A stretch of 63,943 bases of DNA, counting the filler, from Actinomycetota bacterium (GTDB taxonomy: Bacteria; Actinomycetota; Actinomycetes; JAKEEW01), in assembly GCA_046725875.1 (NCBI GenBank). It is 4 parts of 4 records of this genome, joined end to end, with 100 filler letters (N's around TTAATTAATTAA, not from the genome) between each part and the next. Parts side by side here need not be neighbours in the genome. Positions count along the whole stretch, not along the records: positions 40,208 to 57,043 come from JBKOZJ010000149.1; 3 more parts are not named here. One strand, given 5' to 3'. Shown piece after piece: positions 1-63,943 of the stretch; position 1 is the first letter of the stretch; every line of letters starts with the position of its first letter. The notes below the pieces were generated by a model. It saw nothing but the letters and a program-made list of their open reading frames with translations. It made no database searches and was not told the origin of the DNA. The translations under genes and the position numbers were made by a program.

Positions 1-1
1 C

Positions 2-76
2 CCCGCCCCGGTAGACACCCGCGGAGGACCCCGAACCAGCGGTCCGTCCGGCCAGGACTCCACCGATATCACCTAG
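2..76 (+). CDS. 3' end of a gene cut by the contig start, possibly tatC
   Basis: Open frame PAPVDTRGGPRTSGPSGQDSTDIT* ends in a DIT tail; tatC-lipid kinase-helY is a common actinobacterial gene order. Confidence 0.35.
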   Translation, partial: PAPVDTRGGPRTSGPSGQDSTDIT

Positions 77-209
77 CCCGCGCCTGGCCGATCGCGTCGG
101 ACGCAAGCGGTGTCGCGGGCCTTCCTCCGCCAAGGCCAACGGCGTCCTGGGACTTCGGTTCGGCTTCCGGTACCGTCCAGGTGTCCGCACGCTCAACCGG
201 AGGCTCACG

Positions 210-1106
210 ATGTCGCGCGATGTCGCGCTGCTGGTCAATCCGGCTGCGGGCCCCGGCCGGGCGCCGCGGCTTGCCGGCGAGCTGGCCACCGCACTAGCCG
301 CCGCCGGAGATGAGGTGCGCACCGTCGCGGGCGGCAGTGCCGAGGAATCCCGGATGCTCGCGAGGCAGGCGGTGGCCGATGGTGCAGATGTGCTCGTCGC
401 GGCCGGCGGCGACGGGTTAGTGCACATCGCATTGCAGGCAGTCGCTGGCACGGGCACCGCGCTTGGCATCCTGCCCGCCGGAGCCGGCAACGACATCGCC
501 CGGGCGGTCGGCATCCCGCTCACCGACCCGTCCGCCGCCATCCAGGCCATTGCCGACGGGACCGTGCAACCCGTCGACGCGCTGCGCGTCACCACCGTGG
601 ACGGCGCCGTCACATGGGTCGGGACGATTCTCGCGGTCGGCTTCGATGCGCGGGTGAACGTCCGCTCCGACCGCCTCCACCGCCTCTCCGGCCAGCTTCG
701 GTACAACATCGCCGTCTTCGCGGAGCTGGCAGCCTTCCGCCCGCTTTCATACACGCTGGAGGTGGACGACGCGCCGGAGACCCTCGACGCCATGATGATC
801 GCCGTCGGCAACGGGGCGTGGTACGGCCGCGGCTTCAAGATGTGCCCGGGTGCCTCGCTCCAGGACGGCCTGCTCGACCTGACCATCGTCCACCCGGTCT
901 CGCGACTGACCCTCATCCGGATCTTGCCGAAGGTTTATCCAGGGCAGCACATCCACCATCCGCGAATCGAGGTCAGGAAGGCGGCGAAGGTCCGGATCAA
1001 CTCGCCCGGCGTCGTGGCCTACGGCGACGGGGAGCGGGTCGGCCCGCTTCCGGCTCTCTGCGAGGCCGTGCCGGGGGCGGTCTCGGTGCTCGCACCAAAG
1101 CCCTAG
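210..1106 (+). CDS. Diacylglycerol kinase family (YegS/BmrU-like) lipid kinase
   Basis: NPAAG, AGGDG, LPAGAGNDIAR, GNGAWYG and DGLLD motifs. Confidence 0.92.
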   Translation: MSRDVALLVNPAAGPGRAPRLAGELATALAAAGDEVRTVAGGSAEESRMLARQAVADGADVLVAAGGDGLVHIALQAVAGTGTALGILPAGAGNDIARAVGIPLTDPSAAIQAIADGTVQPVDALRVTTVDGAVTWVGTILAVGFDARVNVRSDRLHRLSGQLRYNIAVFAELAAFRPLSYTLEVDDAPETLDAMMIAVGNGAWYGRGFKMCPGASLQDGLLDLTIVHPVSRLTLIRILPKVYPGQHIHHPRIEVRKAAKVRINSPGVVAYGDGERVGPLPALCEAVPGAVSVLAPKP

Positions 1107-1131
1107 CAGGTCCGGCAGCTAGCCTGGTTGC

Positions 1132-3897
1132 ATGCCGTCACCCGCCGAGCGCTACTCGGCTGCCCGCCGGCGGCAGGCGGAGGAGCGGACCGCGCTTGGG
1201 TCGTTCCGTCAGCTCTACCCCTTCGGTCTCGACCCGTTCCAGGTGCGGGCCTGCGAGACGCTGGAGGCCGGCCTGGGGGTTCTGGTGGCCGCCCCGACCG
1301 GAGCAGGCAAGACCGTCGTCGGCGAGTTCGCGGTGCACCTAGCGCTCAGCCGCGGCCAGAAGTGTTTCTACACGACACCGATCAAGGCGCTGTCCAACCA
1401 GAAATACGCCGATCTGGTCAGCCGGTACGGCGCTGACACCGTCGGCCTCCTCACCGGGGACAACACGATCAATGGTGAGGCGCCGGTCGTCGTGATGACG
1501 ACCGAGGTGCTGCGCAACATGCTGTACGCCGGTTCCGGGACCCTGCTTGGTCTCGGGTATGTCGTGATGGACGAGGTCCACTACCTGTCCGACAGGTTCC
1601 GCGGTGGCGTCTGGGAGGAAGTGATCATCCACCTGCCGGAGTCGGTGACCCTCGTCTCACTCTCGGCCACCGTGTCCAACGCGGAGGAGTTCGGCGACTG
1701 GCTGGTCACCGTGCGCGGGGACACCACCGTGATCGTCGAGGAGCATCGTCCCGTACCGCTGTGGCAGCACGTGCTGGTCGGGCGCCGGCTGTTCGACCTG
1801 TTTGCCGAGCGCCGACCGGTCGGGACCGGGGATGCCGCCAGCGCGACCAGGGCCGTCAACCCGGATCTCCTGCGCCTCATCCGCGGCGAAGAGCAGCGGA
1901 TATCTCGGCCCTATGACACCCGCCGGCGGGGGCGTGGCCGGCCGCCCCGGCCCAGGTGGACGGTGCCGAGCCGACCAGATGTGATCGAGATCCTCGACAA
2001 CCAGGGCCTGCTCCCGGCGATCACCTTTATCTTCAGCCGGGCCGGCTGCGAGGCCGCGGTCACCCAGTGCGTCTACGCCGGGCTCCGGCTCAACAACGCC
2101 GCGGAGCGGGCCGAAGTGCGGGAGTACGTGGAGGAGCGCTGCGCGGTGATCCCCGACGAGGACCTGGACGTTCTCGGTTACCACGAGTGGCTGGATGCCC
2201 TCGAGCGCGGTGTCGCCGCCCACCACGCCGGCATGCTGCCGACCTTCAAAGAGGTCGTGGAGGAGTTGTTCGTCCGCGGATTGATCAAAGCCGTCTTCGC
2301 GACCGAGACACTGTCACTTGGGATCAACATGCCCGCGCGATCAGTCGTACTCGAGCGCCTGGTCAAGTGGAACGGCGAGACGCTGGCGGACGTGACGCCG
2401 GGGGAGTACACCCAGCTCACCGGGCGAGCCGGGCGGCGCGGCATCGACGTCGAGGGGCACGCGGTCGTCATCTGGCAGCCCGGCCTGGATCCGACGGCCG
2501 TTGCGGGACTCGCGTCGACCCGGACCTACCCCCTGCGGTCGTCGTTTCGCCCCTCCTACAACATGGCGGTCAACCTGGTCGGCCAGGTCGGGCGCGCCAC
2601 GGCGCGGGAGCTGCTCGAGACGTCGTTCGCGCAGTTCCAGGCGGACCGGGCGGTCGTCGGGCTGGCCCGTCAGGTGCAGCGCAACGAGGAGGCACTGGCC
2701 GGCTACCGCGAGGCCGCGACATGCCATCTAGGCGACTTCATGGAGTACGCGGCGTTGCGTCGGGTGCTGTCCGAGCGGGAGGCCGACCTCGCCCGTCGTG
2801 GAAAGGCAGCGGTGCGAGCGGCTGCGCTGCAGTCGCTGGAGCGGCTGCGTCCGGGTGACGTGATCCAGGTGCCGGCCGGTCGACGTTCTGGCTTGGCGGT
2901 CGTACTCGATCCAGGCTTTTCCGCCGGCCGCGACGACCCACGGCCGACCGTACTGACGGCGGAGCGGCAGGTCGCCAAGCTGTCGCTGGTCGACTTCCCG
3001 GCGCCCGTGGAGGCGCTGGACCGCATGCGGATCCCGCGCAGCTTCAACCCGCGCTCCGCCCAGTCCAGGCGCGACTTGGCGGCGTCATTGCGCACCCGGG
3101 CCGGTGACCGCGGCCTCGATCAGATAGCCGGCGGGCGGCGCCCGCGTCGGCCCGAGGTCACCGACGACACCGAGATCCAGGATTTGCGGGCCAAGATCAG
3201 GGCGCATCCGTGCCACGGTTGCCCGGACCGCGAGGAGCATGCGCGCTGGGCCGAGCGCTACTTCCGGCTTGAACGGGACACGTTGTCGCTGCAGCGGCGG
3301 GTCGAGGGGCGCACGAACACGATCGCACGCACCTTTGACCGGGTCTGCGGGCTACTCGAGTCGCTCGGCTACCTCTCCGGCGACTCGGTCACCGACGAGG
3401 GCCGGCGGCTGGCACGGCTCTACACCGAGCTCGACCTGCTGACCGCGGAGTGCCTGCGGGCCGGCCAGTGGGACACGCTCTCCGTGCCGGAACTCGCCGC
3501 CGTCGTCTCCGCACTCGTGTACGAGGCACGCCAGCCCGACGATGTGGGACCGCCGCGACTACCGGGTGGCGCGGCCCGGGAAGCGCTCGGCGGCATGGTG
3601 AAGTTGTGGGCCGAGCTGGACGCGTTGGAGAAGGAGAACCGGCTCGACTTCCTCCGCGAGCCGGATCTCGGTTTCGCCTGGGCGGCCTACCGCTGGGCGT
3701 CCGGGCACAGCCTGGACACGGTCCTCACCGAGACCGACCTTCCGGCGGGCGATTTCGTCCGGTGGACGCGGCAGCTGATCGACCTGCTGGGACAGGTCGC
3801 GGACGCCTCGGGGGGCGACTCGCCGGTGGGTGGCAATGCGAAGAAGGCGGTCGAGGCTCTCCGCCGCGGCGTCGTCGCGTACTCCTCGGTCGGCTAA
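1132..3897 (+). CDS. helY: Ski2-like DEAD/DEAH-box RNA helicase HelY
   Basis: APTGAGKT, PIKALSNQK, DEVH, SAT, QLTGRAGRRG and a DSHCT-like C-terminus. Confidence 0.93.
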   Translation: MPSPAERYSAARRRQAEERTALGSFRQLYPFGLDPFQVRACETLEAGLGVLVAAPTGAGKTVVGEFAVHLALSRGQKCFYTTPIKALSNQKYADLVSRYGADTVGLLTGDNTINGEAPVVVMTTEVLRNMLYAGSGTLLGLGYVVMDEVHYLSDRFRGGVWEEVIIHLPESVTLVSLSATVSNAEEFGDWLVTVRGDTTVIVEEHRPVPLWQHVLVGRRLFDLFAERRPVGTGDAASATRAVNPDLLRLIRGEEQRISRPYDTRRRGRGRPPRPRWTVPSRPDVIEILDNQGLLPAITFIFSRAGCEAAVTQCVYAGLRLNNAAERAEVREYVEERCAVIPDEDLDVLGYHEWLDALERGVAAHHAGMLPTFKEVVEELFVRGLIKAVFATETLSLGINMPARSVVLERLVKWNGETLADVTPGEYTQLTGRAGRRGIDVEGHAVVIWQPGLDPTAVAGLASTRTYPLRSSFRPSYNMAVNLVGQVGRATARELLETSFAQFQADRAVVGLARQVQRNEEALAGYREAATCHLGDFMEYAALRRVLSEREADLARRGKAAVRAAALQSLERLRPGDVIQVPAGRRSGLAVVLDPGFSAGRDDPRPTVLTAERQVAKLSLVDFPAPVEALDRMRIPRSFNPRSAQSRRDLAASLRTRAGDRGLDQIAGGRRPRRPEVTDDTEIQDLRAKIRAHPCHGCPDREEHARWAERYFRLERDTLSLQRRVEGRTNTIARTFDRVCGLLESLGYLSGDSVTDEGRRLARLYTELDLLTAECLRAGQWDTLSVPELAAVVSALVYEARQPDDVGPPRLPGGAAREALGGMVKLWAELDALEKENRLDFLREPDLGFAWAAYRWASGHSLDTVLTETDLPAGDFVRWTRQLIDLLGQVADASGGDSPVGGNAKKAVEALRRGVVAYSSVG

Positions 3898-4059
3898 TGC
3901 TTGATCACTGCCGTGTATTTCGCTTGACGGTGCGCGTCGCACAGCGGTCTGATGGCGAGGGCCGCCACCGACCGCGGCTGCCATGTGTTCCGACGAGTAC
4001 GAGAGGAGGCGCGAAATGTCTGCCCGGTTCCTAGACCCAACTGCGAAAGGTCACCAGAC

Positions 4060-4443
4060 TTGTCGTTTCCTCGCTCGTTTCACTGTGAGCACTGCGGCGC
4101 AGCCGTCTCGCTCGATGCGCCCGGCACCTCACATCGCAACCACTGTCCACGCTGCCTGTGGTCGAAGCATCTTGACCGCAACACTCCCGGCGACCGGAAG
4201 GCGGGCTGCGACGGTGGAATGGAACCAATTGCGGTCACCGTCCGGGGCGAACGCCGCTGGGTTCTCATCCATCGCTGCACCCACTGCGGTCGGCTGCGGC
4301 TGAACCGCACCGCTGCAGACGACAACGTGCTGCTGCTCCTGCAGCTCGCCGTGCTGCCGCTCACGATGCCACCCTTTCCACACCCAACCGCGGCGGCTTC
4401 GGGGGACTCGGCCCCTGACACCTCGACCCGCCGCTCCGCCTGA
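4060..4443 (+). CDS. RNHCP-domain zinc-binding protein
   Basis: CEHCG...HRNHCPRCLWSKH...HRCTHCG...DDN; in-frame TTG at 4060 with GAAAGG upstream (frame open from 3952). Confidence 0.85.
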   Translation: MSFPRSFHCEHCGAAVSLDAPGTSHRNHCPRCLWSKHLDRNTPGDRKAGCDGGMEPIAVTVRGERRWVLIHRCTHCGRLRLNRTAADDNVLLLLQLAVLPLTMPPFPHPTAAASGDSAPDTSTRRSA

Positions 4444-4560
4444 ATTACGCGACCGGAACCGCAGGCCGCGCCGGACCGTAACTACAGCGTGGCGCGACCT
4501 GCGGTGACCGTCCCATGCTTTGGTGCGCGGCGGGTGTGTCGGTCCTCGAGACCATTCAAT

Positions 4561-5469
4561 TCAGCGGGAGAGGGCGGCCAGGAGGCGGTTGAGGGGGGAG
4601 TCGAGGTTCCACCGATCAGCGAGCTCGACCAGCACCTCGGCATCTGCAGGTGCCGCGGGTCGCATGTCCTCGTACGCGGGCAGCGGTGCGTCGGTCGCGA
4701 CCCGTACGACACTGGGCGCGACGACGAGGTAGTCGCGTGCGTCGGTGAGCTTTCGGCGAATGCCGGGAGCGAGTCCCGATTGCGGATCGTCGAGCGCGGC
4801 GAGCAACCCCTCGATCGAGCCGTAGCCCGCGATCAGGGATGCGGCGGTCCGGTCGCCGATCCCCGCCACACCCGGCAGTCCGTCGCTCGGGTCGCCACGG
4901 AGCGTGGCGAAGTCGGCATACGCTCGGCCGGGAATGCCGTACTTCTTCTCGATGAACGCCTCGTCCACGACCTCGAGGTTGCGCACTCCGCGGCCCGTGT
5001 AGAGGACCCGTACGTCCCGCGCGTCGTCCACGACCTGAAAGAGGTCGCGATCGCCGGTGACCACATCGGTCGGCACCGTCGAATGTGCGGCGAGCGTGCC
5101 TAGGACGTCGTCGGCTTCGTAGCCGGGTGATCCGACCGCCGCGATCCCAACCGCGGCGAGAACCGCTTCGATGATCGGAATCTGCGGCACCAGGGTGTCG
5201 GGGACGATCTCGACCGTGCCGTCCGGGGCAAGCCGGTGGGTCTTGTAGGAGGGCACCGCAGCGACCCGGAATGCGGGCCGCCAGTCAGCATCCATACACG
5301 CGACCAGATTCGTCGGCTGCTCCCTACCGACCAGAAAGGCAACCATGTCAATGAAGCCGCGGACCGCGTTGACGGGCGTGCCATCAGGGGCAGTCGTCGT
5401 CTCCGGTACTCCGAAGTAAGCCCGGAAGTAAAGCGACGCTGCATCGAGGAGCATGAGCCGGGATCCCAC
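4561..5469 (-). CDS. 5'-3' exonuclease/flap endonuclease (stand-alone PolA N-terminal-like)
   Basis: LLDAASLYFRAY, YEADDVLGTL, VVTGDRDL, LRGDPSDGLPGVAGIG. Confidence 0.92.
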   Translation of the reverse strand: MGSRLMLLDAASLYFRAYFGVPETTTAPDGTPVNAVRGFIDMVAFLVGREQPTNLVACMDADWRPAFRVAAVPSYKTHRLAPDGTVEIVPDTLVPQIPIIEAVLAAVGIAAVGSPGYEADDVLGTLAAHSTVPTDVVTGDRDLFQVVDDARDVRVLYTGRGVRNLEVVDEAFIEKKYGIPGRAYADFATLRGDPSDGLPGVAGIGDRTAASLIAGYGSIEGLLAALDDPQSGLAPGIRRKLTDARDYLVVAPSVVRVATDAPLPAYEDMRPAAPADAEVLVELADRWNLDSPLNRLLAALSR

Positions 5470-5737
5470 AGCGCCATTCTTCCCGCCCCCGCCGACATTC
5501 GCCGCTCCGTCCACGAAGGCAGCCTCTCGGCAACCTCGCCGGACATTCGCAACGACGATCAACATCGGGGGCTCGCTCACGCACCGTCCACGCCGAGTCA
5601 CTGGACCGCACGAACGGTCGGGCGCGTGGTTACCACTGCCCGGAGATTGGACGGCTACGCTGAGGCACCGTGAGCGAGCTTTGCGAGCGAAGCGGTGGGC
5701 GGAGCACTTGTCACCGCGCCGCGCGAATGGAGGCGCT

Positions 5738-6844
5738 GTGACGGCCGAAATTCAGGACCGGCTGGCCCGCGCCCAGAAGGCCGCCGCCGAGGCCGGGCTC
5801 GACGCATTGCTGATCACACCCGGCGCCGACCTTCGCTACTTGACCGGCTACGACGCGCCTGCGCTGGAACGGCTGACCTGCCTCGTCGCCCCGGCGAGCG
5901 CTGATCCGGTTCTCGTTGTGCCGCAGCTCGAAAGACCAGCGGCCGAGGCATCCCCCGCCGCTGACCTCGGCCTGGACATCAGGGCCTGGGGCGAGACCGA
6001 GGATCCGTACGCGTTGGTGGCCGCCGTCGTGCCGGCGGCCCGGGTGCTCGCTCTGGACAATCACATGTGGGCGGAGAAGGTCCTCCGATTCCGGTCCGCG
6101 CTGCCGGTCGCCGACCAGCAGCTGGCCGGGGACATCCTCCGCGAGCTGCGCATCCGTAAGAGCCGGGAGGAGATCGCCGAGTTGCGCACCGCGGCCGACA
6201 CGATCGACCGCGTGCACGAGCAGGTGCCGGGCAGGCTGCGCCCGGGCCGCAGCGAGCGCGATGTCGGCAAGGACATCGCTGAGGCGATTGTCGGGGCGGG
6301 GCACGTCCGGGCCGACTTCGTCATCGTCGCCTCGGGACCCAACGCCGCGAGCCCCCACCACGGCGTCTCGGATCGGGTCATCCAGCCAGGCGACCCGGTT
6401 GTCGTGGACATCGGCGGCACCATCGAGTCCGGCTACTGCTCGGACGAAACCCGTACATATGTCGTCGGCGACCCGCCGGCCGATTTCCTTGCGTACTACG
6501 AGGTGCTCTACGACGCGCAGGCCGCGGCGTGCGAGGCCGTGCGGGAAGGTGTGACCTGCGAGAGCATCGACGCGGCCGCCCGCCACATCATCGCGGCGGC
6601 CGGTTACGGCGAATACTTCATCCACCGTACGGGTCATGGCATCGGGCTGGAGACCCATGAGGACCCGTACATCGTGGCCGGGAACGACCGCGTGCTGGAG
6701 CCCGGCATGGCGTTCTCCGTGGAGCCCGGGGTCTACCTGCCGGGCCGGCATGGGGCACGCATCGAGGACATCGTCGTGTGTACCGAGACCGGAGTCGAAC
6801 GGCTCAACGGTCGACCCCGCGAGCTGACCATCGTGCCGGGCTGA
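5738..6844 (+). CDS. Xaa-Pro aminopeptidase/dipeptidase (M24B)
   Basis: DIGG, YCSDETRT, HRTGHGIGLETHE, EPG, RIED; GGAGG before GTG 5738. Confidence 0.92.
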   Translation: MTAEIQDRLARAQKAAAEAGLDALLITPGADLRYLTGYDAPALERLTCLVAPASADPVLVVPQLERPAAEASPAADLGLDIRAWGETEDPYALVAAVVPAARVLALDNHMWAEKVLRFRSALPVADQQLAGDILRELRIRKSREEIAELRTAADTIDRVHEQVPGRLRPGRSERDVGKDIAEAIVGAGHVRADFVIVASGPNAASPHHGVSDRVIQPGDPVVVDIGGTIESGYCSDETRTYVVGDPPADFLAYYEVLYDAQAAACEAVREGVTCESIDAAARHIIAAAGYGEYFIHRTGHGIGLETHEDPYIVAGNDRVLEPGMAFSVEPGVYLPGRHGARIEDIVVCTETGVERLNGRPRELTIVPG

Positions 6845-6869
6845 ACTCTCGCCGAGCAGGGGCAATGTC

Positions 6870-8021
6870 GTGATTCGATCCGCCGTCGATCGCGAGCTTC
6901 CCACGCCGGAGGCCGCCGATCTCCTCAAGCTGACCCGCGAGCTCGCCGCGGCCGAGCTCGTGCCGCGCGCCGCCGTCGACGAGGAAGCACACCGCTTCCC
7001 GCGTGAAGTCTTTCTGACCATCGGGCGGGCGGGGTTGCTCGGCCTGCCCTATCCGGAGGAGTACGGCGGCGGCGGGCAGCCGTACGAGGTCTACCTGCAG
7101 GTGGTCGAGGAGCTCGCGGCCGCCTGGCTGACCGTGGGCCTCGGGGTTAGCGTGCACACGCTCGCGGCCTATCCGCTCGCAGCCTACGGGACCGAGGAGC
7201 AGAAGCGGCGCTGGTTGCCCGACCTGGTGGGCGGCGAGCTCCTTGGTGCCTACTGCCTATCCGAGCCGCATTCGGGTTCGGACGCAGCGGCCATGACGAC
7301 GCGGGCGACCCGGGAGGGCGACGACTACGTCGTGCGGGGAACCAAGGCCTGGATCAGCCACGGCGGGCAAGCCGACTTCTACGCATTGATGGCGCGGACT
7401 TCCGACGAGGGCGCCCGGGGTATCAGCTGCTTTCTGCTGCCAGGCGACATGCCGGGCATGGCCGCGGCGCCGCCCGAGCGCAAGATGGGCATGTACGCGT
7501 CGCCGACGGCGCAGATCATGTTCGACGGCGCGCGGGTTCCCGCCGACCGGCGGATTGGGGCGGAGGGTGACGGTTTCCGGATCGCGCTCGCCGCGCTCGA
7601 CGGTGGCCGGCTCGGCATCGCCGCATGCTCCGTTGGACTTGCGCAGGCCGCGCTTGACCTGGCGGTCGGCTGGGCCAAGGAGCGCCGGCAGTTTGGCCGG
7701 CCGATCATGGACTTCCAGGGACTGCAGTTCATGCTCGCCGATATGGCCACGGCGCTGACCGCCGGACGCGCGCTCTACCTCGCCGCCGCTCGGCGCCGGG
7801 ACACCGGACGGTCCTACCGCACCGAGGCCGCGATGGCCAAGCTCTTCTGCAGCGACATGGCGATGAGGGTCACGACCGACGCCGTGCAGGTGCTCGGCGG
7901 CTACGGCTATGTCACCGACTATCCGGCCGAGCGGTATCTCCGAGAGGCGAAGGTCCTCCAGATCGTGGAAGGGACCAACCAGATCCAGCGGCTGGTCGTC
8001 GGCCGTGACCTTGCGGAGTGA
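6870..8021 (+). CDS. Acyl-CoA dehydrogenase
   Basis: CLSEPHSGSD, GTKAWIS, ERRQFG, QVLGGYGY, IVEGTNQIQR. Confidence 0.95.
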   Translation: MIRSAVDRELPTPEAADLLKLTRELAAAELVPRAAVDEEAHRFPREVFLTIGRAGLLGLPYPEEYGGGGQPYEVYLQVVEELAAAWLTVGLGVSVHTLAAYPLAAYGTEEQKRRWLPDLVGGELLGAYCLSEPHSGSDAAAMTTRATREGDDYVVRGTKAWISHGGQADFYALMARTSDEGARGISCFLLPGDMPGMAAAPPERKMGMYASPTAQIMFDGARVPADRRIGAEGDGFRIALAALDGGRLGIAACSVGLAQAALDLAVGWAKERRQFGRPIMDFQGLQFMLADMATALTAGRALYLAAARRRDTGRSYRTEAAMAKLFCSDMAMRVTTDAVQVLGGYGYVTDYPAERYLREAKVLQIVEGTNQIQRLVVGRDLAE

Positions 8022-8070
8022 TCCCCTCAACGCCTCGCCAGCTCGAGTTATCGGCGATTACGGTACGAGC

Positions 8071-8511
8071 GTGGAGGACCTCGACCGGCGGATCCTTGCG
8101 CTGCTCAGCCGCGACGGGCGGATGAGCTACACCGACCTGAGCAAGGCAACCGGCCTTTCCACTTCAGCGGTCCACCAGCGGGTGCGTCGGCTGGAGCAGC
8201 GCGGAGTCATCAAGAACTACACGGCCGTGGTCGATCCGGAGGCGATCGGCCTCCCGCTGACCGCCTTCATCTCCGTTAAGCCGATCGACCCGGCGGCGCC
8301 GGACGACATTCCCGAGCGGCTCGCCGATCTGCCCGAGATCGAGGCGTGCCACAGCGTCGCGGGAGAGGAAAACTACATCCTCAAGGTCCGGGTCGGGTCA
8401 CCCGGCGACCTGGAAGCCCTGATTGGTGTGATTCGGGCTAAAGCGGGCGTATCTACCCGTACTACCGTCGTGCTCAGCACCCCGTTCGAATCCCGCCCAC
8501 CGGCGGTTTGA
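8071..8511 (+). CDS. Lrp/AsnC family transcriptional regulator
   Basis: DLDRRILALLSRDGRMSYTDL...RVRRLE HTH; CHSVAGE RAM domain. Confidence 0.93.
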   Translation: MEDLDRRILALLSRDGRMSYTDLSKATGLSTSAVHQRVRRLEQRGVIKNYTAVVDPEAIGLPLTAFISVKPIDPAAPDDIPERLADLPEIEACHSVAGEENYILKVRVGSPGDLEALIGVIRAKAGVSTRTTVVLSTPFESRPPAV

Positions 8512-8822
8512 CCTGGCCGGTAGATCCAAAAGCTGGACCGGTGACCGGTATTTGAGCGGCGGCCGGGGGCGCCGGGGGTCATCACCCGCTCGGACCAAGT
8601 TGATCACGATTGGGTCACGCATATCGCCCCATGTGGGTTGTCACCTGGCACATCGGTGGAAGACTGAGGCGTAACGCAGATCTGCACCTTCGGCTGACCG
8701 CGATCCGTCGTGCGGGCAGAGACCGTCCGGCAAAGTGTCCGAGCTGGCCCTGCCAGCCAAGGCAGTCGCGACAATCAGGCCCGTGTCGATGGGTCCGGCC
8801 AGCTCTTTCGTGGGAGCGTGGC

Positions 8823-10037
8823 GTGGCAGAAGTCGTACTCGACCATGTCGGCAAGGTTTATCCCGATGGCACCCGCGCAGTGCGGGACATGAATCTGTTT
8901 ATCGAGGACAAGGAGTTCCTCGTCCTTGTCGGTCCCTCCGGTTGCGGCAAGACCACCGCGCTGCGAATGATTGCCGGCCTGGAGGACATCAGCGAAGGCG
9001 AGATCCGCATCGGAGATCGCGTAGTCAACCGGGTGCCAGCCCGGGACCGCGACGTCGCCATGGTGTTCCAGAGCTACGCGCTCTACCCACATCTTTCGGT
9101 GCGGGACAACATCGGCTTCGGGCTCCAGTTGCGCAAGATGCCAAAGGCCGAGATCACCCGGCGCGTGGACAATGCCGCCCGAATTCTGGGCCTCGAAGAA
9201 TTCCTCGACAAGAAGCCGCGCAACCTGTCCGGTGGCCAGCGGCAGCGGGTGGCGATGGGCCGGGCGATCGTCCGCGAGCCGCAGGCGTTCCTCATGGATG
9301 AGCCGCTGTCCAACCTCGACGCAAAGCTGCGGGTTCAGATGCGCGCGGAGATCGCTCGCATTCAGCGCGATCTCGGCGTCACGACCATCTACGTGACGCA
9401 CGACCAGACCGAGGCCATGACTCTCGGCGACCGGGTGGCAGTCATGCGGAACGGCGAGCTACAGCAGGTCGCCGAACCGCAGGTGCTCTACGACCACCCG
9501 AACAACATCTTCGTCGCCGGATTCATCGGTTCCCCTGCAATGAACCTGCTCCAGGGCATGCTGGCTGAGGCCGACGGGAACCTGGAGCTGACGGTCGGCA
9601 GCCAGAAGCTACGCCTCCCTCGGGAGGTGCTGACCGAGCGTCCGGCACTGAGGGGCTACATCGGTCGCAAGGTCGTGGTCGGGATCCGGCCGGAAGACAT
9701 GGACGATGCGGCACTTATGCGCAGTGCCGACGGCGCAACCCTGCAGTCGAGCGCCGACCTGGTCGAGGCGATGGGCTCTGACGTGATCGTCCATTTCTTG
9801 GTGGACGCACCTCAGGTCGTGACCGAGGACACCAAGGACCTCGCCCGCGATGTGGGGACGGACGTGCTCGGCGGGCTGGAGGAGAAGCCGCACACCGAGA
9901 TGGTGACGCGGTTCAATCCGCGCACTCGAGTACGCGTGGGCGAGCCGGTGACCGCGGCCATCGCAGTGGATCGACTGCACTACTTTGACCCAGACACCGG
10001 ACTCTCCATCTGGGGAGACCAGGAATCAGTTCCGTAG
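8823..10037 (+). CDS. Sugar ABC transporter ATP-binding subunit (MsiK/UgpC/MalK type)
   Basis: GPSGCGKTT, LSGGQRQRVA, MDEPLSNLDAKLR, YVTHDQ. Confidence 0.95.
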   Translation: MAEVVLDHVGKVYPDGTRAVRDMNLFIEDKEFLVLVGPSGCGKTTALRMIAGLEDISEGEIRIGDRVVNRVPARDRDVAMVFQSYALYPHLSVRDNIGFGLQLRKMPKAEITRRVDNAARILGLEEFLDKKPRNLSGGQRQRVAMGRAIVREPQAFLMDEPLSNLDAKLRVQMRAEIARIQRDLGVTTIYVTHDQTEAMTLGDRVAVMRNGELQQVAEPQVLYDHPNNIFVAGFIGSPAMNLLQGMLAEADGNLELTVGSQKLRLPREVLTERPALRGYIGRKVVVGIRPEDMDDAALMRSADGATLQSSADLVEAMGSDVIVHFLVDAPQVVTEDTKDLARDVGTDVLGGLEEKPHTEMVTRFNPRTRVRVGEPVTAAIAVDRLHYFDPDTGLSIWGDQESVP

Positions 10038-10052
10038 GAGAGGACACTGCGC

Positions 10053-11360
10053 ATGAGGCGCATTTCACGTACGCTCCCCGTCCTGCTGGCGCTCGCTCTC
10101 GGGGCGGCGGCCTGCGGCGGCGACGATGACAACGGCGGCGGGGGCGGCCAGGGGAAGTCGCTGCAGGGTAAGACGATCGAGGTCGCCGCTGTCTGGACTG
10201 GCGCGGAGCAAACCAACTTCAAGAAGGTGCTCGACGAGTTCACCAATCAGACCGGGGCGACCGTCAACTTCACGCCGACCGGTGACAACGTCGCGACGTT
10301 CCTCAGCTCGAAGCTCGAAGGCGGCGCGCCGCCGGATGTGGCGTTCCTTCCACAGCAGGGCGTGCTGGTGCAGTTCGCCGACCAGAACGCGCTCAAGCCG
10401 GTGAACTCGGCCGTGCAGCAGGCGGTCGACGCGAACTTCGCCCCCGTTTGGAAGGACCTGGCCAGCGTCGACGGCAAGCTGTACGGCGTCTACTTCAAGG
10501 TGGCGAACAAGTCGACGGTCTGGTACCGGGCGGACGACTTCGAGCAGGCCGGCGTTAGCCCGCCGAAGACGTGGGACGAGTTCGTTAACGTGGCCAATAC
10601 CCTGTCCGACGCTGGAATCACGCCGTTGTCGATTGCCGGCGCCGACGGCTGGACGCTCACGGACTGGTTCGAGAACGTCTACCTCAGCTCGGCCGGACCG
10701 GACAAGTACGACCAGCTGTCCAAGCACGAGATTCCGTGGACCGACCCATCGGTGACCAAGGCGCTGGAGACACTTGCGCAGCTGTGGGGTAGCCAGAGAC
10801 TCATCGCCGGCGGCGCGTCGAATGCCTTGCAGACCGACTTTCCGACATCAGTCACCAACGTCTTCGGCGACAACTCGAAGGCAGCGATCGTCTACGAGGG
10901 CGACTTCGTCCAGATCAATATCGCCGACAGCACCAACGCCAAGGTCGGCCAGGATGCGCTCATGTTCCCGTTCCCGTCGGTGGGCGGCGAGACACCCGTG
11001 GTAAGCGGCGGCGACGTGGCGGTGATCTTGAAGGACAGCCAGGCATCGCAGGAGCTGCTCAAGTTCCTGGCCTCACCCGAAGCGGCGGCGGTGTGGGCTA
11101 AGGCCGGAGGATACTCCTCGGCCAACAAGAACCTCGACGCGACAAACTACCCCGACGACATCTCCCGCCAGATCGGCGAGGCGATCGTTAGCGCAGGTGA
11201 CAACGTCAGGTTCGATATGTCCGACCTTGCACCGGCAGCCTTCGGTGGAACGGTCGGTAAGGGCGAGTGGAAGGACCTGCAGGACTTCCTCAAGAACCCG
11301 AAGGACGTCCAGGGGACCCAAAACCAACTCGAGAAGGACGCCGCGGCGGCGTTCCAGTAG
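10053..11360 (+). CDS. Carbohydrate ABC transporter substrate-binding lipoprotein (alpha-glucoside AglE-like)
   Basis: Lipobox AAAC, ANKSTVWY, DGWTLTDWFE, RFDMSD. Confidence 0.88.
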   Translation: MRRISRTLPVLLALALGAAACGGDDDNGGGGGQGKSLQGKTIEVAAVWTGAEQTNFKKVLDEFTNQTGATVNFTPTGDNVATFLSSKLEGGAPPDVAFLPQQGVLVQFADQNALKPVNSAVQQAVDANFAPVWKDLASVDGKLYGVYFKVANKSTVWYRADDFEQAGVSPPKTWDEFVNVANTLSDAGITPLSIAGADGWTLTDWFENVYLSSAGPDKYDQLSKHEIPWTDPSVTKALETLAQLWGSQRLIAGGASNALQTDFPTSVTNVFGDNSKAAIVYEGDFVQINIADSTNAKVGQDALMFPFPSVGGETPVVSGGDVAVILKDSQASQELLKFLASPEAAAVWAKAGGYSSANKNLDATNYPDDISRQIGEAIVSAGDNVRFDMSDLAPAAFGGTVGKGEWKDLQDFLKNPKDVQGTQNQLEKDAAAAFQ

Positions 11361-11366
11361 GCCGCG

Positions 11367-12794
11367 ATGACTGACCGGGAAACGACGGACCCGGCGGCGG
11401 GGGGCGAGAGCTCCCCGCCCGCCGGCACCGCAGTGAGCACATCCCAAGCGGCTGGTCCAGTCGACGAGACGACGGCGGGTCGTGCGGATGGCGGGCGCCG
11501 CCCCCGTGGCCGAGTGGTGGAGCGGCTGACGAGCTGGCGGGCACTCCCGTTCCTGTTGCCGGCGTTGATCGTCCTGGGCGCGCTCGTCGCCTACCCGATC
11601 GTCTACACGATCTACCGCAGCTTCTTCGACGCTTCCGGCGACTCGTTCGTAGGCGGTGACAACTACAAGGATCTGTTCACCGACGACTCGACCTTCACGG
11701 CGGTCAAGAACAACGTCATCTGGGTTCTGGTGGCGCCCGCGGTGGTGACGGCGCTGGGGCTGATGTTCGCAGTCCTCACCGAGCGGATCAGGTGGTCAAC
11801 GGCATTCAAGACGATCGTCTTCCTCCCCATGGCGATCTCGTTCCTCGCCGTTGGTGTGATCTTCCGATTCGTGTACGACGAGGACCCGAACATCGGCGTG
11901 CTCAACGCCGCGGTCGTCGGTGTTCACGACATCTTCGTTGAACCGTCCGAGTATGCCGGAGCTCGGCCGCGTGACGCTCAGGCCCTGGTCAACCGGGGCG
12001 GGACTTATACGACCGACGCCACGTTCTCGGCGACCCAGCCGGCCATGCTCGGGCTGGTCGGCCTGCCGCAGGACAAGATTCCGAGCGACGCCGCGCCCGC
12101 CGCGACCTCGGTCAGCGGGCCTGGAGTGGGCGGCGTCGTGTGGCTCGACTTCGCGCCGGGCGGCGGCGGCCGGCCGAATGCGATCGACCCGAACGAGAAG
12201 GGCCTGCCCGGCGTGAAGGTCGAGGCCGTGCAGAACGGGAACGTCGTGGACTCGACCAAGACCCGTGATGACGGCTCGTTCGATTTCAGCGACCTGACGT
12301 CCGGCTCGTACGCCTTGCGCTTGCCGTCGTCCAACTTCAAGGAGCCCTTCAACGGGGTGACCTGGCTCGGCCCAAGCCTGGTGACGCCGTCGATCATCGC
12401 CTCCTATGTGTGGACGTGGGCCGGCTTCGCGATGGTCCTGATCGGCGCCGGATTGGCAGCGATCCCCAGGGAGGCGCTCGAGGCGGCCCGGGTCGACGGC
12501 GCGACGGAGTTCCAGGTCTTCCGGCGGGTCACCATGCCGCTGCTCGCTCCGGTGCTCGTGGTCGTGCTGGTGACTCTGGTCATCAACGTGCTGAAGATCT
12601 TCGACCTCGTTTACATCATCGCGCCCGGGTCGACGCAGCCTGACGCGAACGTGCTCGCCTTGCAGATGTACTTGACCTCCTTTGGCGGGGCACAGAACCA
12701 GGGGCTGGGAAGCGCGATCGCGGTCTTCCTCTTCGTGCTCGTGGTACCCGCGATGATCTTCAATATCCGTAGGTTCCGGCGGGAGCAGCGATGA
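11367..12794 (+). CDS. Carbohydrate ABC permease (MalF-type) with an inserted SdrD-B/CnaB-like extracellular domain
   Basis: TM helices, EAARVDGA loop; central insert GGVVWLD...NEKGLPGVKV...DDGSFDFSDLTSGSY. Confidence 0.88.
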   Translation: MTDRETTDPAAGGESSPPAGTAVSTSQAAGPVDETTAGRADGGRRPRGRVVERLTSWRALPFLLPALIVLGALVAYPIVYTIYRSFFDASGDSFVGGDNYKDLFTDDSTFTAVKNNVIWVLVAPAVVTALGLMFAVLTERIRWSTAFKTIVFLPMAISFLAVGVIFRFVYDEDPNIGVLNAAVVGVHDIFVEPSEYAGARPRDAQALVNRGGTYTTDATFSATQPAMLGLVGLPQDKIPSDAAPAATSVSGPGVGGVVWLDFAPGGGGRPNAIDPNEKGLPGVKVEAVQNGNVVDSTKTRDDGSFDFSDLTSGSYALRLPSSNFKEPFNGVTWLGPSLVTPSIIASYVWTWAGFAMVLIGAGLAAIPREALEAARVDGATEFQVFRRVTMPLLAPVLVVVLVTLVINVLKIFDLVYIIAPGSTQPDANVLALQMYLTSFGGAQNQGLGSAIAVFLFVLVVPAMIFNIRRFRREQR

Positions 12795-13693
12795 CGGCAG
12801 TAGCAGTCGAGCAGCCGCGGGTCGGCGCCGAGGGCGCGCCACGGCGAGGGCTTGCCACCCGGATCGTCAGCCGACTGGGCAGCGGGGTGGTCCTCGTCGT
12901 TCTTGTGCTCATCGGCTTGATCTGGCTGGTACCCACCGTCGGGTTGCTCGCCGCGTCGCTGCGGACGGGTGCCGATAACAGCAGCACGGGATGGTGGACG
13001 GTCTTCACCGAGCCGTCCCAGCTCACCTTCGAGAATTACCGCAACCTGTTCGACAACAACACGATGATCGACGCGTTCTTCAACACGATCTACATCACCG
13101 TGCCGGCCACCGTGCTTGTTGTCCTCATTGCCTCGCTCGCGGCGTATGCGTTCGCGTGGCTCGAGTTCCCTGGTCGAGACTGGCTTTTTCTGCTCGTCGT
13201 CGCAATGCTGGTGGTGCCCGTCCAGGTGGGCCTGATCCCCGTCGCTCGGCTATATGGCGATTTGGGGATTTTCGGCACGATCACGGGCGTGGTGCTTTTC
13301 CACGTCGCCTTCGGCCTGCCATTCGCGATCTTCCTGTTGCGGAATTACTTCGCCGGCATCCCACGCGACCTGCTCGAGGCCGCAAGGATGGACGGCGGGA
13401 CCGAGCTGACGATCTTCCGCAGGGTGATCCTGCCGCTCGGGCTGCCGGCCATCGCCTCTCTGACGATCTTCCAGTTCCTGTGGGTCTGGAATGATCTGCT
13501 GGTCGCGCTGATCTTCTCGAACCGTGACACCCAACCGCTGACCGTGGCGCTCCAGCAGCAGGTACGCCAGTTCGGCAACAACTTCCAGATCCTCGCGCCT
13601 GGCGCCTTCCTCTCGTTGATCGTGCCGCTGATCGTCTTCTTCGCGTTCCAGCGCTTCTTCGTCCAGGGCGTCCTCGCCGGCTCGGTGAAGTAG
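12791..13693 (+). CDS. Carbohydrate ABC permease (MalG-type)
   Basis: EAARMDGG, QFLWVWNDL, FQRFFVQG..AGSVK; ATGA overlap with upstream gene. Confidence 0.93.
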   Translation: MTAVAVEQPRVGAEGAPRRGLATRIVSRLGSGVVLVVLVLIGLIWLVPTVGLLAASLRTGADNSSTGWWTVFTEPSQLTFENYRNLFDNNTMIDAFFNTIYITVPATVLVVLIASLAAYAFAWLEFPGRDWLFLLVVAMLVVPVQVGLIPVARLYGDLGIFGTITGVVLFHVAFGLPFAIFLLRNYFAGIPRDLLEAARMDGGTELTIFRRVILPLGLPAIASLTIFQFLWVWNDLLVALIFSNRDTQPLTVALQQQVRQFGNNFQILAPGAFLSLIVPLIVFFAFQRFFVQGVLAGSVK

Positions 13694-13775
13694 GCCGGCG
13701 AGGGCGATGATTTGGCCCCCCTCCGCTCGCGGCGGGGACAGCCAGGCGCGTCCCCGGGTGGGTCGACTAGATCGT

Positions 13776-14549
13776 TTAGCCGAAGTAGACCTTCTGGTCC
13801 TCGAACCGGAATTTCCACGCGGCAAGTGCTGTGAAGAGCACGCCGAACGCGATGATCACCAACAGCTGGCCGCCGATGTCCGCGAGACCACCGTCCTCCA
13901 GGATGACCGACTGGAAGCCCTCCATCGCCCAGTAGGTCGGCAGCGCCGGGGCAATCGCCTGCGCCCAACCTGGCATCGCTGATATCGGAACCCAGGCGCC
14001 TCCGATCATCGCCATCGCCATCCCACCGACGCTGCCGATCGCGTTGAGCTGGTTCATCGTGCGGGCGAGCGCGGTGACCAGCATGCCAAAAGCGCTCAGC
14101 GAGAGGGCGAGCACGACGATCAGGAAGGCGAGCGCGATCACCGACCCGCTGATATCGAGCCCGAACAGCGGCCCGCCGAGCGCGAAGAGAAGCGCCAGCT
14201 GGACGACCGTCAGGGCGACCGTCGGCAGCAGCTTCCCGATCATCAGATCGACTGAGGAGGCCGGCGTGGCCCGCAGCCGGTCCCAGGTGCCCCAGCCGTG
14301 GTCGCGGAAGAAGGTGAAGCCGGCATAACCGACGCTGAACGCGGCGAAGGCGACGGCCATGCCGGGGACGGCGAACTCCGAGCCATTCGCCGAGGCGAAG
14401 CCGTCCTCGGCGAGCTGGTTCGCGAAGAGCTCCTTCGTCAGTGCCACCAGCAACAGCGGGATGATCACCACGAAGATCGCGGTCGATGGGTCGCTGAGCA
14501 TGACCCTGAACTCGTGCTTGAGGATCGCGAGGCTAGTGCGCGGCGACAT
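13776..14549 (-). CDS. ABC-2 type exporter permease
   Basis: Six hydrophobic segments, GTWDRLRATP, MPGWAQAIAPALPTYW. Confidence 0.88.
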   Translation of the reverse strand: MSPRTSLAILKHEFRVMLSDPSTAIFVVIIPLLLVALTKELFANQLAEDGFASANGSEFAVPGMAVAFAAFSVGYAGFTFFRDHGWGTWDRLRATPASSVDLMIGKLLPTVALTVVQLALLFALGGPLFGLDISGSVIALAFLIVVLALSLSAFGMLVTALARTMNQLNAIGSVGGMAMAMIGGAWVPISAMPGWAQAIAPALPTYWAMEGFQSVILEDGGLADIGGQLLVIIAFGVLFTALAAWKFRFEDQKVYFG

Positions 14550-15489
14550 CGGCAGCCTCCTTCTCCTTCTCCTTCTGCTCCGCTCGGTCGGCTTGTTCGT
14601 AGCGCCGCCCGGTCAGCGCCAGGTAGACCGCCTCAAGGCTGGGGCGCACGATCTCGACCGCGACCAGCGAGTCACGCGGCACTTGCGGAAGCACATCGAC
14701 CAAGGTCGCGGCCGGGTCGGCGGTAGCCAGGCGGAGGAGCCGGCCGTCGGTCGTCGCCGAGCCGTCGAGGCCGAGGTCGGGCACCGCGCCGGCGAAGGTG
14801 AGCTCGACCACGGACTTGGCGTGTGCGCGGATCAGCTCGTGGACTCCGCCGCGGGCGATGACTTGGCCGTGGTCGAGGATCACCACATTGGAACCGAGTG
14901 TTTCCACCTCGGCCAGGTAATGCGTGGAGTAGAGGACCGCGGACCCCTCGGCCGCAAGCCGTTGTACGAGGTCGAGCAGGTGCCCGCGGGTCTCGACGTC
15001 GGCGCCGGTGGTCGCCTCGTCCAGCAACAGCAACTTGGGCCGGTGGAGCAGAGCGATCGCCGTGTGGACCCGACGCTTCTGTCCGCCGGACAGCTGGCCG
15101 GCCTGTCGGTCGAGCAGGTCGGTGAGGGCCAGCGCCTCGGCAACCTCGTCGATCCGGCGCCGGAGCTCCGGACCACGGAGACCGGCAAGTTCACCGAAGA
15201 GCGCGAAGTTCTGCCGGACAGTGACGACCGGGTAGAGGCCGGTCTCCTGCGGTGCCAGCCCGATCCGGCGGCGTACCTCCGCGCTGTGCACAAGGGCGTT
15301 CAGTCCGTCGACCCGAACGACTCCCGAGTCTGGCTTCCGCAATCCGGCCACGATCGAGACGAGTGTCGTCTTGCCGGCGCCGTTAGGCCCGAGCAGTGCG
15401 ATGATCTCCCCAGGAGACACGTCGAGATCGACGCCGCGCAAGGCGACGACGTCGCCATACCTCTTCCGCAAGTCCGCGATGTGAAGCAC
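14533..15489 (-). CDS. ABC exporter ATP-binding subunit (DrrA/NodI-like)
   Basis: GPNGAGKTT, LSGGQKRR, LLDEATTGAD, STHYLAE; GTG 15489 chosen as start. Confidence 0.92.
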   Translation of the reverse strand: MLHIADLRKRYGDVVALRGVDLDVSPGEIIALLGPNGAGKTTLVSIVAGLRKPDSGVVRVDGLNALVHSAEVRRRIGLAPQETGLYPVVTVRQNFALFGELAGLRGPELRRRIDEVAEALALTDLLDRQAGQLSGGQKRRVHTAIALLHRPKLLLLDEATTGADVETRGHLLDLVQRLAAEGSAVLYSTHYLAEVETLGSNVVILDHGQVIARGGVHELIRAHAKSVVELTFAGAVPDLGLDGSATTDGRLLRLATADPAATLVDVLPQVPRDSLVAVEIVRPSLEAVYLALTGRRYEQADRAEQKEKEKEAADVAAH

Positions 15490-15539
15490 CTGCCAATCAT
15501 CCCTCCCGGCGCCGACGTGCTGGCATCGGATCCCGACAG

Positions 15540-15586
15540 ATGAATGTGCCGTTGGCTCGATAGTTTCGAGCCAACGGCACATTCAT
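15540..15586. repeat. Perfect 21-bp inverted repeat (REP-like or terminator-like hairpin)
   Basis: ATGAATGTGCCGTTGGCTCGA-tagtt-TCGAGCCAACGGCACATTCAT. Confidence 0.9.
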
Positions 15587-15658
15587 TCAGGCGTGTTCGG
15601 ATTGAACGGCACGTTGGCTCGAATGGGCTGATGCCTGGTCGCAGCTGACCTCTTGACG

Positions 15659-17146
15659 TCAGAGGCAAGCGGCGGCGCGTTGCTCGGCTGCATGTTGCGC
15701 GGCAGCAGCACTACGAGACGAAGCGGCCCGTTCCTCGGCGGCGGCCAGGTGATCGCCACCGTGCTCCCGCCACCACGCCTGTCCTTCCTCGGGGAGGGTG
15801 TAGATCGGGTCGTAGTACTCGTATGTCCGCTGAGTTGCGATGTCGTCCTCGCCCTCGATACCGGTCCGGTAGTTCTTCGTCCAGTAGGTGATGCCCCGGA
15901 CCGTGTCGTACTCATGCACCTGGTGCACCCAGCGCTTCCCGACGTACGGGACATCGCACACGATCCGGGGGGTCGCGAAGCCGGGGAGGTAGCCGAGGAG
16001 GCCGTGCTGCAGCCGCTGCGCCTCACGCACCGATAGCCGCCAGTGCTCACTGAACGGGATCATGTCACACATGTAGAAGTAGTACGGCATGATCGATGCG
16101 CCATCGAGCAGCGCGAAGCACAGGTCGAGGAGGGCACCTTCCGAGTCATTGATGCCGCGCATCAGGACGCCCTGGTTGCGCACATCACGGAGGCCGGTCC
16201 CGAGCATGGTCCGAGCCGCCCGGGCGACCAGAGGCGTCACGGATTGTGCCGCATTGACATGGGTGTGGATAGCGATCGCGACGCCGCGCGAGCGGGCCTT
16301 GGTGCCCAAGCGGGTCATGCCTTCGACGACGTTCGGCTGAAGCCAGTGCTGCGGCAGCCCCATTAGTGCTTTGGTTGCAAGCCGGATGTCGCGGACGTTC
16401 TCGATGTCCAGCAGACCGTCGACATAGGCCTCGAGGCGCGGCCACGGAAGGTTGGCCACATCGCCGCCGGAGACGACGACGTCTCGGACGGCCGGGTTCG
16501 CCTTCAGGTAATCCATATGCGCCGCGAACCGGTCTACCGGCTTGAGCACCAGCTTGAGCTTCTCGACTTGCGGCGTGGAGTTGCCGACGAGATCCATCCG
16601 GGTGCAGTGCCCGCAATACTGCGGGCAGGTCGGTAGCAGCTCCGCGAGCACCTTGGTGGGGTATCGATGTGTGAGTCCCTCGGCCGTCCACATCTCGTGC
16701 TCGTGCAGCGAGTCGCGGGCGGCGTGTGGGTGTGACGGCCAGTCGGCGCGCCGGTCGGAGAAGACCGGGAGCATGTAGCGGCGCACCGGGTCGGCGTACC
16801 ACGCCTCGGTCCACGACCCAGGTCCAGCGGGGGTAACTCCGGCGGCGATGGTGTTCAGCATCTGCGGTGGAAGCAGCATCGACATCGTGGCCCGCTCGGC
16901 CTGATCACGCTCGAGGTCGGCGAAGAATCGGTCGTCGAGGAGGTCGCCGGTCACCTCGCGGAGCTGCTTCACGTTCTTCACGCAGTGCGCACGCTGCCAC
17001 TGCGCGGACTCCCAGTCCGCGACCGTGACGGCCTTCCAGGCTGGGAAGCGGGCCCAGTCCGGCTCGACGAGCTCGCGGCGCACATAGGTGTAGGGCTGGG
17101 GGACCTGCCTAGCCCGGGCCGCTGCGTCGACCAGCTGCTCGCTCAC
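15659..17146 (-). CDS. kamA: Lysine 2,3-aminomutase (radical SAM, PLP)
   Basis: GLTHRYPTKVL, CPQYCGHC (CxxxCxxC), SGGD, NQGVLMRGIND, PYY; next to kdd/kamDE. Confidence 0.88.
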   Translation of the reverse strand: MSEQLVDAAARARQVPQPYTYVRRELVEPDWARFPAWKAVTVADWESAQWQRAHCVKNVKQLREVTGDLLDDRFFADLERDQAERATMSMLLPPQMLNTIAAGVTPAGPGSWTEAWYADPVRRYMLPVFSDRRADWPSHPHAARDSLHEHEMWTAEGLTHRYPTKVLAELLPTCPQYCGHCTRMDLVGNSTPQVEKLKLVLKPVDRFAAHMDYLKANPAVRDVVVSGGDVANLPWPRLEAYVDGLLDIENVRDIRLATKALMGLPQHWLQPNVVEGMTRLGTKARSRGVAIAIHTHVNAAQSVTPLVARAARTMLGTGLRDVRNQGVLMRGINDSEGALLDLCFALLDGASIMPYYFYMCDMIPFSEHWRLSVREAQRLQHGLLGYLPGFATPRIVCDVPYVGKRWVHQVHEYDTVRGITYWTKNYRTGIEGEDDIATQRTYEYYDPIYTLPEEGQAWWREHGGDHLAAAEERAASSRSAAAAQHAAEQRAAACL

Positions 17147-17342
17147 GAGCCCTCCTTGTGATCACTGGGATAATCCAGGTGTACGGGGAGCGGGGAAGTC
17201 CCATATGGTACAAATACCCGGCGTACCCGCCAGAATAGAGAAGATACTTCGGCCAACTCAACCTGAGACCGTAAGATTTCCGGTTTATCCTATTTGAGGC
17301 GAGCGCTCGCCGTCGTGCAGCTTGATCCCGTGGAGGAACCGC

Positions 17343-18431
17343 ATGGAGCGTGAACCCGCACCCGTCGACCGGGCCGTCGGGCTGCACCGGGTCCTTGCGC
17401 CGCGGGGCGTGCTTCCCCAGGCGGCAGACAAGCTGGACGCGAGCCCGGAGATTGCCTTGGACGAGGTACGGATCAAGGTCGAGCGACTGAATCTCGACGC
17501 GGCCTCCTTCCGGCAGCTCCATGACAAGCACAACGGCGACGGCGACGCGGTGCGCGCCGAGGTCCTCGAGATCATCAAGACCCGCGGCAAAATGCACAAC
17601 CCGGTCACTGGATCGGGCGGCATGCTGACCGGCATCGTCGACGAGGCCGGGCCGGAATCCCCGCTCGACCTCAAGCCGGGTGACCGCGTTACCACACTGG
17701 TCTCGCTGACCCTCACGCCGTTGGCGGTCACCGATGGACTTCGGGACTGGGATGGTCGGTCCGAGCAGGTGCCGGCCCGGGGTCACGCGATCCTCTTCGG
17801 TCGGTCGATCGCCGCGGTGATCCCGGACGACGTCCCGGCCCCGCTGGCCCTGGCGGTGATGGATGTGTGCGGCGCGCCTGCCCTGACCGCCAGGGTCGTG
17901 GGCCAGTACGTTCAGCGCGGCGAGGCGCCATCCGTGGCGGTGATCGGCGCGGCCGGGAAGAGCGGCTCGATGTCGCTCGCGGCGGCCCGCCGGAGCGGGG
18001 CCAAGTCGCTGATCGGCATCGTCCCTATTGAGCCGGAGGCGATCGCCCTGCAGCAGGCCGGCCTGGCCGATGCCGTCGCGATCGCCGATGCCCGTGACCC
18101 GGTGCCGTTGGCGGCGGCCGTGCGCGACAACCTCGCCGGCTCGCCGGCCGATATCACAGTCGTCTGTGTCGACGTGCCGGGGTGCGAGCATGGCGCAATC
18201 CTGTCCACTGCCGACGGCGGCACTGTGATCTTCTTTTCCATGGCGACCTCGTTCGCGGCGGCCGCACTCGGGGCCGAGGGGCTCGCCGCGGACGTGACCA
18301 TGCTCATCGGGAACGGGTACGTTCCCGGCCACGCTGGTTACGCGGTCGACCTGCTTCGCACCGACCCGGGCGTGCGGCAGCTTTTCGAGGCGCGGCTCGC
18401 CGCCCACTCGTCCGCGACCGACGAGGGTTGA
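17343..18431 (+). CDS. kdd: L-erythro-3,5-diaminohexanoate dehydrogenase
   Basis: GLHRVL, LPQAA, RGKMHNPVTGSGGML, LVSLTLTPL, DVCGAPA, FFSMATSF, IGNGY. Confidence 0.88.
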   Translation: MEREPAPVDRAVGLHRVLAPRGVLPQAADKLDASPEIALDEVRIKVERLNLDAASFRQLHDKHNGDGDAVRAEVLEIIKTRGKMHNPVTGSGGMLTGIVDEAGPESPLDLKPGDRVTTLVSLTLTPLAVTDGLRDWDGRSEQVPARGHAILFGRSIAAVIPDDVPAPLALAVMDVCGAPALTARVVGQYVQRGEAPSVAVIGAAGKSGSMSLAAARRSGAKSLIGIVPIEPEAIALQQAGLADAVAIADARDPVPLAAAVRDNLAGSPADITVVCVDVPGCEHGAILSTADGGTVIFFSMATSFAAAALGAEGLAADVTMLIGNGYVPGHAGYAVDLLRTDPGVRQLFEARLAAHSSATDEG

Positions 18432-18432
18432 C

Positions 18433-20013
18433 ATGCCTGCACGCACGACCCTGCTGACCGGGGGTCGCATCCATGCCCCGCGGGCCGCCCCGAACGAGCC
18501 GGCCACCACGGCCATGGTTGTCCGCGGTGACCGGATCGTCTTTGTCGGCAGTGACGGCGAGGCGGCCAAGCGAATGGCCGACGCCGACGAGCGAGTGGCA
18601 CTCGACGGAGCGATGGTCACGCCGGCATTCGTCGACGCGCACGTTCATACGACATCCACCGGTCTGGCCATCACCGGACTCGATTTGACCGACATCGCCT
18701 CGCTCGGTGAGCTGCTCGCCGCGGTTGGGTCGTACACGAAGAGACATCGCGGCGGACCGGTGGTCGGCCACGGCTGGGACGAAACCAGCTGGCCAGAAGG
18801 CCGGCCACCGACTCGGGAGGAGCTCGACCGGGCGTCCTACGGCAGCGTCGTCTACCTCTCCCGGGTCGACGTCCACTCCGCCGTGCTGTCAAGCGCTCTG
18901 CTGGCCGCGGCGCCCGAGATCCGGTCCCAGCCGGGGTTCGCCGACAGTGGGCATGTGAGCCGGGACGCACACCACGAGGCTCGCCGGGTCGTGCGGGAGG
19001 CGCTGACCCCTGCTCAGCGCGCTGCCGCCCAACACGCTGCCCTGCGTCGGGCGGCCGAGCTCGGCATCGGCGCGATCCACGAACTCGCCGGTCCGGACAT
19101 CTCCAGCGAGGAGGACCTCCGCGCCCTTCGCAGTTTGGCGGCCGAGCCGATGTACCCCGAAGTGGTCCCATACTGGGGTGAGCTTGGCGGCGTCGAGCGG
19201 GCTCGCGAGCTCGGCGCGGTCGGCGCCGCGGGCGACCTGTTCGCTGACGGTGCGATTGGCTCACACACCGCCTGCCTGCGAACGGTCTACGCGGACGCGG
19301 AGACAAGCGGCTTCGGCTACCTGACCGCGGCACAGGTCCGTGACCACGTGGCCGCGTGCACCCGCGCGGGCTTGCAGGCCGGCTTCCATGCGATCGGCGA
19401 CGGAGCGATGGAGACGGTAATCCGTGGCTTCCAGGAAGCTGCGCAACTCACCGGTGCGACCGCAATGCGGAAGGTGCGACATCGCATCGAGCACGCCGAG
19501 ATGATCGAGGCGTGGATGATCGAGGCCATGGCAAGGCTGGGCATTTATGCCAGTGTGCAGCCTGCCTTCGACCGGCTTTGGGGTGGGAGCGAGGGGATGT
19601 ACGCGCTACGACTGGGCAGCGAGCGGGCGCTGCGCCTCAACCCGTTCGCGGCACTGCGCTCGGCCGGGGTGCCGCTCGCGCTCGGCTCGGACTCACCGGT
19701 CACGCCGCTCGACCCCTGGGGAACGGTCCGAGCCGCGGTCACTCACCACGTCGCGGAGCAGCGCATCTCGACCGCCGATGCCTTCGCCGCCCATACCGTC
19801 GGCGCCTGGGCAGCCGCCGGGCGCGACGGGGAAGGCGTGCTCGAACCGGGCGCCCCGGCGACCTATGCGGTGTGGCGGCACGATGGCCCGTTGGACAGGA
19901 GCGGCCTGCCAGATCTTTCGGCCGATGCCGAGCTCCCGACTTGCCTTCGTACGGTCGTAGGCGGGCGCACGGTGTACGAAGCTGGGCTCGAGTGCGAAGG
20001 AGCGTTCACGTGA
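18433..20013 (+). CDS. Amidohydrolase_3 (YtcJ-like) metal-dependent hydrolase
   Basis: PAFVDAHVH, FADGAIGSHTA, FHAIGD, HRIEH, GSDSP. Confidence 0.9.
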   Translation: MPARTTLLTGGRIHAPRAAPNEPATTAMVVRGDRIVFVGSDGEAAKRMADADERVALDGAMVTPAFVDAHVHTTSTGLAITGLDLTDIASLGELLAAVGSYTKRHRGGPVVGHGWDETSWPEGRPPTREELDRASYGSVVYLSRVDVHSAVLSSALLAAAPEIRSQPGFADSGHVSRDAHHEARRVVREALTPAQRAAAQHAALRRAAELGIGAIHELAGPDISSEEDLRALRSLAAEPMYPEVVPYWGELGGVERARELGAVGAAGDLFADGAIGSHTACLRTVYADAETSGFGYLTAAQVRDHVAACTRAGLQAGFHAIGDGAMETVIRGFQEAAQLTGATAMRKVRHRIEHAEMIEAWMIEAMARLGIYASVQPAFDRLWGGSEGMYALRLGSERALRLNPFAALRSAGVPLALGSDSPVTPLDPWGTVRAAVTHHVAEQRISTADAFAAHTVGAWAAAGRDGEGVLEPGAPATYAVWRHDGPLDRSGLPDLSADAELPTCLRTVVGGRTVYEAGLECEGAFT

Positions 20014-21584
20014 TTCGTAGTAGATCAAAGCTGCAGCTCGAGCCCGCCACCGTGCGCAAGGCCCGCGCGCTGGCGAAGAAGGCCGGGCAGCCGATCGTCA
20101 AGCTCGCCCGCACGCATACGACGGTATCGGTTGAGCGTGCCGTGCTCCGGCTCGCCGGCCTTTCCGGCGCCGACGTTGAGGGAATCCCGTGGGTCAACCG
20201 CCTGGTCGACGCGGTCCGCAACGACGTCGGGCTCGAGCACGGCGTCGCGCTCCCGGTGTGGGACGCGCTCCTGACGAGCGGCCTGGATCTGGCCACGTTG
20301 GCGCAGAAGTCGGCGGCCGGGTCGGTGTCCTTTCGTGTCCCGGCGGGCCGCGAGGCCGAACGCGCAGCAAAGGCAGCAGCCAAGACCGTCGGCCGTGGCA
20401 TAGCGACGATCGACCGGCGGCGGGCCGAGCGGGAGCGGCTGGTGGCTCGCCTCGGCGACCCCAAGCAGAAGCCCTGGATCTACCTGATCGTCGCCACCGG
20501 TGACATATACGAGGACATTCCCCAGGCACAGGCGGCGGCCCGGGAAGGCGCCGACGTCATCGCGGTGATCCGATCCACCGGGCAGTCGCTCCTCGACTAC
20601 GTGCCGGAGGGCGCGACCCGCGAGGGCTACGCCGGAACCTACGCCACCCAGGAGAACTTCCGGCTCATGCGCGCGGCACTCGACGACGTGTCGAAGGAGC
20701 TGGGTCGCTATGTACGGCTGACGAATTATGCCTCGGGACTCTGTATGCCGGAGATCGCAACGCTGGCCGGGCTGGAGCGGCTGGACATGATGCTCAACGA
20801 CTCCATGTACGGCATCCTCTTCCGCGACATCAACCCCGTCCGCACCTTTGTCGACCAGCGTTTCTCAAGGCAGGTCCATGCCCGCGCCGGCATTATCATC
20901 AACACCGGCGAGGACAACTACCTCACTACCGCGGACGCGGTCGAGGCCGCTCACACGGTCACCGTGTCGCAGCTGCTCAACGAGTACTTCGCGAAAGAGG
21001 CCATGCTCGAGGACTGGCAGCTTGGCCTTGGCCATGCCTTCGAGATCAACCCGGACCTGCCGGAGTCGTTCCGGCTTGAGCTCGCCCACGCCCTGCTGGC
21101 CCGCGAACTGTTCCCGAACGCGCCGCTGAAGTGGATGCCGCCGACCCGGCACATGACCGGCGACGTGTTCCGTGGCTATCTGCTCGACGGGTTCTTCAAT
21201 CTCGCGGGCGCACTGACCGGGCAGGGCATCCTGCTCGTCGGCATGATGACCGAGGCGGTGGTCACCCCCTGGCTGTCCGACCGCGACCTCGCTCTGCAGA
21301 ACGTGCGGTATGTACTCAACGCCGCCGGCAACCTGCACGAGGACCTTCAGCCCGCGCCCGATGGGTTCATCGTGCACCGCGCACATCAGGTGCTCGCCGA
21401 GGCGGTGGATTTGCTCGAGCGGATCGTCGACGACACGTTGCTCGAAGCCGTCGCGGATGGCACGTTCGGGCTCATGCGGCGGCCGGCGACCGGCGGCAAG
21501 GGCCACGACGGCGTCGTGCGGCACGCGCCCGGCTACTACAACCCCGCGACCGGGATCCTCGAAGCCAAAGGAGTACGGACATGA
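20010..21584 (+). CDS. kamD: D-lysine/beta-lysine 5,6-aminomutase alpha subunit
   Basis: THTTVSVER, IVATGDIYED, IRSTGQSLLDYVP, NYASGLCMPEIA, YGILFRDIN, GEDNYLTT, MPPT; GTG start overlaps upstream TGA. Confidence 0.92.
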   Translation: MIRSRSKLQLEPATVRKARALAKKAGQPIVKLARTHTTVSVERAVLRLAGLSGADVEGIPWVNRLVDAVRNDVGLEHGVALPVWDALLTSGLDLATLAQKSAAGSVSFRVPAGREAERAAKAAAKTVGRGIATIDRRRAERERLVARLGDPKQKPWIYLIVATGDIYEDIPQAQAAAREGADVIAVIRSTGQSLLDYVPEGATREGYAGTYATQENFRLMRAALDDVSKELGRYVRLTNYASGLCMPEIATLAGLERLDMMLNDSMYGILFRDINPVRTFVDQRFSRQVHARAGIIINTGEDNYLTTADAVEAAHTVTVSQLLNEYFAKEAMLEDWQLGLGHAFEINPDLPESFRLELAHALLARELFPNAPLKWMPPTRHMTGDVFRGYLLDGFFNLAGALTGQGILLVGMMTEAVVTPWLSDRDLALQNVRYVLNAAGNLHEDLQPAPDGFIVHRAHQVLAEAVDLLERIVDDTLLEAVADGTFGLMRRPATGGKGHDGVVRHAPGYYNPATGILEAKGVRT

Positions 21585-22339
21585 GCGGGGCGGGTACTGC
21601 AAAGATAGTTCGCCCGTACGGTGACACAACCGGCGACGGCATGGTGCAACTGTCATTCACGCTGCCGATCCCGCACGACAAGCATGCGGAGGGGGCTGCG
21701 TTGCAGCTGGCGCAGAAGATGGGCATCGAGCGCGCCATGGTCGTCCACGCAAAGCCGATGGGTCCAGACTTCACGTTCTTCGTCGTGTACGGCCGAGTCA
21801 ACCATCTGGTCGACCTGTCCAAGGTCGAGGTGGCCGAGCGGGAGTATCCATTGCTTTCCGCCAAGCAGGTCAACGCCCTGATCAAGCGACGGCTCCGGCG
21901 CAAGCTCGCTGTTGTGGGTGCGTGCATCGGGACCGACGCCCACACCGTCGGCATCGACGCGATCCTGAATATCAAGGGATACGCGGGAGAGAAAGGCCTC
22001 GAGTATTACCGTGAGCTGCGAATCGTCAACCTCGGGGCGCAGGTGCCCGTGCCGTTTCTGCTTGAGCGCGCTCGTACGGAGAAGGCGGACGCCGTGCTCG
22101 TCTCGCAGGTGGTCACCCAACGCGACGCGCACCTGCATAACACGCAGGAAATGGCGGCCGCATTCCGAGCGGCCTATCCCGCGGACAAGCGGCCGCTGCT
22201 CGTCGTTGGTGGCCCGCGATTCGACGAAACAGCCGCATCCGAGCTTGACGTCGACCGCATCTTCGGCAAGGGCACCACACCTAGCGAGGTGGCAAGCTAC
22301 CTCGTCCACGCGCTCGTGATGGAACGGAGCGCGGCATGA
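21581..22339 (+). CDS. kamE: Lysine 5,6-aminomutase beta subunit (B12-binding)
   Basis: PYGDTTGDGMVQLSFTLP dimerisation domain, DAHTVG (DxHxxG), NIKGYAG PLP lysine. Confidence 0.92.
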   Translation: MSGAGTAKIVRPYGDTTGDGMVQLSFTLPIPHDKHAEGAALQLAQKMGIERAMVVHAKPMGPDFTFFVVYGRVNHLVDLSKVEVAEREYPLLSAKQVNALIKRRLRRKLAVVGACIGTDAHTVGIDAILNIKGYAGEKGLEYYRELRIVNLGAQVPVPFLLERARTEKADAVLVSQVVTQRDAHLHNTQEMAAAFRAAYPADKRPLLVVGGPRFDETAASELDVDRIFGKGTTPSEVASYLVHALVMERSAA

Positions 22340-22839
22340 CCGATGCCGAGGGCACCGGCGTGGCTCCTGTTGGAGCGACCGAGGCGCGGCGTCAAGTTGC
22401 AGCTCCAGCGGGTCCGGCCGAGGATCCGCGCGTAGGGATGACGGTGACGCATCGGCGCTATGTCCCGTACTCCCATTCTCATTATGGCGGGAACCTGGTC
22501 GATGGCGCCTACTCCCTCGGGCTCTTCGGCGATGTGGCAACCGAATTGTGCATTCGCACAGACGGTGACGAGGGGCTGTTGGCGTCGTATGACGACGTGC
22601 AATTCGTTGCGCCGGTGCAAGCCGGTGATGTCGTCGAGGTCTCGGCGACAGTCACGCGGGTGGGTCGCCGGTCGCGCGGTGTCGCCTTCGAAGCGCGGGT
22701 GGTCTGCCGCGCCCGACCCGATAAGTCATCTTCGGCCGGCGAGGTCCTGGATCCGCCGCTCGTCGTCACCCACGCCACTGGCACGGTCGTAGTTCCCGGC
22801 GGATCAAATCATGGCAACTCTGCCTTGAGATTGCACTGA
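22336..22839 (+). CDS. kal: 3-aminobutyryl-CoA ammonia-lyase (hotdog fold)
   Basis: HYGGNLVDGA, FGDVATELCIRTDGDEGL, GTVVVP. Confidence 0.85.
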   Translation: MTDAEGTGVAPVGATEARRQVAAPAGPAEDPRVGMTVTHRRYVPYSHSHYGGNLVDGAYSLGLFGDVATELCIRTDGDEGLLASYDDVQFVAPVQAGDVVEVSATVTRVGRRSRGVAFEARVVCRARPDKSSSAGEVLDPPLVVTHATGTVVVPGGSNHGNSALRLH

Positions 22840-23505
22840 ACTCGTCAGGCCGTGCTGCTACTCGACCCAATCAAAGATCGAAGTTGAGTGCGCCGGTGTG
22901 ACGCTTGTTGTGCGGATGGACAGTTCGACACTGGCCGTTCGGACAAATCTTGGCGCCGATGCGCGCGGCTGACCTGGCCGGAGGAGCGAAGCCCGAGGTC
23001 GGCAGGCTATTGACAGCAATGCCGTGGAGGGGCCAAGTTCTCCTATAGTCCACCGCAGGACGACCGGTCCGGCCGGCCTTGCGTGCCCGCGGAGGAACAT
23101 GGGCAGGGGCGGGGGCATCCGCCGCCCCGGGGTGCCAGGTCCACGTTCCTCGCGCAGACGGGGGATGCGGTCAGCAGTGGGGCGATACCGTACGAGTCGC
23201 CCGTCCGCTGGCCGCCGCTGCCACCCCTGGGCAGGCGACGGTTCTGACCGACACGGGGGTAGGACACAGGAGAGGCCCGCGCGCCCAGTAGACAACAGGC
23301 GCGGGTCCCGCAGCCAGCGGGATCGCGCCTGGTCCGAAGGGACGTGGGCTTCTCCCGTCCCAGTCCCGGGGCGAATGTCCACAGCTTCGGCATCGCGAAT
23401 GTCAGCCCATTGCGCAAGACCTGCTCGCCGACGCATGCGGACGGCGGCGGTAGCTCGATGTAATGCTGAAGTGTGCGAAGCTCCGGGGGCGCTTAGGCTC
23501 AAGGT

Positions 23506-24468
23506 GTGCGCGCAGCTGTGGTGACAAGGCTCGGTGCGCCTGAGGTCCTCGAAGTCCGCGACGAGCCGGCGCCGATCCCTGGCACTGGCGAGTTGCTGGT
23601 CGACGTCGAGGCCGCGGGCGTCAACTACCGGGACGTGTACGAGCGCCAGGGAGGCCGCGGCAAGTCCCCTCCGTTCGTGGCCGGTGTCGAGGGAGCGGGG
23701 ACGGTGACCGCGCTCGGCGAAGGGATCCATGACTTCACTGTCGGCGAGCACGTCGCATGGGCAGCGGCCCCGGGGAGCTACGCGGAGCAGGTCGTTGTCG
23801 CGGCGTCGCGAGCCGTCGCGGTACCTCCCGGAGTCTCGAGCGAGGGCGCGGCTGCCGCGATGCTGCAGGGGATGACGGCTCAGTATTTAGCGAGCAGCAC
23901 CTACCCGGTCCACCCTGGCGACGACGTGCTCATACACGCCGTCGGCGGAGGGGTGGGGACGCTTCTGGTCCAGGTCGTCAAGATGCGCGGCGGGCGCATC
24001 ATCGGAACGACCTCCACGGCCGAGAAGGCGCAGCGTGCGCGCGAGCTTGGCGCCGACGAGGTCATCGGATACGAGGGATTCGCCGATCGCGTCCGCGACC
24101 TCACGAGCGGACGCGGCGTCGACGTGGCCTACGACGGCGTGGGCAGGGCGACGTTCGACGGCAGTCTTGAGTCGCTTCGACCACGGGGCTTGCTCGTTCT
24201 CTTCGGCTCGGCCAGCGGCCCCGTCCCGGCGTTCGATCCGATGCGACTGGAGGACGCCGGATCACTCTTCCTTACGCGCCCGTCGTTGCGGCACTACACG
24301 GCGACCCGTGAGGCTCTCGTCGCCCGTGCTGATGTGGTCTTCCGCTGGATAGCGAACGGGGAGGTGGTGGTAGACATCGCCACCCGGTATCCGCTCGAGG
24401 AGGCGGGGCAAGCCCAGACGGATCTCGAGAGCCGGCGAACCAGCGGAAAGCTACTGCTTGTGCCCTGA
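23506..24468 (+). CDS. qor: NADPH:quinone oxidoreductase (zeta-crystallin/MDR family)
   Basis: AAGVNYRD, GVEGAG, LQGMTA, YDGVG, FGSASG, LFLTRPSL, GKLLL. Confidence 0.9.
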   Translation: MRAAVVTRLGAPEVLEVRDEPAPIPGTGELLVDVEAAGVNYRDVYERQGGRGKSPPFVAGVEGAGTVTALGEGIHDFTVGEHVAWAAAPGSYAEQVVVAASRAVAVPPGVSSEGAAAAMLQGMTAQYLASSTYPVHPGDDVLIHAVGGGVGTLLVQVVKMRGGRIIGTTSTAEKAQRARELGADEVIGYEGFADRVRDLTSGRGVDVAYDGVGRATFDGSLESLRPRGLLVLFGSASGPVPAFDPMRLEDAGSLFLTRPSLRHYTATREALVARADVVFRWIANGEVVVDIATRYPLEEAGQAQTDLESRRTSGKLLLVP

Positions 24469-24839
24469 ATCGGCGAGCGTCGGACCGGGAGAGTGCGCTG
24501 GTAGCTGCGCCTGCGCGGTCTGTACGTAGCCTGCTCGCCGGAAGCCTTGACCATTGCCCGATTGCCGCGATCACAGTCACGGCGAATTTCACTGGTCTCA
24601 CGGGCGAGCAGCCGTTCCGTGCGGCGCCCCACGAGCTGGGTGGGAAATTCGCGCGCCGCTGTTTAGGCACGACCAATCGTTTCAGAGTCGTGGGTCCTTC
24701 GCGCGCCACCCATGGAGCACAGCCACGGTCGCGACAGCCAGGTGGATCACCAGCCTACGGCCTAGTCTGATCTGGGGATGCCGAGCCAACAAACCAGCGG
24801 GCACCCGCCTCCGAGCCCCCAGCGAAGGCAGGACCACGA

Positions 24840-25306
24840 GTGCGTGACCCTGGAGCTAGCGTGCGTCCAGCGCGCGAGGACGAAGCCGCTGCGCTGGCCG
24901 AGCTGGCGCTGCGGGCTAAGTCACATTGGGGTTATGACCAAGCCTTCCTCGAGGCCGCGCGGGCGGACCTCACCATCGACGCGCAAACGATTCGATGGGC
25001 CCGCATCTACGTGATCGAGCACGCCGGTTTCCCCATCGGTTTTATGGTCTGCTTGGGGAGCCCCCCGAGGGGCGCCTCGAATGGATGTTTGTAGAACCGG
25101 ATGCGATCGGACACGGCTACGGACGCGTGATGTGGACCGATGCTCTGCAGCGAGCCAAAGAGGCGGGCTTCACTCAATTGCTCATCGAGAGCGACCGTTT
25201 TGCCGAGCCGTTCTATCTCGCGATGGGCGCCGTGCAGGTGGGTGCCACGGCGTCGCCAGTCGACGGCGCACCGCTGCCGCTCCTGAGGATCGACATAGCT
25301 ACGTGA
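24840..25306 (+). pseudogene. GNAT acetyltransferase with a single-base frameshift
   Basis: N-half (VRPAREDEAAALAELALRAKSHWGY...IGF) and C-half (YGLLGE...MFVEPDAIGHGYGR...FYLAMGA) are in different frames and join at GGTTTTATGG, ~25040. Confidence 0.8.
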
Positions 25307-25417
25307 GCCACGAACCAGCGGAGGAAGGCGGCGCCGACCTCAAATCGTCCGAGGGGGCATGACGCCGAGAACGGAAGCTCGCACCACACCGCTGCGGCCG
25401 GTGCGGATCGGGTGGCA

Positions 25418-26386
25418 CTAGCTCCCGCGGCCGGTCGCGATCGACGTCGTCGCGGACGTGGTCGCCGTCGCGTACACCTGGGCGAAGCCTTGTCGCCAGC
25501 TCGGGTAGCGGGGTGTCCAACCGAGTTCGCGTTTGGCTTTTGCATTCGAGGCGCCCCGGGCCTCCGTTCCCATCATGGCGGCTGATTCGCCGGCAAACAG
25601 CCGCGCGAGCCAGACGGGGAAGCGACGGGGCGGCTTCGCTCCGAGGGCGTCCGCGAGAACCGGAAGCCAGTCGCGCAGCGGCGCCGGCTCGTCATCGACG
25701 ATGTTGTAGATCGCCGGCCCGTCGTGCTCGAGCGCGAGCACAGTCGCTGCGGCGGCGTCGTCGAGGTGGATGAACGAGGAGACTCCGCCGCCGTTGCCCA
25801 CGACCGGAAACTGCCGCTTGCGCACCGGTTCGATAAGACCGTCATTGGGGGCACCGTAGAAGCTCCCATAGCGAAGCGCGATCCCGCCCGCGCCGGTTAC
25901 CGCGTCGTCGAGGTAGGCCATTGCCGTGGCGGTCTCCGCCATCCCCGCCACCGGAGCGGGGTCGAGGGGATCGTCCTCGGTCTTGACCGGCCCGCCCTCG
26001 CGCGCGTAGCGGAAGTTCGCAAAGCTCTGGGCGACGAACCGCGGGACCCCTCCCGCGCGCCCCGCGGCCAGGAGTGTGTCGATCCCCTCCCGTCGAAGCC
26101 GGTTGGTCCCCGCGAAGGTGCGATCCATGTTCCTGGAGAAGCGCACGTCCGCCAGTGCAGTGGCTTGGTGGATGATCGCGTCCGGCTCGCCCTCGAGGAC
26201 GGCCTTGCGCACTGCGGCCGGGTCGAGGAGATCGAGCACGACCGGCTCCGCTCCCAGGGCACGCATACGCTGGGTGTTGCCGGGCGAGCGGAAGGTGCCG
26301 ATCACTTCGTGCCCTCGTTCGACCAGCTGAGGAACGAGCCGGCTGCCGATAGCACCGCTCGCGCCAGTGACAAAGACTCGCATCAT
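25418..26386 (-). CDS. NAD-dependent epimerase/dehydratase (extended SDR)
   Basis: VFVTGASGAIG, LRYGSFYG, SFIHLDDAA, YNIVDDEP, NAKAKRELGW. Confidence 0.9.
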   Translation of the reverse strand: MMRVFVTGASGAIGSRLVPQLVERGHEVIGTFRSPGNTQRMRALGAEPVVLDLLDPAAVRKAVLEGEPDAIIHQATALADVRFSRNMDRTFAGTNRLRREGIDTLLAAGRAGGVPRFVAQSFANFRYAREGGPVKTEDDPLDPAPVAGMAETATAMAYLDDAVTGAGGIALRYGSFYGAPNDGLIEPVRKRQFPVVGNGGGVSSFIHLDDAAAATVLALEHDGPAIYNIVDDEPAPLRDWLPVLADALGAKPPRRFPVWLARLFAGESAAMMGTEARGASNAKAKRELGWTPRYPSWRQGFAQVYATATTSATTSIATGRGS

Positions 26387-26432
26387 GTTCTCCTGTCGTC
26401 ACAAGGGTGGGTTCTCGCGGGTCTATCCGTAT

Positions 26433-26459
26433 GACCCCTCATCGCGGAGAGATGTGACC
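26433..26459 (-). promoter_or_regulatory. ECF41-type promoter for the epimerase gene
   Basis: Minus strand GGTCACA-N16-GGTC versus ECF41 consensus TGTCACA-N16-CGTC; divergent from an ECF41 gene. Confidence 0.65.
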
Positions 26460-26460
26460 G

Positions 26461-27339
26461 ATGGACGAGCGCGACTGGCTGGCCGAGCGGTTCGAAGAGC
26501 ACCGCACCCGACTCAGGGCGGTGGCCTATCGGATGCTCGGCTCACTGAGTGAGGCGGATGACGCCGTTCAGGAGGCCTGGCTGCGGCTCAGCCGCGCCGA
26601 CCCTGGCCAGGTCGAGAACCTTGGCGGCTGGCTGACGACCGTCGTCGCGCGCATCTCGCTGAATATGCTCCGGTCACGGCGCGCACGCCGCGAGGAGCAG
26701 TTCGGCGTTTCCCTCCCCGAGCCGATCATCGACCGCCCGGACGGAGTCGACCCGGAACACGAGGCGCTGCTCGCCGACTCCGTCGGCCTGGCGTTGCTCG
26801 TCGTGCTCGACACGCTGTCTCCGGCCGAGCGGCTCGCGTTCGTGTTGCACGACATCTTTGCCGTGCCCTTCGACGAGATCGCGCCGATCGTCGACCGGTC
26901 ACCGGCGGCGGCGCGGCAGCTGGCGAGCCGTGCGCGGCGACGAGTGCAGGGCGCGAACCCGGTTCCCGACGCAGACATCGATACGCAGCGTGAGGTGGTC
27001 GGCGCTTTTCTCGCGGCCGCGCGGGAGGGTGACTTCGATCGACTCGTGGCGGTCCTCGACCCGGATGTGGTGCTAAGAGCTGACCTCGGTCCGGCGCGTG
27101 GAACGCTGGAGGTCCACGGCGCAGCCGCGGTCGCGGGTCGGGCCGGGCGCTACGCGCAGCTCGGGCTGGAGATGCGGCCGGCGCTGATCAATGGTGTCGC
27201 AGGCCTCGTGTCCTTCCGCCGCGGACAGCTGTTCTCGATCGGGGCCGTTACGGTCAGGAGCGGGAGGATCATCGAAATGGATATTCTCGCTGACCCCGAG
27301 CGGCTCCGAGAGCTAGACCTAACGGTCCTCGATGGCTGA
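26461..27339 (+). CDS. ECF41/SigJ-family sigma factor with C-terminal SnoaL-like domain
   Basis: AYRMLGSLSEADDAVQEAW, SLPEP linker (WLPEP-like), RQLASRARRRV, DPERL tail. Confidence 0.9.
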   Translation: MDERDWLAERFEEHRTRLRAVAYRMLGSLSEADDAVQEAWLRLSRADPGQVENLGGWLTTVVARISLNMLRSRRARREEQFGVSLPEPIIDRPDGVDPEHEALLADSVGLALLVVLDTLSPAERLAFVLHDIFAVPFDEIAPIVDRSPAAARQLASRARRRVQGANPVPDADIDTQREVVGAFLAAAREGDFDRLVAVLDPDVVLRADLGPARGTLEVHGAAAVAGRAGRYAQLGLEMRPALINGVAGLVSFRRGQLFSIGAVTVRSGRIIEMDILADPERLRELDLTVLDG

Positions 27340-27467
27340 GTCGACCTAACCGCGTTCTATCTGCTCTGCACGGCGTCTCCTCGAGCGGTGCTTGCGCCTC
27401 ACCGGAGGCCGGAAGAAGTCGCGTACGTCCGTGCCAAGGAGATCGGGTTGGTCTGCCTGAGCGGGCG

Positions 27468-27695
27468 CTAAGGCAGCGACCCTTGGTCGATCCAGTCGCG
27501 GAGGCGCTGCACCTGTTCGGTCGGCCAAGGTTGGTCGCATGGCATTGTTCCGTTGGCGAGCCGTTCGTAAATCGCCTCTGCGTTAGCGCGCACATCCTCG
27601 TACGAGGACAAGTCGAATGCGAACGACATCGACCCGATGTCCCTGTCACGGAAGAGGGGACGGATGTCCCTCGCGTACGTCAGCTCCTGGCCCAC
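27468..27695 (-). CDS. Small conserved-looking hypothetical protein (75 aa)
   Basis: GAGAGGAG RBS then GTG; DIRPLFR..D...M...FDL...V...A..I...L..G.MP.D..W.......WI. Confidence 0.7.
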   Translation of the reverse strand: MGQELTYARDIRPLFRDRDIGSMSFAFDLSSYEDVRANAEAIYERLANGTMPCDQPWPTEQVQRLRDWIDQGSLP

Positions 27696-27760
27696 ACCGG
27701 TTCTCCTCTCGAGCGAGCCGACCCTACGACTGCCGGGCTGGGCCGATCCCGTGCGATGAC

Positions 27761-28092
27761 GGTGCCGATGCAGGGGGCAGCACCGGTGCGGCGTCGTGTA
27801 GGAAAGTATGACGCTCGGCCCGCACCAGGGTGCCCTGGGGAAGCGAAGCGCACGAAGGTCAACCAAACGGCGACGCTGAGCGGCATTCGGCCTGGGATAC
27901 TCACCTCGTGGAGGGCGGCGGGCGCCGTCGCCACGGTCTGCTCCAAAATGATTGGAACAGGGCCACCCTCTACCTGGCGGCTCGCTTGGCGAAGGTGCCG
28001 ACCAGTATGACGGCGTGCAATCGACCCGCTCACCATGCGATGTCGTGGCGCATCCGGTCGTTGTACGGTCGAGCAGACCGGTTGGGTTGACC
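27761..28092 (+). ncRNA. Candidate large structured RNA or leader upstream of lnt
   Basis: Nested helices 27785-91/27820-26, 27857-64/28085-92, 27869-75/27926-32, 27934-43/28071-80, 28000-11/28060-70; G-U pairs favour the + strand. Confidence 0.5.
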
Positions 28093-28138
28093 GACGGCCC
28101 TGGTCACCCGTACACGATCTCGATCAGGAGTGCAGACT

Positions 28139-29845
28139 ATGGCGCGGGCGACCCTCGGCTCACCCGGAAACCCCGGGGTCGGGTCGGCGGAACCCGCGGC
28201 GGTCCGGGCGGGCCCAGGCGAACGGCGAGCGCAGAGAAGTGACCGCTGGGTGCGCAGGGGGGTGGCGGCCGGGTGCGGGCTGCTGCTGGCGCTTTCCTTT
28301 CCGCCCTCCGGCTGGTGGCCGCTCGCATTCCCGGCCGTCGCCGGCTTGAGCCTTGCCACGGCCGGCGTGCGAGCTCGGACCGGAGCGCTGCTCGGGCTGA
28401 TCTTCGGTGTGGTCTTCTTCGCAGTCCTGCTCGATTGGATGCAAGTGATCGGTGTCGACGCCTGGGTCACCCTCACATTGGCCGAGGCGGCCTACATGGC
28501 GGCCCTTGGCGCCGCGCTCGCGGTCACGGCGCGGCTCCGCTGGTGGCCACTGGCCCACGCGGCCCTCTGGGTCGGTGTCGAGCTGCTCCGGGCTCGTGTG
28601 CCGCTCGGCGGGTTTCCGTGGGGGCGCCTCGCCTTCGGCCAGACCCACACTCCGCTCACGCCCCTGGCCGCGCTTGGTGGCGCTCCACTGGTCACCTTCG
28701 CGACCGCACTGGTAGCCGCGCTCCTGGCGTACGTCCTGATCGTCACGGGCCGGGTGTGGAAAGCGCAGCCGGGGCCTGGTGTTGATCGCTTCGCGGCGCT
28801 GCCGGCCGGGCCGGCTCTCGCGGCGCTGGCGGGCATCGTTGCGGTCTTCGGCGTCGGGCTGCTGATCCCCACACCGGTAGGCGGGGAGCGGACGGTACGA
28901 GTGGCGCTCGTGCAGGGTAACGTGCCGAGGCTGGGGCTGGACTTCCAGGGCCAGCGGATGGCCGTGATCCGCAACCATGTGGAGGCCACCCTCGACCTTG
29001 CCCGCCGGGTCAACGCCGGCGAGCTGCCCCGTCCGGACTTGGTGATCTGGCCGGAGAACGCGACGGACATCGACCCTTACCGGGACGCCGAGGTTCGCGG
29101 TCTCATCGACGGCGCGGTCGCGGCGGTCGGGGTACCTACCCTGGTCGGTGCCGTGATTGATGGTGGTCCGGATGGTCGTCCACAGAACACCGGCATCGTC
29201 TGGGATCCCGCGACGGGGCCAGGCGAGACGTACATCAAGCGGCATCTGGTCCCGTTCGGCGAGTACGTTCCGTTTCGCTCGGTCCTGGAGAGCGGAGTCA
29301 CCCGCTTCGACCGGGTGCCCCGAGACTTCGCGGCGGGCAACGATGTCGGCCTGCTCGATCTCGGTCCGGCCAGGCTGGGCGACGTTATCTGCTTCGAGGT
29401 CGCCTATGACGATGTGGTGCGGGACACGGTTACCGCTGGCGGCCAGGCGATCGTGGTGCAGACGAACAACGCGACCTACGGCCGTACCGGCCAGACCGAG
29501 CAGCAGCTCGCGATCTCCCGCCTCCGCGCCGTAGAGCACGGTCGCGCCATGTTGATCGCGGCCACGAGCGGAATCAGCGCACTCGTGAACCCAGACGGCT
29601 CGATCGTGGACCGGTCTGCGGAGTTCACCCGGGACCTGATCGTCGGGGACGCTCCGCTGCGCAGCGCGCGTACCGTCGCAGACCGGGTGGGCGACGTACC
29701 GGAATGGCTGCTCGCGGCTGCCGGCCTCGCGGCGCTCATCCTCGCCTTGGCGCAGAACAAACGACGGCGCCGGTCCGGCGCACCGGATACCGTTGTCGAA
29801 CCGTTCGACCAAGGAGGCGAGAGTGTACCCGAGGTGACGTCGTGA
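28139..29845 (+). CDS. lnt: Apolipoprotein N-acyltransferase
   Basis: [43 protein letters not shown]. Confidence 0.95.
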
Positions 29846-30672
29846 CTGACCGAGTGCTCGTCATCATCCCGACGTACAACGAGACCGCGAACATCGAGCG
29901 GATCGTCGGCCGGGTCCGGGCGGCCCATCCCGCGGTCGACGTCTTGGTCGTCGACGACGCGAGCCCAGACGGGACAGGGGAGATCGCCGATCGGCTGGCC
30001 GCGGCCGACGGCCAGGTCCACGTGCTGCACCGCCCCGGGAAACAAGGCATCGGCGTCGCCTATATCGCTGGCTTCCGATGGGGGCTGGAGCGCGACTACG
30101 ACGTGCTGGTCGAGATGGACGCGGACGGCTCACATCAGCCGGAGGAGCTGCACCGCCTGCTCGGCGCGCTCGCTGAGCCGGCGGCCGGCGCGGCAGCCGC
30201 GGCTAGCACGGGCCCCGGCCCGGACGGCGGGGGCGGCGCCGACCTTGCCCTCGGGTCTCGGTGGGTCCCGGGCGGGCAGGTCCTGAACTGGCCCGCCTCC
30301 CGCAAGATCCTCTCCCGTGGCGGCAACACCTACGCGCGGCTCGCGCTAGCTATCCCGCTGCAGGACGCGACCGGCGGCTACCGAGCCTTCCGCCGAAAGG
30401 TACTGGAGTCGATAGGGCTGGAGGATGTCGCGTCTCAGGGCTATTGCTTCCAGGTCGACCTCGCGTGGCGCGCGCTGCGGTCCGGCTTCCGGGTGGTCGA
30501 AGTCCCGATCACCTTCGTCGAGCGGGAGCACGGCGCGAGCAAGATGAGCCGCTCGATCGTGACCGAGGCGCTATGGCGGATCACCGTGTGGGGGGCACGG
30601 CATCGGGGTCTGGCGCTGGTCGGCCACATCCGAACAAGCCGCGGCCGACCGGCGACCTACGGGCGACGGTAG
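29842..30672 (+). CDS. ppm1: Polyprenol-monophosphomannose synthase (GT2)
   Basis: [41 protein letters not shown]; follows lnt. Confidence 0.92.
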
Positions 30673-30723
30673 TCCTCCGCCCCGCACGACCAGCTCGGCT
30701 CCGGCGACCTACCGGCAGTAGCC

Positions 30724-30823
30724 NNNNNNNNNNNNNNNNNNNNNNNNNNNNNNNNNNNNNNNNNNNNTTAATTAATTAANNNNNNNNNNNNNNNNNNNNN
30801 NNNNNNNNNNNNNNNNNNNNNNN
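30724..30823. other. Artificial contig linker
   Basis: N run containing TTAATTAATTAA (stops in all frames). Confidence 0.98.
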
Positions 30824-30896
30824 CCGCACGACCAGATGCCTGCTAAGAGCCTCTCATGGCTCCTCGGTCGGATAGCTACATCGCGCAGATACTCTC

Positions 30897-30916
30897 CTCT
30901 CTCTCTCTCTCTCTCT
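30897..30916. repeat. (CT)10 microsatellite
   Basis: Ten consecutive CT units. Confidence 0.85.
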
Positions 30917-30947
30917 TCGACCGAACCGAGGCCGGCATGATTCGCCG

Positions 30948-31358
30948 CTAGACTTCGCTTCCGCTGTACCTCGCTAGGCCCCAGATGACTCCGACGGCGA
31001 GCGCGATGCAGACGATCGACCAGACCGGGTAGTACGGCAGCCAGGTGAAGTTGGCTATCGCGCTGAAGACCGCGAGGACGATTCCAATCGCCCGGGCCCA
31101 TGTCTGGCCCGAAAGCAGCGAGAATCCGGCGAACGCGACGACGGCGCCCAGGATGAGGTGGATCCAGCCCCACGCAGTCAAATCGGCTTCGAACGTGTAG
31201 TTCCGTACGCGGAGGAAGAACTCGTCATCGATGATCGCGACAAGTCCCATGATGCCATGGAAGATGCCCAACGTGATCATCATTATCGCGGCGAACACTA
31301 CCCACCCGGTCGCCCAAGGAGAGACGTCTCGGGCCGCTGCGCGTTCGACATCGACCAT
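30948..31358 (-). CDS. Small multi-pass actinobacterial membrane protein
   Basis: GWVVFAA, DLTAWGWIHL, WARAIGI, LPYYPVWS; GGAG RBS. Confidence 0.8.
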   Translation of the reverse strand: MVDVERAAARDVSPWATGWVVFAAIMMITLGIFHGIMGLVAIIDDEFFLRVRNYTFEADLTAWGWIHLILGAVVAFAGFSLLSGQTWARAIGIVLAVFSAIANFTWLPYYPVWSIVCIALAVGVIWGLARYSGSEV

Positions 31359-31476
31359 TTCGACTCCTTTTGTTGGTATGGCATCCGCTGTTGTTTACTT
31401 GCGCCGGCCCGCTTGGGCAGGCCCTGCTGCCATAGGTAGCTCGGTTGATCATCCCTCCGTAACGATCTGCGTCACC

Positions 31477-31493
31477 TCACCCTCGGGAGGTGA
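31477..31493. promoter_or_regulatory. TCACCC-N5-GGGTGA palindrome, copy 1
   Basis: TCACCC-tcggg-AGGTGA between divergent genes. Confidence 0.6.
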
Positions 31494-32116
31494 TGTATGG
31501 ATCCGCGAGGGCACGGGAACCTGGCGGCGTGGACGCACGGCGCGTGGCCCTCGGGATCGCGATCCTTCTTGCCGATCGGATGCAGACGGACCTCGGAATG
31601 CGGGGCGCACGTGCGCCAGGGACGGCTGGCGCGTTCGCCATCGGTGCAACAGCGACGGGGCTCGACCTCGCCGGCCGGGCGGTCAGGTCGGGACGGGAGG
31701 CAGCTGTCGGGCCCGTGAACTCCATTGCTGGCATCGGGCGGTTCTTCGCGCGGCAGCCGGTCGCCGAGCGGGTGCTCACGCCGGCCCGGCGCGTTGCAGA
31801 CTCGGTGGCGGAAGGTATGCGATCGACCGTGCGGCGCGGGCAGGTGATTGCCGGGAGCGCTCGCGCGGACGCCGTCACCTTCCTCGAACTCGAGACCAGC
31901 AACGGAATCGCTTGGCTGCGGACCGCGGTTGTTCCCGTCGTGATCGACGACCTCGTTGACAGCCCGAAGGTTCGCGAGCTCGCGGTGTCCCAGGCGCACG
32001 GCGCCTTGAACGATACGGCCAGAGTGCTTCGAGCACGCAGCGCCGACGCCGACGGACGGCTCGAGGCCGGTATCCGCCGGCTGTTCAATGCAAGGCGCCA
32101 TGAGCTTGCGCCATGA
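31490..32116 (+). CDS. Hypothetical protein
   Basis: 208-aa ORF with GGAGG near its start, overlapping the downstream RDD gene. Confidence 0.55.
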   Translation: MMYGSARAREPGGVDARRVALGIAILLADRMQTDLGMRGARAPGTAGAFAIGATATGLDLAGRAVRSGREAAVGPVNSIAGIGRFFARQPVAERVLTPARRVADSVAEGMRSTVRRGQVIAGSARADAVTFLELETSNGIAWLRTAVVPVVIDDLVDSPKVRELAVSQAHGALNDTARVLRARSADADGRLEAGIRRLFNARRHELAP

Positions 32117-32666
32117 CGAGGTGCATGGCGACGACTGGCGTCGTGCCGAACCGCCCGACGACGGAGCGCCTGAGCAGGTGCGCTACGGCGACTGGCAGCA
32201 TGAGTCACACCAGCATCCGGAGCTGCGGCACGACGACTACGCCGGCCTCGTCTCGCGTCTGCTGGCCGTGGTCATCGACGTCGCTCTCATCACGCTCGCG
32301 GCGGCGGTCGTCATCGCGCTCAGCGTCGGCGCCGCCGAGCTGACCCTCGGCGACACCCCACGCTGGGCCGAGTGGGTTGTCGGTGCAGTGGTCGCCGTCC
32401 TTCCGACCGGGTACCTCACTGTTGCCTGGTGGACGACCGGCCAGACGGCCGGGTCGATGGCGTTGGGAATTGCCGTTCGGCAGGGGGACGGGCGACCGCC
32501 CGGCTTCCCACGTTCGCTCGTGCGGGCTCTGCTCGCGCTGGCCTTCCCCGTGGTATGGCTGCTCGGCCTCGCCGTGGGGCTGGTCGACCAACGCAGGCGG
32601 GGCCTCCTCGATATGGTCGTTGGCACTGTCGTCGTGTACGTGCCGGAGCGTCACGCGGAGCGCTAA
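32100..32666 (+). CDS. RDD family membrane protein
   Basis: YAGLVSRLLAVVID, GQTAGSMALGI, RRGLLDMVVGTVVV. Confidence 0.85.
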   Translation: MSLRHDEVHGDDWRRAEPPDDGAPEQVRYGDWQHESHQHPELRHDDYAGLVSRLLAVVIDVALITLAAAVVIALSVGAAELTLGDTPRWAEWVVGAVVAVLPTGYLTVAWWTTGQTAGSMALGIAVRQGDGRPPGFPRSLVRALLALAFPVVWLLGLAVGLVDQRRRGLLDMVVGTVVVYVPERHAER

Positions 32667-32754
32667 CGACCGTGTCGCGGTGGTCGCTGGCAGCAGTGCT
32701 CGGGCCCGCCAACGAGCTGACTCCCCCGCAACCGCCCGTCCGCAAATCGGCCCT

Positions 32755-32771
32755 TCACCCCCCTAGGGTGA
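32755..32771. promoter_or_regulatory. TCACCC-N5-GGGTGA palindrome, copy 2
   Basis: TCACCC-cccta-GGGTGA, about 67 nt before the next ATG. Confidence 0.65.
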
Positions 32772-32837
32772 TTGCCTGCGGCCGGACCACCGTATAGACC
32801 AGAGTGGTGCCGCAGCTCTGAAGGAAGAGAGGCAGTC

Positions 32838-33332
32838 ATGGGTGTAGGCCAAGCGGCCACGCCGGCCGACACGGGCGGTGACCTCGACAGCATGGGCCCG
32901 ATCGACTACATCGTGGTTGAGTTCCCGGGCAGCCGGTTGAGAGGCGAAGCGATGCCGCTCCTCGTCGACCTCGTTGACCGGGGCATCATCCGCGTGCTCG
33001 ATCTTGTCTTCGTCAAGAAGGAGCTGGACGGGACGGTTCGGGGACTCGAGATCGCGGATATGGACGGGGACGATCGGCTCGACCTCGCGGTCTTCGAGGG
33101 GGCCGCGTCTGGACTGCTCGACCAGGAGGACATCGACGAGGCCGGCGCGGTGCTCGAGCCGGGCAGCTCGGCAGCGATGCTCGTCTACGAGAACGTCTGG
33201 GCGGCGCCATTCGCCTCCGCCGTCCGGCGGGCCGGGGGTCAGCTGGTGGCCAGCGGCCGGATCCCCGTACAGGCGATCCTCGCCGCGCTGGAGGCGGCGG
33301 AGGCCTCCGAGTCGACCGAAGGGAGCCGATGA
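32838..33332 (+). CDS. DUF6325/DUF1269-like protein
   Basis: MGPIDYIVVEFPG, IRVLDLVFV, GLLDQEDI, YENVWA, SGRIP. Confidence 0.8.
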   Translation: MGVGQAATPADTGGDLDSMGPIDYIVVEFPGSRLRGEAMPLLVDLVDRGIIRVLDLVFVKKELDGTVRGLEIADMDGDDRLDLAVFEGAASGLLDQEDIDEAGAVLEPGSSAAMLVYENVWAAPFASAVRRAGGQLVASGRIPVQAILAALEAAEASESTEGSR

Positions 33333-33643
33333 TGCCCGGTCTTCTCCGGGGAGTTGCCCGTACGGCGGTGGTCGCCGGAACTGCGACCGCGGTCTCTAAC
33401 CGGGTCTCCCGTCGACAGGCCGGCCGGTGGGCCGAGCAGGAGCAGGCGCAGGCCTACGAGCAGCAGCAATACACGCAACAGCAGGCCTACGCGCAGCAGC
33501 AATACGCGCAGCCTGCCGCGGCAGCCGACCCCGAGATGGATGCCCGGCTTGCGCAGCTTCGGCAGCTTGGTGACCTGAGAGAGCAAGGCCTTCTTACGGA
33601 CGAGGAGTTCGCGGAACAGAAGCGCCGGCTGCTCGGCTCGTGA
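33329..33643 (+). CDS. SHOCT-domain small protein
   Basis: PGLLRGVARTAVVAGTATAVS; C-terminal LRQLGDLREQGLLTDEEFAEQKRRLL. Confidence 0.85.
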   Translation: MMPGLLRGVARTAVVAGTATAVSNRVSRRQAGRWAEQEQAQAYEQQQYTQQQAYAQQQYAQPAAAADPEMDARLAQLRQLGDLREQGLLTDEEFAEQKRRLLGS

Positions 33644-33719
33644 AAGCCGGGGCGGGGGCAACGGAGAGACAGACGCTGCGGCAGGCGCAGCGTGCTGCGT
33701 CGACCGACCGCGGAGTTGC

Positions 33720-34253
33720 ATGACGGCTGACCGGGCACCAGGGCGGCGGCGCGGGCGGGCGCCGGTCTCGCCCCCGTCGGTGCCGGCCGGCATTTACGGT
33801 ACTGTCATCTGCGCGTCGATCCTGGCGTCCGCGGAGGAGCGCGCCCTGTGGGTTGCGCTCGTCGTCGTAGTCACGTTGCTTGTCTACTGGCTGGCCGAAC
33901 GGTACGCCGAGGTGTTGGGCCTGGCCGCGTCACCGGACGATAAGGGTGCGCCCAACCTCACGTCAGGCCATAAGATCACTGGCGAACATGTGCGTCACGT
34001 ACTCAGCTCAGGCTGGCCCATGATCGAGGCGTCGGTAACCCCCTTGGTCGTGCTGTTGGGCAGTCGGCTCCTCGGCGCGAGCAATGCGACCGCCATCAAC
34101 ATTGCCCTGACGTACACGGTCTTCCTCTTGGTCTTCCTGGGCTGGCTCGCCGCGACGCGGGCCGGGCTGAGCGGATGGCCGCGCCTTGCCGCGACGGCAT
34201 TCACGGCCCTGCTCGGCCTCATCGTCGTCGCGCTGAAGGCGTCGTTGCACTGA
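33720..34253 (+). CDS. Hypothetical membrane protein
   Basis: GIYGTV, YWLAERYA, several hydrophobic helices. Confidence 0.7.
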   Translation: MTADRAPGRRRGRAPVSPPSVPAGIYGTVICASILASAEERALWVALVVVVTLLVYWLAERYAEVLGLAASPDDKGAPNLTSGHKITGEHVRHVLSSGWPMIEASVTPLVVLLGSRLLGASNATAINIALTYTVFLLVFLGWLAATRAGLSGWPRLAATAFTALLGLIVVALKASLH

Positions 34254-34290
34254 CCCGCGGGCCCGACCTCCAGCAAGGAATTACCGCCGG

Positions 34291-34713
34291 TCAGGAGGCG
34301 AGCACCTTTGCCTTCGCGTTCTCGTACTCGGCGTCGGTGATGTCGCCACGGTCTTTCAGGCTGGCAAGCTTGGCCAACTCGTCTGCCCTGGTCAGCCCGG
34401 ACGGCGGGCTTTCGGCCGCGACTTCCTGAACATAGGAACGGAAGGCCTGCTCCTGGGCCTGAGCCTGCTTCACGTCACGCTCACCCATCCCCTTACCGCG
34501 CGCGATCAGGTAGACGAGAACGCCCAAGAAGGGCAGCACGATAACCAATACCGTCCAGCCCGCCTTTCCCCACCCGCTCAGACTGTCGTCGCGGAAGAGG
34601 TCGGCGAAGATCCTGAAGAGCAGGAAGAACCACAGGATCCAGAGGAAGAACCACAGCATCGTGAGGAACGCGTTCAGCAGGGGGTAGTCGTTCACGATCG
34701 CCTCCCTTGCCAT
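34291..34713 (-). CDS. PLDc_N + SHOCT domain membrane protein
   Basis: DLFRDDSLSGWGKAGW...PFLGVLVYLIARG; ELAKLASLKDRGDITDAEY. Confidence 0.85.
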   Translation of the reverse strand: MAREAIVNDYPLLNAFLTMLWFFLWILWFFLLFRIFADLFRDDSLSGWGKAGWTVLVIVLPFLGVLVYLIARGKGMGERDVKQAQAQEQAFRSYVQEVAAESPPSGLTRADELAKLASLKDRGDITDAEYENAKAKVLAS

Positions 34714-34739
34714 CCTCCGCCGAATGGCGGGGTGGGTTA

Positions 34740-36650
34740 CTAACGTTGACTAGCTTGACGGTGTCGGAGTGCAGAGAGATCGGCATCACCCGGCGCGGGT
34801 GGCGTTGCCGTCTGAGCTCGCTGATCGAGCCGCTGGTTAAGCCTTAGTGCGGCGTTGATCAGCGCCAGGTGGGTGAAGGCCTGTGGGAAGTTGCCGAGCT
34901 GCTCACCAGTAAGCCCGATCTCTTCGGCGTACAGCCCGAGATGGTTGGCGTACGTGAACATCTTCTCGAAGGTCAGCAACGCCTCATCGAGCCGACCTGA
35001 ACGGGCCAGCGCCTCGACGAACCAGAAGGTGCAGAGGGAGAACGTGCCTTCCGAGCCGCGCAGCCCGTCTGGAGAGGCTTCCGGGTTGTAGCGATAGACC
35101 AGGCTGTCGGAGACGAGCTCGTCGTCCATCGCGTCAAGAGTGGAGAGCCACATCGGATCGGACGGACTGACGAGGCCGACCTGCACCATGCGCAAGAGCG
35201 ACGCATCGAGGGTTTGGCCTCCGTAGTACTGGACGAAGGCTCCTCGTTCCTTGCTCCAACCGCGCTCCATGACCTGCTGGTAGATGAGATCTCGTTGTTG
35301 CGTCCAGCGACCGACGTCGGCGGGGCGGCCGCGCTCGACCGCCAACCGCACGGCGCGATCGAACGCGGCCCAAGAGTTGATCCGGCCGTAGACGAAATGC
35401 TGCTGGCCGCCGCGGGTCTCCCAAATGCCCTCGTCAGGGCGGTCCCAGTTGTCGGCCAGCCAGTCGTGGATTGCGGCAAGGCGGGTCCAGGTGTGGTGGC
35501 TTATGTCAACCCCATGCCGGTGGGCGTAGTGGATGCACTCCATGGCCTCGCCATAGATGTCCAGCTGCAACTGGTCGGAGGCGCCGTTGCCGATCCGGAC
35601 CGGCCTGGAGCTTCGGTAGCCGTCCAGGTGCGGGAGCGTCTCCTCGTCCAGGCCAGACGAACCGTCTACCCGGTACATGATCTTCAGCGGTCCGGAGTCT
35701 CCGCCGGCCTGCTCCTGCACCCGGTCTGAGAGCCAGTCCACGAACGCGCTGGCCTCGTCGACATAGCCCAGACCGAGCAGGGCGTAGACAGAGAAGGAGG
35801 CATCCCGGATCCAGGTGAATCGGTAGTCCCAGTTGCGCTCGCCACCGACCTGCTCGGGCAGTCCGGCGGTCGGCGCGGCGACTAGGGCACCACTCGGCGC
35901 GTAGGTCAGCAGCTTGAGGGTCATCGCGGACCGCTGCACCTGTTCGCGCCAACGTCCCCGGTAGGTCGAGCGGCCGAGCCAGCGACGCCAGAAGCTGACG
36001 GTGTCACTGAAGAGCTCGAGTACTTCGGTTCGCTCGAGGCGGTGGGGTGTCCGGCCGACCCCCGCCTCGAGCATCGCTCCGCCGACCGCGCCCGGACGCA
36101 AGGTGCCGGTCACTCGTAGTCCATCCCCCTCCGGGTGTGGAACCCGTGGGTTCGACGAATCCCACTCGAGTGTCCGGGCGACATGCAGAGTCAGTTGGGC
36201 CCCATTCGACCCGAACACTGCTCCGTCCTCGGTCAGATCCAGTCTGTGGGCCGCCCGGCCGTAGTCGAACCGCGGTTCGCACTCCACGACGAACCGCATC
36301 TCCCCCCGAACGACCCGCAGCAGCCGCACCAGCCGGTGCTGGTCGGTCGGGTCGCCCGACTCCGCGACCGGCATGAAGTCGACTACCTCCCCCACCCCTC
36401 CGGGAGTCATGAACCTGGTCACCAAGATTGCGCTCTCCGGCAGGTATAGCTGGCGCGTGACGTAACCCTCATCGGCGGGCGCGATCCGGAAGTAGCCGCC
36501 CCTCTCGCGGTCGAGCAGCGACGCGAAGACGCTGGGTGAGTCGAACCTCGGCAAGCACAGCCAGTCGATCTCGCCGTCGGTGCTGATCAGCGCCGCGGTC
36601 TGCAGGTCGCCGATGAGACCATGATCAGCAATCGTGGGATAGCCCTTCAT
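34740..36650 (-). CDS. Glycoside hydrolase family 15 (trehalase/glucoamylase-like)
   Basis: [61 protein letters not shown]. Confidence 0.93.
34786..34802. promoter_or_regulatory. TCACCC-N5-GGGTGA palindrome, copy 3
   Basis: TCACCC-ggcgc-GGGTGG inside the GH15 tail, about 73 nt before the SHOCT/PLDc_N start. Confidence 0.5.
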
Positions 36651-36745
36651 GCGTACCACTCCGGTTCCACCTGGAAGGTTGCGGATGCCGAAAACCAACC
36701 GCATCTCGTTGTGATCGAGCCTTCGACGCCCGCGCAGATACGGCA

Positions 36746-36762
36746 TCACCCCGGTGGGGTGA
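36746..36762. promoter_or_regulatory. TCACCC-N5-GGGTGA palindrome, copy 4
   Basis: TCACCC-cggtg-GGGTGA upstream of the GH15 gene. Confidence 0.65.
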
Positions 36763-36819
36763 CCGCCGGCTATAACACCGGCCGCGCTCGTACTCCAGGA
36801 CGACAGGCTCGCGGCGGAC

Positions 36820-36917
36820 CCGCGGCCAAAGCATGACGCCGAGAATGCCGAACAGGATCAGCCAGATCCTTCAGGATGATCGCGAGCGCGAGGACAGAGA
36901 TCTCCGGATAGCCGGCT
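36820..36917 (-). pseudogene. Possible remnant of an HdeD/DUF308-like membrane protein gene
   Basis: AGYPEISVLALAIIL, then after a frameshift IWLILFGILGVML; no start codon. Confidence 0.35.
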
Positions 36918-36935
36918 CATGACGGCGTGTCGGAC

Positions 36936-36952
36936 TCACCCCGGCGAGGTGA
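36936..36952. promoter_or_regulatory. TCACCC-N5-GGGTGA palindrome, copy 5
   Basis: TCACCC-cggcg-AGGTGA upstream of sulP. Confidence 0.6.
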
Positions 36953-36979
36953 GGCGGCACTCGGGTTCGGCCTCCACAG

Positions 36980-38638
36980 TTGGCGGTGATGACGCCCTGG
37001 CCGCCCATCCTCGGCTGGCTGCCCCGCTATCAACGGCGTTGGCTGTCCGGTGACGTGTTCGGCGCGTTCATGGCATGGGCGATTGTCGTACCCGAGTCGA
37101 TCGCGTATGCCGGGATCGCCGGGGTGCCACCACAGAACGCATTCTATGCGGCGCCGGTCGCATTGATCGCGTACGCGGTCTTCGGAACCTCCCGGCATCT
37201 GGTCGTGGCCGCGACCTCGGCGACCGCGATCATGTCGGCTGCGACGGTCGCGGCGGCCAGCGGCAATCCAGAGAGCGCGGCGGTCTTCTCGGCTGCGCTC
37301 GCCGTCTTTGCCGGACTCATCCTTGTCGTCGCGGGGCTGCTCAGGCTCGGCTTCGTCGCCAACTTCCTCGCCGAGCCGGTCCTCGTCGGGTTTCTCTTCG
37401 GGCTCGCCCTGATCGTCATCATTCGCCAGCTTGGCCAACTGCTCGGCCTCTCCTCAGGCGATGGGAACTTCTTCAAGCGACTGGGGCACCTAGTCGGCAA
37501 TCTGGGCGAGGCGAGCACGACCACGCTCGCGGTGGGGGGTACAGCTCTAGTGGCCCTGCTTGCCCTCGAGACCTACGCCAAGCGGCTGCCGGCCGCGCTC
37601 GTCGTGGTTGTCATCGCGATCGCGGTCTCGACCGGGCTCAACCTCGAGGACCACGGCGTCGACATGGTGGGGAAGATCCCGAGCGCTGTTCCGTCGTTTG
37701 CCGTCCCCGACGTCGGCTGGTCCGACCTCGGGAAGATGGCCGGCGGCGCATTCGGCCTGGCGCTGATCGCGTTTGCCGAGAGCTACGGCATCTCCGCCCG
37801 ACTAGCCGCCAAGAAGGGGTACGACGTCGATCCGCACCAGGAGCTCATGGCGATCGGCACGGCGAACGCCGCAGCGGGCCTGTTCCGCGGATTCGCCGTA
37901 TCCGGAAGCGCTTTGCGGGCTACCGCTGTCGAGGCGGCCGGTGGGCATTCCCCGCTGGCGTCTCTGGCTGCCGCGGGCGGCGTCCTGGTCACGGCGGCCT
38001 TCCTCACCCCGTTGTTCACCGATCTTCCGCTGGCCGTCCTCGGCGCCATCGTCATCGTGGCAGTGCGTGGCTTCCTCCGGGTGGATGAGCTTCTTCGGTA
38101 CGCGCGCCTGCAGCCCGTCGCGCTTGTCGCCGCGGTCACGGCACTCCTGGGGGTTCTGTTGTTCGACGTGCTCCCGGGCTTGCTTATCGCCGTCGCGCTC
38201 TCGTTGGCCATGTTCGTCGGGTCGACCAGCGCGCCGCGAGTGACGGCCTGGCGACCCGGGAACCGGCGCGGACTTCTGGTCGTACGCCCGGATGGCCAGC
38301 TCTACTTCGCGAACGCAAATCGCATTCGTGGGGATACGAAAGCCCTTGCCGGATCGGAGGAAGCAACCCATGTAGTCGTCCTCGACCTTTCCGGATGCTT
38401 CCGGCTGGGAGTGGCCGTGGCGGACACACTGGGGGACCTGCAGGGGGAGCTTGAACGGGACGGCAAGGCGCTGTGGCTCGCCGAGTTGAACCCCAAGGTG
38501 GCTCGAATGGTGGCCCGCTCCGGGCTCGCCGAGGCCGTGGGGCTGAATTGCGTCCATGCGACGGTAACCGGTGCCGTCGCGGCCTACGACGCCATGCTCC
38601 GACCTTCGCCATCCCGTGGCGACCCGGCGCGCCAGTGA
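36980..38638 (+). CDS. SulP/SLC26 family anion permease with STAS domain
   Basis: VPESIAYAGIAG, FGTSRHL, QELMAIG..N, LYFANA STAS. Confidence 0.9.
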   Translation: MAVMTPWPPILGWLPRYQRRWLSGDVFGAFMAWAIVVPESIAYAGIAGVPPQNAFYAAPVALIAYAVFGTSRHLVVAATSATAIMSAATVAAASGNPESAAVFSAALAVFAGLILVVAGLLRLGFVANFLAEPVLVGFLFGLALIVIIRQLGQLLGLSSGDGNFFKRLGHLVGNLGEASTTTLAVGGTALVALLALETYAKRLPAALVVVVIAIAVSTGLNLEDHGVDMVGKIPSAVPSFAVPDVGWSDLGKMAGGAFGLALIAFAESYGISARLAAKKGYDVDPHQELMAIGTANAAAGLFRGFAVSGSALRATAVEAAGGHSPLASLAAAGGVLVTAAFLTPLFTDLPLAVLGAIVIVAVRGFLRVDELLRYARLQPVALVAAVTALLGVLLFDVLPGLLIAVALSLAMFVGSTSAPRVTAWRPGNRRGLLVVRPDGQLYFANANRIRGDTKALAGSEEATHVVVLDLSGCFRLGVAVADTLGDLQGELERDGKALWLAELNPKVARMVARSGLAEAVGLNCVHATVTGAVAAYDAMLRPSPSRGDPARQ

Positions 38639-38680
38639 GGCCGTTGAGGCGTGGCGACCACTCGATACCGAAGTCTCCGC

Positions 38681-39682
38681 TCACTCGCCAAGGGTCGCGA
38701 CCATTACGGCCTTGATCGTGTGCATCCGATTCTCTGCTTGGTCGAAGACGATCGAGTGTTCGGACTCGAAGACCTCGTCCGTTACCTCCATGCCGTCGAG
38801 GCCGTACTTCTCGAAGATCTCTTCTCCCACCTTGGTCTCGCGATTGTGAAAAGCCGGCAGACAGTGTAGGAACTTGACCTTCGGATTCCCGGTCCGACGG
38901 ATGATGTCGGCATTTACTTGGTACGGCTTGAGGAGTCGGATCCGCTCCTCCCAGACCGACTCGGGCTCGCCCATCGAGACCCACACGTCGGTGTAGAGGT
39001 AATCGACACCCGTCACGCCCTCGTCGACCTCCTCGGTGAGGGTCAGCCGCGCGCCGGTCTCCGCGGCGATTTCGCGGCACGTCTCCACGAGCTTCTCGTC
39101 CGGCCACAGCTCCTCCGGTGCGCACAGCCGAATGTCCATGCCGAGTTTGCAACCGCCAACCATGAGCGAGTTGCTCATGTTGTTGTGCGCGTCGCCGAGA
39201 TAGCAGTACGCGATCTCATTGAGGTGCTTGTCGTTGTGCTCGGTCATCGTGAGAATGTCCGCCAGGAGCTGCGTGGGGTGGAACTCGTTGGTCAGCCCGT
39301 TCCAGACCGGCACGCCGGCATACTGGGCGAGAATCTCGACTGTTTCCTGCGCGAACCCGCGGTACTCGATTCCGTCGAAGCTCCGACCGAGGACGCGGGC
39401 GGTGTCCTTCATGGACTCCTTGTGGCCGATCTGGGATCCGGTCGGCTCCAGGTAGGTGACATGAGCGCCCTGCTGGTGCGCCGCGACTTCGAATGCCGTC
39501 CGCGTACGCGTCGAGGTCTTCTCAAAAATCAGTGCGATGTTCTTGCCGGCCAGGCGGGGCTGCTCGTAACCGCCGTACTTGGCAGCTTTGAGCTCGGCCG
39601 AGAGCTTTAGCAGGAACCGCAGCTCGGCGGGCGTAAAATCGAGCTCTCTGAGGAAGCTCCGGTTCCGCAAGTTGAACGCCAT
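38681..39682 (-). CDS. argF: Ornithine carbamoyltransferase (ArcB/ArgF)
   Basis: [33 protein letters not shown]. Confidence 0.93.
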
Positions 39683-39821
39683 AATGTCCTCTTTCCTTCA
39701 TGCCAGGGCCAGGGATCTGCACGGGTAGTTCGGACGCGACCAATCTAAGCGCTGCCGTAGACACCCTGGGTTGGTCGTCCAGAACGTCGCGCCCAGGTTG
39801 ATCCCCCGCTCCATGCGATGA

Positions 39822-40107
39822 CTAAGCCGAGCGGGCGGCCCAGGAGGTAGGTATGTCGGCGCCGCCTTCGGCAGCAACTCGAGCGCCGAAACGCACATGC
39901 GCCGCGTGTGATGAGATCTTCCCGGCGATGAGCGCCTCGCCCTGCCGGAAGGTAGCCGCTGGCTCTAGCAGGCCGGCCGGGACGAAGCCGAAAACCGTAC
40001 GGATGAACGCGAGGTCGGCCGGCGAGTTCATCCGCAGCAGCACCAGGTTGTCGCACTGTGAGACGGCGGTCTCCACCACCTGTTGAGGCCGCTGAGTGGA
40101 CAGAAGC
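39822..40107 (-). CDS. C-terminal part of a HerA/FtsK-like P-loop ATPase (cut by contig end)
   Basis: LLSTQRP...VSQCDNLVLLRMNS...GEALIAG...EGGAD. Confidence 0.7.
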
Positions 40108-40207
40108 NNNNNNNNNNNNNNNNNNNNNNNNNNNNNNNNNNNNNNNNNNNNTTAATTAATTAANNNNNNNNNNNNNNNNNNNNNNNNNNNNNNNNNNNNN
40201 NNNNNNN
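40108..40207. other. Artificial contig linker
   Basis: N run containing TTAATTAATTAA. Confidence 0.98.
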
Positions 40208-40378
40208 GTGAAGGTTCGTTATGGGCCGACAGACACGCTCGTTCCCGCCGGGCATGGCCGCTGGCTCACGGCGCACGTGTCGGGAGCCGTCGAGGACCTG
40301 AAGTACGGCGGCCACCTCAGCGCCTCCCCCGAGGACTACCGGGCCCAGTTCGGCTGGCTCATCGCTGACATGGTTTAG
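40208..40378 (+). CDS. C-terminal tail of an alpha/beta hydrolase (cut by contig start; not in ORF track)
   Basis: VKVRYGPTDTLVPAGHGRWLTAHVSGA...GGHLS carries the catalytic Asp and His segments. Confidence 0.65.
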   Translation: MKVRYGPTDTLVPAGHGRWLTAHVSGAVEDLKYGGHLSASPEDYRAQFGWLIADMV

Positions 40379-40584
40379 GCGGGTCACTGGGTTGGGGGAC
40401 CTGTGCTGCGACGGACGGACGGCCTGAATGGGATCTGCCCCGCCGGACCGACGACCGTTCGCCTGACAATGTGAGCCGGGAAGTCTGAGGATCCAGCCTA
40501 ATCATCGCCGGGAGGGGGTCGGCGATGCCCGGCCCCGGGTGCGGGCGGACTGATTGCCGGCGCCCGGTCTTTTTCGCTAACTCA

Positions 40585-40800
40585 GTGTGACCGGTTCTTC
40601 CACGATGACAGCGGCGAGCACCAGCGCCGGGCCGCTCTGCCAGCCCACCGCGGGAACGGTGGACCATGGCCTAGAAAATCGGCGCGGATTCGAAGATCAA
40701 AGGACCGTCACCTTGACGAAACTGGCTTCTCAGTCAATCTCACGGTCCAGTTATCTTCGAATCGCCTGATCATCTTCGAGCTCGTGGTCCACTGTTGCGG
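40585..40800. repeat. Long-hairpin element, left copy (direct repeat of 42324-42844)
   Basis: GTGTGACCGGTTCTTCC...CAGCGGCGAGCACC head; hairpin GATTCGAAGAT..GGACCGT..TTGAC / GTCAA..ACGGTCC..ATCTTCGAATC. Confidence 0.85.
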
Positions 40801-41096
40801 CCGCAGCCGCACCATCGCCCACGCCGGGGTGCGTCGCAAGTCGGCGGGTTTGACGCCTAAATGAAGACTGGTTCGGCAGCCTCGATTTCGAAGGAATGCG
40901 GCGATCGGGTGCCCGGAGATGCTAGTCACGCGGTTACTCCGAGTTCGTTACCGACGCCATCGCCGTCGGGAGCCATGGTGATCGGCCTTGTCCGCCTTGA
41001 AGGCGAACGCGACGGTGTGTCCGATGTCGACGACCCAGCTGAGCCATGGTCGCTGTTGCAGGCGGCAGCGGCGGTTGCCGGTGGCACAGCCTCAGC

Positions 41097-42014
41097 TCAC
41101 GCCGCGCCTTGATCATGGCGGCGCTGAGCGAGGATCGCCCTTAGCTCGGCACGGACGCGCGCTGGATCGCACAGCTGTGCTGGCGTGAAACGGACGACCA
41201 GAATGCCGCGGGCCATCAGCTGGGCGTCGCGCCTCAGGTCACGCTCACGATCTCCCGCGGACTGGTGCCACTGCGCACCGTCCAACTCGACGTTGACGCA
41301 CTCCTTCACAAAGTACCGGTCGAGATAGACGACACGACCGCCGAGCTCCATCCGCACCTGTGGCTCGGAAGGAGGCAGATCGGGATGGCTGAAGACGTGG
41401 TCGTAGCCCCAGAGCTCCAGTTCGCTGTGACATCCTCCACCGAGGAGGCTGATCAGCCGAACCAGTTCTGCTTTTCCAGCCAGCTTGGGCAGCTGCTTCG
41501 CCGCGGCGAGCAGCCGACCCGCCGTAGTTCGCCTGCCCCTGACCGCCACGATTGCCGGCGCCCGCCGCTCGTCCGGGTCGAGCTGCGGCCAGCTCTCCAC
41601 CACCGCGCGTTCCAGCCGGACGACCGGGAGACCGTGGCGCCACACGGTGCCGTTGGCCAGACCTTCGGAACCAACCCGTCTGTGGATGACCACGCCGGGC
41701 CCGTTCCGCAGGCGACGGTTGCCTGCCACCGTCACGTCGATCGGCTCGTCAGGAGCAGCTGGCCGCAGCCCCCACACTGCGAGGGCGGTCCGATGACTAA
41801 GCGCGCTGCCGTCTCCGGCATAGAACAGGGCAGCACGCCGGATCCGGCCAATTGCCACCATTTCCGGCAGGCAGTAGACCTGCGGAAGCACGCGGATAAC
41901 GTGCCCGGCGGCCACTGCATAGGTCAACACATGCTCGGGGATGCGGCCAACCAAGTCGCGGCGGTGGCAGACCCCGCTACCGTCAGCCAGCAGGCTGGCC
42001 AGGGCATCGTTCAT
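41097..42014 (-). CDS. AbiEi-like N-terminal + DUF559 (Vsr-like endonuclease) protein
   Basis: IRVLPQVY, ALSHRTALAVWGL, HSELE, LD...VELDGAQWH...DLRRDAQLMARGILVVRF. Confidence 0.85.
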   Translation of the reverse strand: MNDALASLLADGSGVCHRRDLVGRIPEHVLTYAVAAGHVIRVLPQVYCLPEMVAIGRIRRAALFYAGDGSALSHRTALAVWGLRPAAPDEPIDVTVAGNRRLRNGPGVVIHRRVGSEGLANGTVWRHGLPVVRLERAVVESWPQLDPDERRAPAIVAVRGRRTTAGRLLAAAKQLPKLAGKAELVRLISLLGGGCHSELELWGYDHVFSHPDLPPSEPQVRMELGGRVVYLDRYFVKECVNVELDGAQWHQSAGDRERDLRRDAQLMARGILVVRFTPAQLCDPARVRAELRAILAQRRHDQGAA

Positions 42015-42323
42015 GCAACCAGGCTCGACCCTGGACTCTCCAGTGGGGCCAGCTTTGTGGGTCGTTGTGGAGAGGCCGCCAGGCTTTCCTATCCCTGTGG
42101 AGAGTTTTGCCATTACGACCTAGAGCGACTCGCCTAGCCACCTGTTGCGAGCCTGCTCGCCAGGACGCTGCTAACAACCTCACCCGTCGCGGGCCAGGCC
42201 CAGGCTCGAATCCGCAAGGCCGCAGCGAGGCCAAGGTAGCGACGCTACGTAGGCAACCAGAACGCGGCCGGGCGGCCTCTATTCTTCACGCCACAGGGTG
42301 GGTTTAGGCAGCGTTCTCGGGCG

Positions 42324-42844
42324 GTGTGACCGGTTCTTCCGCGAGGACAGCGGCGAGCACCGGCCCGGTCCGGAAGTCGTGCCTATCGCGGACCTGGGAG
42401 TGCGCCGAGCGCCAGGCCTCCCGCCAGCCCGCGGCGGGAACGGTGGACCACCGCCCAGAAAATCAGGGGGACGCGTACCCGGCTTCCCGCCTTGGGCCGG
42501 CCGCTCGCCCAGCAGCCCATGGCGGGAAGGGTGGACCAACGCCTCGAGAATCAGGGGGACGCGTACCCGGCTTCCCCCCTTGGGCCGGCCGCTCGCCCAG
42601 CAGCCCTTGGCGGGAAGGGTGGACCATCGCCTCGAGAATCAGGGCGACGCGTACCTGGCTTCCCGCCTTGGGCCGGCCGCTCGCCCAGCAGCCCATGGCG
42701 GGAACGGTGGGCCATGGCCTAGAAAATCCGGGCGGATTCGAAGATCAAAGGACCGTCACCTTGACAAATCTGGCTGCTCGGTCGATGTCACGGTCCACTT
42801 ATCTTCGAATCCGCTGATCATCTTCGAGCTTACGGTCCATCGTT
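42324..42844. repeat. Long-hairpin element, right copy, containing an 88-bp tandem array
   Basis: Same head and hairpin as 40585-40800; GCGGATTCGAAGAT/ATCTTCGAATCCGC is a perfect 14-bp stem. Confidence 0.88.
42425..42728. repeat. 88-bp tandem repeat, three full units plus a partial fourth
   Basis: CAGCCC unit starts at 42425, 42513, 42601, 42689. Confidence 0.92.
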
Positions 42845-42908
42845 CGGAGGGAGACCGATGACAAGCGCCGGCGGGGGTCGAACCAGATGGGAGGCGGCCG
42901 CTCGGCGC

Positions 42909-43197
42909 CTCGAGGCGATGGTTCCGGCGGCTAGTCGGGTGGCTGGAAGCGGTGGTTCCGGCGGCTAGTCGGGTGGCTCGAGGCGGTGGTTCCGGCGGCT
43001 AGTCGGGTGGCTCGAGGCGGTGGTTCCGGCGGCTAGCCGGGTGGCTCGAGGCGATGGTTCCGGCGGCTAGCCGGGTGGCTCGAGGCGATGGTTCCGGCGG
43101 CTAGTCGGGTGGCTGGAGGCGATGGTTCCGGCGGCTAGTCGGGTGGCTCGAGGCGACGGTTCCGGCGGCTAGTCGGGTGGCTCGAAGTGGGTGGTTC
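42909..43197. repeat. 34-bp tandem repeat, 8 units plus a partial, overlapping the citE stop codon
   Basis: Unit CTCGAGGCGRTGGTTCCGGCGGCTAGYCGGGTGG; CTAG recurs every 34 nt from 42931 to 43169. Confidence 0.95.
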
Positions 43198-44125
43198 GGG
43201 TTAGGCCCGCGGCGCGGCCCTGGGCGGCGATGACGAGGGCCATCTTGCGGGACGCCTCGTCGATCATTTCGTCGCCGAGCATCACAGCGCCCCGCATGCC
43301 GCCTTCCGCCGAGGTGTAATAGCCGTACGCATCCAGGATGAGCTCCGCGCGGTCGTAGTCGGCCTGGCTGGGGGCATACACCTCATTCGCCGCATCAATC
43401 TGGCTCGGATGGAGCACCCACTTACCGTCGAACCCCAGCGCCGCCGACCGGGCGGCTACCCGGCGGAACCCGTCAATGTCGCGTATCTGTAGATACGGTC
43501 CGTCGATCGCCTGCAGGTCGTGGGCCCGGGCCGCCATCAAGATGCGCATGAGGATGTAGTGGTAGGCGTCGCCGACTTCGTAGCCGGGCGGCTGCTCCCC
43601 AACCACGAGGGACCGCATGTTGATCGAGGCCATGAAGTCAGCAGGGCCGAAGATGATGGTCTCCAGCCGCGATGAGGCAGCAGCTATCGCGTCCACCGCA
43701 ATCAGCCCTCGCGCGTTCTCGATCTGCGCCTCGATGCCGATGCGGCCGACCGGCAGGCCGACCGTCTGCTCGATTTGGGTGAGCAGCAGGTCGAGCCAGA
43801 CTACCTGCTCGGCGCCCTGCACCTTCGGCAGCATCACGCAGTCCAAGTTGGCGCCAGCGCCCTCAACCACCTCGATGACATCCCGGTATGTCCATCTCGT
43901 GGTCAGGTCGTTCACCCGGACGACCCGTACCTTGCCGCCCCAGTCGCCGCCGTCAAGGGCGGCGACGACGTTCTTCCTCGCGTCCTCCTTGGCGAGCGGC
44001 GCGACCGAGTCCTCCAGGTCGAGGAAGACCTGATCGGCAGGGAGCCCTTGAGCCTTGGCGAGCATCTTGTCGCTGCTGCCGGGCACCGCGAGGCAGGACC
44101 GGCGGGAGCGGAGTACAGACGCCAT
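43169..44125 (-). CDS. citE: CitE-family (HpcH/HpaI aldolase/citrate lyase) CoA-ester lyase
   Basis: RRSCLAVPGS, FLDLEDSVAP, VRVN, LPKV, QIE, GPADF, IDGPY, GKWVLHPSQI. Confidence 0.88.
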   Translation of the reverse strand: MASVLRSRRSCLAVPGSSDKMLAKAQGLPADQVFLDLEDSVAPLAKEDARKNVVAALDGGDWGGKVRVVRVNDLTTRWTYRDVIEVVEGAGANLDCVMLPKVQGAEQVVWLDLLLTQIEQTVGLPVGRIGIEAQIENARGLIAVDAIAAASSRLETIIFGPADFMASINMRSLVVGEQPPGYEVGDAYHYILMRILMAARAHDLQAIDGPYLQIRDIDGFRRVAARSAALGFDGKWVLHPSQIDAANEVYAPSQADYDRAELILDAYGYYTSAEGGMRGAVMLGDEMIDEASRKMALVIAAQGRAAGLTRTTHFEPPD

Positions 44126-44189
44126 GATCGAAGCGTAGCGACCGCGTTATGGGAGCTACGACCCACGGTGACGAAGGTCACGGTCGGCT

Positions 44190-44347
44190 CGGGGAGGTTA
44201 GCCCCTCGCTACTCGCTCGGGCCCGCCCGGTGGCCATTGGCCGGCGGCTCCAAGGCGTCGTCCGGAAGCGGGGAGGTTAGCCCCTCGCTACTCGCTCGGG
44301 CTCGCCCGGTGGCCATTGCCCGGCGGCTCCAAGGCGTCGTCCGGAAG
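44190..44347. repeat. 79-bp tandem duplication of the EamA gene 3' end
   Basis: Units 44190-44268 and 44269-44347 are nearly identical; the stop codon is at 44288-44290. Confidence 0.9.
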
Positions 44348-45256
44348 AATCGCCGAACTGCTCCCGTCGGCTGACACCACGGTCGCGACGCCGGCGAGCA
44401 GTAGCAACGCAGCAGGTATGGCGGCAGGCGGCGGTGCCTGGCCAAGCCAGACCGCGGCGAGGATTGCTGCGATTGGAACCTCGAACAGGATGGCCATTGA
44501 TACGACGGTCGCGCTCGTCGTCTTGAGTACGTGGTTGAAGACTGTGTGGCCGAGAAGCTGCGGTCCCGCCGTCAGTGCGAGCAGCTTCAGCCAATCGTCG
44601 GCCTGATATCCCCCGAGGGGGATACCGACGGCGATGCAGCAGAGCAGGAGTGCCGCCGCGCAGGTCGCATAACAGACCGCGGTGTATGTCGATGTGGAAA
44701 CCCGGCGCCGGACAACTGCGCCCGCCGTCACGTAAGCGGCGGCGAAGGCACCGCCGGCCAGCGCGAGCAGATCACCAGCGAGGGCTCGGCCCGAGACCTG
44801 CAGGTCGATACCCGTCAGCAGGAGCACGCCGGCGAAGGCGACACCTATCCCCACCCAGACCCGATGCGGCACGGCATAGCCGAGGGACCGGGCGATGAGC
44901 GCAGCCCAGATGGGCTGCGTCGACACCAGCGCGATTGAGGAAGCGACGGACGTGTAGTCAAGGCTCGGGATCCAGGTGCCGAAATGCAGAGCGAGAAGCA
45001 GGCCCGCTGCCAGGGCAAGCAACCATTCGATCCGCTCCATCTGGTGCAGCTGTTGCCGGCCTCGGCGGCTCAATCCAGGCAGCGCCACGGCGAGCGTTCC
45101 GAGCATGTTCCGCCAGAACGCGATGGCGAGCGCGGGTACTGCGGTTGCTGCGATCAAGGGCCCGGACGTACCGACTGCCAATGTGCCGACGGACAGCAGG
45201 ACGAGATGCCGCGTTGGCGGCAGCGTCGCAATTCCCGGCCGGACGTCCTCGCTCAC
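44288..45256 (-). CDS. DMT/EamA family transporter
   Basis: About ten hydrophobic helices, LALHFGTWIPSL..TSVA, GDLLALAG, QLLGH. Confidence 0.88.
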   Translation of the reverse strand: MSEDVRPGIATLPPTRHLVLLSVGTLAVGTSGPLIAATAVPALAIAFWRNMLGTLAVALPGLSRRGRQQLHQMERIEWLLALAAGLLLALHFGTWIPSLDYTSVASSIALVSTQPIWAALIARSLGYAVPHRVWVGIGVAFAGVLLLTGIDLQVSGRALAGDLLALAGGAFAAAYVTAGAVVRRRVSTSTYTAVCYATCAAALLLCCIAVGIPLGGYQADDWLKLLALTAGPQLLGHTVFNHVLKTTSATVVSMAILFEVPIAAILAAVWLGQAPPPAAIPAALLLLAGVATVVSADGSSSAILPDDALEPPGNGHRASPSE

Positions 45257-45517
45257 CGCCCAATCCTCACTCGCGCAGACGCCAAAGATCCGAGTCGTCA
45301 GCCCGGCTCCTGGCGAGCGGTGATTCGTGGCGGTGCTTAGGACGCGGCTGAACAACCACATCCTGCTGCGCGACGACCGGACGCCGCCCGGCTGAATTCC
45401 CGGTCGCCCACCTAGTGCTGCCACTTTGGGCTCCCTGCGGCCTTGCCGGATCGACCTCCGGGGTTCCCGCGGTAACGCGCCGCGTTTCGTGGGTGAATAC
45501 CTCGATCACCGCTCGCG

Positions 45518-46132
45518 ATGGGCGAGGTTGTCCAGCAGCGTCCTAGGCTGATCACTGTGGCGGAGGAGTTCGCTCGCGCGTTGGCCGAGGAGGCAACCAA
45601 GAAGGCCGGGCTGGTCTGGCTGACCGTAGCCGGTAGTCCTGGCGCTCACATGTCGGCCAGGACTCCGATCGATACCCGGTCTGCCCAGGCCGTGTGGCAT
45701 GTCTGGCACGAGAGTGCGGTCTGCGTCGTCGGCGGGGGGATCGAGCAACCACTGCCCGACTTCGGTGCTTCCGAGGTCATCGTGACGGTCCCGAGCAAGG
45801 ACAAGGGCGGACGGCTGGTGAGCTGGGTTGCCAAGCCGCGCCGGCTCGAGCCTGGCACCCCAGACTGGAAGTCGGCGGCTGCAGCGCTGCACGCGCAGCG
45901 GCTCAACCCGCCAGATGGCGAGCGAGAGCCGCAGCGCTGGGCCAAGGAGTCGCAGATTTGGCGGCTCGAACCGACCGGCGCGACGGTAGAGCAGCCGGGG
46001 GGAATGCCCGATACAAGCGAAGCGGCCGAGCCCCGACCCACGACTGCAACCACCCGTGGGCCGCTGCCATTCGTGTTCGGTCGCCGCCCCCGCCGGCGGC
46101 GCTCCGAGCGGCTCCTGCCCCCCGACGCTTAG
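45518..46132 (+). CDS. Conserved actinobacterial hypothetical protein
   Basis: EEATKKAGLVWL, VWHVWH, SKDKGGRLVSW, RLN, RWA; usual position before the mgtE-like gene. Confidence 0.7.
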   Translation: MGEVVQQRPRLITVAEEFARALAEEATKKAGLVWLTVAGSPGAHMSARTPIDTRSAQAVWHVWHESAVCVVGGGIEQPLPDFGASEVIVTVPSKDKGGRLVSWVAKPRRLEPGTPDWKSAAAALHAQRLNPPDGEREPQRWAKESQIWRLEPTGATVEQPGGMPDTSEAAEPRPTTATTRGPLPFVFGRRPRRRRSERLLPPDA

Positions 46133-46260
46133 CCCTCCCGGTTTCGCTGGTCAGGATACATGTTCGGCCGCCGGGCGGCGCTCCGAGCGCCTCCTGCCCG
46201 CAGACACCCAACCACTCGCGGTTTCGCAAGCCGGGCGCGCCCCACGAGTAGCCTCGAAGC

Positions 46261-47529
46261 GTGAGTGCGGCCCCGACCCGGATCTTCATTGCGAGGCTGG
46301 CCGGGCTGCCGGTCTTCGCTACCACGGGTGACCAGGTGGGTCGGGTCAGGGACGCCGTCGTGATGCTGCGCCTCGCCGGCCGCCCACCACATGTGGTTGG
46401 CCTCGTCGTCGAGGTTGCTCCGCGTCGGCGCATCTTCCTCCCGATGACGCGGGTGACCCAGATCGACGCGAACGAGGTAATCACGACCGGCCAGGTGGAC
46501 CTCCGCCGTTTCCGCCCGCGGCCGACCGAGACGCTGGTTGTCGGGCAGCTCCTCGACTCCACGGTCAAGCTGATCGACTCCGACCAGCAGGCGACGATCG
46601 TCGACGTGGCGATGGAGCAGAACCGGAGCAAGGACTGGCTGGTGAGCCGGGTCGCAGTCACGAAGGCGAATCGGCGCCGGGGCCTACGCCGTCGCGGCGA
46701 GACCTCGATCGTCGACTGGAGCCAGGTCAGCGGCCTGTCGTTGACCGAAGGCGCGCAGGGTGCCGCCCACCTCCTCGCCACCTTCGAGCAGCTGCGGCCG
46801 GCGGACCTCGCGAATGCGCTGCACGAGCTGACCCCGAAACGCCGCGCCGAAGTGGCGGCGGCACTCGACGATCCACGGCTGGCCGACGTGCTCCAGGAGC
46901 TTCCGGAGACCGAGCAAGTGGAGATCCTGGCCAAGCTGCCCGACTACCGTGCGGCGGACGTACTCGAAGCCATGGACCCGGACGACGCCGCGGACTTGCT
47001 CGGTGACCTGCCGCTGGACGAGGCGGAACGGCTGCTCGCGTTGATGGCGCCGGAGGAGGCGGCGCCGGTGCGGCGCCTTTTGCCGTACGGGGACAAGACG
47101 GCGGGAGGCATGATGACCAGCGAGCCGGTCATTCTCGCGCCCGATGCGACAGTAGCCGATGCGCTTGCCCGGGTGCGTAACCCAGAGCTCACCCCGGCGC
47201 TGGCGAGCTCGGTGTACGTGTGCCGCACGCCGCTCGCCACCCCAACGGGCAAGTATCTCGGCATGGCACATTTCCAGCGTTTGCTCAGGGAACCACCATC
47301 GACCCTCGTCGGCGCCATCCTGGACCTTGACCTGGAGCCGCTGCGACCCGACGATCCCCTTCCGGTCGTGACGAGCTATCTCGCTACATACAATCTGGTC
47401 GCCGCACCGGTGGTCGACGGGGACGACCGGCTGCTTGGAGCCGTCAGCGTTGACGATGTGCTCGACCACCTGCTTCCCGAAGACTGGCGCGAGTCACCGC
47501 CGGTTCCGGTGGGCGAGTCCCATGCCTAG
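46261..47529 (+). CDS. MgtE N-terminal + CBS domain protein (no membrane domain)
   Basis: PRC-like N-terminus, RPADLA, MDPDDAADLL, TAGGMMT, LLGAVSVDDVLD. Confidence 0.88.
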   Translation: MSAAPTRIFIARLAGLPVFATTGDQVGRVRDAVVMLRLAGRPPHVVGLVVEVAPRRRIFLPMTRVTQIDANEVITTGQVDLRRFRPRPTETLVVGQLLDSTVKLIDSDQQATIVDVAMEQNRSKDWLVSRVAVTKANRRRGLRRRGETSIVDWSQVSGLSLTEGAQGAAHLLATFEQLRPADLANALHELTPKRRAEVAAALDDPRLADVLQELPETEQVEILAKLPDYRAADVLEAMDPDDAADLLGDLPLDEAERLLALMAPEEAAPVRRLLPYGDKTAGGMMTSEPVILAPDATVADALARVRNPELTPALASSVYVCRTPLATPTGKYLGMAHFQRLLREPPSTLVGAILDLDLEPLRPDDPLPVVTSYLATYNLVAAPVVDGDDRLLGAVSVDDVLDHLLPEDWRESPPVPVGESHA

Positions 47530-47610
47530 AGCGCCACGACACTCGCCAACGCGCGGATCGCGTCGAACTCTGCTGGATGTGCTGCGCTGAATGTGCTCCG
47601 GGAGGGCCCG

Positions 47611-48105
47611 ATGGCTGAGCGAACACTGAACCGGCTCGATATCCCCAGGGAGATCCGACGCGGCCTGCCCCGGCCCAGCTATGACGCGGAGGCGTTCGGG
47701 CGCGTGTCGGAGCGGATCGCCCGCTTCATCGGCACCGGTCGGTTCCTCGTCTACATGACGATCGTCGTCATCGTCTGGATCGCCTGGAACGTCCTCGCCC
47801 CGCTCGGCTGGCGCTTCGACGAGTATCCGTTCATCTTCTTGACCCTCGCCCTATCGCTCCAGGCGTCCTACGCGGCGCCGCTGATCCTGCTTGCCCAGAA
47901 CCGACAGGCGGACCGGGATCGGGTGCAGTACGAACAGGACCGGGCCCGGGACGACCGTAGCCTGACGGACACCGAGTACTTGACGCGCGAGGTGGCCGGC
48001 CTGCGGATCGCGCTTGGCGAGGTGGCGACCAGAGACTTCCTCCGGTCCGAGATTCGTGCCCTCCTCGATGAGCTGAACCCCCGCCACACGCCAGCCGGCC
48101 GCTAG
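47611..48105 (+). CDS. DUF1003 membrane protein
   Basis: IARFIGT, FDEYPFIFLTLALSLQASYAAPLILLAQNRQ. Confidence 0.9.
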   Translation: MAERTLNRLDIPREIRRGLPRPSYDAEAFGRVSERIARFIGTGRFLVYMTIVVIVWIAWNVLAPLGWRFDEYPFIFLTLALSLQASYAAPLILLAQNRQADRDRVQYEQDRARDDRSLTDTEYLTREVAGLRIALGEVATRDFLRSEIRALLDELNPRHTPAGR

Positions 48106-48152
48106 AGCACGGCGCCGATCAGGCTGGATCACCTCGACGTACGATACTGGAC

Positions 48153-49304
48153 ATGGGTCCCCTCCCGACTTCCGAGCAAATCCACGCCGCCCTTGCGACG
48201 GTGAAGGATCCAGAGATTCGCCGACCGATCACTGATCTCGAGATGGTCAAGTCGGTAGAGATCGGCGACGGCGGCGCGGTACGGGTTGCTGTCTTCTTGA
48301 CGGTTGCCGGATGTCCACTCCGGGACACGATCATCCGGGATGTAACCGCGGCAGTTTCGGCGGTGCCCGGCGTGACAGACGTGTTCGTGGATCTCGACGT
48401 GATGAGTCAGGAGCAACGACAACAACTGCAGACCAAGCTGCGGCAGGAGCGCGGGGGTGGCCCGGCCCGCGAGGTTCCCTTTGCTCGTCCCCAGTCGCTG
48501 ACGAAGGTCTACGCGGTCGCCTCGGGGAAGGGCGGCGTCGGCAAATCCTCCGTAACCGTCAATCTGGCCGCGGCCATGGCGGCCAGCGGTCTATCCGTCG
48601 GACTGATCGACGCGGACATCTACGGCCACTCGGTGCCTCGGATGCTCGGCGTCACCGGAATGCCGACCAAGGTCGAGGACATGATCATGCCACCATCCGC
48701 GCGCGGCATACCAGTCATCTCGATCGGGATGTTCACCGGCGGCAACCGGCCGGTGGTCTGGCGCGGTCCCATGCTGCATCGCGCGGTCGAGCAGTTCCTG
48801 GCCGACGTCTACTGGGGCGACCTCGATGTACTACTGATCGACCTGCCACCGGGAACCGGTGACGTCGCGATCTCGATCGCGCAGCTCGTGCCCAACGCGG
48901 AGATCTTGGTCGTTACGACACCGCAGATTGCGGCCGCGGAGGTCGCAGAACGCGCGGGCATGATCTCCAGCCAGACCCACCAGCGGGTTGCCGGTGTGAT
49001 CGAGAACATGTCCGGTTTGCCGTGCCCGCACTGCGGCGAGCGCGTCGACGTCTTCGGCTCGGGAGGCGGGCAACGCGTTGCCGCGACGCTCACCAACGCG
49101 CTCGGCTACGACATCTCGGTCCTTGGAGAGATCCCGCTCGACGTTCGATTGCGCGAAGGTGCTGACGCCGGCCGGCCGCTTGTACTAGACGACCCCGACG
49201 CGCCTGCGGCGAAGGAGCTACGTGCGATCGCGGAGCGGCTCGGCCATCGGTCCCGTGGTCTGGCCGGCCGCTCCCTCGGCCTCACCCCGGTAACCCGCCG
49301 CTAG
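48153..49304 (+). CDS. mrp: Mrp/NBP35 Fe-S cluster carrier ATPase
   Basis: SGKGGVGKS, DADIYG, WRGPML, DLPPGTGD, ENMS..CPHC. Confidence 0.95.
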   Translation: MGPLPTSEQIHAALATVKDPEIRRPITDLEMVKSVEIGDGGAVRVAVFLTVAGCPLRDTIIRDVTAAVSAVPGVTDVFVDLDVMSQEQRQQLQTKLRQERGGGPAREVPFARPQSLTKVYAVASGKGGVGKSSVTVNLAAAMAASGLSVGLIDADIYGHSVPRMLGVTGMPTKVEDMIMPPSARGIPVISIGMFTGGNRPVVWRGPMLHRAVEQFLADVYWGDLDVLLIDLPPGTGDVAISIAQLVPNAEILVVTTPQIAAAEVAERAGMISSQTHQRVAGVIENMSGLPCPHCGERVDVFGSGGGQRVAATLTNALGYDISVLGEIPLDVRLREGADAGRPLVLDDPDAPAAKELRAIAERLGHRSRGLAGRSLGLTPVTRR

Positions 49305-49376
49305 GGATACTGCTCAGCAGCGTCGGCGGTGGCCGAAGGACCGCGGGATGCATGGCAAGGCCGCATCCTCGCGTCG

Positions 49377-49766
49377 CTAGGTTGCCTCAGGGTCGAAGGG
49401 TGCTTCGGGAGGTTCCGCAGGCCTCGCAGTGGAGGTCGGGGACCCCGCGTCGAGCCGAGACCCATTCGCGCCGGTCGGCGACGCGCGGCGCTGGCGGTTG
49501 CGTGGACCGTCCGCGTCCGCCTCGTCCGCCGGATCGAGCAGGTGCTTGCGTACGAAGGTCCGTGGGTTCAGGTCCGCAATATCAAGATCACGGAACTCCG
49601 GACCCAGGCTCTCCTGCAGGTCATTGCGCGCCCCAGACACCATCTGGCGCAGCTGCCGGAGCATCCGACCGGCGTCGGCGGCGACTTTCGGCAGGTGCTC
49701 TGGCCCGAAAACGATCAGGGCGATGATCGCGAGCGCGATCATCTCCCCAAAACCTATATCAAACAC
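49377..49766 (-). CDS. tatB: Twin-arginine translocase subunit TatB
   Basis: MFDIGFGE...FGPEHLP...LNPRTFVRKHL...PFDPEAT. Confidence 0.9.
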   Translation of the reverse strand: MFDIGFGEMIALAIIALIVFGPEHLPKVAADAGRMLRQLRQMVSGARNDLQESLGPEFRDLDIADLNPRTFVRKHLLDPADEADADGPRNRQRRASPTGANGSRLDAGSPTSTARPAEPPEAPFDPEAT

Positions 49767-49777
49767 CTGGTCAACTC

Positions 49778-49837
49778 CGCCGCCTGATTACGCCGCCTGA
49801 TTACGCCGCCTGATTACGCCGCCTGATTACGCCGCCT
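49778..49837. repeat. 13-bp tandem repeat (CGCCGCCTGATTA x4 plus partial)
   Basis: Units start at 49778, 49791, 49804, 49817, 49830; abuts the tatB RBS. Confidence 0.92.
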
Positions 49838-50281
49838 CTGACATCCTCGCGACGCGACGCCAGGATGCCGACAAAGCGAGCGATCAGCGCCGTCCTTACG
49901 CCCCGTCGCGCGGTCCGGGTCGTCCCTTCACCTCTCGACCGTGGGATTTCCTGCCAGAGTAATGCTCGCGTTGCGCAATTAGGGAAGGGAAGGACTCAAG
50001 ACGGTGTTGTTGGCGATGAGATGTATTGGGCTTCGACCCGCGAGGACATTCATCTCGCAACCGTGGCTGCCGGTTGCGCTTTGGGGGCGTTCCGTCTCGG
50101 GACGCCCCCAAGTGCTGCAAGGCCATCTTTTCGACCAAGCAGACATCTATCGCCCGCGCACCCTCCACTTGAAGGTCGGATCGGGGATTCGGGCTCCGCT
50201 CGTGGCCGGGGCATGGAGTTCGCGCCCCGAAAGCGTTGCGAGCTCGGGGGAACCCGCTGATCCGGCCGGAACGGACCGGGA

Positions 50282-51391
50282 TCAGCGGAAGGGATTGAGC
50301 CAGGAGACCATGCGGTCCGCCCCTTGGCCCAGCCGCGCCATCACGCCGGTGGCCGGTGACTCGTGCGGCAGCACCGCGATCACACCCTCGACGACTTCCG
50401 CTGGAGCATCGCCGATGACCGTGTAGACCAATCCGTCGGCCGACCAGCTCGCTTGGTACGGGATGCCGTCCTGGACGCGGACCTCGGCACCGCCAATATG
50501 CACTCGGCTGAATCCGGCGAGCCGCTCCGCATCGAGATGACCGCGTTGCTGGAACACCGACACAGTAGACAGCCCGTCCGTGTAGGTCAGGAACAGCCCC
50601 ATGCCGGCGTTATTGTCGAGCCGCCGGATCACGGTGAGCTCGAGCCCCGCCGCGATAGCAGGTACTACCCATCCCCCCTCACGCAGGTCGACGACTGACT
50701 CCAGCGGAACCTGTTCCGGCATCGGTTCGATCTGGGCGACCGGCAGCTTCCCGTCCAGGCTCGCCCGGCCGATAGTTACGTCGACAAAGGCTGCCGCCTT
50801 GGTAGTCGCGCCCGACCGGTCGAAGAGCTCGCGGCGTAGGACCAGGTTGGAGTCCTTGTCCAGCCACAGCCGGGCGGCGACGGCGCCGGACGCCCGGCGC
50901 GCTTCGATGACCATGGTTGGCCGGCCGGCGACCTCCTCCTCGCCGGTCACGACGATGTGGTAGCTTTCGGCGAGCAGGTTGATCGGCCCGTCGCTAAGCC
51001 GGGTTACGGTGTCATGTACCGTCCGGTCCGCAGTGAAGATCGTGTTTCGGGGCGCGGCCGGCGTCCCCTTGACGACGACCAGGCTGCCGGTGCCCGGTAC
51101 ATGAGTAACGTCCACAACCTGACTGGTGGCTCCGCGCGGGCACCACAACGACACGTACTGCACACCGGAGTACGGCACTCGAGTCGCCGCCCGCTGGGCA
51201 GCCAACAGCAAGCTCACTGCGCGAGGGTCGTCCGGCCCAGCCGGCGCCGGATCGAGCGGCTTCGCCGCAGGTGGGAGGGGCGACGCGGGGCTGCCGCCGC
51301 CCGTCACGACCACCGCGACCAGCACCGCCAATCCGGGCATAAGCCACAAGGCAAGGGGCCAAGCGGGAACGGACGAACCGCGAAGCTTCAT
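50282..51391 (-). CDS. MucB/RseB-like sigma-E regulatory protein (membrane-anchored or secreted)
   Basis: Hydrophobic N-terminus; YSGVQ, EEVAGRPT, LWLDKDSNLVLRREL, YTDGLSTVSVF, YTVIGDAP. Confidence 0.75.
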   Translation of the reverse strand: MKLRGSSVPAWPLALWLMPGLAVLVAVVVTGGGSPASPLPPAAKPLDPAPAGPDDPRAVSLLLAAQRAATRVPYSGVQYVSLWCPRGATSQVVDVTHVPGTGSLVVVKGTPAAPRNTIFTADRTVHDTVTRLSDGPINLLAESYHIVVTGEEEVAGRPTMVIEARRASGAVAARLWLDKDSNLVLRRELFDRSGATTKAAAFVDVTIGRASLDGKLPVAQIEPMPEQVPLESVVDLREGGWVVPAIAAGLELTVIRRLDNNAGMGLFLTYTDGLSTVSVFQQRGHLDAERLAGFSRVHIGGAEVRVQDGIPYQASWSADGLVYTVIGDAPAEVVEGVIAVLPHESPATGVMARLGQGADRMVSWLNPFR

Positions 51392-52017
51392 CGGCTAGGC
51401 ACTCCGAAGCCCGCGGTCGAGGCGGGGAAGCTCGCTGTCCCGAAGACCGCGCTAAAGGCGGGCTCACCCGAGATCTGACTGCTGGTCTGCGCGTGCTGAT
51501 AGGTGTACGAATCCAGCGGCGGCGTCACTCCCGGTCCTTGCGGTGACGGTTCGCCCGCCGCGAAGGCGGCCGCGAAAGCCACCGCCGAGATCGACAGCGC
51601 ACTCGCTGCCGCAACGTAGACGACTCGACGCCGTGAGCCGACCCGAGTGCGAGTGGCCGGGAACCGACCCGCAGCTCCCTTGTCGCCCGGTCGACGGTTC
51701 TCCCGCGCCCGACTGGGCGGGGCCGTGCCAGGTCTGATGGCCGTTCCCGAGCGGCTCGAGCGCGCGCCAGTGGGCAGCGGCCGCCGTTCCGGCGGCATCG
51801 GCTCGCCCGGCTCTGACATCGAGATGAGCGAGCGCACCAGGGCGCTCGACGGGCCGGGGACGCCGGCTCCAGCCAGCGCGGACTTGAGCCGACGGTGCTG
51901 GTCGGCGGCGACCCGGCAGTCGGTGCACTGAGCAAGATGCGTGAGGACCCGGTCCCGCGCGTCGTGGTCGAGCTCGCCATCGACGAAGGCGGCCAGCCGG
52001 TCACCAAGGTGCGTCAT
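51388..52017 (-). CDS. rseA: Anti-sigma factor RseA (zf-HC2, one TM helix)
   Basis: [14 protein letters not shown]...HLAQCTDC (HxxxCxxC); follows sigE. Confidence 0.85.
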
Positions 52018-52715
52018 ACGTTGTCCTCCCCAGCGGTCCGGCGGCTGGCAAGGTCGATAACATCGGCAGCATGATCGAGATCTGCGGTCCGACCGGTCGC
52101 CCCGGACGAATCGCCCTCGAGGTCCGACGTCGTGCCGCCGCGGCCCGCCGATCGGCGCCGAGTCTCGGCGCGGTGCTCCAGCGCGGCCTTGAGGTGGCTC
52201 CGGCCACGATGGATTCGGCTTCGTACCGTCCCGAGCTTCACGCCGAGCGTCGCAGCGATCTCCTCGTACGAAAGTCCCTCGATATCACAGAGAACGACGG
52301 CGGCCCGGAAGTCTGGATGCAGCGCGTCGAGAGCGGCCTGGATATCGGCGTCGAACGTCCGCTCGTCATACCAAGTCTCCGGTGAGGGTTCCCGGCCGGG
52401 GAGCCGCTCGGGAGCGTCCTCGGCGAACCCCTCGAACCTGATTCGCTGCTTTCGGCGGACCGAGTCGAGGAAGAGGTTCGTAGTGATCCGGTGCAGCCAG
52501 CCCTCGAAGGTGCCCGGGGTGTAGTTGGAGAGCGACCGGAACACTCGGACGAAGACCTCCTGGGTCAGGTCCTCGGCGTCGTGCAGGTTGCCGGTCAGCC
52601 GGTAGGCCAGTCGGTAGACCCGGCTCGAGTGGGCGCGGACGACCTCCTCCCAGCTCGGTGGTTCCCAGTCGTCCGGACGTGGAATATCCACCGGACCATC
52701 GATCCGGTCGTCCAC
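52014..52715 (-). CDS. sigE: ECF sigma factor SigE
   Basis: [65 protein letters not shown] before GTG 52715. Confidence 0.92.
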
Positions 52716-52837
52716 TCCGGCACCTCCCCTCGGCGCTCTTGGCTGCCTGGCCCGCCCGGCCACGCGCGCCATCTCATCGTCTCTCGATCGCGGCCACAAT
52801 CCCAAGTGTCAGCCGGCTGGCTGGGATCAATAGCTGA

Positions 52838-52863
52838 AACGCCGAGCCCGAGCTACGGGTTCC
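52838..52863 (-). promoter_or_regulatory. SigH/SigR/SigE-type ECF promoter upstream of sigE
   Basis: Minus strand GGAAC-N18-GTT. Confidence 0.6.
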
Positions 52864-52982
52864 CTGACCGGTGAATCAAGCCGGTGCACCCCTGCCCTGG
52901 GGCGGGGGATCGTCTGATTAGGCTAAACAGCCGCAAACTACTGCATAAGGGCGGCCCGTTTGGGGCCTCAGGCACGCCGGGC

Positions 52983-54500
52983 TCAGCGGGTCAGCGGGCG
53001 CGTGGACTCGAGCCAGCGAAGGAGGGTGCGAACTCCGAAGCCGGTGCCGCCCTTGGTGTTCTCGTACTCGTCCGCCTCGATCTTGCCGGGACCGGCGATG
53101 TCGAGATGAGCCCAACGGCGGCTCCCAACGAACTCGCGGAGGAACAGAGCAGCCGTGATCGACCCGCCGCCGACCGAGGTATCCCGCGGAACATGTGAGA
53201 TGTCCGCGATGTCGGAGTCCAAGGCGGCGCGATAGTCCTCAACCAGCGGCATCCGCCAAATGACCTCGCCGCCCAGGGCTCCAGCGTTGACCAGCTCGTG
53301 GGCGAGGGCATCGTCTGTGGCGTAGAGCGCAGCGACCCGCCGGCTCAAGCCGAGCGACGCCGCGCCGGTCAGGGTCGCGACATCCACGACTACGTCCGGA
53401 TGGAGCTCGCTATCTGTGTAAGCCAGGGCGTCGGCGAGCACGAGGCGACCTTCGGCGTCGGTGTTCAGCACCTCGACGGTGGTGCCGCCATACTGCGTGA
53501 TCACGTCGCTCGGCCGGTAAGCAGAGCCGGAGGGCATGTTTTCGGCGGCCGCGACCAGGCCCGTTACCCGGGCACGGACTCCTAGATCGCGGAGGGCACC
53601 GAGCACCGCTATCACCGCGGCGCCGCCGGCCATGTCGGCCTTCATCGGGACCATGGCCTCTCGCGGCTTGATCGAGAGGCCGCCGGTGTCGAAGGTGATT
53701 CCCTTTCCGGCGATCACGATGTGTGGTTCACCAGGTTGATCGGCCGCGGGATCAGGCCGGTATTCGAGCGAGATCAGCCGGGGCGGCCGAGCCGACCCCG
53801 AGCCGACGGCCAGGATGCCGTTGAAACCTTCGGCCGCCAGGGCCTCCTGGTCCCAGACATGCCAATCGAGCCGACCCGCCTCGGCGACCTCCCTCGCCTG
53901 CTCCGCAAGCCAGGCCGGGTCCTTCTCGTTTGACGGCGTGTTCGCGAGATCACGCGCCAACCAAACCGCCCTGATGACGGTCAGCGCCCGGGCAAACGAT
54001 CCGCGTCCCGGCTCGGTCGGTGCGTACACCCTGATGTCAGTGACGGGTTTGGATTTGGGCGGCTGGGAGCGCCGGCTGAACGTGTACGACGCAAGCGCGA
54101 GCCCCTCGGTGAAAGCTTGGAGGCAGTCGCCGTCCACCCCGTCCGGCGCGGCTACGGCCAGCGTGTCATGTCCCTTGGCGCGCCGGGCCAGCGCCGCTCC
54201 GGCCTTGCGCAGTGCTGCCGGTGTTCCATCGCCACTGCCGAAGACCAGCAGGGCCGCCGGTCCGTCCGGACCCCGCGGCACCGGGATCGCCACGATTTCC
54301 CCCGGCTGCCCCTTGACCTCGCCGTTCCCGCCGGCCCTGGCAAGGTAGTCGCGAATATGGATGTTGTACGAAGCGCCGATTGCCGCGGCGGCCGAATCAA
54401 GAACGGCCCCATCGTCACCAGCCCGCATCGGGACTGCTACCTGATCCGCGGCAGAGTCGGCCAGATCGCCGGTTACCAAGGTCATGGCGGGCATCGACAC
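52983..54500 (-). CDS. pepA: Leucyl aminopeptidase (M17)
   Basis: GKGITFDTGG, MKADMAG, NTDAEGRL, ATLTGA, HLDIAG. Confidence 0.93.
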   Translation of the reverse strand: MSMPAMTLVTGDLADSAADQVAVPMRAGDDGAVLDSAAAAIGASYNIHIRDYLARAGGNGEVKGQPGEIVAIPVPRGPDGPAALLVFGSGDGTPAALRKAGAALARRAKGHDTLAVAAPDGVDGDCLQAFTEGLALASYTFSRRSQPPKSKPVTDIRVYAPTEPGRGSFARALTVIRAVWLARDLANTPSNEKDPAWLAEQAREVAEAGRLDWHVWDQEALAAEGFNGILAVGSGSARPPRLISLEYRPDPAADQPGEPHIVIAGKGITFDTGGLSIKPREAMVPMKADMAGGAAVIAVLGALRDLGVRARVTGLVAAAENMPSGSAYRPSDVITQYGGTTVEVLNTDAEGRLVLADALAYTDSELHPDVVVDVATLTGAASLGLSRRVAALYATDDALAHELVNAGALGGEVIWRMPLVEDYRAALDSDIADISHVPRDTSVGGGSITAALFLREFVGSRRWAHLDIAGPGKIEADEYENTKGGTGFGVRTLLRWLESTRPLTR

Positions 54501-54749
54501 GCGAGCACCCTATCCGCCGACCGGCGATCGCCGCGCCGCCGACCAAGACGCGCTGTCTGCAGCATCTGCCCGCACCCAGAGACAAGATGGCACGGCCGGA
54601 ACTCCGTCAGATCGGACTGTTGATCACGCTCGGCTGGTGTCCGACGCTGAGTGGCATGACCCCACAACGGGCGGCGCCAAAGACGGCTCCGGTCCGGCAT
54701 CCCCAGCGGACGCCGGACCGGAGCCGTCTGGTTACCGACCCGCTGGGCA

Positions 54750-54780
54750 GCGGGGCGGGTGCCGGCAGGAGCCGCCCCGC
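54750..54780 (-). terminator. GC-rich hairpin downstream of the DUF3117 gene
   Basis: GCGGGGCGG / CCGCCCCGC arms, no U-tract. Confidence 0.35.
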
Positions 54781-54792
54781 CGGACCTCGGTG

Positions 54793-54960
54793 TCAGCCGG
54801 CGACGTTCTTCAGGGCATCGCCGAGTGCACTCGCCTCGTCGGATGACAGCTCGACGACGAGCCGCCCGCCACCTTCGAGCGGAACCCGCATGACGATGCC
54901 ACGCCCCTCCTTCGTGACCTCAAGCGGTCCGTCGCCGGTCCGCGGCTTCATGGCCGCCAT
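54793..54960 (-). CDS. DUF3117 small protein (55 aa, not in ORF track)
   Basis: MAAMKPRTGDGPLEVTKEGRGIVMRVPLEGGGRLVVEL... Confidence 0.92.
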   Translation of the reverse strand: MAAMKPRTGDGPLEVTKEGRGIVMRVPLEGGGRLVVELSSDEASALGDALKNVAG

Positions 54961-55199
54961 GCTCGCTCCCCTTCCGGTGGAAAGTTAGATGCAGGGATCC
55001 GCTGTCCCTGCGGTCGAACGGCAACCATTATCCCAATTCCCGGTATCCGAAGGAAACGATCTACACGCCGGAATTTCGGGTCCGACCTGCGATTCATTGG
55101 TTTCTTACCGCGCCGGGTCGATCACCTGCAGCCCGTCGCACACCATGAACCACCGCGCCCGCTGTCGTCGAACGGCGCTCTTAGTGCAGACTCCGAGAG

Positions 55200-56054
55200 G
55201 TGAATGCCCGTTCGGCGTTGTTCGACCTCTACGGAGATCATCTGCGGTTCCGTCGCGGCCGAGCGCCAGTGGCGGCGCTGGTGCGGCTTCTGGCACCGCT
55301 CGAGATCGCCGCCGCGGCCGTTCGTACCGCCGTCTCACGGATGGTCCGGCAGGGCTGGCTCCAGCCAGTACGGCTCGCCGAAGGTCCCGGATACGCCCTA
55401 ACCCCCAAAGCAGTACGGCGGATAGACGACGCGCTCGCGCGCATTTACCGGACCCGCAGCGAGGAGTGGGATGGGCGCTGGCACGTCCTCGTACTCTCCA
55501 GGGTCGCCGACCGGGCCGCCCGGGACCGGTTGCGCGACGCCCTGGCCTTCCTCGGCTACGCACCTCTGGACGACACAACCTGGATCGCGCCTCATCCGTC
55601 GGCCGAGGTGGACGGCCTGCTCGCGGCCGAAGGTGTGCGCGCCGAGCGGTTCACGGCCGAGCACGACGGCGACTCGGTCGGGCTGGTGCAGCGCTTGTGG
55701 GACCTCGAAGGTCTCGGCCGAAGCTACGAGCGGTGGCTCGCCGAGGCAGAGGGTCTGGCCGGTGAGGCGGGCTTTGAGGCGGACGATGAGACCGCGTTCG
55801 CCGTCCGCAGCCGCCTGCTCCATGAGTGGCGGAAGTTTCTCTTCCGTGACCCTGGCCTGCCGCGGGTGCTGCTGCCGGCGGACTGGCCGGGCGACAAAGC
55901 CGCCGCCTTCTTCGACAGCGAGTCCCGTCGCCTGCTGGCGGCCGCCAACCGCTTCGTCGACGCCTGCCTGCTCGAGCGCGGAGCCGCCCCGAGCGCACCT
56001 GTCCGACCTTCGGAACGAATGGACGAAACCTCAATGGAGACCGCCGATGACTGA
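55200..56054 (+). CDS. PaaX family transcriptional regulator
   Basis: ARSALFDLYGD, VRTAVSRM, WDGRW, WRKFLFRDPGLP...LP.DWPG. Confidence 0.9.
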   Translation: MNARSALFDLYGDHLRFRRGRAPVAALVRLLAPLEIAAAAVRTAVSRMVRQGWLQPVRLAEGPGYALTPKAVRRIDDALARIYRTRSEEWDGRWHVLVLSRVADRAARDRLRDALAFLGYAPLDDTTWIAPHPSAEVDGLLAAEGVRAERFTAEHDGDSVGLVQRLWDLEGLGRSYERWLAEAEGLAGEAGFEADDETAFAVRSRLLHEWRKFLFRDPGLPRVLLPADWPGDKAAAFFDSESRRLLAAANRFVDACLLERGAAPSAPVRPSERMDETSMETADD

Positions 56055-56838
56055 TGTGCTGCAGTACGAGGTGAGCCGCGGGGTCGCCACGTTGACGCTG
56101 AACCGACCGGACGCGATGAACTCGCTCAACCTCGAGCTGAAGAACGCGCTCAAGGAGGCCGTCACAGCCGTCGCGGAAGACCCCGACGTGCGGGCCGTGA
56201 TCCTGACCGGCGCCGGCCGCGCGTTCTGTGCTGGGCAGGACCTAAGGGAACACGTGGCGGCGCTGGACAGCGTGTCTGTGGAGGAGATCTGGCGGACCGT
56301 ACCGCAGCACTATGTCCCGGTCGCAACAGCTCTTGCGACGATGCCGAAGCCGGTGATCGCGGCGGTGAACGGCATCGCTGCGGGCGCCGGGGCATCGCTC
56401 GCCTTCGCCTGTGACCTTCGGATCGCCGCCGATACGGCCGGCTTCAACCTGGCCTTCTCCACGATCGGGTTGTCCGCGGATACCGGTGCAACCTGGACGC
56501 TGCCGCGGCTAGTTGGGCGGGCCAAGGCGCTCGAGATGCTGCTGATGCCGTCGACGGTGCCCGCCTCAGCGGCGCTCGAGCTCGGCCTGGTAAACCAGGT
56601 GGTCCCGGCCGCCGAGCTGGGTCCGGCCGCGGCCGAGCTTGCGGGCGAGCTGGCCGCCGGACCGACCATTGCGTATGGTGCGATCAAGCAAGCGGTGGCC
56701 TACTCGGCGACGCACCCACTGGACGAGTCGCTCGCGTTCGAGGGCGAGATGATGACGCTCACCGGCTCGACGGAGGATCACCGCAACGCCGTCGCCGCAT
56801 TCGTCGCCAAGGAACGCCCGACCTTCCAGGCCCGTTAG
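56047..56838 (+). CDS. Enoyl-CoA hydratase/isomerase (crotonase, PaaG-like)
   Basis: LNRPDAMN, AFCAGQDL, PKPVIAAVNGIAAGAG, LPRLVG. Confidence 0.92.
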   Translation: MTDVLQYEVSRGVATLTLNRPDAMNSLNLELKNALKEAVTAVAEDPDVRAVILTGAGRAFCAGQDLREHVAALDSVSVEEIWRTVPQHYVPVATALATMPKPVIAAVNGIAAGAGASLAFACDLRIAADTAGFNLAFSTIGLSADTGATWTLPRLVGRAKALEMLLMPSTVPASAALELGLVNQVVPAAELGPAAAELAGELAAGPTIAYGAIKQAVAYSATHPLDESLAFEGEMMTLTGSTEDHRNAVAAFVAKERPTFQAR

Positions 56839-56915
56839 CACACGGTGGATCACTCGATTGCCGCCCACCGAGCCGGCGGCCCCGATGCCGATCCCGGCCG
56901 CTCCGTCTTCGGTTG

Positions 56916-57043
56916 CTAACGGGCGAGGCAGCCGGCGAGATGGTCGTTGACCATGCCAACCGCTTGCATCGTCGCGTAGACCGTGGTCGGACCCACGAAT
57001 ACGAAGCCACGGCGGCGCAGTTCCTTGGCGAGTGCCACAGACT
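56916..57043 (-). CDS. tag: 3' end of DNA-3-methyladenine glycosylase I (cut by contig end)
   Basis: SVALAKELRRRGFVFVGPTTVYATMQAVGMVNDHLAGC. Confidence 0.88.
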
Positions 57044-57143
57044 NNNNNNNNNNNNNNNNNNNNNNNNNNNNNNNNNNNNNNNNNNNNTTAATTAATTAAN
57101 NNNNNNNNNNNNNNNNNNNNNNNNNNNNNNNNNNNNNNNNNNN
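57044..57143. other. Artificial contig linker
   Basis: N run containing TTAATTAATTAA. Confidence 0.98.
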
Positions 57144-57417
57144 GCCGACCGATCTGGCCGAAGATCTCGTCCACCTCATCGACGGTCAGCGTCGGCTCGC
57201 CGGCGGGGTCGGGCATGTCACGCAGGCTGGCCCAACCGACGCCGATCTGACGTTGGGTCAGATCTCCCGAGAGGAAGGCGACGACGGTCGCGACCTCGGC
57301 GGCACCGCCCTCGGCGCCCGCCTGCCGCAGGCATTCGGCGAGATGGCCGATCTTCGCCAGCCGGGATGACGTCGCCGTCACGGCCGCCGACGTCGCCACC
57401 ACGTCTCCAAAGAGCAT
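57144..57417 (-). CDS. ligB: 5' part of an ATP-dependent DNA ligase (cut by contig start)
   Basis: MLFGDVVATS...SSRLAKI...LSGDLTQRQIGVGW...PTLTVDEVD. Confidence 0.8.
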
Positions 57418-57923
57418 GCCGCCATCTTCCCAACCACCGCCGACAACCGCGCCGACCACGGCCGGCAGCTACCGAGGGGCGTTTGCGATCAAGTCATGGC
57501 AGTCAGGCGGCACGGCATCGACAAGCCGATCAGGGCTGGCGGCGGTGCATCACCCCTAACGAGAAGACGATCAGAATGAGGCATTCCCGCGGCAAATTGA
57601 TCATTTATTGGGTCAAGGGTTGGCAGTTCTGCGGTAAGGATTCGCGGATTTCGCAACGCAGCGATGCCACGCCTCGATCCAAAGCGTGATCGAAGTCATG
57701 CAGGGACGCCACCGAATGATCCAGTCGGCCCGCAGAGCATCGCAGGAGTGCTAGAGATTTGTCGGGCAAGCGCAAGGCGTAAGCAGAGAGGCCAGCGACC
57801 GATCGCTGCACTAGAACCGTGAGCACAGCGCGAGCGCCGGATCCGGACTGTAGACCTGGAGTCACCCGACATGATCCACATCTAGGGCCGGGCATGGCTG
57901 AGAGCCGGAGGGGGAACCCAACC

Positions 57924-60224
57924 TCATAATCCGAGGAGGCGCAGGGCAGCGGCTCGAATCGCGGCCTCGGACAGCAGGACCGTCGAGGCCGCCGGGCCGA
58001 GCGGGATGAAGCTGTCTTCACTTGCAACCCGGGCGACGAGACCGCCGTAATCAGCATCAGCCAGCGCGGCCAGCACACCCTCGGCCACTCCCCCGTTGCG
58101 CCGGGTCTCGTCGGCGACCAGCACCCGCCCCGTCGCCATCCCCTCGCGCAGGATGTCGTCCAAGGGCAGCGGGACCAGCCACCGCAGGTCGACGATGCGG
58201 CAGCCAACGCCGTGTGCGATCGCCAGCGAGCGCGCTACTCGCAGGCTCATTCGAAGCCCGTTCCCGAAGGTAACGATTGTCAGATCGGCACCGACCCCGT
58301 ATGTACGAGCCCGACCCACCGGCACATGCGCATCCGCCCACTGGTCGGGGGCCCAATAGGGAGCGAGCCAGCCGCCGTCCCCCTCCTCGTACAGGTCACG
58401 GGTGTGGTAGAGCGCGATCGGCTCCAGAAAGACGCTCACCACGCCGCCGGCCTCGCCCGCGGCTACGCATGTTCGCAGCAGCGCGGCGGCGTCGTCCGGC
58501 CGAGCCGGTGCGGCAACGATGAGCCCCGGCACGTCGCGCAGCACTCCCAGCGCATTGTCGTTGTGGAAGTGGCCGCCGAAGCCGCGCTGGTACGCGAGTC
58601 CAGGAACGCGCACGACCATGGGATTCGCGTACTGCCCCTGCGAAAAGAACCGGAGCGTCGCCGCCTCCCCGCGGAGCTGATCTTCAGCATTGTGCAAAAA
58701 GGCGAGGTACTGGATCTCCGGTATCGGCAGCAATCCAGAGACGCCACAGCCGAGCGCCAGTCCGAGGATCGACGCTTCATCAAGCAGCGTGTCGAAGACG
58801 CGGGCCGTACCGAACCGCTGCTGCAGGCCCCGGGTCACGCCGTAGACGCCACCCTTGCGGCCCACATCCTCGCCGAACACCAACGCGCCCGGCCGGGCGG
58901 CGAGGACATCAGCGAGCGATCGGTTTATCGCCATCGCGAGCGTGACCGACCCCTCGTCTTCAGGCAGGCGCGGCTCGGCGTGCGACCCGGCGGCAAATGC
59001 CGCCTGCCGCCGTGCCGAGTCAGCCACGAGGGCCGCTCGGCTCGCCACCGAATCCTCATCCGGCGCCGCGAGCGGCTCCATCACTTGGCGCGGACCGTCG
59101 AGCCGCGGCTCGTCGACGACGCTACGCACCCCCGCGAGGACTCGGTCACGAGCTGCCTCGTACCGTTCGATCACATCATCAGGCGTACAAAATCCACCGG
59201 CTACGAGCAGGCGGGCAGTGCCGATGAGCGGGTCCCGCTCCAGATCGGCGGCGATCTCGTCGGGAGTGCGGTACGCCACCTCGACGTCTGAGCCGGCATG
59301 CCCGAGATACCTCACCATCCGCAGGTGCAGGAATACCGGCCGGCGTCGCTCCCGGACCTGGGCGAGCGCCTCCCGTGTTGTCTCGTACACCTGGGCGAGG
59401 TCGCACCCGTCGGCCTGCAGATAGCGCAGGCCGGGACGCCCCGACCACGCCGCGGCTATCCAGTCACGCGGCGTGCGCACGCTGATGCCGAAACCGTTGT
59501 CCTCGCAGACGAACAGTACGGGCACCGGCACGCCGTTCGTCGACGAATAGGCTGCGGCGTTCAGACCGGCGAGCGCGGTCGCATGGTTGACCGTCGCGTC
59601 GCCGAAGCTGCAGATGACAACCGCGTCCTCCGGCCAGGCCACCGTCGCCTCGAGCTTGCGGGCGCGCTCGATCGCGAACCCGATTCCCACCGCTCGCGGG
59701 AGATGCGAGCCGACCGTCGAGGTCTGCGGAATGACATTCAGGCCGGCATGGCCGAAGACCTTATGCCGGCCGCCACTGATCGGTTCGTTCACAGCGGCCG
59801 CGACACCAAGCAGTACGTCGCGCACCGCATCCGTGACCCCCGACGCCTGCGCCGCACGGGCCAAATAGAACCCGCCCGAGCGGTAGTGGAGAAGCGCGGG
59901 ATCGGAGGCACGCAGCACCGCGGCGACCGCCGCGTTGCCCTCATGCCCGGCCGACCCGATCGTGTAGAAGCCGGCACCCTTCGCCTGCATCCAGCGCGCC
60001 GCGAAGTCGAGCTGACGGCTGGTCGCCTGCGCATCGAAGAGCTCGAAGCAGGCTTGGCCGCTAAGCGCGGACCCCGGTCGCAGTGGCTCAGTCAGCCGGC
60101 GGGTCCACCGGTCCGCCTCGCTCGCGTCGACACGCCCGGCACTGACCGCCCTCGGGTGCTTCTCGAGCCGAGAGACGGTCTCCAGGAAATGCCGGTCAAG
60201 GCGGGCCGCCTGGTCATCAACCAT
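57924..60224 (-). CDS. Fused 2-oxoacid dehydrogenase E1 alpha/beta (TPP-dependent)
   Basis: FYTIGSAGHE, LHYR, SFGDA..N, GHAGSD, FGEDVG..GGVYG, FDTLLDE, EIQY, GGHFH. Confidence 0.85.
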   Translation of the reverse strand: MVDDQAARLDRHFLETVSRLEKHPRAVSAGRVDASEADRWTRRLTEPLRPGSALSGQACFELFDAQATSRQLDFAARWMQAKGAGFYTIGSAGHEGNAAVAAVLRASDPALLHYRSGGFYLARAAQASGVTDAVRDVLLGVAAAVNEPISGGRHKVFGHAGLNVIPQTSTVGSHLPRAVGIGFAIERARKLEATVAWPEDAVVICSFGDATVNHATALAGLNAAAYSSTNGVPVPVLFVCEDNGFGISVRTPRDWIAAAWSGRPGLRYLQADGCDLAQVYETTREALAQVRERRRPVFLHLRMVRYLGHAGSDVEVAYRTPDEIAADLERDPLIGTARLLVAGGFCTPDDVIERYEAARDRVLAGVRSVVDEPRLDGPRQVMEPLAAPDEDSVASRAALVADSARRQAAFAAGSHAEPRLPEDEGSVTLAMAINRSLADVLAARPGALVFGEDVGRKGGVYGVTRGLQQRFGTARVFDTLLDEASILGLALGCGVSGLLPIPEIQYLAFLHNAEDQLRGEAATLRFFSQGQYANPMVVRVPGLAYQRGFGGHFHNDNALGVLRDVPGLIVAAPARPDDAAALLRTCVAAGEAGGVVSVFLEPIALYHTRDLYEEGDGGWLAPYWAPDQWADAHVPVGRARTYGVGADLTIVTFGNGLRMSLRVARSLAIAHGVGCRIVDLRWLVPLPLDDILREGMATGRVLVADETRRNGGVAEGVLAALADADYGGLVARVASEDSFIPLGPAASTVLLSEAAIRAAALRLLGL

Positions 60225-60348
60225 CAACCGTGCATGCTTCACTATCCGCCGAAGCCAGTCGAGCCGGGGCATGAGAACTGACCGACGAGCGAGACTCGCC
60301 CGACATCACGGACGGGCTCCAAAGCCATCGGCGGGAGATAATCCGGAC

Positions 60349-60801
60349 GTGCGTCTATCCGCCCGAGTCGACTATGCGCTGCGTGCCGCCGCGGAGCTTG
60401 CCGCGGCGGGCGAAGGTCCCGTGACGGCCGACCAACTAGCCGAGGCGCAGGGCATTCCGGTCAAGTTCCTCGAGACGATCTTGGGTCAGCTTCGCCGAGC
60501 TGGGCTCGTCCGAAGCCAACGCGGTCCGGACGGCGGCTACTGGCTGGCCCGGCGCGCGGACGAGATCTCATTGGCCGACATCATCCGAGTGATCGAGGGC
60601 CCTCTTCTTGGCGTACGGGGAGAGCGGCCGGAACGGATCGCGTACAAGGGAGCGGCGAAGGCCCTCCAGGAAGTCTGGATCGCCCTGCGGGCTAATGAGC
60701 GGGCCATTCTCGAGACCGTGACGCTCGGACACATCGCCAGGGGTGAGCTGCCGGGGAAGGTCCACGCGCTGACCGAAGATCCTCGCGCCTGGAGCATCTG
60801 A
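60349..60801 (+). CDS. Rrf2 family transcriptional regulator (Cys-less, CymR-like)
   Basis: RLSARVDYALRA, IPVKFLETIL, VRSQRGPDGGY, ISLADIIRVIEGP. Confidence 0.92.
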   Translation: MRLSARVDYALRAAAELAAAGEGPVTADQLAEAQGIPVKFLETILGQLRRAGLVRSQRGPDGGYWLARRADEISLADIIRVIEGPLLGVRGERPERIAYKGAAKALQEVWIALRANERAILETVTLGHIARGELPGKVHALTEDPRAWSI

Positions 60802-60963
60802 GGCTACCCGCCCCCGAACGCGTGACCGTCACCGCCGACCAACCGATAAGGGGCCGGGCACCCGAAGTCGGACACGTCGAGTGCGGGCTGCCCTTAACGC
60901 GTCGGCTCAGCATCTGAGACGGATATCCCGAAGCACTGGAACCTTGCCCCGGCCATGCGGTAG

Positions 60964-60987
60964 TTTCCCATCTAACCGATAGGGAAA
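60964..60987. promoter_or_regulatory. Imperfect palindrome before the sulfonate-type ABC operon (candidate Rrf2 operator)
   Basis: TTTCCCATC-taacc-GATAGGGAAA. Confidence 0.5.
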
Positions 60988-61005
60988 GACGACAAAGGAG
61001 CCCGT

Positions 61006-62118
61006 GTGCTGCCGGATCATCTTCATCGATCAGCTAGAGGAGCGACGTTCTCGCTGGGCGTCGTCGCCGCCCTGCTACTGCCAACCCTCGCCGCCTGCGG
61101 CGGCGGCGACGACTCCGCCGGGAGTGTGGGTGGCGACAAGGGGCCGGCGTCGGAGCTTCGGCTCGGTTTCTTCGCGAATGTCACGCACGCCACCGCCCTT
61201 GTCGGAGTCGAGGAAGGCTTCTTCACCAAGCAGCTCGGCAGCACCAAGCTCAAGACTCAGGTCTTCAATGCCGGCCCGGCCGCCGTGGAGGCCGTCTTCG
61301 GCGGCGCGCTCGATGCGAGCTACATCGGACCGAACCCGTCGATCAATGCGTACGTCCAGAGCAAGGGCGAGGCGATCCGCATAATCGCCGGCGCCACCTC
61401 GGGCGGCGCCGCTCTCGTCGTACGCCCGGACATCAACTCGGCGGAGGACCTGCGGGGCAAGAAGCTTGCTACGCCCCAACTCGGCAACACCCAAGATGTC
61501 GCGCTGCGGGCCTGGCTTGGCGAGCAGGGGCTGAAGACCTCAAAGACCGGCCAGGGCGATGTGACCATCCTGGCGGGCACCGAGAACGCGACCACGCTCC
61601 AGCTCTTCAAGGACGGCGAGATCGACGGCGCCTGGCTGCCCGAGCCGTGGGTGACGCGGCTCGTCCTCGAGGCCAGCGGAAAGGTTCTCGTCGACGAGAA
61701 GACCCTCTGGCCCGAGGGCAAGTTCGTGACGACACAGCTCATCGTCACCACGAAGTACCTCAACGAGCATCCGGCAACAGTCCGCCAACTCCTCGAAGCC
61801 CACGTGGACGCAACCCAATGGATCGCCGGGCATCCAGACCAAGCCAAGAAGGACGCCAACACTCAGCTCGGCGAGCTCACCGGCCAGGAGCTTCCCGGAC
61901 CGGTCATCGACGGCGCCTGGAAGAACATCGACATCACCGTGGATCCAGTCGCCACCAGCCTGGTAACGTCCGCCGACCACGCCGCGGAAGCCGGCCTCAT
62001 CGAGAAGCCAGACCTTGCCGGGATCTACAACCTCAAGCCACTCAACGAGATCCTCACCCAGCGCGGGATCCCAACCGTCTCCGACGCGGGGCTGGGCTCA
62101 ACATCGGACTCGGGCTAA
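61006..62118 (+). CDS. Sulfonate/nitrate-type ABC substrate-binding lipoprotein (SsuA-like)
   Basis: Lipobox LAAC, GFFANVTHA, FNAGP, YIGPNP, TPQLGNTQDVALR, WLPEPW. Confidence 0.88.
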   Translation: MLPDHLHRSARGATFSLGVVAALLLPTLAACGGGDDSAGSVGGDKGPASELRLGFFANVTHATALVGVEEGFFTKQLGSTKLKTQVFNAGPAAVEAVFGGALDASYIGPNPSINAYVQSKGEAIRIIAGATSGGAALVVRPDINSAEDLRGKKLATPQLGNTQDVALRAWLGEQGLKTSKTGQGDVTILAGTENATTLQLFKDGEIDGAWLPEPWVTRLVLEASGKVLVDEKTLWPEGKFVTTQLIVTTKYLNEHPATVRQLLEAHVDATQWIAGHPDQAKKDANTQLGELTGQELPGPVIDGAWKNIDITVDPVATSLVTSADHAAEAGLIEKPDLAGIYNLKPLNEILTQRGIPTVSDAGLGSTSDSG

Positions 62119-62951
62119 TGAGCGTGCGGCAAATGGATGTGAAACAGGTGGACATCGGGCAGACAAGCCTGGCGGAGCCGCCGTCGATGCTCCCGGAGGG
62201 TCGGCCCGGGCCGGCGGTACGCCTCGACCGGGTCTCCAAGCGCTTCGACCGCGGCGCTGGACCGCCTGTCCTGGAGGCTATATCCGTCGACGTCAAGCAG
62301 GGCGACTTCGTCGCACTGCTCGGCGCATCCGGCTGCGGTAAGACGACCCTGCTGAACGTCGTGGCCGGGCTGGAACCCCCGACCTCCGGATCGGTTGACG
62401 TCGCTGGGCGCCGAGCTGCTCTGATGTTCCAGGAGGCTGCGCTCTTCCCGTGGTTGACCGCGGGCCGCAACGTCGAGCTGGCGCTCAAGCTGCGCGGCGT
62501 GCCGCGGTCGCAGCGGCGACGCGAGGCGCGGCGACTCCTGGAGCTGGTTCGGTTGCCCGGCGCTTACCGATCCCGGATGCACGAGCTCTCCGGCGGGATG
62601 CGGCAGCGGGTCGCGCTCGCCCGCGCACTCGCCCAAGACGCTCCGGTTCTGCTCATGGACGAGCCGTTCGGCGCGCTCGACGCCATCACCCGCGACCTGC
62701 TGCATGACGAGCTCACCAGAATCTGGTCCGAGACCGGCGTCACGGTCGTATTCGTCACCCACAACGTGCGCGAGGCGGTTCGGCTGGGTCAGCGGGTCCT
62801 GCTCATGTCCTCCCGGCCGGGCCGGATTGTGCGGGAGTGGACCGTCGACATCCCGCAACCACGCCGGATCGAGACCCCGGCCGTGGCGGCGCTCGCCGGG
62901 GAGATCACCGAGCACTTGAGAGAGGAGATCCGCCGCCATGGCGAGCACTGA
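62118..62951 (+). CDS. Sulfonate/nitrate-type ABC ATP-binding subunit (SsuB/TauB-like)
   Basis: GASGCGKTT, LFPWLT, LSGGMRQRVALARALA, MDEPFGALD, SSRPGRI. Confidence 0.92.
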   Translation: MSVRQMDVKQVDIGQTSLAEPPSMLPEGRPGPAVRLDRVSKRFDRGAGPPVLEAISVDVKQGDFVALLGASGCGKTTLLNVVAGLEPPTSGSVDVAGRRAALMFQEAALFPWLTAGRNVELALKLRGVPRSQRRREARRLLELVRLPGAYRSRMHELSGGMRQRVALARALAQDAPVLLMDEPFGALDAITRDLLHDELTRIWSETGVTVVFVTHNVREAVRLGQRVLLMSSRPGRIVREWTVDIPQPRRIETPAVAALAGEITEHLREEIRRHGEH

Positions 62952-63849
62952 CACGCAGCCAGCTCGGGGAAGTGCCACGGTGGACGAGACGCTGGCCGGC
63001 CTGGACGCACTGTCCATGCAGAAGGCCGGCCGGGCCGGCCGGTGGAGCCGGATCTGGCGCAAGGCCCTCCCGCCGCTGGTCGCCGTCGCCGTCGCCCTCG
63101 GGAGCTGGCAGTTGCTAGTGGTGCTGAACGTCAAGCAGGAAGGTGCCCTGCCCTCGCCCGCCCAGGTGTGGGAGACGCTTCACGATGAATGGACGTCAGG
63201 CGCGATACCGACAGCGATCTGGAACAGTGTCCGCCGCGGCGGGATCGGCTTCTCGGCCTCGGTCGTCATCGGTACGATCATCGGCCTGGTCGTGGCGCGG
63301 GTATCGCTGGTCCGCACCGCCATCGGCCCCACCCTGACCAGCCTGCAAATCCTCCCGTCGGTCGCGTGGGTGCCCGCCGCGATCATTTGGTTCGGCCTGT
63401 CCGACGCCACGATCTACGCAGTCGTCCTGCTCGGCGCCACACCATCGATCGCGAACGGCATCGTCGCCGGTGTCGACCAGATCCCGCCGCTCTACCTGAG
63501 AGCCGGCCGGGTCCTCGGAGCGCGCCGGCTCAGCGCGGTCTGGCACATCCTGCTCCCGGCGGCACTCCCCGGCTACATCGCCGGCCTCCGCCAGGGGTGG
63601 GCGTTTTCGTGGCGATCGCTCATGGCGGCCGAGCTCATCACCTTCTCGCCAGAGATCGGTCCCGGACTCGGCCAATTCCTCGACACCGGCCGGCAGCTCT
63701 CGGACATGAGCTGGGTGATGGCCGGCATCCTCGTGATCCTCGCCGTCGGGATCGCCATCGAGCTACTGATCTTTGCGCCGGTGGAACGCCGAATCCTGCG
63801 CAACCGAGGACTGATCGCCACCGCCGCGGTTCGTCGCGCCGGCGAATGA
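62938..63849 (+). CDS. Sulfonate/nitrate-type ABC permease (SsuC/TauC-like)
   Basis: LPSPAQVW, LPSVAWVP, LPAALP, WRSLMAAE. Confidence 0.9.
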   Translation: MASTDTQPARGSATVDETLAGLDALSMQKAGRAGRWSRIWRKALPPLVAVAVALGSWQLLVVLNVKQEGALPSPAQVWETLHDEWTSGAIPTAIWNSVRRGGIGFSASVVIGTIIGLVVARVSLVRTAIGPTLTSLQILPSVAWVPAAIIWFGLSDATIYAVVLLGATPSIANGIVAGVDQIPPLYLRAGRVLGARRLSAVWHILLPAALPGYIAGLRQGWAFSWRSLMAAELITFSPEIGPGLGQFLDTGRQLSDMSWVMAGILVILAVGIAIELLIFAPVERRILRNRGLIATAAVRRAGE

Positions 63850-63943
63850 AGGCAACCCGCCTCAGTACTCCAACCGGAGTTCGTGACCCCGCGCGCATGC
63901 TCGACCGGTGCCTCCGCGCCTCCTGCTAGGGGGCGCGACCCTC

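Follow-up and report, generated by a model that had tools for sequence, protein, structure and literature searches.

A DUF559 nuclease gene bracketed by copies of a dispersed nested palindrome: a candidate enzyme-plus-repeat partnership in Actinomycetota

Why does a single nuclease gene lie between two same-orientation copies of a long palindrome? The question was raised by a locus in a metagenome-assembled genome (MAG) of an Actinomycetota bacterium (G000; 3.76 Mb, 89% complete). The window, that is the whole stretch of 63,943 nt analyzed here, consists of four contigs of this MAG joined by N spacers, and the nuclease locus is situated at the start of contig C149. A sequence-only reading had proposed that the nuclease and its flanking hairpins are partners, and this reading is supported by the present analysis, the genomic predictions it had set as tests being borne out: the bracketing of the gene by a dispersed repeat, together with the presence of palindromes at related genes, points to an enzyme-plus-repeat partnership. 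The explanation that we consider probable, if not strongly so, is a vertically inherited nuclease with its own palindrome, resembling REPIN/RAYT or Ssn/SRM systems but employing a PD-(D/E)xK enzyme.

The nuclease gene and its flanking copies

The following features were located in and around the spacer:

40585..40625, plus strand: head of copy A, 41 nt, 93% identical to 42324-42364
40655..40796, plus strand: core of copy A, a 142-nt nested imperfect palindrome, downstream of the 3' end of the gene
40797..41027, plus strand: tail of the element's long form, common to the solo copies on contigs C57 and C61 and in part to those on C139 and C9
41097..42014, minus strand: intact gene for an AbiEi-like winged helix-turn-helix (wHTH), a middle domain and a C-terminal DUF559/Vsr-like PD-(D/E)xK nuclease
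42162..42324, no strand assigned: member of a second dispersed repeat family, unrelated to the palindrome, inserted between the gene and copy B
42324..42364, plus strand: head of copy B, 93% identical to the head of copy A over 41 nt
42425..42732, plus strand: 88-nt tandem array of 3.5 units (TRF, 90% matches, score 490)
42703..42844, plus strand: core of copy B, 142 nt, upstream of the 5' end of the gene and on the strand opposite to it
42909..43185, plus strand: tandem array of eight 34-nt units on the far side of copy B (TRF, 95% matches)

The ATG at 42014 corresponds to the start of the homologues and gives a protein of 305 aa, while the full ORF has 338 aa. A Pfam DUF559 domain (PF04480) was detected at residues 265-324 of the 338-aa ORF with 23.7 bits (cut-off 20.6), and most homologues carry precomputed assignments to PF04480 plus PF18741. 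The N-terminal part of some 180 residues matched the AbiEi fold and AbiEi profiles (PADLOC AbiEi, E 5e-15, residues 25-169). The AF2 model of the 305-aa protein (pLDDT 92) was matched by Foldseek to AbiEi (6Y8Q, E 4e-8), to Rv2827c (1ZEL, E 2e-5) and to the catalytic domain of the homing endonuclease I-Bth0305I (3R3P, E 1e-2, TM 0.70 normalized to the target). All 29 columns that are invariant among 42 homologues are kept in the window protein. It contains the core acidic and histidine motifs SELE, YLD, ELDG..H and RERD, and retains S197, E200, D232, E243, D245, H250, E257, D259 and D263, which are invariant or nearly so and which we take to be the catalytic group. A search of NCBIfam yielded no family for the protein and Pfam gave no GIY-YIG match; an HUH Y1 transposase was likewise absent, Pfam, PADLOC and the fold search yielding AbiEi and DUF559 only. 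The domain call of the sequence-only reading was thus borne out, as was its statement that no AbiEii partner is present: the neighbors of the gene encode an alpha/beta hydrolase, an HpcH aldolase and an EamA transporter.

The description of two same-orientation copies around the gene also held. Besides the similar heads, the bodies (40641-40796 and 42689-42844) are 88% identical over 156 nt and the cores are identical at 125 of 142 positions. Since both copies score far higher on the plus strand with covariance model R1 (copy A, 150.8 bits on plus and 84.2 on minus; copy B, 156.6 and 93.0), they are direct copies. The 41-nt head is restricted to copies A and B, with no further match in the genome. 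The tail sequence, by comparison with the solo copies, belongs to a longer form of the element, window 40629-41027 being 80% identical to C57 over 406 nt and 40640-40957 being 79% identical to C61 (blastn). Copy B is longer than copy A because the 88-nt array re-copies the 5' part of the element: each unit duplicates the left outer arm, and its first 40-44 nt match the 5' part of element copies.

It had also been claimed that the gene lies in non-coding DNA between the copies. This was confirmed with an addition: the non-coding DNA surrounding the gene also contains the second dispersed repeat and the array of eight 34-nt units. In all, the spacer around the gene carries three tandem arrays plus the second repeat family. 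The repeat at 42162-42324 has blastn matches, 77-85% identical, on contigs C139, C15, C7, C84, C43 and C102, and on C139 the match also adjoins a copy of the palindrome. The 34-nt array contains a 14-nt exact complement of part of the 88-nt units (inverted pairs I6-I8, ACCATCGCCTCGAG / CTCGAGGCGATGGT). Beyond this complement, comparison of the 34-nt unit with the element core returned short local matches only, and a broader likeness between the two was not supported. In public reads, one soil DNA run contained a fraction of 0.09 of the words, and no RNA run was among the holders listed; the contigs of the soil run cover no more than scattered pieces, with no joint spanning the gene or the element.

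Dispersal and fold of the palindrome

The element is more than a local duplication, in agreement with the earlier proposal. Nineteen full-length copies were identified on 18 contigs of the MAG, all of them intergenic or nearly so; as the assembly is 89% complete, this count is a lower bound. Element length is held at 140-144 nt although identities fall to about 69%. The gene at 41097-42014 is the only one in the MAG that is flanked on both sides by element copies. The gene-element link nevertheless recurs in this genome, a 516-nt fragment 97.1% identical to the gene adjoining the copy on C97. No element was found within 1.5 kb of a 45% identical paralogue on C26, which counts against a partnership. 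The element is terminated by inverted repeats (AACGGTGGACC ... GGTCCACTGTT) and is palindromic over its entire length. In our reading, each arm would consist of two modules of about 41 nt carrying GGWCC. The motif GGWCC was also considered as a hint of restriction-modification avoidance, but its observed/expected ratio of 0.82, beside values of about 1 for GATC, TCGA, TGATCA and others, was uninformative.

The nested hairpin described from the sequence was confirmed, the core folding as one long nested hairpin. Folded as RNA, the plus strand of the copy core reached -67.6 kcal/mol (z -7.8), a value that none of 200 shuffles equaled. Pairing is maintained across the copies: 82.6% of 897 pair cells are paired as against 79.2% in shuffles (reached by 0 of 500), and changes on both sides were found in 16 of 50 pairs where 11.1 were expected (3 of 500 shuffles reach this), while slid controls gave 28-44%.

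These properties could also be those of a structured small RNA or a cis-regulatory RNA family, with the nuclease gene as a bystander. Such an RNA would account for the strong fold, for the pairing that is kept, with 71 G-T as against 39 A-C mismatches among the 897 cells on the plus strand, and for the strictly conserved length. The opposite strand folds nearly as well (z -6.4), however, and orientation relative to the upstream neighbor is mixed, with 10 copies on the same strand and 8 on the opposite one (manual tally). A scan of positions 38000-46000 against Rfam 15 returned no family, the sole match being a miRNA model (mir-9447, 32.7 bits, gathering threshold 67) that was rejected as spurious and driven by the hairpin. 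Element sites, moreover, are not conserved between genera: 18 element loci in related genomes share no flanking genes with the G000 copies except for one weak 31% match. An RNA family with a bystander gene is therefore regarded as very improbable.

The orthologous locus and related genes

Diverged 143-nt copies of the element are present in the sister genus. The orthologous locus was identified in two genomes, G003 and G006, with the same hydrolase neighbor and with both gene and element kept. In G006 the element lies downstream of the gene, in the position of copy A; in G003 this element is cut by the contig end, and another lies 215 nt upstream of the gene. The two G003 copies are direct and identical at 60 of 69 positions. 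Paralogues in both genomes (G003:C128 and G006:C88) each have a variant element upstream. At E <= 0.001, a full-length element match was found at 3 of 13 homologue loci (43 kb), in no case more than about 260 nt from the gene, and the genomes with these three loci hold just 4-13 element places each in 3.6-4.3 Mb. Between genera the gene-flanking copies share only 79-92 of about 147-153 positions, as against 125 of 142 for copies A and B. Judged from these alignments, the higher likeness within a genome than between genera is apparently concerted evolution.

Empty sites, for which the sequence-only reading had suggested a search, were found. In keeping with a mobile element, all three solo sites tested are without it in G003, and G006 also lacks it at both solo sites compared. 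The empty spacers are shorter by about 430-2800 nt, and in the two empty-site alignments searched for a target-site duplication the edges are not clean.

The gene itself could be the mobile party. Its homing-endonuclease-like product would cut the palindrome, and break repair drawing on repeat homology would place a copy of the gene in or next to a resident element, the palindromes spreading otherwise. On contig C97 a 516-nt gene fragment, 97.1% identical to the window gene, abuts an element copy whose identity to copies A and B is no more than 87.6-89.9%. This mismatch fits the arrival of a gene next to an element already in place better than the movement of a unit bounded by its own ends, and it counts against the favored explanation. 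Two full direct flanking copies, here and in G003, are the expected product of repeat-templated repair, and the resemblance of the nuclease domain to I-Bth0305I points the same way. Against this, a gene remnant is found at just 1 of the 17 other full-length copies, and a source of mobility for the solo copies is still needed. The locus is, furthermore, a single orthologous one in the two genera compared, with a single intact member of this clade in G000 and one intact place per genome, which argues for vertical persistence rather than repeated homing. We consider the mobile-gene account unlikely.

Flanking palindromes at homologous genes were found not only in the sister genus but also across 79 homologous actinobacterial loci, as the partnership had led one to expect. 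Of 47 long hairpins at these loci, 29 are found no more than 200 nt from an end of the gene and none inside it, the remaining 18 being spread over 28 other bins. A long hairpin is present within 450 nt of the gene at 28 of the 79 loci, and inverted hairpin pairs were seen at three (L108, L140 and L169). Counting against the favored explanation, 48 of 80 homologues have no long hairpin at the threshold used. The link lies in the palindromes rather than in a short word: the 6-mer GGACCG/CGGTCC is not enriched near the 79 genes and was rejected as its basis.

In four other genomes the gene-flanking palindrome recurs elsewhere. Of 94 candidate places in G046, 40 were scored; G047 gave 80 matches over the two strands, with 40 scored among 92 candidates; G048 has about 20 places, and in G049 about 6 more accompany the pair at the gene itself. 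The families of these four genomes and of G000 differ in sequence, and each matches the palindrome flanking its own gene. G046 contains seven inverted doublets, five of them with a common inner sequence as in REPINs or MITEs. Co-variation of repeat and protein was seen as clustering on a quick tree only. In Micromonospora a hairpin 1-17 nt past the stop codon is present as a single copy in three genomes and is absent by exact pattern in two others, so dispersal of the palindrome is not universal; this hairpin could be a terminator or an operator.

The Micromonospora case bears on a further alternative, in which the flanking palindromes are control elements of the gene, an upstream AbiEi-type autoregulatory operator and a downstream terminator, and the dispersed copies are an unrelated transposase-moved MITE family that shares or has captured these sites. 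AbiEi-type proteins are DNA-binding autoregulators and the N-terminal part of the window protein matches AbiEi, which agrees with this scheme, as does the avoidance of divergent promoter regions (1 of 18 copies with both neighbors known lies between divergent genes). It is more difficult to reconcile with palindromes of identical type that bracket the gene in several lineages, in direct or inverted pairs, with stems of 21-28 bp and lengths of 57-142 nt, far above those of usual terminators, and with the other genes in the 79 loci, which are without such hairpins. Five genomes with differing dispersed palindromes, each matching that of its own gene, also argue against it. No IS carrying the terminal motif of the element was found in the assembly, which is 89% complete and from which one could be missing, as IS often fail to assemble; the motif search gave only 10 stray 11-mers outside known copies, none of them at an IS. 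Control elements joined to an unrelated MITE family are accordingly an improbable explanation.

Chance co-location, with two sorts of junk DNA accumulating in a spacer rich in repeats and prone to rearrangement, would be in keeping with the second repeat family and the three tandem arrays there, with the inversion of the gene neighborhood between genera and with the C97 locus, which is a patchwork of gene fragments. It is contradicted by a link that recurs not only at the orthologous locus but also beside paralogues and in distant genera with different palindromes. This explanation, already disfavored, is scarcely credible.

Proposed mechanism and comparison with known systems

Under the preferred enzyme-plus-repeat explanation, two master copies of the 142-nt nested palindrome would bracket the gene for a site-specific nuclease. 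The winged helix would recognize the repeated modules, either in duplex form or as an extruded hairpin, and the nuclease would nick or cut there. Repair or replication of the lesion may then copy the palindrome to new intergenic sites and occasionally the gene itself, and the same process would keep the palindrome copies of one genome alike. What the sequences show is the dispersal, the constraint on the hairpin, the recurring link of gene and element, the conserved locus and the empty solo sites; binding, cleavage and copying are inferred from these.

Many actinobacterial genomes have several AbiEi-DUF559 genes, annotated merely as "endonuclease domain-containing protein", and DUF559 is a large family for which, to our knowledge, no role has been established. 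In the titles and abstract beginnings covered by our literature search, subscription journals being outside its scope, no paper ties DUF559 or AbiEi endonucleases to palindromes or repeats. A broader hypothesis, over which we are evenly divided, is that AbiEi-wHTH/DUF559 nucleases are the dedicated enzymes of unrecognized, long-lived and vertically inherited palindromic replicators in Actinobacteria, a third independent invention in the style of REPIN-RAYT and Ssn-SRM. Recognition of a hairpin or cruciform would drive copying and homogenization, and the 142-nt element would be a nested, module-duplicated derivative of an ancestral palindrome of about 60 nt. If this is true, the DUF559 family gains a function and a class of actinobacterial intergenic repeats gains an origin. 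A third independent case beside RAYT and Ssn would suggest that enzyme-plus-repeat partnerships are a general solution, and the enzymes could find practical use as new structure- or sequence-specific nucleases.

With the AbiE type IV toxin-antitoxin systems the locus shares the AbiEi-type DNA-binding antitoxin domain at the N-terminus of the protein; it differs in the nuclease at the C-terminus of that protein and in having no AbiEii nucleotidyltransferase gene next to it. MITEs such as ERIC and Correia are similar in being imperfect palindromes of 100-150 nt with terminal inverted motifs, intergenic and in either orientation, and in differing in presence between relatives. Here, the 89% complete assembly yielded no parent IS or transposase sharing these ends, the empty-site edges are not clean, and a dedicated non-transposase gene is the constant neighbor. 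The EDxHD/Vsr-like homing endonucleases (I-Bth0305I, PDB 3R3P) resemble the window protein in the fold of the catalytic domain and in a selfish-DNA context. The present gene, by contrast, lies outside any intron or intein, encodes an AbiEi-type DNA-binding part and has a whole palindrome on either side.

REPIN-RAYT systems, according to published accounts, consist of a single-copy gene flanked by cognate dispersed palindromes, with doublets and vertical inheritance (10.1101/2022.05.22.493013; 10.1101/2021.07.10.451892; PMC3337134). The likeness is considerable: the gene here is flanked by palindromes that are dispersed between genes, doublets occur in G046, and G000 holds one intact gene of the clade, inherited vertically at a stable locus as far as two genera were compared. 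The enzyme, on the other hand, is an AbiEi-type wHTH joined to a Vsr-like PD-(D/E)xK nuclease and not an HUH/Y1 transposase. The repeat, 142 nt and nested, is much longer than REP sequences, which are about 20-40 nt; the host is an actinobacterium, and the flanking copies are direct rather than inverted.

The Ssn/SRM system differs in fold, the enzyme there being GIY-YIG, with biochemistry, and the one here DUF559/Vsr-like and known from sequence and model. DUF559, Vsr and RAYT are nowhere named in the article on that system (PMC11893778; 0 occurrences). As described there, Ssn is a small GIY-YIG nuclease whose gene has a dispersed, hairpin-forming NTS-like repeat on one side or on both. Repeats occupy both sides in 42% of homologues, the repeat variant is particular to each homologue, and single-stranded DNA is cut by the enzyme near the repeat. 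A small nuclease gene accompanied by a dispersed hairpin repeat of its own has thus a precedent in the literature (PMC11893778).

The nuclease gene and its flanking palindromes

Four contigs (C147, C148, C149 and C161) of one metagenome-assembled genome (197 contigs, 3.76 Mb, 67.6% G+C, 89% complete) make up the window, the joints being N runs with TTAATTAATTAA spacers. The nuclease locus lies at the start of C149, to whose coordinates 40207 is added to give window positions. This contig begins with 141 bases that repeat the end of C28, so that the gene preceding the nuclease locus runs on into C28; the starts of C147, C149 and C161 duplicate the ends of C113, C28 and C58, respectively. The features are as follows.

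30724-30823, joint between contigs
40108-40207, joint between contigs
57044-57143, joint between contigs
40655-40796, plus strand, palindromic core of element copy A (142 nt)
42703-42844, plus strand, palindromic core of element copy B (142 nt)

Based on its homologues, the nuclease gene starts with the ATG at 42014 and encodes a protein of 305 aa. The sequence-only reading had called this protein AbiEi plus DUF559 and had seen no AbiEii partner, and both statements were borne out. DUF559 scored above the Pfam cut-off, PADLOC assigned AbiEi to residues 25-169 (E 5e-15), and a fold search with the AlphaFold2 model (pLDDT 92) showed that its first two thirds resemble AbiEi 6Y8Q (E 4e-8) and Rv2827c 1ZEL, and its last third the catalytic domain of the I-Bth0305I homing endonuclease and the DUF559 protein NGO0050. 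Every column that is invariant among 42 homologues is kept. No AbiEii gene was found near the nuclease gene, the neighbours of which encode an alpha/beta hydrolase, an HpcH aldolase and an EamA transporter; between the latter two genes lies a tandem repeat of two 79-nt units (44190-44347, 97% matches).

The two flanking copies, described earlier as nested hairpins in the same orientation, are real. Their heads (40585-40625 and 42324-42364) are 93% identical, their bodies (40641-40796 and 42689-42844) 88%, and the cores agree at 125 of 142 positions. R1, a covariance model of the element, placed both on the plus strand (A, 150.8 vs 84.2 bits on the minus strand; B, 156.6 vs 93.0 bits). The core forms a single long nested hairpin of -67.6 kcal/mol (z -7.8), equalled by none of 200 shuffles. 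The head sequence has no further occurrence anywhere in the assembly of this genome.

Copy B is the longer because a 3.5-unit, 88-nt tandem array re-copies its left outer arm. It stands between this array (42425-42732) and a second one on the right (42909-43185), composed of eight 34-nt units in which 14 nt are exactly complementary to a stretch of the 88-nt unit; the outer arms may have been broken and repaired repeatedly and have left the two arrays behind. Another family of dispersed repeats, about 160 nt long and containing a GTAGCG.CGCTAC palindrome, occupies 42162-42324 and was also found on C139 (again adjoining an element copy), C15, C7, C84, C43 and C102.

The element family in the source genome

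The element is not confined to the locus, in line with the REP-like family first proposed. Using blastn, nhmmer and R1 (built from 18 copies, with rough E-values), 19 full-length copies on 18 contigs and three partial copies were identified in this incomplete genome. Copy length is held at 140-144 nt despite only about 69-80% identity to copy A. Each arm, read by eye, comprises two modules of about 41 nt with the GGACC/GGTCC word, which suggests a palindrome of duplicated modules. With the structure taken from copy A, and the test hence somewhat favourable to it, 82.6% of 897 cells were paired in the full hairpin compared to 79.2% in shuffles (0 of 500 as high). Two-sided changes were observed in 16 of 50 pairs, 11.1 being expected (3 of 500 shuffles as high). 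Slid controls gave 28-44%. G-T cells outnumber A-C cells (71 vs 39), in favour of a function as RNA; this is nevertheless a weaker reading, the opposite strand of the core folding nearly equally (z -6.4).

The copies are intergenic, one full-length and one partial copy overlapping the 3' ends of open reading frames by 19 and 68 nt, and the adjoining genes are unrelated housekeeping genes. In a hand tally from the neighbour table, 10 upstream neighbours were on the same strand and 8 on the opposite one; a single copy separated divergent genes. An extra tail of about 230 nt is common to a subfamily (A, C57 and C61) and is partly present on C139 and C9. Several of the solo copies, i.e. those without the nuclease gene, on C9, C160, C15, C114, C60 and C43 adjoin DNA-damage or proteostasis genes (Y-family polymerase, ATP-dependent ligase, SRAP, PriA, ClpX, ClpB/C), which may be chance.

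Gene and element in related genomes

R1 was positive in three of six other genomes of the family, all from one sister genus (G003, 13 places; G005, 7; G006, 4), and negative in all 34 genomes from other families; among the genomes examined, two genera only carry the element. The closest orthologues of the nuclease gene (G003:C23 and G006:C201, 57-58% identity) occupy the same locus, beside the orthologue of the C28 hydrolase gene (tblastx). Relative to G003:C23 and G006:C201/C115, the stretch that runs from the aldolase gene to about 49.7 kb (window 43169-49724) has the opposite orientation, an inversion between the two genera. One of its breakpoints lies on the side of the nuclease gene facing copy B; at the other no element copy was seen. 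In G003 the gene has one element upstream, at a distance of 215 nt, and downstream another in direct orientation that the contig end truncates (60 of 69 positions identical); G006 has a single element 51 nt downstream. The corresponding gene-to-B distance in the source genome is about 260 nt after discounting three extra 88-nt units and the 163-nt second repeat. Paralogues on G003:C128 and G006:C88 have a variant element upstream, TGTGCG replacing TGGACC.

The 18 element loci of the sister genus share no flanking genes with the copies of the source genome, except for one weak 31% match. Empty sites, which were to be looked for, do exist: at all three solo sites compared, which adjoin clpX, ilvD and def, G003 lacked the element and had a shorter spacer, and both also applied to G006 at clpX and ilvD. 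The spacers differ by about 430-460 nt (ilvD), 730 nt (def) and 2.8 kb (clpX); clean edges or target duplications were not readable in these alignments. At the clpX site (C60:20257-22248) an EF-G-like GTPase gene and the element copy form the block of about 2.8 kb missing in G003 and G006. The gene locus is stable and the solo copies turn over; the latter were probably mobile on the time scale separating the source genome from the sister genus.

Gene-flanking copies share only 79-92 of about 147-153 positions between genera, versus 125 of 142 within the source genome, which points to concerted evolution or continued re-seeding. We propose that the wHTH part would bind the repeated modules and the DUF559 domain would nick or cut them, whereupon repair or replication could copy the palindrome and homogenise its copies. 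The main rival is that the gene itself was copied beside resident elements. This fits C97, where a 516-nt piece 97.1% identical to the nuclease gene abuts an element only 87.6-89.9% identical to A and B. Chance co-location of gene and element is a weaker reading, as the two recur together at the orthologous locus, at paralogues and in distant genera; a role of the flanking palindromes as operator and terminator is likewise weaker. The C97 locus (16314-17237, L067) is a patchwork adjoining the element copy: the DUF559 fragment is joined in frame to an ECF sigma factor piece (region 2 only), giving a chimeric ORF of 307 codons, followed by a truncated histidine-kinase reading frame. The paralogue on C26 (45%) is without the element. 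A 63-nt inverted repeat inside that gene (C26:14680-14742; L030 1681-1743), ending GGACCGTC/GACGGTCC, falls in the region coding for YLD...ELDG motifs and is probably a consequence of them.

Actinobacterial homologues and known systems

A profile of the 42 homologues gave 79 loci, mostly from Micromonospora, Catellatospora and Frankiaceae or Mycobacteriales MAGs, which were scanned for long hairpins by a procedure of our own. Homologues do have flanking palindromes: of 47 long hairpins, 21 fell within 200 nt downstream of the gene and 8 within 200 nt upstream, none was internal to it, and the remaining 28 bins together had 18. Such a hairpin lay within 450 nt of the gene at 28 loci. In a quick tree the hairpin classes group by protein clade, as descent of related genes would produce in any case; at our threshold, 48 of the 80 rows were without a hairpin.

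The class of the Micromonospora clade (CATGATCA...TGATCATG, 62-68 nt) follows the stop codon at 1-17 nt; three genomes have one copy of it, and two further ones lack it by exact pattern. A second class starts (G)ACGNTGG, as does the window element, and flanks the gene as an inverted pair in L108, L140 and L169, and by BLAST in L114. Inner-hairpin positions 38-104 of R1 match the L108 palindromes, so that the 142-nt element looks like the type of about 60 nt plus an outer module. Dispersal was observed in G046 (40 places scored of 94 candidates), in Catellatospora G047 (80 matches on both strands; 40 of 92 candidates scored), in G048 (about 20 places) and in G049 (about 6 further places). G046 has seven inverted doublets, 290-390 nt apart, five with a common inner sequence. 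They match the gene unit by their ends only, which is the pattern of REPINs and MITEs. At L194-L200 of G046 the multi-copy elements, about 400 nt long, carry two inverted palindrome clusters around a common core of about 190 nt; since their ends match those of the DUF559 gene unit of that genome, they look like REPIN- or MITE-like derivatives.

A constrained, dispersed palindrome constantly accompanies one family of nuclease genes, and the association is conserved. Outside subscription journals, no paper was found that connects palindromic repeats with DUF559 or AbiEi-DUF559 genes. AbiE systems differ in having the AbiEii partner, which the window system lacks. The defining enzyme features of REPIN/RAYT and of Ssn/SRM (PMC11893778) are each absent as well; in its genomic features the AbiEi-DUF559 and palindrome system behaves like both.
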